Positions 1 through 34,817 of a stretch of 34,817 nt of DNA are shown one piece after another (position 1 is the first letter of the stretch; every line of letters starts with the position of its first letter). The translations under genes were made by a program, and so were the position numbers. Under the pieces are notes generated by a model, which worked only from the letters and a program-made list of their open reading frames with translations, was not told where the DNA came from and did no database searches. Origin of the DNA: Promethearchaeota archaeon (GTDB lineage: Archaea > Asgardarchaeota > Lokiarchaeia > Sigyniarchaeales > SOKP01); assembly GCA_048937405.1 (NCBI GenBank), contig JBHLNF010000023.1, positions 1-34,817 on the forward strand, given 5' to 3'.

Positions 1-139
1 AGTTAACGAAAAATCCATAATAACATCAACAAATAATTTTCTGTTTTTTAAATAGTCTGTTTTTAAAAACTAGTTAATAATCCTAATTATATTTTATTAA
101 AATTTTAACTTAAAAAGAAAAAGAATTAAAACGAAATAC

Positions 140-679
140 TCACTCTTCATGAAGTCTCTCAGTTTTGAATAGATTGATTGAATATTCTACAATTTCCTTA
201 GCTTCCGAAACGTTTTTCCATTCTTTAAATTTTACCCATTTATGTGGTTCTAATCTTTTATAAGTTTCATAGAATTCTTGAATTTCCTTTAGTTTATGTT
301 CATGTATATCTTTAATATCATGATACCCACTAAATCTTGCATCATTTACTAAAACTGAAAGTATTTTTGGATCATCTCCATGTTCATCTTCGATAATTAA
401 AGCACCGATAACTCTAACTTTTACAATACACCCCACTTCAAGTGGTTCATAACTTAAGATCATTATATCAAGAGGATCATTATCATCTGCCCAAGTCTGT
501 GGGACAAAACCATATTCTACAGGAAAAATAACTGAGGAAGGAATTATTCGATCCAAAACAAATGCTTCCCATTCTTGTTTATATTCATATTTATCTCTGG
601 AACCAGTAATAACCTCTACTACTGCGTTTAAAATTAGTGGAGGATTATCTCCAGGTGGAATATCTTTCCACAAATTCAT
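140..679 (-). CDS. ppa: Inorganic pyrophosphatase (family I)
   Basis: 179 aa with RDKYEY, LDR, YGFVPQT, DDNDPLDI (DxDPxD) and FYETYKRLE motifs typical of soluble family I PPases. Confidence 0.95.
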   Translation of the reverse strand: MNLWKDIPPGDNPPLILNAVVEVITGSRDKYEYKQEWEAFVLDRIIPSSVIFPVEYGFVPQTWADDNDPLDIMILSYEPLEVGCIVKVRVIGALIIEDEHGDDPKILSVLVNDARFSGYHDIKDIHEHKLKEIQEFYETYKRLEPHKWVKFKEWKNVSEAKEIVEYSINLFKTERLHEE

Positions 680-721
680 AATACTGATAAAATTAAATCT
701 CTAATAAACATTACTTTAATT

Positions 722-1531
722 ATGAAGAGTGAAAATCAACATTTTGATATTTCGAAACATAAAGAATATTTGTATGTAATTAAAGAAAATATCTCACTTG
801 TTAGTCCTGTTTATACAAATGATCCTCTTAATCTCTATTTGCTTTTAGGAAGTCATACAGCTCTTTTACTTGATACTGGTTGTGGATTGTATCCTCTGAA
901 ACCAATTATAGCTAATTTGATAGGAAAGAGAGAACTTTTAGTATTCAATACTCATTATCATTGGGATCATCCTTTAGGTAATGTAGAATTTAGAGAGGTT
1001 TATATTCATGAAAAAGAAGTTGATATAATTTCGAAGCCTTATGATGTTTCTTATTTTATGGATTCTCCAAATGAGATTGTAAAGATATACGCAGAAAAGA
1101 ATTATTTAATCCCTCCTGCAAAAAAAATTAATCCATTGAAAGAAGGAGATAAATTTGATTTAGGTAAAATCGAAGTGGAAGTTATACACTGTCCAGGACA
1201 TTCACCTGGTTCAATATGTTTACTTACAAATACAGGAGAACTCTTTACAAGTGATGTAGCTTATTATGGAGATCAATTTTTACCAATAAGAGAAAAATTT
1301 CCAGAAGTTCTTAATAGTCTTTCTAAATTAATTAGATTATGTGAAAAACAAAAAAATCTTGAGCTTTATCCCTCACACAGACAATATCCATGTGATATAA
1401 CTCTATTAACAGATCTCTATAAAGGAATTGAAAATATCGATAATCTATGGAATACTAAAAAAACTTTTGATTTCTTTAATGCATGGCAGATTGATGATGA
1501 GAAATTTAGATACTTTATATCTCGATCTTAA
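722..1531 (+). CDS. MBL-fold metallo-hydrolase
   Basis: LLDTG, THYHWDH (HxHxDH), PGHSPGS, FTSD and PSH motifs. Confidence 0.9.
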   Translation: MKSENQHFDISKHKEYLYVIKENISLVSPVYTNDPLNLYLLLGSHTALLLDTGCGLYPLKPIIANLIGKRELLVFNTHYHWDHPLGNVEFREVYIHEKEVDIISKPYDVSYFMDSPNEIVKIYAEKNYLIPPAKKINPLKEGDKFDLGKIEVEVIHCPGHSPGSICLLTNTGELFTSDVAYYGDQFLPIREKFPEVLNSLSKLIRLCEKQKNLELYPSHRQYPCDITLLTDLYKGIENIDNLWNTKKTFDFFNAWQIDDEKFRYFISRS

Positions 1532-1598
1532 AAATAACGAAATTCTTTTTTAATGAAATTCGCTTATTTTAAATTAAACATATTTGATCATTGTAAAA

Positions 1599-2546
1599 AT
1601 GATTAGTGCGAAGTCTCAGTATAAATTATTTACCCCAGAAAATATAATTGATGGAATTTCTTACCTAAGTTATTATTTAAAATATAGGATAAAAAAAATT
1701 CCTTTAGGTGTAAATTATGATTTAACTTGGCAATGCAATCTAAATTGCAAACATTGCTATTTCACTTCTTCTGTGGGGGAATTAAATAATACCTCAGCAA
1801 AAAATCGAGAAGAATTAACATATAATCAATGGATAAAGGTTTTTAAATATCATTGTGATATGGGGATTAAAAGTGCTTCGCTAACTGGTGGAGAGCCTAC
1901 TCTTAGGATGGATTTATTAAAACAGGCTGTAAAAATGTTTCCATCAGTTCAAATAGCTTCAAATGGGATTATCAAATTACCTTGGTTCAACCATCATAAA
2001 CAGCCGATTTATTGGGTAAGTTTAGATGGTGGAGAAGAAATGCATAATACAATTCGAGGTGCTAAAATCTTTCAAAAGGTTATAGAAAATATAAGAGATG
2101 ATAAAAGAGTTTTAATCTCAACAACAATTACTGCAATGAATTATAAAGAAATTGAAAAAGTGGTAAAAATAGCCTATGAAACAGGTGTTTCAGGTCTGTT
2201 CTTCTTAATGTATACTGGTTATCCACACGATATTTTGTTAATTAAGGGAGAAAAATTAAAATCAACAATTAGGAGTATACTCAAAGTTATGAGAGATTAT
2301 GGGGATTTTATATTGATTTCCAAGAAAATGCTTGAATTATATATCACCAAAGAGTTTGTACCTCATTGTATTTTTAAAAGAGGATTAATAAAAAGTTATT
2401 ACCCTAATGGTCAACTGAAATTTTGCGTCATGGGTAATTCCCCTTTATTATGTGAAAATTGTGGTTGTATTGTACCTGTAGCTTCTTATGCTCTTTCTAA
2501 ATTAGATGCTGAAACTATAGATAAAATCAAAAGGTTCCCATTTTAA
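1599..2546 (+). CDS. Radical SAM protein with a C-terminal Cys cluster
   Basis: CNLNCKHC (CxxxCxxC), LTGGEP, VSLDG, and C-terminal CIF..CVMG..CENCGC; ATG at 1599 chosen over the TTG at 1584. Confidence 0.9.
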   Translation: MISAKSQYKLFTPENIIDGISYLSYYLKYRIKKIPLGVNYDLTWQCNLNCKHCYFTSSVGELNNTSAKNREELTYNQWIKVFKYHCDMGIKSASLTGGEPTLRMDLLKQAVKMFPSVQIASNGIIKLPWFNHHKQPIYWVSLDGGEEMHNTIRGAKIFQKVIENIRDDKRVLISTTITAMNYKEIEKVVKIAYETGVSGLFFLMYTGYPHDILLIKGEKLKSTIRSILKVMRDYGDFILISKKMLELYITKEFVPHCIFKRGLIKSYYPNGQLKFCVMGNSPLLCENCGCIVPVASYALSKLDAETIDKIKRFPF

Positions 2547-2767
2547 AAAAGAGAGGAAAAAATTAATTTCCCCCTATTAAAATTTGGATCTTGTAAAAGA
2601 GAGAACTTATAAAAAACCTTCAAAATTTCTATTAAAAGAAAATAAAGATATATCTATGTAATTACAGATTTTTGATAATTAATAGATTGAAATATATTTT
2701 TTATTAATATTTTTTAGATGGATTGATTATTATAACTTAAGTAAAAAATTCTATAGTGATTTTTTAA

Positions 2768-4475
2768 ATGTTTAATAAAGACTATTTGGAAAAAATTAAA
2801 TCAGAGAAAGAAAAATGGGAAGAATTGTATAAAAGATCAAGAGAAAGAGATGTAAAATTCGTTACGGACTCTGAAATTCCTATTAAGCAACTTTACACTC
2901 CTTTAGATTTAACAGATAAAGATTATTTGAGTGATATCAGTTTTCCCGGAATGCCTCCCTACACTCGGGGTGTTTATCCAAGTATGTATAGAGGGAGACT
3001 TTGGACTATGAGGTTATTCTCGGGACATGGAAAAAGTATTTCAATTTAGAAATATTTCTGTATCGCCCGAGGAAACAAATAAAAGGTGGAAGTTCCTTTA
3101 TGCAAATGGAGAAACTGGTTTTAGTGCAGCTGTAGATAATCTAACCTTTAATGGAATTGACCCTACAGAACCCGATGGAGCACCTGAAGTTGGGACATCA
3201 GGAGTACCGCTTTATTGTATTGATAGTTTTTTCGCTTTAGCTGAAGATATTCCCATAGATAAAATCAGCGTAGCTTTAGTAGTAGAACCTTTTACTTCTG
3301 CCCCTGTTTGCTCAATGTATTTTAATATGGCTCAAATGCGAGGTTATGACATAAGAAATTTGATGGGAACAACTCAAAATGATATTTTAACTATGACAGT
3401 AGGCTTTATTCCATATAAAAATTGTTCTCCTAACCATATACTTCGGTTAGCATGTGATTTCATAGAATGGACTGTAGCAATGAAGAATGTTCCCAAATGG
3501 CATCCAATAAATTTCACAGGATATAATTATAGAGAAGGAGGAATTGATGCTGTACAGGAATTAGGTTTTGTATTTGCAAGTGCTTGTTCTCATATTGATA
3601 ATTTAATTGAAAGAGGATGGAAAGCAGATGATTTTGTAGGACGTTTAGCATTTCATTTAGCAGCGCATAAAGATTTTTTTGAAGAAATTGCCAAATTCAG
3701 AGCTGCTCGAAGAATTTGGTATAAATTAATGAAAGACAAGTATGAAGTTAAAGATCCTAAAAACTTAGGTTTTAGGTTCCATGTACAAACAGCCGGATCT
3801 TCCTTAACAGCTCAATCACCTAAGATTAATATAATTAGAACAGCAATTCAAGCTTTAGAGGCAAATTTGGGTGGCTGTCAGTCTTTACATACAAATTCTT
3901 ATGATGAAGCAATTTGCTTGCCTTCTGAAGAAGCAGCTTTAATTGCGTTACGAACTCAGCAAGTAATTTCAGATGAAACTAGAATCCATAATACCATTGA
4001 TCCTCTTGCGGGTTCATACTTTATCGAATGGTTAACAGATGAGGTTGAAGAAAGAGTATGGAAATATATCGATAAAATCCAAAAAGTTGGTTCTATTGAT
4101 AAAGCTCTCTCATCAGGATTTTTATACAAAGAAATGAGAGATGCTTTCCATAAACGAAGAATGAAAATTGAAAATGGAGATGAAATAATGCTTGGTGTAA
4201 ATAAGTATCCAGTTCCTTATGATACAGTTACAGATGTTTTTAGAACAAATAAAAATGCAATTGATATTGAAGTAAATCGTATTGAAAAGTTAAAAGCTCG
4301 AAGAGATAATACAAAATTAGAGAAAATTTTAGATCAATTAAGAAATGTTTGTGAAAAAGAGGAAAACGTCATGCCGCTTGTTATGAAAGCTACAAGAGAG
4401 GGTGCTACTATAGGGGAAGTTTGTAATATCTATAGAGAAATTTGGGGGACCTGGGATCCTCCATTAGCAATCTAA
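2768..4475 (+). CDS. AdoCbl-dependent acyl-CoA mutase large subunit (MCM/ICM family), interrupted by a putative intron: join(2768..3032,3064..4475), 558 aa
   Basis: The first ORF carries FPGMPPYTRGVYPSMYRGRLWTMR. The second carries EETNKR, QNDIL, FFEEIAKFRAARRIW, FHVQTAG, QSLHTNSYDEA and DPLAGSYFIE. Removing 3033-3063 joins them in frame (1677 nt). Confidence 0.92.
3033..3063 (+). other. Putative 31-nt bulge-helix-bulge (BHB) intron in the mutase mRNA
   Basis: Sequence AAAGTATTTCAATTTAGAAATATTTCTGTAT. Exon stem 3017-3024/3066-3073 plus C3026-G3065; 4-bp helix AUGG(3027-30)/CUGU(3058-61); 3-nt bulges AAA(3031-33) and AUC(3062-64); 9-bp intron stem 3034-42/3049-57. It contains the in-frame TAG (3047-49). 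Confidence 0.85.
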
Positions 4476-4492
4476 ATTTAGAGGTATAAAAA

Positions 4493-4891
4493 ATGTCAGA
4501 AAAAAAAATAAGAGTACTTATGAGTAAACCTGGTATTGATGGTCATTGGCGTGGAGGTATTGTCGTCAGTCGTGCGATCCGTGATGCTGGTATGGAACTT
4601 ATATTTGGAGGATTTCAAAATGTCCGAGAAATTGTTGAAGCTGCAATACAAGAAGATGTTGACGTCATTGGGTTAAGTATTCATTCTGGTGCTCATTTAG
4701 CTTATACACAGCAGGTTATTGATTTATTAAAAAAGCGTGGTGTTCTTGATAATATTATGATTCTAGTTGGTGGAGTCGTTCCAGCAAAAGATTTCCCTAT
4801 GTTAAAAGAAATGGGGGTTGCTAATGTCTATGGTCCAGGTTCAATGACATCTGAAATTGTTGATTTTATTAAGACTCATATAAGGAAATAA
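4493..4891 (+). CDS. Acyl-CoA mutase small, cobalamin-binding subunit
   Basis: KPGIDGHWRG (DxHxxG), EDVDVIGLS and LVGGVVP motifs; directly follows the large subunit with a GAGGT SD-like site. Confidence 0.95.
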   Translation: MSEKKIRVLMSKPGIDGHWRGGIVVSRAIRDAGMELIFGGFQNVREIVEAAIQEDVDVIGLSIHSGAHLAYTQQVIDLLKKRGVLDNIMILVGGVVPAKDFPMLKEMGVANVYGPGSMTSEIVDFIKTHIRK

Positions 4892-5007
4892 AAAACTATA
4901 TCTTAAAAAATAAGAACTTTTTGAGACGGGGAATAAAAGTTTAAATATTAGATGAAGATATTATCTTGTAACAATGATCTTAATTAGTACTTCTACAAGA
5001 ACATTGG

Positions 5008-5027
5008 TAAGGGTATTAATATCCTTA
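5008..5027. promoter_or_regulatory. 20-bp near-perfect palindrome, candidate operator or hairpin
   Basis: TAAGGGTATT-AATATCCTTA has one mismatch (a G-U pair in RNA); it lies downstream of a TTTAAATA TATA-like box near 4940. Confidence 0.35.
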
Positions 5028-5210
5028 AGTATTATTCTCTTAGTAGTATTAATTATCTAAGCGAAATAAATCCGCCTTATCTTTTTCTTTTAAATTTCTT
5101 ATGGATTTGTTCGCTTCGAGTATGATTTTTATTTGAAAAGGTAATTGGTGGGTTCATTTCGTTTTTAAAAAGAAGGGAATAAATAATATTAGAATAAATA
5201 AAGAAGAGAA

Positions 5211-6662
5211 ATGAAAATGAAGTATAAAAATATAGAAACGAAGCATGAGGTAATTGAATATTTGCAATCGTATTTTCTTGGTATTGGATTTCAAAAATTA
5301 AAGGAGCTTGTAATAGATAAAAAGAACTGTGTTTTTTGTGGCACTTGTACCTCATTATGCCCTCGTATTAGTATAAATGAAAAAAAACTCACACTATTAG
5401 ATTATGATCCAGAATGTTCCACCTGTTTCAGGTATTGCCCTAGAATATACTTTCCTAAAGAAATGTTTGAAAAAGAATTATTCCATAATAGAACAAAAAA
5501 AAGTGATACAATAGGATTTTATCAAAAATCTATCGCTGCTAAAAGTAATGATGATAATATATTGAAGGTTGCTCAAAATGGAGGAGTAGTATCTTCATTA
5601 CTTATACATGCTTTGGATACAGGATTGATAGATGGAGTTCTTCTTACCGATAGAGATGAAAAATGGTATCCAAAACCTACAATAGCACGAACTTCCAATG
5701 AGATCTTGTTATGTACTGGTTCTAAATATACAATTGCCCCGACCTTAAGTACATATAAAGACGCGATAAATGAATTAAAAATAAAAAAATTGGCATTTGT
5801 TGGAATGCCTTGCCAAATCCAAGCAGTACGAAAATTACAATTGTTTTCTCCTCTCTCAGAAGAGTATGGGAAATTTACATTAATTATAGGACTATACTGT
5901 TTCTCGAATTATTCGTATGATTTAATGAAGTTATTTGTTCAAGAAAAACTTGGAGTTTCACTAAGTAGTGTTAAGAAAATCGATATTTCACATGGTTCAT
6001 TTTATGTTTATATGAATAACGGATTAATAATAGTTCCAATAAAAGAAACTAAGAAATACATTTGGCCAAGTTGTCAATATTGTAAAGACTATTGCGCTGA
6101 ATTTGCAGATATTTCTGTTGGAAGTGTGGGAGCCTTTAAGAATGATTGGAATAGTGTAATATTACGGACGGATATAGGTGTAGAATTATTTAATGATGCA
6201 GTAGAAGTTAAGAAAATAATATCCTCTAATAAGATTGATCTATCTAAAATCGAGAAAGAATCAATTAGAAAAAAAACAAGAGTAACCCAAATTGATAAAA
6301 AAATACTAAGCACTATGCAGTTATTTAACATTTCTGATTTCGAAATAAAGACTTATATGACTCTAATGTCATTAGGAAATGCAAGTGAATCAAAATTAAG
6401 TAAGATTATGAAGACAGAGGAAAATGTTGTTAGAAACATACTTCAAAAGCTAAATCAACGTGAATGGGTTATAGCAGCAAATGGATCGTATAGTGCTGTC
6501 AGTCCTACCTTAGTTATTAATAATGAAATATATAAGTTAAAGCAGAATTTCTTCAAAAGTATTGAAAAACTGAAAACTGAAGTTCTTTCTAATTTAGAAT
6601 CGCTTTTTATACAAAATAATTTTAATCATGTACGACACGATGATATTTTAGATTTGGTCTAG
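5211..6662 (+). CDS. F420 hydrogenase/dehydrogenase beta-subunit (FrhB/FdhB family) protein with N-terminal ferredoxin motifs and a C-terminal TrmB-like winged HTH
   Basis: CVFCGTCTSLCP and CSTCFRYCP; AQNGGVVSSLL, GSKY, VGMPCQI, IGLYC, CQYCKDYCAEFADISVGSVG; the C-terminus ISDFEIKTYMTL..ASESKLSK..VVRNILQKL..YSAVSP resembles the TrmB N-domain. Confidence 0.85.
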   Translation: MKMKYKNIETKHEVIEYLQSYFLGIGFQKLKELVIDKKNCVFCGTCTSLCPRISINEKKLTLLDYDPECSTCFRYCPRIYFPKEMFEKELFHNRTKKSDTIGFYQKSIAAKSNDDNILKVAQNGGVVSSLLIHALDTGLIDGVLLTDRDEKWYPKPTIARTSNEILLCTGSKYTIAPTLSTYKDAINELKIKKLAFVGMPCQIQAVRKLQLFSPLSEEYGKFTLIIGLYCFSNYSYDLMKLFVQEKLGVSLSSVKKIDISHGSFYVYMNNGLIIVPIKETKKYIWPSCQYCKDYCAEFADISVGSVGAFKNDWNSVILRTDIGVELFNDAVEVKKIISSNKIDLSKIEKESIRKKTRVTQIDKKILSTMQLFNISDFEIKTYMTLMSLGNASESKLSKIMKTEENVVRNILQKLNQREWVIAANGSYSAVSPTLVINNEIYKLKQNFFKSIEKLKTEVLSNLESLFIQNNFNHVRHDDILDLV

Positions 6663-6945
6663 GGAAAAAAAGTATAATCTTAGAAACGGTTTCGAAGCTC
6701 TCTATCAAAAATCTATGTCTAATTTCATTAATATCAGATTAAACAAAAGAGTTTAAAGAAAGGGAATTTAAGTTGTTCAATCATCCCTATATTCTCTTAT
6801 TTTATCATATAATTAAAGGATCATAAATGAATTCAGATATTGTCAATATTATTAAAGAGAATGTCCAAAAATAAAAAAGACATGCTGTATTCTTTTCATT
6901 AAAATATAATTTAAAAGCTATTCTTCTATTGAGGAATGTATTTCA

Positions 6946-7932
6946 GTGAAAGTTTCTTATGATCTTGATACTTTAATTAATAACTTTAAGAATAAAGATA
7001 AAATTGCTCTAGCCAAATTAATTACGGTCTTAGAAAATGAACCAGAAAAAGCGCATGAGATATTCAAATATTTTGAAAATATCTCTCATGATTCTTATAT
7101 TATTGGAATTACTGGTTCACCAGGAGTAGGAAAAAGTACACTAACTGGAGCTATTTGTAAAAAAATATTAGCTGAAGGAAAATCAGTTGGTATTATTTGC
7201 GTCGATCCTACTTCTCCTTTTAGTGGGGGTGCCTTTTTAGGGGATAGAGTTCGTATGACTGATATATCATTACATCCAAACGTATTTTTAAGGAGTCTTG
7301 CTTCAAGAGGCTATAAAGGAGGTATATCAAGAGCTGTTTTTGACATAAGTTTATTGTATGAAGCATATGGAATGGATATAATTATAATTGAAACGGTTGG
7401 TGTTGGACAAGCAGAATTTGATATTTATAATCTTGCTTATTCTGTTATTGTAGTTCTAGTTCCTGGTTATGGGGATGCTATTCAAATGCAAAAAGCAGGA
7501 ATTATTGAAATTGGTGACTTATATGACATTAATAAAAAAGATTTAGGTGGAGAAGATATCGCGGTTCAAATTGAAATGATGCTTGATGATACTGTATTTC
7601 ATAGCGGATGGAGACCACCAGTTTCTATGACTGATGCTATTACGGGTGAGGGAATTGAAGAACTTCTCCAAAATATATGGGATCATAAGGAGCATCTTGA
7701 ACTCTCAGAAGCACTAAACCAGAAAAAGAAGAATAGGTTTTCATATAAGATTAAGGAACTCATTTATTCAAAAATTGAAAAATTAATCTCTGAAAGATTC
7801 ATCAATGAAAATGAGATTGAAGATATTGTAAATCATGCTCTTGATGACGGTAAATTTAAAATTTACAGAACTATTCATGACAAGTTTGAAGATATGAATT
7901 TTGAGATAAAAAAAAAGAGTAATCAATTCTAA
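6946..7932 (+). CDS. meaB: Mutase-associated GTPase chaperone MeaB/ArgK
   Basis: GITGSPGVGKST, VDPTSPFSGGAFLGDRVRM, IETVGVGQAE, GDAIQMQKAGIIEI and NKKD motifs; GTG start. Confidence 0.95.
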   Translation: MKVSYDLDTLINNFKNKDKIALAKLITVLENEPEKAHEIFKYFENISHDSYIIGITGSPGVGKSTLTGAICKKILAEGKSVGIICVDPTSPFSGGAFLGDRVRMTDISLHPNVFLRSLASRGYKGGISRAVFDISLLYEAYGMDIIIIETVGVGQAEFDIYNLAYSVIVVLVPGYGDAIQMQKAGIIEIGDLYDINKKDLGGEDIAVQIEMMLDDTVFHSGWRPPVSMTDAITGEGIEELLQNIWDHKEHLELSEALNQKKKNRFSYKIKELIYSKIEKLISERFINENEIEDIVNHALDDGKFKIYRTIHDKFEDMNFEIKKKSNQF

Positions 7933-8129
7933 TTTAATCCTGTAGTGCAATTTTCCTAAGGATTTGTGCTTAATTTTTCTTCTTTAGATGAACATATTAT
8001 CTGAGAATGTTCTAAAAGTGGACCTCAAGCTTTTATAAACAGATTTATTTCTTAATTTACAAATAAAACCTAAACTTAAAACCTAAATATACTAATAAAT
8101 ATTTAGATTATGTATAAGAAGTCTTTTTT

Positions 8130-8909
8130 ATGATTTCTTGTTTTAAAGTAAGTAGAAATAAAATTCAAAAAGATCAAGAGTCATTAGAGTTTCAGATAAT
8201 GGAAAGTATTAAACCACCGAGAAAATTAAGATATTTGTTATCATTAGAATGTATCCTTATAATTTGTTTTTTATTAATAGTATTCAGTTCCATCTATTTT
8301 ATCTCAGCAGGACCAGAACCTACTTTCGATACTGAAGAAACTTATAGATTTTTACGTTTAGTTATTTTATCAGTTATAGTTTTCTTGATTGGTATTTTTG
8401 CTGTTCTTTCTATAAAAGAATATAAAGAGTACATAGTAAGGAGAACTTATATATTAAATGGAATAACTAATTTATCTCTAAGACAGATATTTGATAATGA
8501 AAACCGTCTAAGGATAGTAAAGGAAATCCTCAATAATCCTGGGATTCATCAAAATGAATTACGCCGAAACTGCTATCTTCAGAAAGGACAATTGCAATGG
8601 CATTTGGATGTTCTATTAAAAAATAGTGTGATAAAAAAAGAAAAATTTGGACAGTATACTATTTATTTTCCAATTACTTCTTCTATTAAATCTATTGAAG
8701 ACTTTAAAAATCTACTCCCAAAATCAGAAACTACTGAAAATGTTTTAGAAATTATTCAAAAAAATCCAGGAATCAATTCATCAAAAATCTCTAAAATGTT
8801 GAATCTTTCACGTAATACAATAAAATATCATGTTGATAAATTATTTGAGAATAAAAAGATCTATCTTAAACAGAAAGGGCGAAAAATTGAATTATATCTA
8901 AATATCTAG
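8130..8909 (+). CDS. Membrane-anchored transcriptional regulator (2 TM helices plus tandem winged HTH)
   Basis: Two hydrophobic segments (about aa 35-59 and 75-95), followed by two wHTH repeats: NPGIHQNEL..LQWHLDVL and NPGINSSKIS..TIKYHVDKL. Confidence 0.8.
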   Translation: MISCFKVSRNKIQKDQESLEFQIMESIKPPRKLRYLLSLECILIICFLLIVFSSIYFISAGPEPTFDTEETYRFLRLVILSVIVFLIGIFAVLSIKEYKEYIVRRTYILNGITNLSLRQIFDNENRLRIVKEILNNPGIHQNELRRNCYLQKGQLQWHLDVLLKNSVIKKEKFGQYTIYFPITSSIKSIEDFKNLLPKSETTENVLEIIQKNPGINSSKISKMLNLSRNTIKYHVDKLFENKKIYLKQKGRKIELYLNI

Positions 8910-8972
8910 AATAAATACTTCCTGATTTTTCTAAAATAAAATTTAAAATTACTAAAGTGAAGAATTAACTCT

Positions 8973-9929
8973 TTAATTACCAAGTTCAGAAGACGAGGAA
9001 TATACTTCAGAAGTAACCTTTTTATAAATTGCTCTTAAGACAATTTCAAAAGCCTTATTTTCAATATTTTGAGGAATTCCTAAATTTTCTACAGTTTCTA
9101 TAATTTTTCCTGGCTTTCTTATTTTAAAGTCAATTTTGAAATCTCGTTCTCTGATCTCTTTATCTGTTTCAGATAATTCTTGAATAGTAATTTTAGGTAT
9201 ATTAAATTGGAAATCAAATTTTTGATTAGCAGATGTTTTTTCTAACTCTTTTTCACTTTTTAATGATTTTCCTAGGCTTAATTCTGTAAGTATATCACCT
9301 TTAGATTTTCCTCGCAATTCTAATAGCAAAAATGGATTAAAATCTATAACTTGGGCGATATATAAGATTACAGCCGCAATATGTTTGCATGGAATTGCTT
9401 TATCAGGACAGGAACAAGTAGCGTCTAGACCTTTTGATGCATCAGGAAATAATGAGTATTCACTCTCATTAAAAATGGATATAATCTCTTCTGGTAAGGA
9501 ACCTTCTATCAGTTCTAAAAGATTAGCTGGTTTATTTATAAGTTTTTTTAAAATACCCACCCATTCTTTTTCAAGAATGGTTTCAAATTTTATTTTTACA
9601 CGATAAGGTGTTGGAGCGGTACCTTGTACAGTTGCAAAAATCTGACCTGGAATAATCGAAAGATTATCAATTCGTCTTTTATCCTTTACATACTCAATTC
9701 CCCTTTGCATTCGAAAAGGACGACCAATTTTTAGATTTGAGCTAATCCATTGTTTTCCCCATGATGTCTTTGCGAAGTTTAAAAGATCTTTTTTAATTTG
9801 TTCAACCTCTTCATGAGTACGTTGTCTCTCATACTGCGTCTTTTTTTTATGTAACACAGATTTTTTTCCCTTGGATCTTCTACTTTCCATGAATTGTTTT
9901 TTACGATTATCTATTTTTATCACCATCAA
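8973..9929 (-). CDS. SWIM zinc-finger protein
   Basis: CSCPDKAIPCKHIAAV (CxC..CxH), RMQRGIEY, ATVQGT..PY and PFLLLELRG; immediately downstream of the SNF2 ATPase. Confidence 0.9.
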   Translation of the reverse strand: MMVIKIDNRKKQFMESRRSKGKKSVLHKKKTQYERQRTHEEVEQIKKDLLNFAKTSWGKQWISSNLKIGRPFRMQRGIEYVKDKRRIDNLSIIPGQIFATVQGTAPTPYRVKIKFETILEKEWVGILKKLINKPANLLELIEGSLPEEIISIFNESEYSLFPDASKGLDATCSCPDKAIPCKHIAAVILYIAQVIDFNPFLLLELRGKSKGDILTELSLGKSLKSEKELEKTSANQKFDFQFNIPKITIQELSETDKEIRERDFKIDFKIRKPGKIIETVENLGIPQNIENKAFEIVLRAIYKKVTSEVYSSSSELGN

Positions 9930-9932
9930 TTT

Positions 9933-12900
9933 TTAATTACTTAAAACCAATAGTTCCTTAAGTTTTTCCTCATCTAAATCTGAAATCCATGATTCTCCGG
10001 AAGAAACTACAATTTTATCAGACAAATCTCGTTTTTCTTCTAAAAGAGAGTCAATTTTTTCTTCGATTGATCCACTTGTAACGAATTTATATACATTCAC
10101 AACTGACTTCTGACCGATTCGATATGCTCTATCTGTGGCCTGATCCTCAACTGCAGGATTCCACCATCGATCAAAATGGATAACTGTTGTTCCCTGAGTC
10201 AAATTTAATCCTGTTCCACCCGCTTTTAGAGATAAAATTAATATTGGTGGACTCTCGATATCTTCCGATTGAAAATCATCTATAATTATTCTTCTTTTAT
10301 TTTCGGGAACTCCACCATGAAAGTAAAGAATTTTAAAACTGTACTTCCATTCAAGTATTTTTTTTAATATTGAGCCCATTTGTGTAAATTGGGTAAAAAT
10401 AAGAACTTTCTCCCCATTTGATATGACCTCATCAGTCATTTCTAATAATCTCTCCAATTTATTTGATTGAGAGATAGCTTTATTTACTTCTTTATCTGTA
10501 CCTAATGACTTAATATCTTTTTTTAGATATTGAAAGGGATGATTACAAATTTGCTTTAGTTTAACTAATAATCCTAAAATTAATCCCCTTTTTTGTCTAT
10601 TATCAACTGTTTTGTCTCCAATCTTTTCCAATATCTCTTCTGTAAGATTTTTATATAGACTAATTTGATCTTTGGTTAGTTCAACTATAATTTTAATTTC
10701 ATTTTTTTCAGGTAAATCTTGTATTATAGATTTATCTGATTTGACTCGACGCATAATAAATGGAGCGATAATTAATTTTAAATTTTCAATCGCTTCTTGA
10801 TTTTGAAATCTTTCAATTGGTAGGACATACTTTTGTTGAAATTCCATTCTACTTCCTAAAAGACCAGGATTTAAAAAATTAAAAAGCGACCATAGTTCTA
10901 ATAAACGATTTTCTATTGGGGTACCACTTAGACAAATTCGATATTGACTTTTCAAATTATATATCGCTTGAGTTTGTTTAGAACTATAGTTTTTCATATT
11001 TTGACTCTCATCAATAATAACTCCACTGAATTGAATTGATTCTAAGAAAGATATATCATTTCTAATAGTACCATAAGATGTTAGAAAGATTCGATGCGAT
11101 TTTAAGAACTCTGGAAGATTTGATGCTTTCATATATCGTTTTGGTCCATGATGAAATACAACTTCTAAATCAGGAGCGAATTTCTTGAATTCACGATACC
11201 AATTGAAAAGAACTGAAGTGGGACATACAATTAAGATGCTTCCAGGATTATTTGGATATTCTTCTTTTAAATAAAGTAAAAAAGCAATTACTTGAATAGT
11301 TTTTCCAAGACCCATATCATCAGCTAAGCATAATCCAAAATTAAATTTGGTCATATTACCCATCCATTGAAGCGCCTCTTCTTGATAATGACGTAGTTTA
11401 CCATTAAAAGATGAAGGACATGCAATCTCTTCAAAAGAATCTATTGATTGTATTTTATTGACAATCTCCCTTAATTCCCCCTCAATAATTACCTCATATT
11501 TAGTACCATTTTCTTGTAATTGAACTTTTCCTATCAATCCAAGTCTTAATGCATCCAAGTAACCTTCTATTTCAAAATCTTTACTATTTCTCAAATCTTC
11601 GAGGTCATTTTGATCCACTAATATCCATTTTCCTCTTAAATTAACTAAGGGCTCATTAGAGTTGATTATTTTAATTAGTTCATCGTCAGTTATTTGTTTC
11701 CCCTCAATTCTGACGTCCCATTTAGTTTCTAATAATGAAACAACATTAAAAAGTGAGGATAATCCTTTACCTTTTCCGCTTGTTTTTTCTACTTTGGCTT
11801 TTGAACGAATAATTAGTTTTGCAGTTAAACGTTGCGTTCCACCCATTGAAAATACTTCTGGCAGAACAAGATTAAATCCATTTTGAATTAACAAATCTTT
11901 TGGATATTTTAAAAAATCTAATACCTCGCTTGAAGTAAGATTGATTTCATCTTTCATTTTGTCTAAAAAAATTTTCTTAATGGGTGGAAATATTTTTGCT
12001 GCTGTTCCTAAAGCGCGTAGAATTATCTCTAAATAGTGCTCATTATTTTTAAATACCTTAGAAATTTCTTCCTTAAATCGATCACTTCCCTCCCAAATTT
12101 CATTTAATGGAATCTTCTTAGGATTATTTTTAAATAAAATTGAAAAAGATAATAACCAATCATCTTCAATTTGTTCTGGATATTTCAATTCTAAAGTTAA
12201 AGTAAAATTACTTTTTAATTGAAATCCATGAGCAGATTGAGTCCAATTCTTAATTATAATAGGAAGAATTGTTTCATAAAATTCATCTACTTTAAAAATT
12301 GGGTCTTTTTTGATAAGTCCTTTAAGTAATTTATAATCCCAGCTTAATCTAAAATCAGGATTAGTCTCTTTTTTAATTTCGCTGCTATAAAATTCTTCAA
12401 AAGTCTGAAAATTTCCTTTATGTAATGTAGATCGTATAAGAAAATCTCCAACACTATCCATAAATACTGAAAAAAGGTAAGACGGATGCCAAAGCCCATT
12501 AGTTTTAAGTAATCCTTCTTCATGGAAAAAATTATTCGGAAGACAAAAAGATGACCAAGAACTATTTTTTAAAATAAAATTAAAGCGATCCCTATCATAT
12601 TGAGATTTTAAAATTAATTGCCATTTACTCGTGTATAATTTTTCTGTAGTTGACTCTAAGACAGGTACAAACTGTCCTTTATTTAATAATTCAAATACTA
12701 ATTTGGTTAGAAAAGCCCATGTTTTTATAGAATTGCTAAATAGTACTTTAGTTCGATCAGGATTTTCCATTATTTCCAATTGATAAAGTAATTTGGTTGC
12801 TGGTGAAATCGGAATGATTTTTCCGACATGTGTAACAATTTCAAAAAAAATTTCTGAGGAATTATCTATATCTTTTACATTTGTTAAGTTGCTAGGAATT

Positions 12901-13130
12901 GCGAGGTTAATTTTGCAGGATAAAAGCTTTTCTGGTGGAATACTTGGTAAAATTTTTTTAATGTGTTCAACTAGCTTTTTTTCAGATTTATTTAAAGGAA
13001 TCCATAAAAGGAAAAAATTGATATTTTGGGGTAGATGCTTTCCTTTAGAGATTAATTCAAAACCACTGGACGGTTCATTCCAATACGTAGTGGGGATATA
13101 GAGTAATTCTAGTTTATTAACTAATTTCAT
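9933..13130 (-). CDS. SNF2-family ATPase (prokaryotic SSO1653/YwqA-like)
   Basis: LRHYQ, LADDMGLGKT, IDESQNMKN, LSGTPIENRL, LKQICNHP, LIFTQF, SLKAGGTGLNL and DRWWNPAVEDQATDRAYRIGQ motifs. Confidence 0.95.
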   Translation of the reverse strand: MKLVNKLELLYIPTTYWNEPSSGFELISKGKHLPQNINFFLLWIPLNKSEKKLVEHIKKILPSIPPEKLLSCKINLAIPSNLTNVKDIDNSSEIFFEIVTHVGKIIPISPATKLLYQLEIMENPDRTKVLFSNSIKTWAFLTKLVFELLNKGQFVPVLESTTEKLYTSKWQLILKSQYDRDRFNFILKNSSWSSFCLPNNFFHEEGLLKTNGLWHPSYLFSVFMDSVGDFLIRSTLHKGNFQTFEEFYSSEIKKETNPDFRLSWDYKLLKGLIKKDPIFKVDEFYETILPIIIKNWTQSAHGFQLKSNFTLTLELKYPEQIEDDWLLSFSILFKNNPKKIPLNEIWEGSDRFKEEISKVFKNNEHYLEIILRALGTAAKIFPPIKKIFLDKMKDEINLTSSEVLDFLKYPKDLLIQNGFNLVLPEVFSMGGTQRLTAKLIIRSKAKVEKTSGKGKGLSSLFNVVSLLETKWDVRIEGKQITDDELIKIINSNEPLVNLRGKWILVDQNDLEDLRNSKDFEIEGYLDALRLGLIGKVQLQENGTKYEVIIEGELREIVNKIQSIDSFEEIACPSSFNGKLRHYQEEALQWMGNMTKFNFGLCLADDMGLGKTIQVIAFLLYLKEEYPNNPGSILIVCPTSVLFNWYREFKKFAPDLEVVFHHGPKRYMKASNLPEFLKSHRIFLTSYGTIRNDISFLESIQFSGVIIDESQNMKNYSSKQTQAIYNLKSQYRICLSGTPIENRLLELWSLFNFLNPGLLGSRMEFQQKYVLPIERFQNQEAIENLKLIIAPFIMRRVKSDKSIIQDLPEKNEIKIIVELTKDQISLYKNLTEEILEKIGDKTVDNRQKRGLILGLLVKLKQICNHPFQYLKKDIKSLGTDKEVNKAISQSNKLERLLEMTDEVISNGEKVLIFTQFTQMGSILKKILEWKYSFKILYFHGGVPENKRRIIIDDFQSEDIESPPILILSLKAGGTGLNLTQGTTVIHFDRWWNPAVEDQATDRAYRIGQKSVVNVYKFVTSGSIEEKIDSLLEEKRDLSDKIVVSSGESWISDLDEEKLKELLVLSN

Positions 13131-13298
13131 ATATTAGTATCGCTCAGATACAAGGAACTTTTTTTATTCTAATATAAATTATTATGTAAAAAATTTTAGC
13201 ACATAGATTTAGATAATTAAAGAACTAACATAAAGATTTCAAATTTAAATAAAAAGAGGTTCAATATTAAATTATTAAAAAAAAAGGTAAAAGATAAA

Positions 13299-13658
13299 AT
13301 GGTAGATATTGAAAAAGTAAAAAAAATATTTGGAACAATTTGGTTAATCATTTTGATATTTTTATGGGTCACTTACCCTTTTTATCCTGGTGACATATTT
13401 TTCTGGATGTGGTTAGCAATAATCTGGAGCATAATTGGTGGTGTCATTGGTACCATATTTTTCATGATGGAGAGCAAAAAGAATGAAAAATTAATTGCAG
13501 TAATCTGGGCTATTATTTTGGTACTTCTATGGATTTTCTATCCTTATTTCCCTGGTGATAATGTTCTAGTTTGGATGTGGACGGCTATTATTTGGAGTAT
13601 AATTGGCGGTATCATTGCTATAAGTCTTTTTATAATCAAGAGAATAAAAAAAGAATAA
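13299..13658 (+). CDS. Small 4-TM membrane protein made of two internal repeats
   Basis: Two copies of IW.IIL..LW..YP..PGD...WMW.AIIWSIIGG.I. Confidence 0.8.
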   Translation: MVDIEKVKKIFGTIWLIILIFLWVTYPFYPGDIFFWMWLAIIWSIIGGVIGTIFFMMESKKNEKLIAVIWAIILVLLWIFYPYFPGDNVLVWMWTAIIWSIIGGIIAISLFIIKRIKKE

Positions 13659-13728
13659 ATACTTCCGTTAATTAAGCTAAACCTTAATAAAATACCTTTT
13701 TTTCTATTAATTTATTTCAAATAAAGAA

Positions 13729-14610
13729 TTAAATAGTAATTAATTTTGGATATTTATTTTGCTTAGCAAGTTCTTTTTGAATTATATCATTTAATAACTC
13801 TTCACGTTCATTTCCTGAAAGAACTTCTAATTTTCTTATTTCTAGTGGATCAACCTTCTCTCTTAATAGTTTAATTTCTTTTACAGTGGGAGGTTTAGTC
13901 TGCTGTATATCCTTTGGAATTATCAATTCAAATCCAGTCGATTTTATTATTGTATCTAAATCTATGTTAGGATGAATTGAATTTAATCTCATCTTTTTAC
14001 TCTCATCATCAAAATCCAAATAAGCCAGATTTGTGATAATACACTGAGGTCCTGAGCCACCACATATAGAAGATTTACCATTAGGAAAACCAACTCCTGA
14101 AATAAAATCAAGCTTTTCCGTAGGAACAAATGTTCTTTTATCATGACGGGGGGTGTAAAGAAAAGAACCACGAGCATAAAACATACTAAAATCTAGGATT
14201 CCTGCTGCTCCTGGTAGCCTAACTTTCGGTTTATACCAATCCCCGATACATATATTATTTGTATTTCCATATTGGTCTATCTGAGCAGGGCGAAAAAATT
14301 CAATTGTGGTTAGTTTATCTGAAGGAAGAGATTCCAAAGTACATTCTACACTGTTTTGAAATCTATATGCTCTTGCTGTATTCATTTCAAGATATAATAA
14401 ACTCACCTGTCGAGCTTCTTGTACAAATGTATTTCCCATTATATAATGATAGATCGCATCTGGCGCATGAGTTACTTTTGCTAATGTAAACGCTGTCCAG
14501 ACCATTGGAGTTGCAACACCAACTATCATTATATCATCATTTCTAACTTCCCTTGCCATTAAGACAGTCATCATCTCATCAATAGTATAATCTTTTGAAT
14601 ATTTACTCAT
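13729..14610 (-). CDS. CoA-transferase family I beta subunit (GctB/AibB-like), catalytic Glu apparently absent
   Basis: EMMTVLMAREV, HAPD, AQIDQYGNTN, RLPGAAG, LDFISGVG and IITNLA motifs. Confidence 0.88.
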   Translation of the reverse strand: MSKYSKDYTIDEMMTVLMAREVRNDDIMIVGVATPMVWTAFTLAKVTHAPDAIYHYIMGNTFVQEARQVSLLYLEMNTARAYRFQNSVECTLESLPSDKLTTIEFFRPAQIDQYGNTNNICIGDWYKPKVRLPGAAGILDFSMFYARGSFLYTPRHDKRTFVPTEKLDFISGVGFPNGKSSICGGSGPQCIITNLAYLDFDDESKKMRLNSIHPNIDLDTIIKSTGFELIIPKDIQQTKPPTVKEIKLLREKVDPLEIRKLEVLSGNEREELLNDIIQKELAKQNKYPKLITI

Positions 14611-14795
14611 TTTTTTTCTCCCTAAATATATATTAAATCTAAGATTATGCCAATATTTACTTTAAATAATTCCACATTGTTTCTTATGCTTTAATACAAA
14701 AGGTTTAAGATATTATAAGAATTCATTTTTAATATAATCCATAGTATTTAGGATTTAATGCTAATTCATAAAAAAATTGATAAATAGATATTATT

Positions 14796-15407
14796 ATGTT
14801 TCTTGTTTGTTTTGATTTAGAAGGAGTATTTACACCAGAAGTATGGATTGCAGTAAGTAAATCAACTGGAATAGATGAACTTAGTTTAACTACAAGAGAT
14901 ATTTCTGATTATGATGTTCTTATGAAAAAACGACTTGCTATACTTAAAAAAAATAGAATTACATTAAAAGATATTCAAGAAATAATTTCAAACATGGAAT
15001 TATTACCCGGTGCCAAGCAATTTTTAGATTGGATTCGTTCTCAAGCACAAATTGTAATTTTAACTGATAGTTTTATCGAATTTGTAGTTCCTTTTATGAA
15101 AAAGCTTGGTTATCCTTTTTGTTGTTGTCATAATCTTGAAACTGATGAAAATGGGATAATAAAAGATTATAAAATCCGTATTAAAGATATGAAAAAAAAT
15201 ACTGTTATAGCTTTTAAAAAGTTGAATTATGATATTATAGCCGCGGGAGACTCTTATAATGATACCAAAATGCTCCTAGAAGCAAAACATGGTATTTTAT
15301 TTAGACCCCCTCAAAATGTTATTGAAGAATTCCCCCAATTCCCCGTAGTTAAGGAATATTCTGAACTAAAAACTTTAATATCTAACTATTTAGATTTATC
15401 TGATTAA
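14796..15407 (+). CDS. thrH: Phosphoserine phosphatase / homoserine phosphotransferase ThrH (HAD family)
   Basis: CFDLEGVFTPEVW, TTRDISDYDVLM, AAGDSYNDTKML and GILFRPPQNVIEEFPQF match ThrH. Confidence 0.92.
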   Translation: MFLVCFDLEGVFTPEVWIAVSKSTGIDELSLTTRDISDYDVLMKKRLAILKKNRITLKDIQEIISNMELLPGAKQFLDWIRSQAQIVILTDSFIEFVVPFMKKLGYPFCCCHNLETDENGIIKDYKIRIKDMKKNTVIAFKKLNYDIIAAGDSYNDTKMLLEAKHGILFRPPQNVIEEFPQFPVVKEYSELKTLISNYLDLSD

Positions 15408-15422
15408 ATTAAAGGATGAATT

Positions 15423-16781
15423 TTAAGTGCTAAATTCTTTCAGCAAAAAATTCTTAAAATCTCGGTAATTATTTAATTCTATAGGATTAGGAAATTCTTT
15501 TTTATCTCTTATCATTTGTAACGAAATTGGCATTTCTGGAGTAATTTTTATAAGTGAAATTATTTCATCTGGAAATTTTGATGGATGAGCAGTTTCAAAT
15601 GTTATCGATTTAAAATTTTTATTCTCAGGAAAATCATTACGATAAGATTTAAGAGCAGCCCATCCTACAGCACCATGAGGTTCCATTATTTTTTTATGTT
15701 TTTCATAAAAATTTACAATTGTACCTTTAGTAATTTCATCACTTATTGAATAGGAAATGATGTCTTTACGAAGTTCTTCCATATTTGGAATTTTATAAAT
15801 ATTTCCATTCTCATCTAACTGTCCTCCGTAGAGATCAATTATTCTAGCCAGATTTGATGGATGACCTACATTCATGGCATTAGATATACATTTTCTTGAT
15901 GGTTCAACCTTTTTATACACACCCGTTCTTAAAAACGTCGGAAATTCATCATTTTCATTAACTGCTGATATAAAATTCTTAACAGGAAGTCCCATTTTTT
16001 TTGCAATTAGCCCTCCAGTAAGATTTCCAAAATTACCTGAAGGAACAGAAAAAATAACTTCTTCTCCTTTTTCTATTGTAATGCGTGAATAACTCCAAAA
16101 ATAATATAGAGTTTGAGGCATTAATCTTCCGAAATTTATAGAATTTGCCGAAGATAAACTAATCTTTTTTAAATCTTTATCCGCAAAAGCAGTTTTTGCT
16201 AATTTTTGACAATCATCAAACTTTCCATTTATCCCTATCGCAATAACATTTTTACCTAAAGTTGTCATTTGTTTTCTTTGCAAATCACTAATTTCATTCT
16301 TAGGGTATAATACTACAACTTTAATTCTTGGCATTTCATAGAAGGCTTGAGCAACGGCTCCACCCGTATCTCCAGATGTTGCTGTTAATATAACTAATTC
16401 CTTATTTTCAATTTCAAGAAAATGTTGCATTATTCTAGCTAGCATTCTTGCACCAAAATCTTTAAAACTACACGTAGGACCACGATCTAAATAACATATA
16501 TGATCATTATTTGTAACCTTTTCAATAGGAATCTCAAAATTCAAGGCAGAATTAACAATTTTTTTAAGTTCTTTTTCCGATATAACATTTCCAATAAATT
16601 TTGAAATTATTATTAATGCCATTTCAATGAAATCCATGTTTTTAAAAGACTCAAGAGTTTCATAAGTTATTTTCGGAACTTTATTTAACATATATAATCC
16701 ATTATCTAATGCTTGACCTTGTAAAATAGCGTTTTTAAAATCTACATCTTTAGATCCATAATTTGTTGAGTGAAATTTCAT
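15423..16781 (-). CDS. thrC: Threonine synthase (long, E. coli-like type)
   Basis: GPTCSFKDFGAR (PLP Lys), ATSGDTGGAV, FDDCQ, SANSINFGR, VPSGNFGN, SNAMNVGHPSN and TAHPSKF motifs. Confidence 0.95.
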   Translation of the reverse strand: MKFHSTNYGSKDVDFKNAILQGQALDNGLYMLNKVPKITYETLESFKNMDFIEMALIIISKFIGNVISEKELKKIVNSALNFEIPIEKVTNNDHICYLDRGPTCSFKDFGARMLARIMQHFLEIENKELVILTATSGDTGGAVAQAFYEMPRIKVVVLYPKNEISDLQRKQMTTLGKNVIAIGINGKFDDCQKLAKTAFADKDLKKISLSSANSINFGRLMPQTLYYFWSYSRITIEKGEEVIFSVPSGNFGNLTGGLIAKKMGLPVKNFISAVNENDEFPTFLRTGVYKKVEPSRKCISNAMNVGHPSNLARIIDLYGGQLDENGNIYKIPNMEELRKDIISYSISDEITKGTIVNFYEKHKKIMEPHGAVGWAALKSYRNDFPENKNFKSITFETAHPSKFPDEIISLIKITPEMPISLQMIRDKKEFPNPIELNNYRDFKNFLLKEFST

Positions 16782-16799
16782 TAAAAATGCCTCAATTAC

Positions 16800-17828
16800 T
16801 TAATTATTAAAATTTTCTTTCAGTTTTTTTCTCTCTTTGATAATGCTAATTAAATCGTTAAGTATAGCAGATGCTGCTTCAAAACCACCAGCGCCTCTTC
16901 CTATAAAAATTATAGATCCCGCTTTTTCAGTTTGAAGATTAATAAGATTCAATATTCCACTAATATTTAAAGGAGAGTCACTCTTTACAAGCCTAGGTTC
17001 CACAATTAAATCATTGTCTTCCGCAATAGCCAGATGTTTTATGACGTATCCATCTGATTTTGCTAATTCCATAGCTTCTGGTGTGATTTTAGTAATACCT
17101 TCGACCTTCACATCATCAATATTTTTTGACCAATTAAGTAGTTCATTTGCTAAAATTACTAATTTCCCCGCTGCATCATAACCATCAACATCTAGACTTG
17201 GATCTGCTTCAGCATAACCTAACTCTTGAGCTTCCTTTAATGCTACGGTAAAAGATATTCCTTCCGTTGCCATTCGGCTTAATATATAGTTATTTGTACC
17301 ATTTAATATTGCTTCAATACGAGTTATTACATTACCTAATAAATTTCTTTTTATGGATAAAGCAGGGACACAACTTGCAACTGTTGCTTCATATTTTACA
17401 AAACAATTAGTTTTCTTAGCTAAGTCTTTAATTTTCTTATAATGTAAAAAGAATGGGGCTTTATTTGCCGAAATTACATCTATATTATTACTTAAAGCTT
17501 CAATAATATGTGTTAATGCTGGTTCTCCTGTTTTTGGTTCAGTGGGAGTTGTTTCAATGCAAAGATCTATTTCTAATTTGGAAATATGATCTTTTGCTTT
17601 CACTTCATTTTTCCAAAATTTATTTTTCCTTAGATTATTGTTATTAGCTAAAAGTTCATCTAAATTAATTCCGTTATTATTAATTAAAGCACCATCATAT
17701 TCAAAAATTGCAACTATTTTACAAATGCAGTTATAATTCTCTCTAATAATACTGCTTTTCTCTTTTAATAATTGTAAAAAACAAGTTCCTACATTACCTT
17801 TACCTATTAAACATATTTTTAATTCCAT
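16800..17828 (-). CDS. hom: Homoserine dehydrogenase
   Basis: GKGNVG, SANKAP, YEATVA, ILNGTNNYIL, AQELGYAEADPSLDVDGYDAAGK and GRGAG motifs. Confidence 0.95.
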   Translation of the reverse strand: MELKICLIGKGNVGTCFLQLLKEKSSIIRENYNCICKIVAIFEYDGALINNNGINLDELLANNNNLRKNKFWKNEVKAKDHISKLEIDLCIETTPTEPKTGEPALTHIIEALSNNIDVISANKAPFFLHYKKIKDLAKKTNCFVKYEATVASCVPALSIKRNLLGNVITRIEAILNGTNNYILSRMATEGISFTVALKEAQELGYAEADPSLDVDGYDAAGKLVILANELLNWSKNIDDVKVEGITKITPEAMELAKSDGYVIKHLAIAEDNDLIVEPRLVKSDSPLNISGILNLINLQTEKAGSIIFIGRGAGGFEAASAILNDLISIIKERKKLKENFNN

Positions 17829-17853
17829 GACAGCACACTGTATTAGCTTATTA

Positions 17854-18342
17854 TTATCGTATCAAGAAAAGGTTTTTCTCTTTACAAATTTTTTCAATTT
17901 CATGAATTAGTTCGAATTTTGTCATAGATTCAGGGAATTCTACACTTATTTTAACATTGCTTATCTCATCAAATCCCGCGAATTTTGCAGTTAATTCAAA
18001 AACTTTTATTTTCTTTTTATCTAAACGTCTAAGAGTATCTGTTATATCAGTATCAAAAACATGACCAGATAAGATAAAAGTCATCTTGTTTTTTTTTGAA
18101 TCTATAGAAATATTAATAATTTCTATATTCTTTTCAATAAGATCTTTCTGAATATTATTTACTGATAAATCAAGAGATTCCTCCTTTAAATCAAACCAAA
18201 CTGTAACAGGGATCATATTATTCATTTTTTTATCGTGATTATGTAAAATCCCATAAATATTTCCACCATTTTGGGAGATTGGCTTCATCATTTCGATTAA
18301 ACTTCCCGGAATGTCTGGTAATTTAACTTCTAAATAAATCAT
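17854..18342 (-). CDS. ACT-domain allosteric regulator of homoserine dehydrogenase
   Basis: LPDIPGSL..PIS..GGNI..ILH and LSGHVFDTDITDT; lies directly upstream of hom, as is typical in archaea. Confidence 0.85.
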   Translation of the reverse strand: MIYLEVKLPDIPGSLIEMMKPISQNGGNIYGILHNHDKKMNNMIPVTVWFDLKEESLDLSVNNIQKDLIEKNIEIINISIDSKKNKMTFILSGHVFDTDITDTLRRLDKKKIKVFELTAKFAGFDEISNVKISVEFPESMTKFELIHEIEKICKEKNLFLIR

Positions 18343-18537
18343 TTTGAAAAAATCTTCTAATTTCTATAAAAATTTTATTTAATAGCTAAAGTTATTAATT
18401 ATAATTTATCTGTTTTACGAATAGTACATCATTGTATCCATTTTAATTTTTCGAACTATAAATTAAAATTGAAAATTAATAATATGGAGAATTTACTATT
18501 TTGAGGGGTATCTATAAAGATTTTACCTACATTGGAG

Positions 18538-19380
18538 TCACAATAAGATATTTAGTATCATTTGAGCCCCTCCCGCTTTATCTAAGTATTCAGCATGAGA
18601 ATTAACCTCAATGTATTCCTCTTTATATTCATTAAAATTCATTTTTAAATATTTCTGAACATGTAACGCATCAAATGTATAAAGAGGGTAAACTGAAGTC
18701 GGATGAGCTCCAAAAGGTATCTTTACAACTGCAGTTGTTGTTTGCATAGGTAATTGTGCCTTACCTGGCAAATATCTTATATCTTCAGTTTCTACTAATT
18801 TTTCACAAGTAATTATTGTATTTTTTGCTGTTTTAGCCATATCCGCATCCATCCAAACCGCTCCAGCAATATTACAATTTCCAAATTCATCTGCATATGG
18901 CACGTGGATAATTGCAACATCTAAATCTATCTTGGGCACAGCCATAATTTGTGTTCCAGAACCGAGAGGATCTTCAATTTGTTTAATATCATCTCTTACA
19001 TTAGACATATCAGTTCCGATAATACCTTTTAAAGGCATGAAGGGTACTTTTAAATAAGATGCCCTTAACCCTAAAGCAATAGTTGCTTCACTTTCTTCAG
19101 ATACTTTGATTAATCCTGCTTCTACTGATTTTCGGTAATGTGGAGCCATCCCAAACATCTCCATTCCAACAAAACAACTTCTTACTTCTGCAGCACAATT
19201 TCCAGCTATAAGCATATCTATTTCAATTCCGCCCACAAATGTACATAATCTCAAATTTTTCTTTTCCTGTCTTATTATCTCTCTACAAGCACTAATTGGT
19301 TTTCTCCAAAAAGAAAGACCTCCAAATCCTACAAGATCTCCATCACTGATATAAGTCGAAATAACTTCGTCTATAGACAT
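18538..19380 (-). CDS. CoA-transferase family I alpha subunit (GctA-like); true start may be ATT at 19398
   Basis: ISDGDLVGFGG, EIIRQ, DMLIAG, GLRASYLKVPFMP, GTDM, DVAIIHV..AD..GN and PFGAHPT motifs. Confidence 0.9.
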   Translation of the reverse strand: MSIDEVISTYISDGDLVGFGGLSFWRKPISACREIIRQEKKNLRLCTFVGGIEIDMLIAGNCAAEVRSCFVGMEMFGMAPHYRKSVEAGLIKVSEESEATIALGLRASYLKVPFMPLKGIIGTDMSNVRDDIKQIEDPLGSGTQIMAVPKIDLDVAIIHVPYADEFGNCNIAGAVWMDADMAKTAKNTIITCEKLVETEDIRYLPGKAQLPMQTTTAVVKIPFGAHPTSVYPLYTFDALHVQKYLKMNFNEYKEEYIEVNSHAEYLDKAGGAQMILNILL

Positions 19381-19494
19381 TAACTTACTTGTTCTAATCT
19401 AAAATCCCCTCGTAAAATCACATCTATCTCGCATTAAAAACTAATTAAATAATAGAGTATTTCAAAATATAATAAATTATTAGATTGAAAAACA

Positions 19495-20037
19495 ATGAGT
19501 AACAATAGAAAAAGATTAAAACAAGGGCTAGTTCAAGTATATTTTGGAAGAGGAAAGGGTAAGACCACTGCAGCAATAGGTCAAGGTGTCCGTGCTACTG
19601 GACATGGATTTAGAGTATATATGATTCAATTTATGAAGGGTAGTTATAAATATGGTGAAATTGAAGCTATTAATAATATACCCAACTTTGAACTAAAGCA
19701 ATTTGGTAACCCTGAGCTTATAGCAGAACCAGGAGAGTTTGACTTGGAAGAGGGTCAGAAAGCACTAGAATATGCTAAAAAAATTATTACTAGTGATGAA
19801 TATGATATAGTAATTCTTGATGAAGTTGGAGTAGCAATATCTATGAACGTTATCTCTGTTGATCCTGTATTGGAACTTATAAAAATAAAACCAGAAAAAG
19901 TGGAACTAATTTTAACAGGGGGACCAAATATGCATCCTAAAATAAAAGAAGTAGCAGATTTGGTAACTGAAATGAGAATGATAAAACATTATTATTCTTC
20001 TCAAGGAATAACAGCTAGATATGGGATAGAATATTAG
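19495..20037 (+). CDS. cobO: Cob(I)alamin/cobinamide adenosyltransferase (CobA/BtuR/CobO type)
   Basis: YFGRGKGKTTAAIG, IQFMKG, YDIVILDE, ELILTG, ADLVTEM..KH and ARYGIEY motifs. Confidence 0.93.
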   Translation: MSNNRKRLKQGLVQVYFGRGKGKTTAAIGQGVRATGHGFRVYMIQFMKGSYKYGEIEAINNIPNFELKQFGNPELIAEPGEFDLEEGQKALEYAKKIITSDEYDIVILDEVGVAISMNVISVDPVLELIKIKPEKVELILTGGPNMHPKIKEVADLVTEMRMIKHYYSSQGITARYGIEY

Positions 20038-20210
20038 AGTAAGACAATAAATAAAAAATGCCAATTCTTAATTTTTCAAAGATGCAATTTTCTAGTGAGT
20101 AATTACTTTCTTCAATTAATTTTGAAAATAATAAGAAATATAATTTGTAGAAAATTCAAGATTTTAGAATTATAAAATAATAAGAAATAAAATAATAAAA
20201 TGATGATAAT

Positions 20211-21470
20211 ATGGGAAAATTAGCAAGAAAAGTAGCTATGGTTGGAGCAGGAATGAGTAAATTTGGTGCACATTTTCCTCATAAAAGAAATCCAGATTTA
20301 TGGGTAGATGCATGGTTAGATGCTAGTAGTAGGGTTGATAATGGTATTGAACCTAAAGATATTGATGCTTGCTATGTCGGTAATTTTAATTCAGAATTAT
20401 TTAATCATCAAGGACATCTCGGACCACAGATAGCAGACTTAGTTGGATTAACCCCAAAACCTGCCAGCCGATTTGAAGGTGCGTGTGCCAGTAGTGGAAT
20501 TGCACTTCGTCAAGCAATTCTATCAATTGCCTCAGGAGTCCATGATGTTATTGCAGTAGCGGGAGTTGAATGCATGACAGAACAACCAACAGTAAATGTA
20601 ACTGATGTGTTAGCAACAGCATCAGATAGTTTATTTGAATATCCTGCAGGAGCAACATTTCCAGGATTGTATGCGACATTGGCATCAGCACATTTCCATA
20701 AATATGGAACAACAGTAGAAGACTTAATGAGAGTTGGAATAAAAAACCATGAAAATGGGGCGGAAAATCCATATGCACAAATGCAAAGTACTATTACTGA
20801 TTTGATGAAAAGTAAAATAGCAAAAATTGAAAAGTCAGGGGGAAAAGTTCCAGATTGGAAGGATGAGTTTGATTATCTTAAAAGTAGTTCAAATCCAATG
20901 ATTGCTTATCCTTTAAGGTTATTCGATTGTAGTTTAATTACTGATGGTGCGGCATGTGTCTTCTTAGCAGCTGAAGATATGGTAAAAAACTTTACTGATA
21001 CGCCAATTTGGATTACCGGCACAGGTCAGGGCAGTGCAGCATTATCCTTACATGATAGGAATGATTTAACTAGTTTTATTGCTACAAAAGAAGCAGCTCG
21101 ACAAGCTTATGAAATGTCAGGATTGAAACCTAAAGATATTCAGGTAGCTGAGGTGCATGATTGTTTTACTATCGCTGAAATTGTGGCATTAGAAGATTTA
21201 GGATTTTATGAAAAGGGGAAAGCTGTTGAAGCTATAAAGAATGGAGAAACTAAGCGAGATGGTTTATTGCCTATAAATACTAGTGGAGGATTGAAGAGTA
21301 AGGGTCATCCTGTAGGTGCTACTGGTGCAGCATTTTGTGTAGAAGTATTCAAACAAATGAGAGGTATAGCTGAGAAGAATAGACAAGTAAAATTTGATGT
21401 AGAACGAATGATGACTCATAATTTAGGTGGATCAGGAGCTACATGTGTAGTAACAATTTTTGAAAAATAG
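20211..21470 (+). CDS. Thiolase (acetyl-CoA acetyltransferase, archaeal/SCP2-like type)
   Basis: EGACASS (catalytic Cys), DCSLITDGAA, EVHDCF, NTSGGLKSKGHPVGATG and HNLGG motifs. Confidence 0.93.
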   Translation: MGKLARKVAMVGAGMSKFGAHFPHKRNPDLWVDAWLDASSRVDNGIEPKDIDACYVGNFNSELFNHQGHLGPQIADLVGLTPKPASRFEGACASSGIALRQAILSIASGVHDVIAVAGVECMTEQPTVNVTDVLATASDSLFEYPAGATFPGLYATLASAHFHKYGTTVEDLMRVGIKNHENGAENPYAQMQSTITDLMKSKIAKIEKSGGKVPDWKDEFDYLKSSSNPMIAYPLRLFDCSLITDGAACVFLAAEDMVKNFTDTPIWITGTGQGSAALSLHDRNDLTSFIATKEAARQAYEMSGLKPKDIQVAEVHDCFTIAEIVALEDLGFYEKGKAVEAIKNGETKRDGLLPINTSGGLKSKGHPVGATGAAFCVEVFKQMRGIAEKNRQVKFDVERMMTHNLGGSGATCVVTIFEK

Positions 21471-21482
21471 AGGTGGAAAAAA

Positions 21483-21905
21483 ATGGTTGATAGTGAGAGA
21501 GATTTTACAATAAAAAGTTATATAGATTACTTAACTGAAAAGAAATTAATGGGATCAAAATGTAAAGAATGTGGAGAAATTTATGTTCCTGTAAGAAAAT
21601 TGTGTAATAAATGTAATAAAGCAAACATGGAATGGACGGAAATGTCAGGAAATGGAGAAATTGCCGCTTTTACAAGTATTACAGTAGGAACTCCATTTTT
21701 TGTGGAAAAAGGGTATAATAGAAATAAACCTTATTGCTTTTCAGTAATAAAACTAGATGAAGGTCCGATGGTAAGTGGACAATTAATTAAAGTAAATGAA
21801 AGTAAACCAGAAACAATTAATATTGGAATGCCTGTTAAAGCTACGTTTATTGAAACAGATATTAAGGGTGAAACAAGGGTAGATTTAGGATTTGAACCTA
21901 GATAG
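21483..21905 (+). CDS. DUF35 / Zn-ribbon OB-fold protein, thiolase partner
   Basis: CKECG..CNKC Zn ribbon and PY..VIKLDEGP; follows the thiolase with a GAGGTG SD. Confidence 0.9.
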   Translation: MVDSERDFTIKSYIDYLTEKKLMGSKCKECGEIYVPVRKLCNKCNKANMEWTEMSGNGEIAAFTSITVGTPFFVEKGYNRNKPYCFSVIKLDEGPMVSGQLIKVNESKPETINIGMPVKATFIETDIKGETRVDLGFEPR

Positions 21906-21910
21906 CCTTC

Positions 21911-21932
21911 TATTTTTTATTTTTTTTATTTT
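21911..21932 (+). terminator. U-rich archaeal terminator after the thiolase-DUF35 operon
   Basis: TATTTTTTATTTTTTTTATTTT immediately after the stop codon. Confidence 0.5.
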
Positions 21933-21985
21933 AAAAGATGATAGAAGCATGTTCACGTTAATTATTTAATATAAGGTGATTTTGG

Positions 21986-23143
21986 ATAAAAAAATTATAC
22001 CAAATCTTAATCCCAATCGTAATTTCATCAATAATTATTTTTTCAATCATCATTTTTAATATTCCCTCAAACAATTTAAATATCCAAAATTATGAAGAAA
22101 ATTTACAATTTAATGATGATAATGCTTATTCTTATGTTCAGGATCAGCTAGATATCGGTTTTCGAATACCAGGGACACAGGAACGAGCTGATTGTGCTAA
22201 TTATTTCATATCTAAATTTCAAGAAATTAGTAATAATTTTGTATATAGTATTCATAACTTTACAACACATTCAATTAATTGTCAAAATATTCTTTTTAAG
22301 TTAAATGAAGATAAACAGAATATTGTTATTTTAGGAACACATTATGATTCTCGTGCAAAAGCAACTAAAGATCCAGATTTGATAAATAGGGAGAGTCCCA
22401 TTGTTGGTGCTAACGACGGAGCAAGTGGTAGTGCTGTTCTCATAGAACTTGCTAAAGTTTTGTACAATCAAAGAGATAATTTATCATGTCAGATATGGTT
22501 TTTATTTTTTGATGCTGAAGATCAAGGAAGAGATAATGATTATGGAATTGATGGTTGGAATTGGTGTGAAGGTTCTGAGGAATTTGTTTCCAATATCGAT
22601 GATTTCTATGATTCAACAACAGAAAGTTTTGATTGTATGATATTGTTAGATATGGTTGGTGGAGAAAATTTGCGATTTATTAATGAACAATACTCTACTT
22701 CTTCACTGTTGAATGAATTATTTGCAGTAGGAAGACAACTTGGTTATACAAATCAATTTCCATCGAATCCCGAAGCCGTTTCTATAATTGATGACCATAA
22801 ACCATTTTCAGATATTGGTATTTCTTCTGCAGATTTGATAATTAATTTTTGGGATAATTCTGGATGGCCCTATCATCATACTACTCAAGATGATATCATT
22901 CATATCTCAAATTCCAGTCTTGATGTTACTGGTAAAACTTTAGAGCAATTTATCTATAATAATTATATTAATGATTCAGAAAACTCATATCAGGGAAATT
23001 TTCCATGGACGAAGGATAAAAATATATTATCTATGGATATATTGATAACAATTATCATAATTATCATTTTTGCATGCGTAATTATCGAATTATTTATTAT
23101 TACGAAAAATGAGACAGAGAAAAGTATAGAACCTAAAAAATAA
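21986..23143 (+). CDS. M28-family peptidase / glutaminyl cyclase-like protein with an N-terminal signal or anchor and a C-terminal TM, about 385 aa
   Basis: The frame is open from 21980, far upstream of the track's 22379 start. It encodes a hydrophobic N-terminus, GFRIPGT and LGTHYDSR, then GANDGASG, FFDAED, LLDMVG, DDH and YHHT. Confidence 0.85.
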   Translation: MKKLYQILIPIVISSIIIFSIIIFNIPSNNLNIQNYEENLQFNDDNAYSYVQDQLDIGFRIPGTQERADCANYFISKFQEISNNFVYSIHNFTTHSINCQNILFKLNEDKQNIVILGTHYDSRAKATKDPDLINRESPIVGANDGASGSAVLIELAKVLYNQRDNLSCQIWFLFFDAEDQGRDNDYGIDGWNWCEGSEEFVSNIDDFYDSTTESFDCMILLDMVGGENLRFINEQYSTSSLLNELFAVGRQLGYTNQFPSNPEAVSIIDDHKPFSDIGISSADLIINFWDNSGWPYHHTTQDDIIHISNSSLDVTGKTLEQFIYNNYINDSENSYQGNFPWTKDKNILSMDILITIIIIIIFACVIIELFIITKNETEKSIEPKK

Positions 23144-23271
23144 AAGCAATATATCTATTTTTATTTGTTTTTCAATCCCACAGATTGCTCAATGAATTTT
23201 TTCACATTTAAAAATTATTTAAAGAATTCTTTTCAATCAGGGATAATAACTATCAAATTCTAATTATAATT

Positions 23272-24237
23272 TCACTCATAATTACAATCCCAAAAGTATC
23301 TTCCATGTTCTTTCTTAAAAGCTTCCGCTACTTCATTTACTTCTGGTTTAATAAATTCACATCCATCTTTTATGCATTCATAATTTACAGGTATTTTATC
23401 TAAGATTTCCCCATCTACTTGACAAATATACGGTTTGGATTCTTTAGTATCCAACATTTCAACTCTTAATTTTTTGCTGGTATACTCGTAGATATTCGGA
23501 TGTGGTAAAAGGGTTGCCTTATACATTCGATTAAAATGTTTGAGCAATTTAAATTTCCCAATGTTCACTATATTTATATGAAAAAGCCCATCATTTATTT
23601 GAGCTCTTTGACAGATATACATAAATCCACCATAACTAGGTCCATTTGCACAAGCTAAACAATTGGCATATCCTTCATAAATTTCGTTATCCATTATTGC
23701 TTTAATCTGTTTATTTTTCCAAGGTAATAGTGCTAAGAGTGTCTGAGTGACATAACTTTTTCCTCTCTTTGCTTCATTGAATCTTCGTGTTACTTCACTA
23801 TCAAACCCCTGACTTCCAATCCCTAAGAAATAGCGTTCTACTCCTGTATCTGTTTTTGCAAAACCAATATCAGATTTACCTATATTATTTTCTGCTATTA
23901 TTTCACAAGCTCTTTTAATATCTGGTTGGATTCCAATAACGGCAGGTATATCATTTCCAGATCCCATAGGGATAAATCCACATAAAGTATTGGAATTAGA
24001 AGTTATTACTCCATTCATAACCTCATTGCACGTGCCATCTCCTCCAGCTCCGATTACTATATATCCATCTTTTGCTAATTGTTGTCCTAATTCTATAGCA
24101 TGTCCTATATATTCCGTTTTATATAATTTATATGAAATATTTAACTCTGTGAGACATTTTTCCATGAAATTGATGTCTTTAGCCGCATATTTCCCTTTAC
24201 CTGCTTCGGGATTATAAATAATCGCATAATCTTCCAT
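23272..24237 (-). CDS. Diacylglycerol-kinase-family lipid kinase (YegS/DgkB-like)
   Basis: NPEAG, GAGGDGTCNEV, IPMGSGND, GFDSEV, NGPSYGG and QVDGE motifs. Confidence 0.92.
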   Translation of the reverse strand: MEDYAIIYNPEAGKGKYAAKDINFMEKCLTELNISYKLYKTEYIGHAIELGQQLAKDGYIVIGAGGDGTCNEVMNGVITSNSNTLCGFIPMGSGNDIPAVIGIQPDIKRACEIIAENNIGKSDIGFAKTDTGVERYFLGIGSQGFDSEVTRRFNEAKRGKSYVTQTLLALLPWKNKQIKAIMDNEIYEGYANCLACANGPSYGGFMYICQRAQINDGLFHINIVNIGKFKLLKHFNRMYKATLLPHPNIYEYTSKKLRVEMLDTKESKPYICQVDGEILDKIPVNYECIKDGCEFIKPEVNEVAEAFKKEHGRYFWDCNYE

Positions 24238-24425
24238 TTTTATCCAACCTAATTTTTTTGAATATTTTTTGTAAGTTCAAGATTCTTTAATCAATATTTT
24301 AAATTGCAAACAATTTAAAATTATATTTATATTTCAAGTTTTGTAAATTTAATTTAAACTTTTGAATATAATTCTCTTTTTAATTAAAAGTAATTTGATA
24401 TAGGAAAGAATTTCTAAAGAATATA

Positions 24426-25259
24426 TTAGCGTACCCTCCACTCGTGGCCGCACTCCGCACAACAGTTTTTTTTTCCATATATTTTGGGATAATCTAGAAT
24501 TATAACACTCTTATCAATCATTTCATGGATTAAACCATTATTTCCACAAATAGGACACGTTCTACGTTCAAATTTATCATGAATTACTAAAACATTATTG
24601 TTATTCGATGTTGATGAAAGATCTTTTTGAGTTGATTCTAAAGATTGATTAGAAATTTTCTTCTTCTTTTCTTTTGTTGGTAATTCTGCATCTAAATTTA
24701 GATTTAATTTTTGCTCATTTACCAGTATAATATAACCTTTAACAATGGAGTTTATTTCATCCTTCTTTGGAAATCGGTTATATTTTTCCGTAAAATTCTC
24801 AACAAATTCTTGAACATCTTCATTTTTAACTTCATATCCTCTTTCCTCAATCAGATTAATAATTACATTAACAATTTCAGCTTTTGAGGCTTTTGGCTTT
24901 TTATACTTCTCTATTTTAATCGTTTTATTCAGATTTTTCTCGAATTCTTCCCACAATTGACCAACTTGCGAATCTGTCAATTTTCCGTTTATTTGCACAT
25001 ATATTCTTTTTTCTTGTTCATGTAAAATTGTAATTCTATTATTTTTCTGGCTATCCATATCCTCATTATTATCAAAGTAATTAATTCTGAATAGTGATCT
25101 CCCCAATCTTTTTGATTTAGTTGAAAAAGATAGATGTTTTTCCAAAATATTTTCTAATATCCATTGAATCTCATCATTATTCTTATTTCTTATATTAAAC
25201 GAGTGGCTTCTTTCTTGCATTTTGATATTCTTAACCCTACTTAGAATATTACTATTCAT
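24426..25259 (-). CDS. Hypothetical protein with a C-terminal Zn ribbon
   Basis: 277-aa ORF ending in CPICGN..IHEMIDKS..YGKKNCCAECGHEWR. Confidence 0.75.
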   Translation of the reverse strand: MNSNILSRVKNIKMQERSHSFNIRNKNNDEIQWILENILEKHLSFSTKSKRLGRSLFRINYFDNNEDMDSQKNNRITILHEQEKRIYVQINGKLTDSQVGQLWEEFEKNLNKTIKIEKYKKPKASKAEIVNVIINLIEERGYEVKNEDVQEFVENFTEKYNRFPKKDEINSIVKGYIILVNEQKLNLNLDAELPTKEKKKKISNQSLESTQKDLSSTSNNNNVLVIHDKFERRTCPICGNNGLIHEMIDKSVIILDYPKIYGKKNCCAECGHEWRVR

Positions 25260-25437
25260 CTGATTGGGATAATTCTAATCTAGATATTTTAATTTATAAT
25301 GTTAATCTTTTATTTTAATTGATTTTTACTTTAAACAATTAAGAATTATTAATAATCTTAATTTATCTTATTATCCTAAGAAGATTTATATTGATAATCT
25401 TATTTATTTTGACCATAGAATAACTAGTTTTTTTAAT

Positions 25438-26157
25438 ATGGAAAAAGACAGTTTACGAAAGGCTTTTAACGATAGAATCTCGAAAAAGAAGGAAGTAGGG
25501 TCAAAAAAGAAAATAATTATTGCTGTAGTGTTAATAATTTTTGCGTTTTCGGGCTCATTTTTAATTTATTTTATAATGCAAATTGCTCTAAATACTAACA
25601 ATCCCATGGTTGTTGTAGTCTCGGGATCCATGGAACCAAATCTATTTAAGGGGGATTTATTGTTTTTAAAAGGAAAGGATCCTGCTACAATAAAGATTGG
25701 GACAATTGAAGGTAAGGAAGGTGATATAATTGTTTTTGATGCTCGAAATTTACCTGGTTGGATAAAACCCCCTAATGATCCTATTGTTCATCGAGTTATT
25801 GATAAATATAATGATAGTGGATTGTTTTTTCGAACTAAAGGAGATGCTAATCCATCTCCCGATCCAGGATGGGTTCCAGAGAGTCGAATTTTAGGAGTTG
25901 TGTGTGGAAGAATTCCTTATTTAGGATGGGTAAAGATTTTACTTACGGAAACTGGCTTATTAATTCCACTTTTAGTTATAGTATCTGTTTTACTAATAAT
26001 TAGTATTGTTTGGGATATTGTAAAAAAGGAAGATGAAGATGGTAAAGGTAGGTTTATAGAAGACAAAAGGCTAAGTTTTAATCCCAAATCCAAGAAAGAT
26101 GATTCAGTTAGGGAAATCGAAGTTGATTACACTAAATATGATGATTTGAATTCATAG
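25438..26157 (+). CDS. sec11: Signal peptidase I (archaeal/ER Sec11 type, S26B)
   Basis: TM followed by VVVSGSMEP, GDIIVF, PIVHRV, TKGDAN, IPYLGW and a second TM. Confidence 0.93.
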   Translation: MEKDSLRKAFNDRISKKKEVGSKKKIIIAVVLIIFAFSGSFLIYFIMQIALNTNNPMVVVVSGSMEPNLFKGDLLFLKGKDPATIKIGTIEGKEGDIIVFDARNLPGWIKPPNDPIVHRVIDKYNDSGLFFRTKGDANPSPDPGWVPESRILGVVCGRIPYLGWVKILLTETGLLIPLLVIVSVLLIISIVWDIVKKEDEDGKGRFIEDKRLSFNPKSKKDDSVREIEVDYTKYDDLNS

Positions 26158-26435
26158 CACCTAAAACTTGAAAAAGTTCATTTAAATAGGAGTATATCTT
26201 ATTGTATTATACTTAAAATTACATCAGCCTAGCATATAAAATTAAAAATCTATTAAGAAAAGTGGAGAAAAATAAATAGCCTGGACTCTCAACCCTAAAT
26301 AGAATTGAGATTTATTATTTTATCTCTTTTTTAATTATTATAGTTTATAATATTAAAAATTAAATATTACCAGGTTTAATATTTATAAATAAATAAATAA
26401 ATCAATAAATTAAAAAATTAAACTAGTGAATAAGA

Positions 26436-26666
26436 ATGGCGTGGACTCCACCAAGTAAATTAACGGTAGTTATAACTTTTCTATTAATGGCATTTGGAAT
26501 ATTTATATTACTTGACATGTCTGTTATATTTTGGAAAGATCTTATATTACCTACGATTCATATTTTTGACTTATCCAATTTCCAGTCATGGTTGCTAATC
26601 GCTATGATATTACTCTTTCTTGCTTGGTTTCTATTTTTCCTTGGTGTAAAATTGAAAGGTATTTGA
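26436..26666 (+). CDS. Small 2-TM membrane protein
   Basis: 76 aa with two hydrophobic helices, ATG start, upstream TATA-like sequence and a downstream T-tract. Confidence 0.7.
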   Translation: MAWTPPSKLTVVITFLLMAFGIFILLDMSVIFWKDLILPTIHIFDLSNFQSWLLIAMILLFLAWFLFFLGVKLKGI

Positions 26667-26950
26667 ATTTCTAATTCTAAATATTTTTTTTTAAAATTTT
26701 AATAGGAATTATCCCTTAGGTCCCAGTTTTTTAAAGAATATTTAGAATTCTTATTAATCTGATAATAAAATTTAAAATATTTCTAAAATTTCAAAAGAAT
26801 GTTATTGCCGTAATTTATTTATAAATTACGAGAAGACTACAATACGCAATACATAAACGCAATAAAACAAGAAAAGTAAATAATACAATAAAATATTATT
26901 AACAAATGAAGAAATTTATACAATAAGAAAAACTAAAGAGGAAAATAAAG

Positions 26951-27232
26951 ATGCCAAGCAAAGAGGAAAATGCCGTATTTGTTGGTCGAAGACCAACAAT
27001 GAACTACGTTATGGCTACTATGATGATTCTTAATAAAGGAGAAGAATGCACCGTTAAAGCCAGAGGTAGAGCGATTTCTCATGCTGTTGATGTTTGTGAG
27101 ATTTTAAGAAACAGATTCTTAAAAGGTACAGAATATAAAGACATCAAACTTAGCACTGAGCAATTAGAAGGAGAAAATGGACAAAACAACAATGTTTCTA
27201 GCATTGAAATTGTACTTGCTCCTCCAAAATAA
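26951..27232 (+). CDS. albA: DNA/RNA-binding protein Alba
   Basis: VFVGRRPTMNYV, VKARGRAISHAVDVCE and VSSIEIVL motifs. Confidence 0.95.
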   Translation: MPSKEENAVFVGRRPTMNYVMATMMILNKGEECTVKARGRAISHAVDVCEILRNRFLKGTEYKDIKLSTEQLEGENGQNNNVSSIEIVLAPPK

Positions 27233-27653
27233 ACAGTGAAATTATCAATTATTCGCTGAATCAAAATAACACAATATCTCTTTTTTTTATTATTTTACTT
27301 ATTATTATTTTTTAAGTTTATTTTCTAATTCTAAATCCATTTATTAAAAATCAATAATATTAATGAAATATCAATTTAGATTCGCTTAAAATGGAAGAGA
27401 TGAAGGTTACTTATTAATTGATTATTAATTTGAATGATATTCGCTCGTTAATAACTCACCTTATATATCATTTTCCATGATTCTATTCCATTTTTTCCCA
27501 ATACAAAATGGAAATAACATATTTAGGGCAAAATTCACAAACATTTAAAAAGACGGTTAGGAAATAAATACTTAACATAAAAATAATTTAGTTTAATTTT
27601 AAATCCGTTTTTATATAAAAACAACACAAATATTCAAAAAGAGGAAATTAAAA

Positions 27654-27854
27654 ATGGCAAAAAAAGCCGCAAAAGTAGAACCTTTATTTGTTAAATCAAA
27701 GGTAAGAGAATTTATTAAAGGGAAAGACTGCAATACGAGCAGTGGCGTTCTTGATGGAGACGCTCTTAATAATATCATTATGGAGATGCTTGACGCTGCT
27801 GTTAGACGAGCACAAGCAAATAATAGGAAAACAGTAAAGGCAAGAGATTTATAA
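27654..27854 (+). CDS. Short histone-fold protein (truncated-alpha3 / DUF1931-like type)
   Basis: LFVKSKVREFIK..NTS..ALN..LDAAVRRAQANNRKTVKARDL, with an RKTVxxxD clamp at the extreme C-terminus. Confidence 0.85.
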   Translation: MAKKAAKVEPLFVKSKVREFIKGKDCNTSSGVLDGDALNNIIMEMLDAAVRRAQANNRKTVKARDL

Positions 27855-27871
27855 ATTCACTTGCTAAATAA

Positions 27872-27882
27872 TTTTTTTTTTT
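27872..27882 (+). terminator. Poly-T terminator after the histone gene
   Basis: Run of 11 T about 18 nt after the stop codon. Confidence 0.5.
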
Positions 27883-28021
27883 CTATTCAATTTTTATTTA
27901 AGCAGCTTATTATTTAAAAGATAATCGAAGGTTTTTCTAACTTCGCTTGACTTATTCCAAAAGATAAGTCTTTCTAAATTAACATTTTAGAAATAATCAT
28001 TTTTACAGTTTTAATAATAAT

Positions 28022-30136
28022 TCAAATAATTTCCTTCTTAATTTTGGTAATATGATTTTCTTTTTTAAAATGAAAAATATCTGTTACAAACGAATCAAGG
28101 TTTCTGTCATGAGATATAATTATCATTTGAGCTGTATTGAGTCTTTCAAAAATGTCCTGCATTTTATTTATTTGTTCTTGGCTAAATCCATCAGTAGGCT
28201 CATCCAAAATTAATAAATCTTTTGTCTTTACTTCCTGATATCTTTCATTGATAATTTTATTTAAAGCAAGTCTATAGGCTAGTGATAATGCACTTTTTTC
28301 GCCCCCAGATAGATCTCTAAATGGTGTGTTATATCCATTCACTGTAATTACAGGTTCAAAGTCTTCCAATCTAATTTCTACTTCTATATTTTCATCTTCA
28401 ACTAAAATTCTAAACCATTCTTTAAAATATTTATTGAAATGTTGAGCACTAGTAGAAATAATTTCTCTTTCAATATCTCTTATAAGGATTTGGAATTCTT
28501 CAGTAATCCAATTATTTAAGTTAATAATATATTCTATTTTGTCTTTTAATTTTGTTTTTTTCTTGCGATTATTCTTTAACTCATTTAATTCCTGTTCTAT
28601 TAATTTTAAATGAACTTGTTTAGAATTTATTTCTTTTTCAAAATCTGAATATTCTCTTTTTAAATTTTTTATTAAATTCTTTTGATTAGTTAACTCTAAC
28701 TCTAGTTTATTTTCAAATTCCTTGAAATTATTCAAATCTTTAATTTCATAGTCTTTTAGAATTACTAGAATTTGATTTTGATTATTCTTTATTTTATCTT
28801 TTAACTGATTGATTAAATCTTTTAATTCAAAACCTCTCTTTTTTTTTTCTTCAATTAATTTATTTAATGCCTCTCTCTTTGTTTGAATAATATTATATTC
28901 TCTCAAATTCTTTAGATTTGATTCAGTATTAGAAATTTCGGAATTAATTTCTTTAATCTCTGTTGATAATCGTTCTATTTCTTTATTTGTATTTTTAAGT
29001 TCAGAATTGAAACGTTTTTCTTCATGTATTTCTTGGCCACATAACGAACATTTCCCTTCTATTAATAGTTTATTTATATTTTCAATTTTTTTCTCTAATA
29101 CAGCTTTGAGCTTGTCTTTCTCTAATTGAATTTTGCGATTTTTTTCTATTTGTTCCTCCAGCATATTCTCAGTTAAATCACTTTTAAATTTTAATTCGGG
29201 CAAGTTTTTAATTTCTTTTAAAGAATTTGAAATTTCATTTAGTAAAGATTCTAAAGAAATTTCATTCTTATTTTTAGATTCAGTGGATTCATCAATATTT
29301 CTTTTATAATTTTCAATTTTAACAAATTTTTTTGAATATTCATTTAATTCATACTGTATCTTATCAACTTTTAACTGTTCTTTTTCTATTTCTTTTTCCT
29401 TTTCTTTTTTATTCTTTTCTAAAATAATAATTAACTCATTTTGTTCAAGCCTTTCTCTTTCTTTTTTTGGGATTAATTCTTCAGGATTGCCAATATTATT
29501 AAGTTGGACTTTAATTTTTTTTCTCCTGTTTTTTAAGAACTCATTTATAATTCCAACATTCTTTAGGGCAATCTCATATTTTTCTATCCCAAAAACCTCT
29601 TTTAGAATTTCAAATCGCTCATCTGGTTTTGCTTGTAATATCTCTTTAACTTGTTCTTGTGGAGTGTATACAGTATATCGAAATAATGGAATTTTCTGTG
29701 CCTTTTCATAACGAGTTATTGAATATTTTAAAATCTCTAAGATTTTTCTTCTTAAATCTGTGGGAGCATATGATTTTTCCACAGATTCATCACCAAAATG
29801 TTCTATAAATGATCCTATTTCTTGAGAAACAATAACTTTTTTCTTTGACCCCTCTTTTTTTTTACTTCTGGTCAATCCACGTTTTATAGTATATATTTTT
29901 CCATTAATAGAAAAAGTCAATTCAACAGAACCACTCTTTTCACCTCGCCTCAAAAGTGAATCTCCGTTTAAATCTGCTGCAGTTAAAGTACCAAATAAAC
30001 AAAATTCTATTGCTTTTAGAACTGAAGATTTACCACTTCCAATGTCTCCAAAGAATAGAATTATTGAGGGAGGAAAATTGATTTCTCTCTCCTTAATACT
30101 TCTGATATTTTTTATTTTCACTGATTCGATAATCAT
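28022..30136 (-). CDS. rad50: DNA double-strand break repair ATPase Rad50
   Basis: Walker A GDIGSGKSS, YTPQ (Q-loop), coiled coil with a CSLC hook, LSGGE, LILDEPT and IISHD. Confidence 0.93.
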   Translation of the reverse strand: MIIESVKIKNIRSIKEREINFPPSIILFFGDIGSGKSSVLKAIEFCLFGTLTAADLNGDSLLRRGEKSGSVELTFSINGKIYTIKRGLTRSKKKEGSKKKVIVSQEIGSFIEHFGDESVEKSYAPTDLRRKILEILKYSITRYEKAQKIPLFRYTVYTPQEQVKEILQAKPDERFEILKEVFGIEKYEIALKNVGIINEFLKNRRKKIKVQLNNIGNPEELIPKKERERLEQNELIIILEKNKKEKEKEIEKEQLKVDKIQYELNEYSKKFVKIENYKRNIDESTESKNKNEISLESLLNEISNSLKEIKNLPELKFKSDLTENMLEEQIEKNRKIQLEKDKLKAVLEKKIENINKLLIEGKCSLCGQEIHEEKRFNSELKNTNKEIERLSTEIKEINSEISNTESNLKNLREYNIIQTKREALNKLIEEKKKRGFELKDLINQLKDKIKNNQNQILVILKDYEIKDLNNFKEFENKLELELTNQKNLIKNLKREYSDFEKEINSKQVHLKLIEQELNELKNNRKKKTKLKDKIEYIINLNNWITEEFQILIRDIEREIISTSAQHFNKYFKEWFRILVEDENIEVEIRLEDFEPVITVNGYNTPFRDLSGGEKSALSLAYRLALNKIINERYQEVKTKDLLILDEPTDGFSQEQINKMQDIFERLNTAQMIIISHDRNLDSFVTDIFHFKKENHITKIKKEII

Positions 30137-30146
30137 TTTATATTGC

Positions 30147-31436
30147 TCATTCTTCTTCTAATTGAAAGACTTTTTTGAAAGAATTAACTAAATCTTTATC
30201 ATAGTCTTTTACTTTTGTTCCCTCTTCTCTTTCTTTACCTATAATTGATAAAAAATCGTGGATTTTATTCTCAAGATCTTTTTTATCAAGATTTACAATT
30301 TTTATTTTCTGTGCATGTTCATAAATGAGACTATTTTCTATTTCTTCGTTTGTTTTACCAACCATAACACTGATGGGAGTATATTCTTTTGAAGTTAGAC
30401 TCGATTTATTGATTAACACTTCATAAGCTCCTAACTCTTTTATTTTTTGAATAATTTCATCTACTTTTAATTCATAAGCCCTTCCTGAAGATAAAGTACC
30501 ATACATTCTGATCGTTATTATTTTGTCTTTAAAATCAGTTTCAATAATTTTTTTTTTTAAAAAATCTTGAACTTGAGTAACTGATTTGTTATTACAATCA
30601 ATTAATAACGAAACAACTTCTTTTACTTTGATTGGAATATATTTCACATTCAAATTTGATATAGAAGTTTCATTAACAATATCACCAGTTATTATACAAA
30701 ATCCACCAAATTTATATTGTTCAAGTTCACGAAAATTTACTGGTGCTAGAGAACCTGGATACACTATGTTAGTCTTATCATCGATTTTTAAAGATTTTTC
30801 TACTTCTCTTAATTTTTCAGGAACAGTTTTATGAAGATGACCACCTGCATAATAATCAAAACCTTGAGGTAATAAAGATTTAGGGGTAGATTGCATATCT
30901 TTAAACTCAATAGGTTTTAATTCACTTAATAAAGTATGAAGTACAAAAATTTTTATCCCTGTTTCTTTTTCTAAGCTTTTTAAATCTAATATGTGATAAT
31001 CTTCAATTTCTAAACACCTCTTTCTCGCTCTTAAACCGGTAATTTTAATTTTGGTTTTTTGGTCAATACAGAAGTCTAATTTTAATTTTTCATCTTTAGT
31101 TGATTCACCTTTTGAAACATCTATATATAATCCTGCTGTAATAAGCGGTCTAATCATTGATTTGTTTGAAGGAGAAAAGTCATGAGATCCCATTATTCCA
31201 TAGACAGGAATTCCATGATCTCTCAATTTTCTTAATTCTTTTGTAGCTAAATCAATGACTTCAACTTTTGGATTACTAACATCATATAAATCACCACTAA
31301 TAATAACAAAATCCAGATTTTCTTCAATAATAATATTTACTGCTCTTTCAAAAGCAATATATCCTAACTCGTTTAATTTTTCATTTCGCCAAGCACCTAA
31401 ATGAACATCAGAAATGTGAGCAAATTTTACTTTCAT
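30147..31436 (-). CDS. mre11: DNA repair nuclease Mre11
   Basis: HISDVHLG, SGDLYD, GSHD, YYAGGHLH and YPGS motifs. Confidence 0.95.
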   Translation of the reverse strand: MKVKFAHISDVHLGAWRNEKLNELGYIAFERAVNIIIEENLDFVIISGDLYDVSNPKVEVIDLATKELRKLRDHGIPVYGIMGSHDFSPSNKSMIRPLITAGLYIDVSKGESTKDEKLKLDFCIDQKTKIKITGLRARKRCLEIEDYHILDLKSLEKETGIKIFVLHTLLSELKPIEFKDMQSTPKSLLPQGFDYYAGGHLHKTVPEKLREVEKSLKIDDKTNIVYPGSLAPVNFRELEQYKFGGFCIITGDIVNETSISNLNVKYIPIKVKEVVSLLIDCNNKSVTQVQDFLKKKIIETDFKDKIITIRMYGTLSSGRAYELKVDEIIQKIKELGAYEVLINKSSLTSKEYTPISVMVGKTNEEIENSLIYEHAQKIKIVNLDKKDLENKIHDFLSIIGKEREEGTKVKDYDKDLVNSFKKVFQLEEE

Positions 31437-31459
31437 ATAACCTATCCTTTTAATAATAT

Positions 31460-33034
31460 TTAATTAAATCCCGGTGAAACTTTTCTTATTTTTATATCTG
31501 CTTTTTTTTTCATTGTTTTACCTTCTAATAAATCCTCAAACAATGGTATTTTAATTGGAATTGCGAATTTTGTAAAATTTGATGTCACAATTGCTTCCCC
31601 AATGTCTAAACTCGCAATAGTTTGACTATCATCAGATAAATCTTGAGCAGAACTTTCGATTAAAGACCTTCTTTCTGGGCCCATTTCGTTTCCAAGTATT
31701 ATTTTGGTATTCATATTCGCGAGAATTTCTCTATCTATCAAACTTGGTAATTGTGTTATCCCAATTAAACCTATATTGAACTTTCTTCCCTCTCTAGCGA
31801 TTTTTCCAAATACATTATCTCTGGTTTCCAACACCTTTTTTCCTATGACTCTTGGAGCTTCCTCTAATACAATTGCAATAACGGGTTTATCTTCTAAATT
31901 ATCATTAAATTTATAACTCTTATATCTATTAAAAATGCTTTCAACAATAATAGTCGCTATAAATATTTCTTCACTTCCCGTAAATAAAGATGTATCAATA
32001 ATTACAGTTTTTCCATCAACTAACAAATTTATAATATCTTCAATTGTAGATTCAAAACCCTCTAGAGAAAATATCCCTTTTTCAATGATTTTTCTATCTT
32101 CATCAATGTCAAAATCTAATAATAAAGACAGCCTTCTTCTCAAAACATCAATTGTTGTATCCTTTATCCCAAACTTATCATATTTAACTTCCTCATCAAA
32201 GATTTTTTTAATCCATTCCTTTTTGAATTTCCTAAAATAAGTTATTAGTGCGTCGCTTTGAGGTTGAGAAAGGTCAATACTGTCTAAAACATGGCTAGGA
32301 TATAAATATTTCACATTGAATTTTAGATCCAATTTACCTGAAACCTTCCTTATTGAATAATATTTTAAATTTTCAAGACTTTTTGGATGTTCTTTAAGAC
32401 CTTTTTCATTGGGAGAACCATAATACTCATTATGAGGATCAAATACCAGTTTTCCACAATTCTCATTTTCCATTAAGTTATACAAAATAGTTTTTACTAA
32501 ATTTGATTTACCTCGACCAGTTGTAGCGGGAATTAGAATATGATGCCTTAATACGTCTGTTGCTTCAAGTATTACTTCTGTATTCAAGATTTTTGACCCA
32601 GACCGAATATTACCCAAATTTAAGGGATTTTGAATTATTTCCTCTTTAAAAAATTCTAAATGAGTATCATCAATTTCAAATACATCAGAGAAAAATTCTG
32701 GCAATTTTTTAAGTAAGAAGAGACGATTTTGCTTAACAAATATTAAAGGTCTAGCTAATGCTAACACATAATTACGCAATTCAGATTCATAAATTCTTAA
32801 ATCAGATCTTTCTCTTTCTAAACTATATCCTGCCATTAATTCGAGACTATTATCAGGAATTTGACTTCCATAAAATAAATCCTTAATTTGAAAAATGCTA
32901 TACTCATTTCTATCTTTACCAGCTATGAAAAGTTGTCCTATCTCAAATTCTTGATCTGATTTTTGTCTTAATATTAATTTAACTAAAGAAGTACCAGTGA
33001 CAAAACTTCCAATTTTTTTCCCAAAATCCGTCAT
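31460..33034 (-). CDS. herA: HerA helicase/translocase
   Basis: [27 protein letters not shown] and [19 protein letters not shown] motifs. Confidence 0.93.
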
Positions 33035-33045
33035 TTTTTACCAAC

Positions 33046-34176
33046 TTATCTTCTTATTAAATTTAATAAATCATGTGCATTCACAGAACGCAAACGAGGT
33101 AAAATAAAATTATTATAATCATCTTGCTCAAATTCTGCAATTAATTGAATTTTTTGAGATTCTAATTCTTTAATACTTACAGATGCGAGTTGATCTGCTT
33201 TTATTAGGCCATATGGATATCCAGGATAAGATAAATCATTGGAATTATTGGCGATATTAGAAATTATTTGTTCATACTGATCTTCAGACATATTATTTGC
33301 TTGTTCCATTAAAATATCGAATCTAAAGGAATATACAGAATTTTTATTTAATTTAACAAAGTATAAATCTGCTTCTTCTTGAGCTTTTGTTATTCTATAG
33401 ATTGGGTGATAATACCAGGCGTTATTTGGAAATTTTTTATTTCCTACGTAGTTCAATAATGAATTTAATGAATCCCCATTTCTGGTAATTAATCGACAAG
33501 TTTTTGAAAGACCAGTTACTATAACATCTTTTTTAATTGCTGTATTAAATAATTCTTCTGCTAATAAAGTTTCACCAGTATATCCTGTTTGAAGAGACCC
33601 ATCTCTAATAAAAATACTACCCTTCTCTAATTCATTTAAAATAAACTTTTTAGCATAAGTCCATTCAGCAAATCTCATTGCTATACCTCCAAAGATATCA
33701 ATATTTGGCAACGGAAATCCTCTCTCTCTAATAGAAGGATCATTAAATGAAAATTTTAAATCATTTTTAGGGAGGTATTCTTTAAATTTGGATTCAAAAG
33801 GAAAAAATCGTGTAATATAAACTAAATTATCATTATCAAGAACATTAAGTACTGTTACGCTGTAAAATTCAACTTTAATAGGTGTTTCCTTTAGTTGAGT
33901 CCATTCATTTTTAGTAAATAAAACTCCTGATACACGATTTAAACTTACATTGAAATCTGCACTTCTAAGTATTGGTCCGTTGCCTCCATCAACGAATCCA
34001 ATATTTTTAAGATCATTACATTTTGGAATTTCAAAAATTTTATTTTCCTGAACTTCGAAAGCTTCTGCTTCTGAATTAATAACAAAAGGTTCATCACTTT
34101 TAGAATATCCAACTTTACAACTTTCTATGAACTCTACACATTCTTTTAGTGGACTATTTCTTTTTTCAAGATTCAT
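33046..34176 (-). CDS. nurA: NurA nuclease
   Basis: GFVDGG, RFAEW, IRDGSL, GLSKT, GYPYGLIKADQLA and AHD motifs; in an operon with herA. Confidence 0.88.
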   Translation of the reverse strand: MNLEKRNSPLKECVEFIESCKVGYSKSDEPFVINSEAEAFEVQENKIFEIPKCNDLKNIGFVDGGNGPILRSADFNVSLNRVSGVLFTKNEWTQLKETPIKVEFYSVTVLNVLDNDNLVYITRFFPFESKFKEYLPKNDLKFSFNDPSIRERGFPLPNIDIFGGIAMRFAEWTYAKKFILNELEKGSIFIRDGSLQTGYTGETLLAEELFNTAIKKDVIVTGLSKTCRLITRNGDSLNSLLNYVGNKKFPNNAWYYHPIYRITKAQEEADLYFVKLNKNSVYSFRFDILMEQANNMSEDQYEQIISNIANNSNDLSYPGYPYGLIKADQLASVSIKELESQKIQLIAEFEQDDYNNFILPRLRSVNAHDLLNLIRR

Positions 34177-34316
34177 CTTAAATAAAAAGATACTTATTTT
34201 TCATTATCTATTTTTTTATGATATTAAAGCAATTAGACTCAACAGATTTTACAGTTTTTATATAAATATTAACCTTTTTATTAATAGAGTATTGATATAA
34301 TCAATCAAATTTCTTA

Positions 34317-34817
34317 TTATTTCTTATTCTTACTCTTTTTTCTTAAAGGTTGTCTTTCTTCTAAGATTTCATCTGCAGTAATAAAGAGGTTACTTTTATT
34401 GTTAAAATTTTTATCCATCTTAATTTTTGATTTAAATTCAACAGAGGACTTCTTATAGACTTTATTACTTAATTCAGAAATAAATTGAGAAGGTCGTACA
34501 ATTTGAGGACCTCGGTAAGTGGGTTTAATCGAAGGTGAGATAAGGTATAATTGATCTTTTGCTCTCGTTATCGCTACATAAAAGACTCTGCGTTCTTCTT
34601 CAATAACATCAGGATCTCCAATACTTCTGGAAGAGGGAAATGAATCTTCGCTAAGCATAGGGATAAACACAGCTCGCCATTCAAGTCCTTTAGCTCTATG
34701 TATTGTAGATAAAATTAAAGGATTTTCTTCCTCTGTTTGATCTCCAGATTTAACAGTTTTAGATTCTAAATTAGATAAATTTAGAGTTAAATTTTCTAAA
34801 AATTTTCGAATAGTTGG
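34317..34817 (-). CDS. UvrD/PcrA/Rep superfamily 1 helicase, C-terminal part (5' end outside the window)
   Basis: The frame is open to the window edge; it contains LSTIHRAKGLEW (motif V) and EEERRVFYVAITRAK (motif VI). Confidence 0.92.
   Translation of the reverse strand, partial: PTIRKFLENLTLNLSNLESKTVKSGDQTEEENPLILSTIHRAKGLEWRAVFIPMLSEDSFPSSRSIGDPDVIEEERRVFYVAITRAKDQLYLISPSIKPTYRGPQIVRPSQFISELSNKVYKKSSVEFKSKIKMDKNFNNKSNLFITADEILEERQPLRKKSKNKK

What the first reader, a model, noticed from the sequence alone, without database searches (positions are those of the whole stretch)
3017..3073. Candidate bulge-helix-bulge (tRNA-endonuclease-type) intron in the mRNA of a B12 acyl-CoA mutase
Seen in sequence: the large-subunit frame stops at TAG 3047-49, and homology resumes in the +1 frame at PEETNKR. 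The region folds into a full h-B-H-B-h' motif. The exon-exon stem is UUCUCGGG(3017-24)/CCCGAGGA(3066-73), with A3025 bulged and C3026-G3065 paired. The central 4-bp helix is AUGG(3027-30)/CUGU(3058-61), with two G-U pairs. The two 3-nt bulges on opposite strands are AAA(3031-33) and AUC(3062-64). The intron hairpin is AAGUAUUUC(3034-42)/GAAAUAUUU(3049-57). Established knowledge: archaeal EndA cuts after the second nucleotide of each bulge, and RtcB ligates the exons. Applying that rule removes exactly 3033-3063 (31 nt), which fixes the frame and creates ACG at the junction. The result, WTMRLFSGHG-T-PEETNKR, aligns without a gap to the family consensus WTMRQYAGFG-T-AEETNKR. The structure-derived cut sites and the homology-derived junction therefore agree independently. 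The well-known precedent for an archaeal mRNA intron is crenarchaeal cbf5. Inference: this is mRNA splicing of a metabolic gene in a probable Asgard archaeon, mechanistically related to eukaryotic RtcB/Trl1-ligated non-spliceosomal splicing.
Basis: partly seen in the sequence, partly recalled or inferred. Interest (0 to 1): 0.97.

Follow-up and report, generated by a model that had tools for sequence, protein, structure and literature searches.

The report
tRNA-type mini-intron in Asgard mutase gene
A 31-base insert shaped exactly like an archaeal tRNA intron splits a vitamin-B12 acyl-CoA mutase gene in a Loki-type Asgard archaeon, so the messenger RNA almost certainly has to be cut and rejoined by the tRNA-splicing enzymes, which the papers I could search confirm for the coding region of only one other archaeal gene (cbf5).

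Summary

- **The break.** The large-subunit gene of a B12 acyl-CoA mutase is broken at window 3033-3063. Pfam positions 2-56 and 57-512 lie on either side of the break.
- **Orthologues.** Of 79 orthologous loci, 73 lack exactly these 31 bases. That gap matches the cuts predicted by the bulge-helix-bulge (BHB) rule.
- **Chance.** A motif this good occurs at about 2e-8 per site and length in this genome.
- **Independent inserts.** One relative carries a different 30-nt BHB insert at the same site. Another carries a 32-nt BHB insert 7 nt downstream. Neither has a start codon for exon 2.
- **Intact genes.** All carriers keep both exons open, with dN/dS of 0.01-0.05.
- **Machinery.** The genome encodes two EndA subunits and RtcB.
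- **New here.** Intron carriers are scattered in the gene tree (AU p = 6.5e-12). They share an identical tract of about 60 nt of exon sequence around the intron. This suggests that intron plus flanks moved between species and genera by recombination.

I verified a second such intron in this genome, in an AIR-synthase-like gene. The scan had already noted this same mutase intron in other genomes, and similar introns in other genes of this genome.

The parts
2768..3032 (+). Exon 1 of the acyl-CoA mutase large subunit (88 codons plus the first base of the Thr codon)
   Evidence: ORF 2768-3049 matches PF01642 positions 2-56. It is open in all carriers.
3033..3063 (+). 31-nt BHB intron (type A); it holds the TAG at 3047-3049 that ends the unspliced frame
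   Evidence: This is exactly the gap in 73 intron-less orthologues. The type A intron sequence occurs once in this genome.
3064..4475 (+). Exon 2 of the mutase large subunit (last two bases of the Thr codon, 469 codons, and the stop)
   Evidence: PF01642 positions 57-512 and TIGR00641. dN/dS is 0.012-0.05.
3017..3026 (+). 5' strand of the exon-exon helix h (A3025 unpaired)
   Evidence: Pairs with 3065-3073. The pair G3022-C3068 becomes A-U in two metagenomic carriers.
3027..3030 (+). 5' strand of the central 4-bp helix H (AUGG)
   Evidence: Pairs with CUGU at 3058-3061. The partner strand is UCAU in the type B intron, and all four pairs are kept.
3031..3033 (+). 5' bulge AAA; predicted cut between 3032 and 3033
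   Evidence: Sequence. The cut position agrees with the orthologue gap.
3034..3057 (+). Intron hairpin h': 9 bp (3034-3042 with 3049-3057) and loop 3043-3048
   Evidence: Recovered in the minimum-free-energy fold. In type B, 7 of the 9 pairs differ on both sides and still pair.
3058..3061 (+). 3' strand of the central helix H (CUGU)
   Evidence: The G3060>A change in G005 turns U.G into U-A.
3062..3064 (+). 3' bulge AUC; predicted cut between 3063 and 3064
3065..3073 (+). 3' strand of the exon-exon helix h
2984..3077 (+). Mosaic tract (about 48 nt of exon 1, the intron, and about 12 nt of exon 2). It is identical or nearly so among type A carriers but differs from each carrier's intron-less sister gene.
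   Evidence: For L038, 11 of 11 informative sites inside the tract side with L002, while 169 of 205 outside it side with the sister L048.
4493..4891 (+). B12-binding subunit of the mutase (downstream gene, same strand)
   Evidence: PF02310 and TIGR00640.
6946..7932 (+). MeaB, the mutase-associated GTPase
   Evidence: TIGR00750 and PF03308.

Best explanation
Window 3033-3063 is a bulge-helix-bulge (tRNA-endonuclease-type) intron in the pre-mRNA of a B12-dependent acyl-CoA mutase large subunit of a Promethearchaeota (Loki-type Asgard) archaeon.

Proposed mechanism:
1. The transcript folds so that codons on either side pair with each other (helix h). A 4-bp helix H is then flanked by two 3-nt bulges on opposite strands, and the rest of the intron forms a 9-bp hairpin (h').
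2. The two-subunit splicing endonuclease EndA cuts after the second base of each bulge.
3. RtcB joins the exons. This restores the frame and creates the Thr codon ACG in ...RLFSGHG-T-PEETNKR...

The unspliced message would give only a 93-residue fragment.

Shown here: the structure; the exact agreement of its cut sites with the orthologue gap; intact exons in every carrier; independent BHB inserts in the same gene in two other lineages; and the presence of the enzymes.

Inferred: that cleavage and ligation actually occur.

Secondary inference (about 55% likely): the intron with about 60 nt of flanking exon spread between species, and between two genera, by homologous recombination, rather than being inherited vertically with many losses.
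For: 1. Homology is contiguous across the break. Pfam positions run 2-56 then 57-512. The uninterrupted paralogue on contig C19 aligns to the spliced junction peptide over 100 residues without a gap.
2. 73 of 79 orthologous loci lack exactly 3033-3063 and read GGN-ACN-CCN. No other placement of the gap gives Thr.
3. The BHB motif is strong. It folds with z = -4.05. It ranks in the top 7 of 3.8e8 site-and-length combinations in the genome.
4. Locus L086 has an unrelated 30-nt insert at the same site with the same architecture. 7 of 9 h' pairs and 3 of 4 H pairs are changed yet still pair. That motif occurs at a rate of 1.3e-8.
5. Locus L103 has a 32-nt BHB insert 7 nt downstream, and its rule-predicted cuts restore PEE-TN.
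6. All 7 carriers among the genome-contig loci keep exon 1 (about 88 aa) and exon 2 (467-469 aa) open. L086 and L103 have no start codon available for exon 2.
7. dN/dS between carriers and intron-less neighbours is 0.012-0.05. This is the same as between intron-less pairs.
8. The changes seen in the intron and helix of most type A carriers keep the pairs. G.U becomes G-C, U.G becomes U-A, and G-C becomes A-U on both sides.
9. Two EndA-family genes of about 200 aa and one RtcB gene are present. This matches the broad-specificity (alpha-beta)2 enzyme reported for Asgard archaea (PMC5829648).
10. The insert appears in at least 6 species-level genomes and in several independent assemblies, so it is not an assembly error.
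11. The same cut rule restores a second gene of this genome, an AIR-synthase-like gene. 6 of 27 congeners are interrupted at that place, and most of the others are open for 464-476 aa.
Against:
- Within type A the sequences are too alike for significant covariation. 106 of 500 shuffles did as well.
- Helix h has a single pair next to the 3' bulge, then an unpaired A, so the motif is not a textbook strict hBHBh'.
- The YT5_023/G110 copy has three mismatches (two C.A and one A.G), and its BHB is weak.
- If the intron spread recently, the low dN/dS mostly reflects history before its arrival and says less about function afterwards.
- BHB-like motifs as a class are not enriched over mirror motifs in this genome.
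- A 41%-identical uninterrupted paralogue exists on contig C19, so loss of this gene might be tolerated.
Confidence: 0.85

Rival explanations
1. The insert is an inactivating insertion. The gene is a recent pseudogene that is transcribed but never spliced.
For: The unspliced frame stops 14 nt into the insert. An intact paralogue exists on contig C19. If the insert arrived recently by recombination, there may have been little time for further decay. The YT5_023 copy has a weakened motif.
Against: Three different inserts in this gene (types A, B and C) all have BHB geometry, with cuts that restore the frame exactly. No carrier among about 9 has a second lesion. Most changes in the intron and helix keep the pairs. 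The B12-binding subunit and MeaB genes next to it are intact. A deleterious insert would not be expected to spread across species and genera.
Confidence: 0.06
2. The gene is split. A 93-aa N-terminal piece and a C-terminal piece started at ATG 3027 are translated separately and assemble into an active enzyme.
For: ATG 3027 opens the downstream frame in type A carriers. A GAGG lies 13 nt upstream of it.
Against: Types B (L086) and C (L103) have no ATG, GTG or TTG for exon 2. Their first Met lies about 82-84 residues in. The break falls inside the conserved motif GHG-T-PEE. This reading explains neither the BHB shape nor the exact 31-nt gap.
Confidence: 0.04
3. The ribosome bypasses the 31 nt (translational hopping, as in phage T4 gene 60), or shifts frame.
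For: A hairpin with a stop codon sits just after a GGA codon, which loosely resembles the gene 60 gap. cbf5 introns were once mistaken for frameshifts (PMC2738675).
Against: No matching take-off and landing codons bracket 3033-3063. The only later GGA, at 3071-3073, would delete the conserved T-P-E. Types B and C have different sequences and lengths (30 and 32 nt) but share only the BHB geometry.
Confidence: 0.02
4. The insert is removed from the RNA, but by a nuclease and ligase other than EndA and RtcB.
For: The enzymes were not tested. Helix h is irregular, and one copy is a relaxed motif.
Against: The geometry and cut positions are those of EndA substrates (definition of the motif in PMC3978253; cut positions from established knowledge of archaeal EndA). 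The genome has the broad-specificity two-subunit EndA and RtcB (PMC5829648). 31 nt is far too short for a self-splicing intron.
Confidence: 0.03

Closest known systems
BHB intron of the cbf5 (pseudouridine synthase) pre-mRNA in Crenarchaeota (Watanabe 2002; Yoshinari 2006; Yokobori 2009, PMC2738675)
   Same: It is a short BHB intron inside the coding region of an archaeal protein gene. The host has a two-subunit EndA. Presence and absence are lineage-specific among relatives, and annotation pipelines misread the gene as broken.
   Different: The host lineage is Asgard rather than Desulfurococcales/Sulfolobales. The gene is a metabolic enzyme rather than an RNA-modification enzyme. cbf5 splicing was shown experimentally, whereas this one was not. 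The cbf5 intron follows the species tree with a few losses, whereas this intron is scattered in the gene tree and shares a co-converted flank.
BHB intron in the 5' UTR of HVO_1309 mRNA in Haloferax volcanii (PMC7714728)
   Same: It is an mRNA substrate of the archaeal splicing endonuclease.
   Different: That intron lies in an untranslated leader and does not interrupt a reading frame. The present one is in a conserved protein motif and shifts the frame.
[quoted passage not shown]
   Same: The motif, the predicted enzymes and the size range are the same. ARAGORN reports 12-46 nt tRNA introns in this genome. Gains are repeated and independent.
   Different: The host RNA is a messenger. No sequence similarity to any other place in this genome was found.
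IRE1-dependent unconventional splicing of XBP1/HAC1 mRNA in eukaryotes
   Same: It works in a similar way. A very short frame-shifting intron (26 nt in XBP1) is removed by a protein endonuclease at RNA structures, and the exons are joined by the tRNA ligase (RtcB in animals). No spliceosome is involved. This comparison rests on established knowledge; see also PMC13149111.
   Different: The nuclease differs (IRE1, acting at two stem-loops, rather than EndA at a BHB). That system is regulated by stress, and no regulation is shown here. There is no evidence of common descent.
Homing of group I introns and inteins (co-conversion of flanking exons)
   Same: The distribution is patchy and incongruent with the host gene. 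Insertion is in a highly conserved motif. A short tract of flanking exon travels with the element.
   Different: A 31-nt intron cannot encode a homing endonuclease. Spread would have to rely on ordinary homologous recombination or an unknown route.

Membership tests
Archaeal BHB (EndA-type) intron | Two 3-nt bulges on opposite strands, separated by a 4-bp helix | tested here: met
   AAA 3031-3033 and AUC 3062-3064 flank AUGG 3027-3030 / CUGU 3058-3061, which form A-U, U.G, G.U and G-C.
Archaeal BHB (EndA-type) intron | [quoted passage not shown] | tested here: met
   h' has 9 bp. h has 9 pairs in total but is irregular: C3026-G3065, then unpaired A3025, then 8 bp. It is therefore near-strict.
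Archaeal BHB (EndA-type) intron | Cuts after the second base of each bulge give the functional exon junction | tested here: met
   The predicted excision of 3033-3063 equals the gap in 73 intron-less orthologues and restores GHG-T-PEE. The same rule works for types B and C and for the AIR-synthase-like gene.
Archaeal BHB (EndA-type) intron | The structure is kept by compensatory change | tested here: inconclusive
   Within type A there is one double change and two one-sided changes, which is not significant. Between types A and B, 7 of 9 h' pairs change on both sides, but the two introns may not be homologous.
Archaeal BHB (EndA-type) intron | The host encodes the splicing endonuclease and the RtcB ligase | tested here: met
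   Two EndA genes (C27 and C8, TIGR00324 above cut-off) and one RtcB gene (C25).
Archaeal BHB (EndA-type) intron | The spliced RNA and the excised (often circular) intron are observed | not testable with these tools
Mobile (homing-type) intron | Distribution is incongruent with the host gene phylogeny | tested here: met
   The AU test rejects one clade of carriers (p = 6.5e-12). The intron is in 5 of 54 genomes of genus g1 and 1 of 42 of genus g22.
Mobile (homing-type) intron | Flanking exon sequence is co-converted | tested here: met
   In the tract from -48 to +12, carriers match each other and not their sisters. The tract limits were chosen after looking, so the p-values are optimistic.
Mobile (homing-type) intron | The intron encodes a homing endonuclease or reverse transcriptase | tested here: not met
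   31 nt has no coding capacity. No other copy exists in the genome.
Methylmalonyl-CoA mutase proper (equivalog) | Score above the NCBIfam equivalog cut-off | tested here: not met
   NF006944 scores 367.9 bits against a cut-off of 876. Only the subfamily domain model TIGR00641 passes. The gene is best called an acyl-CoA mutase of undetermined substrate.

The most novel reading that the evidence does not exclude
Short BHB introns are a mobile class of element in the protein-coding genes of Promethearchaeota. They settle in conserved motifs where the neighbouring codons can pair. They are removed by the tRNA-splicing enzymes. They spread between species and genera by recombination that carries about 60 nt of exon with them. 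On this reading, routine protein-dependent mRNA splicing and intron gain exist in the closest archaeal relatives of eukaryotes.
Probability: 0.5. Interest if true: 0.92.

Novelty: new member of a known kind. Interest (0 to 1): 0.82.

Why it matters
The papers I could search confirm splicing by the tRNA machinery for only one archaeal coding-region intron, cbf5 in Crenarchaeota. They report one further case in a 5' UTR, in Haloferax. I found none for Asgard protein genes (PMC2738675, PMC7714728).

A frame-shifting intron in an ordinary metabolic gene of a Loki-type archaeon has three consequences:
- Gene callers mis-annotate such genes as broken.
- Messenger-RNA splicing by protein enzymes occurs in the lineage nearest to eukaryotes.
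- The presence/absence pattern with a co-converted flank gives a concrete, testable case of how introns enter and move between protein genes in archaea. A recent preprint on Asgard tRNA introns left that question open.

Tried and rejected
- **De novo genome-wide search for more mRNA introns.**
  - BHB-shaped motifs are no more frequent than mirror-image motifs.
  - Motifs that join two long frames in phase are no more frequent than out-of-phase ones, apart from a slight excess at the strictest settings.
  - Bulge sequences show no signature.
  - In this 29% G+C genome the motif alone is therefore not informative. Only the very best-scoring hits were real: this site and the AIR-synthase-like gene.
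  - Junction peptides searched against the genome mainly hit themselves.
- **Covariation among type A copies.** It is not significant. MAFFT also misaligned the type B intron, so I counted those pairs on a hand-made structural alignment.
- **Assembly artefact.** Rejected, because the insert appears in several independent assemblies.
- **Repeated mobile element within the genome.** Rejected, because the intron is single-copy.
- **Rfam.** No match in the window.
- **Checking the cut rule on a tRNA intron.** I tried this by hand on a tRNA-Gly intron reported by ARAGORN and abandoned it, because ARAGORN's intron boundaries did not give a clean BHB.
Full report
**What is in the sequence**

The window carries an acyl-CoA mutase cluster on the + strand:
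- a large-subunit gene in two frames (2768-3049 and 3027-4475);
- a B12-binding subunit gene (4493-4891);
- after one intervening gene, the MeaB GTPase gene (6946-7932).

The first ORF matches Pfam PF01642 at profile positions 2-56, and the second at 57-512. The homology is therefore contiguous, and the two parts are separated by 31 extra bases plus a +1 frame change.

The region folds far better than shuffled versions: -21.3 against -10.8 +/- 2.6 kcal/mol, z = -4.05. The exact bulge-helix-bulge (BHB) structure lies only 2.4 kcal/mol above the minimum free energy of the 63-nt region 3014-3076.

NCBIfam places the protein in the acyl-CoA mutase N-terminal domain subfamily, but below the cut-off for methylmalonyl-CoA mutase proper. 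I therefore call it an acyl-CoA mutase of undetermined substrate.

**Is it more than chance?**

I scanned the whole 4.47-Mb genome, on both strands and for intron lengths of 18-60 nt, for the same geometry. Only 7 of about 3.8e8 site-and-length combinations scored as high as this one, a rate of about 1.8e-8 at a fixed site and length.

BHB-shaped motifs as a class are no commoner than their mirror image in this 29% G+C genome. Motifs that join two long frames in phase are not clearly commoner than out-of-phase ones either. The motif alone therefore proves nothing here. What is significant is that one of the best motifs in the genome sits exactly on a homology break.

**Comparative evidence**

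Record titles of close relatives identify the organism as a Promethearchaeota (Loki-type Asgard) MAG.
- Among 79 orthologous loci from species-representative genomes, 73 lack an insert and read GGN-ACN-CCN-GAR.
- The alignment gap is exactly window 3033-3063, the segment predicted by cutting after the second base of each bulge. No other placement gives the conserved Thr.
- Four loci carry the same 31-nt intron (type A).
- L086 carries an unrelated 30-nt insert at the same site (type B).
- L103 carries a 32-nt insert 7 nt downstream (type C).

Type B has the same architecture as type A. 7 of 9 hairpin pairs are changed on both sides and 3 of 4 central-helix pairs are altered, yet all still pair. 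Its motif score is as rare as that of type A, at 1.3e-8. In type C the rule-predicted cuts restore ...PEE-TN....

Three further metagenome contigs carry type A, always in this gene. Two of them show a compensatory G-C to A-U change in the exon helix. An order-wide pattern search found type A in 6 of 153 genomes, with no hits to the reversed control pattern. Five of those are among 54 genomes of the window's genus, and one is among 42 genomes of another genus. The insert therefore appears in several independent assemblies and is not an assembly error.

**Is the gene alive?**

All 7 carriers among the genome-contig loci keep both exons open: about 88 aa, and 467-469 aa with a proper stop. dN/dS between carriers and their nearest intron-less neighbours is 0.012-0.05. 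This is the same as between intron-less pairs, at dS of 0.4 to above 1.

Types B and C have no start codon from which exon 2 could be translated on its own. This argues against a split gene made as two polypeptides.

There is one caveat. If the intron arrived recently in each lineage (see the section on movement between lineages), most of that divergence predates it, so the dN/dS figures say less about selection after arrival. The absence of any second lesion in about nine carriers, and the pair-preserving nature of the changes in most type A copies, still favour function.

**Machinery**

The genome has two EndA-family genes of about 200 aa, each with the N-terminal and catalytic domains, and one RtcB gene. 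This fits the (alpha-beta)2 endonuclease with the L1 loop that has been reported for Asgard archaea and linked to broad substrate specificity (PMC5829648).

ARAGORN finds only 14 tRNA genes in the genome, and 9 of them have reported introns. This agrees with a recent preprint reporting that tRNA genes in some Asgard lineages are heavily interrupted (bioRxiv 10.64898/2026.10.13.758758).

**How it most likely works**

The pre-mRNA folds so that the codons for F-S-G and P-E-E pair with each other (helix h). The intron supplies the 3' strand of the central helix and a 9-bp hairpin. EndA cuts at 3032/3033 and 3063/3064, and RtcB joins the exons into GGA-A|CG-CCC. The structure, the cut positions and the enzymes are shown here.

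**Movement between lineages**

In a tree of exon 2, type A carriers are not one clade. The best tree that holds them together is 585 log-likelihood units worse (AU p = 6.5e-12).

Their introns nevertheless differ at only 0-2 of 31 positions, while synonymous divergence of the host genes is 0.45 to saturation.

A dot plot shows a mosaic. From about 48 nt upstream to 12 nt downstream of the intron, carriers are identical or nearly identical to each other. Outside that tract each resembles its own intron-less sister. For L038, 11 of 11 informative sites inside the tract side with L002, whereas 169 of 205 outside it side with the sister L048 (Fisher p = 2e-8). Similar results hold for L078, L036, L118 and L086, but not for L059. 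I chose the tract limits after looking, so these p-values are optimistic.

The simplest reading is that the intron with a short piece of exon moved between species, and between two genera, by recombination. This resembles the exon co-conversion seen in intron homing, although a 31-nt intron cannot encode a homing enzyme. The alternative is an old intron allele whose linkage block was eroded by recombination, combined with many precise losses. That alternative cannot be excluded.

Part of the tract is exactly the set of synonymous positions that turn A-U pairs of helix h into G-C pairs: TTC TCG / CCC GAG in most type A and B carriers, against TTT TCA / CCT GAA in most intron-less genes. Selection for the helix therefore explains some of the tract, but not all of it.

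**Why this site?**

In most intron-less orthologues the same codons already form an 8-bp hairpin stem (UUUUCAGG with CCUGAAGA; read). Two independent insertion points lie within 7 nt of each other. A pre-existing helix may make the site receptive. This is inference.

**Generality**

The second-best short motif in my scan that joins two long frames is a 29-nt insert in an AIR-synthase-like gene on contig C7. Exon 2 matches AIRS and AIRS_C. In 27 congeners with the gene, 6 are interrupted at the same place and most of the others are open for 464-476 aa. This matches the 162 + 301 codons that flank the insert here.

Earlier notes of this scan list further candidates in this genome: mevalonate kinase, AMP phosphorylase, PFK, rpo10 and hdrA. 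They also note this same mutase intron in other genomes. I tested only the AIR-synthase case, and I confirmed that the mutase copy in G024 matches one of those notes.

**Comparison with what is known**

In the papers I could search, the only archaeal mRNA BHB introns described are two:
- cbf5 in Crenarchaeota, in the coding region and experimentally spliced (PMC2738675);
- the 5' UTR of HVO_1309 in Haloferax (PMC7714728).

The Haloferax paper states that cbf5 was the only earlier example. I found no paper on such introns in Asgard protein genes.

This intron meets the structural definition of the family (PMC3978253), with one irregularity in helix h. It is not related by descent to the cbf5 intron. 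In its logic it also resembles XBP1/HAC1 splicing: a tiny frame-shifting intron, a protein nuclease, and the tRNA ligase. The nuclease differs, however.

**Verdict**

It is a new member of a known but very rare kind, with added evidence for lateral spread. The missing piece is direct RNA or enzyme evidence.

Noticed in passing
G000 contig C7 314151-314179 (L035 1852-1880, minus strand): A second mRNA BHB intron in the same genome. A 29-nt G+C-richer insert splits an AIR-synthase-like gene into frames of 162 and 301 codons. 6 of 27 congeners are interrupted at the same place, and most of the others are open for 464-476 aa.
   Followed up: yes
L086 1379-1440 (JBHLLE010000123.1): A type B intron: an unrelated 30-nt BHB insert at exactly the same site of the mutase gene. 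It has the same exon flanks as type A carriers and an in-frame TAA. Whether it derives from type A or is an independent gain is open.
   Followed up: partly
L103 2948-3039 (CAZIEC010000035.1): A type C intron: a 32-nt BHB insert 7 nt downstream (after the GAA of P-E-E) in a more distant orthologue. This is an independent gain in the same short stretch.
   Followed up: partly
window 3017-3024 and 3066-3073, and the same codons in intron-less orthologues (L037-L115): The codons for F-S-G and P-E-E are complementary in most intron-less genes too (UUUUCAGG with CCUGAAGA). A hairpin therefore pre-exists at the site and may predispose it to intron gain.
   Followed up: no
whole genome G000: ARAGORN finds only 14 tRNA genes in a 4.47-Mb genome rated 100% complete, and 9 of them have reported introns of 12-46 nt. 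This fits the heavy interruption of Asgard tRNA genes described in a 2026 preprint.
   Followed up: no
L136 (G110:C136:16976-17017) / L059: The type A copy in the other genus (YT5_023) has three mismatches in helices h and H (two C.A and one A.G), yet both exons are intact. It may be a relaxed substrate or a copy beginning to decay.
   Followed up: partly
window 5211-6662: The gene between the B12-binding subunit and MeaB is a fusion of FrhB/FdhB-like domains (F420 hydrogenase beta type, with 4Fe-4S motifs) and a C-terminal TrmB-type HTH domain. This is an unusual pairing of a redox module with a DNA-binding domain.
   Followed up: no
record titles of L036, L039, L045, L065, L077, L097: Contigs with 85-95% identical mutase genes are labelled Odin-, Hod-, Hermod- or Thorarchaeota, and one is labelled Nanopelagicaceae bacterium. 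These are probably mislabelled or mis-binned Promethearchaeota contigs.
   Followed up: no
G000 contig C19 243137-244519: An uninterrupted paralogue of the mutase large subunit (41% identity, motif RQFAGFG). This genome therefore has two acyl-CoA mutases, and only one carries the intron.
   Followed up: partly
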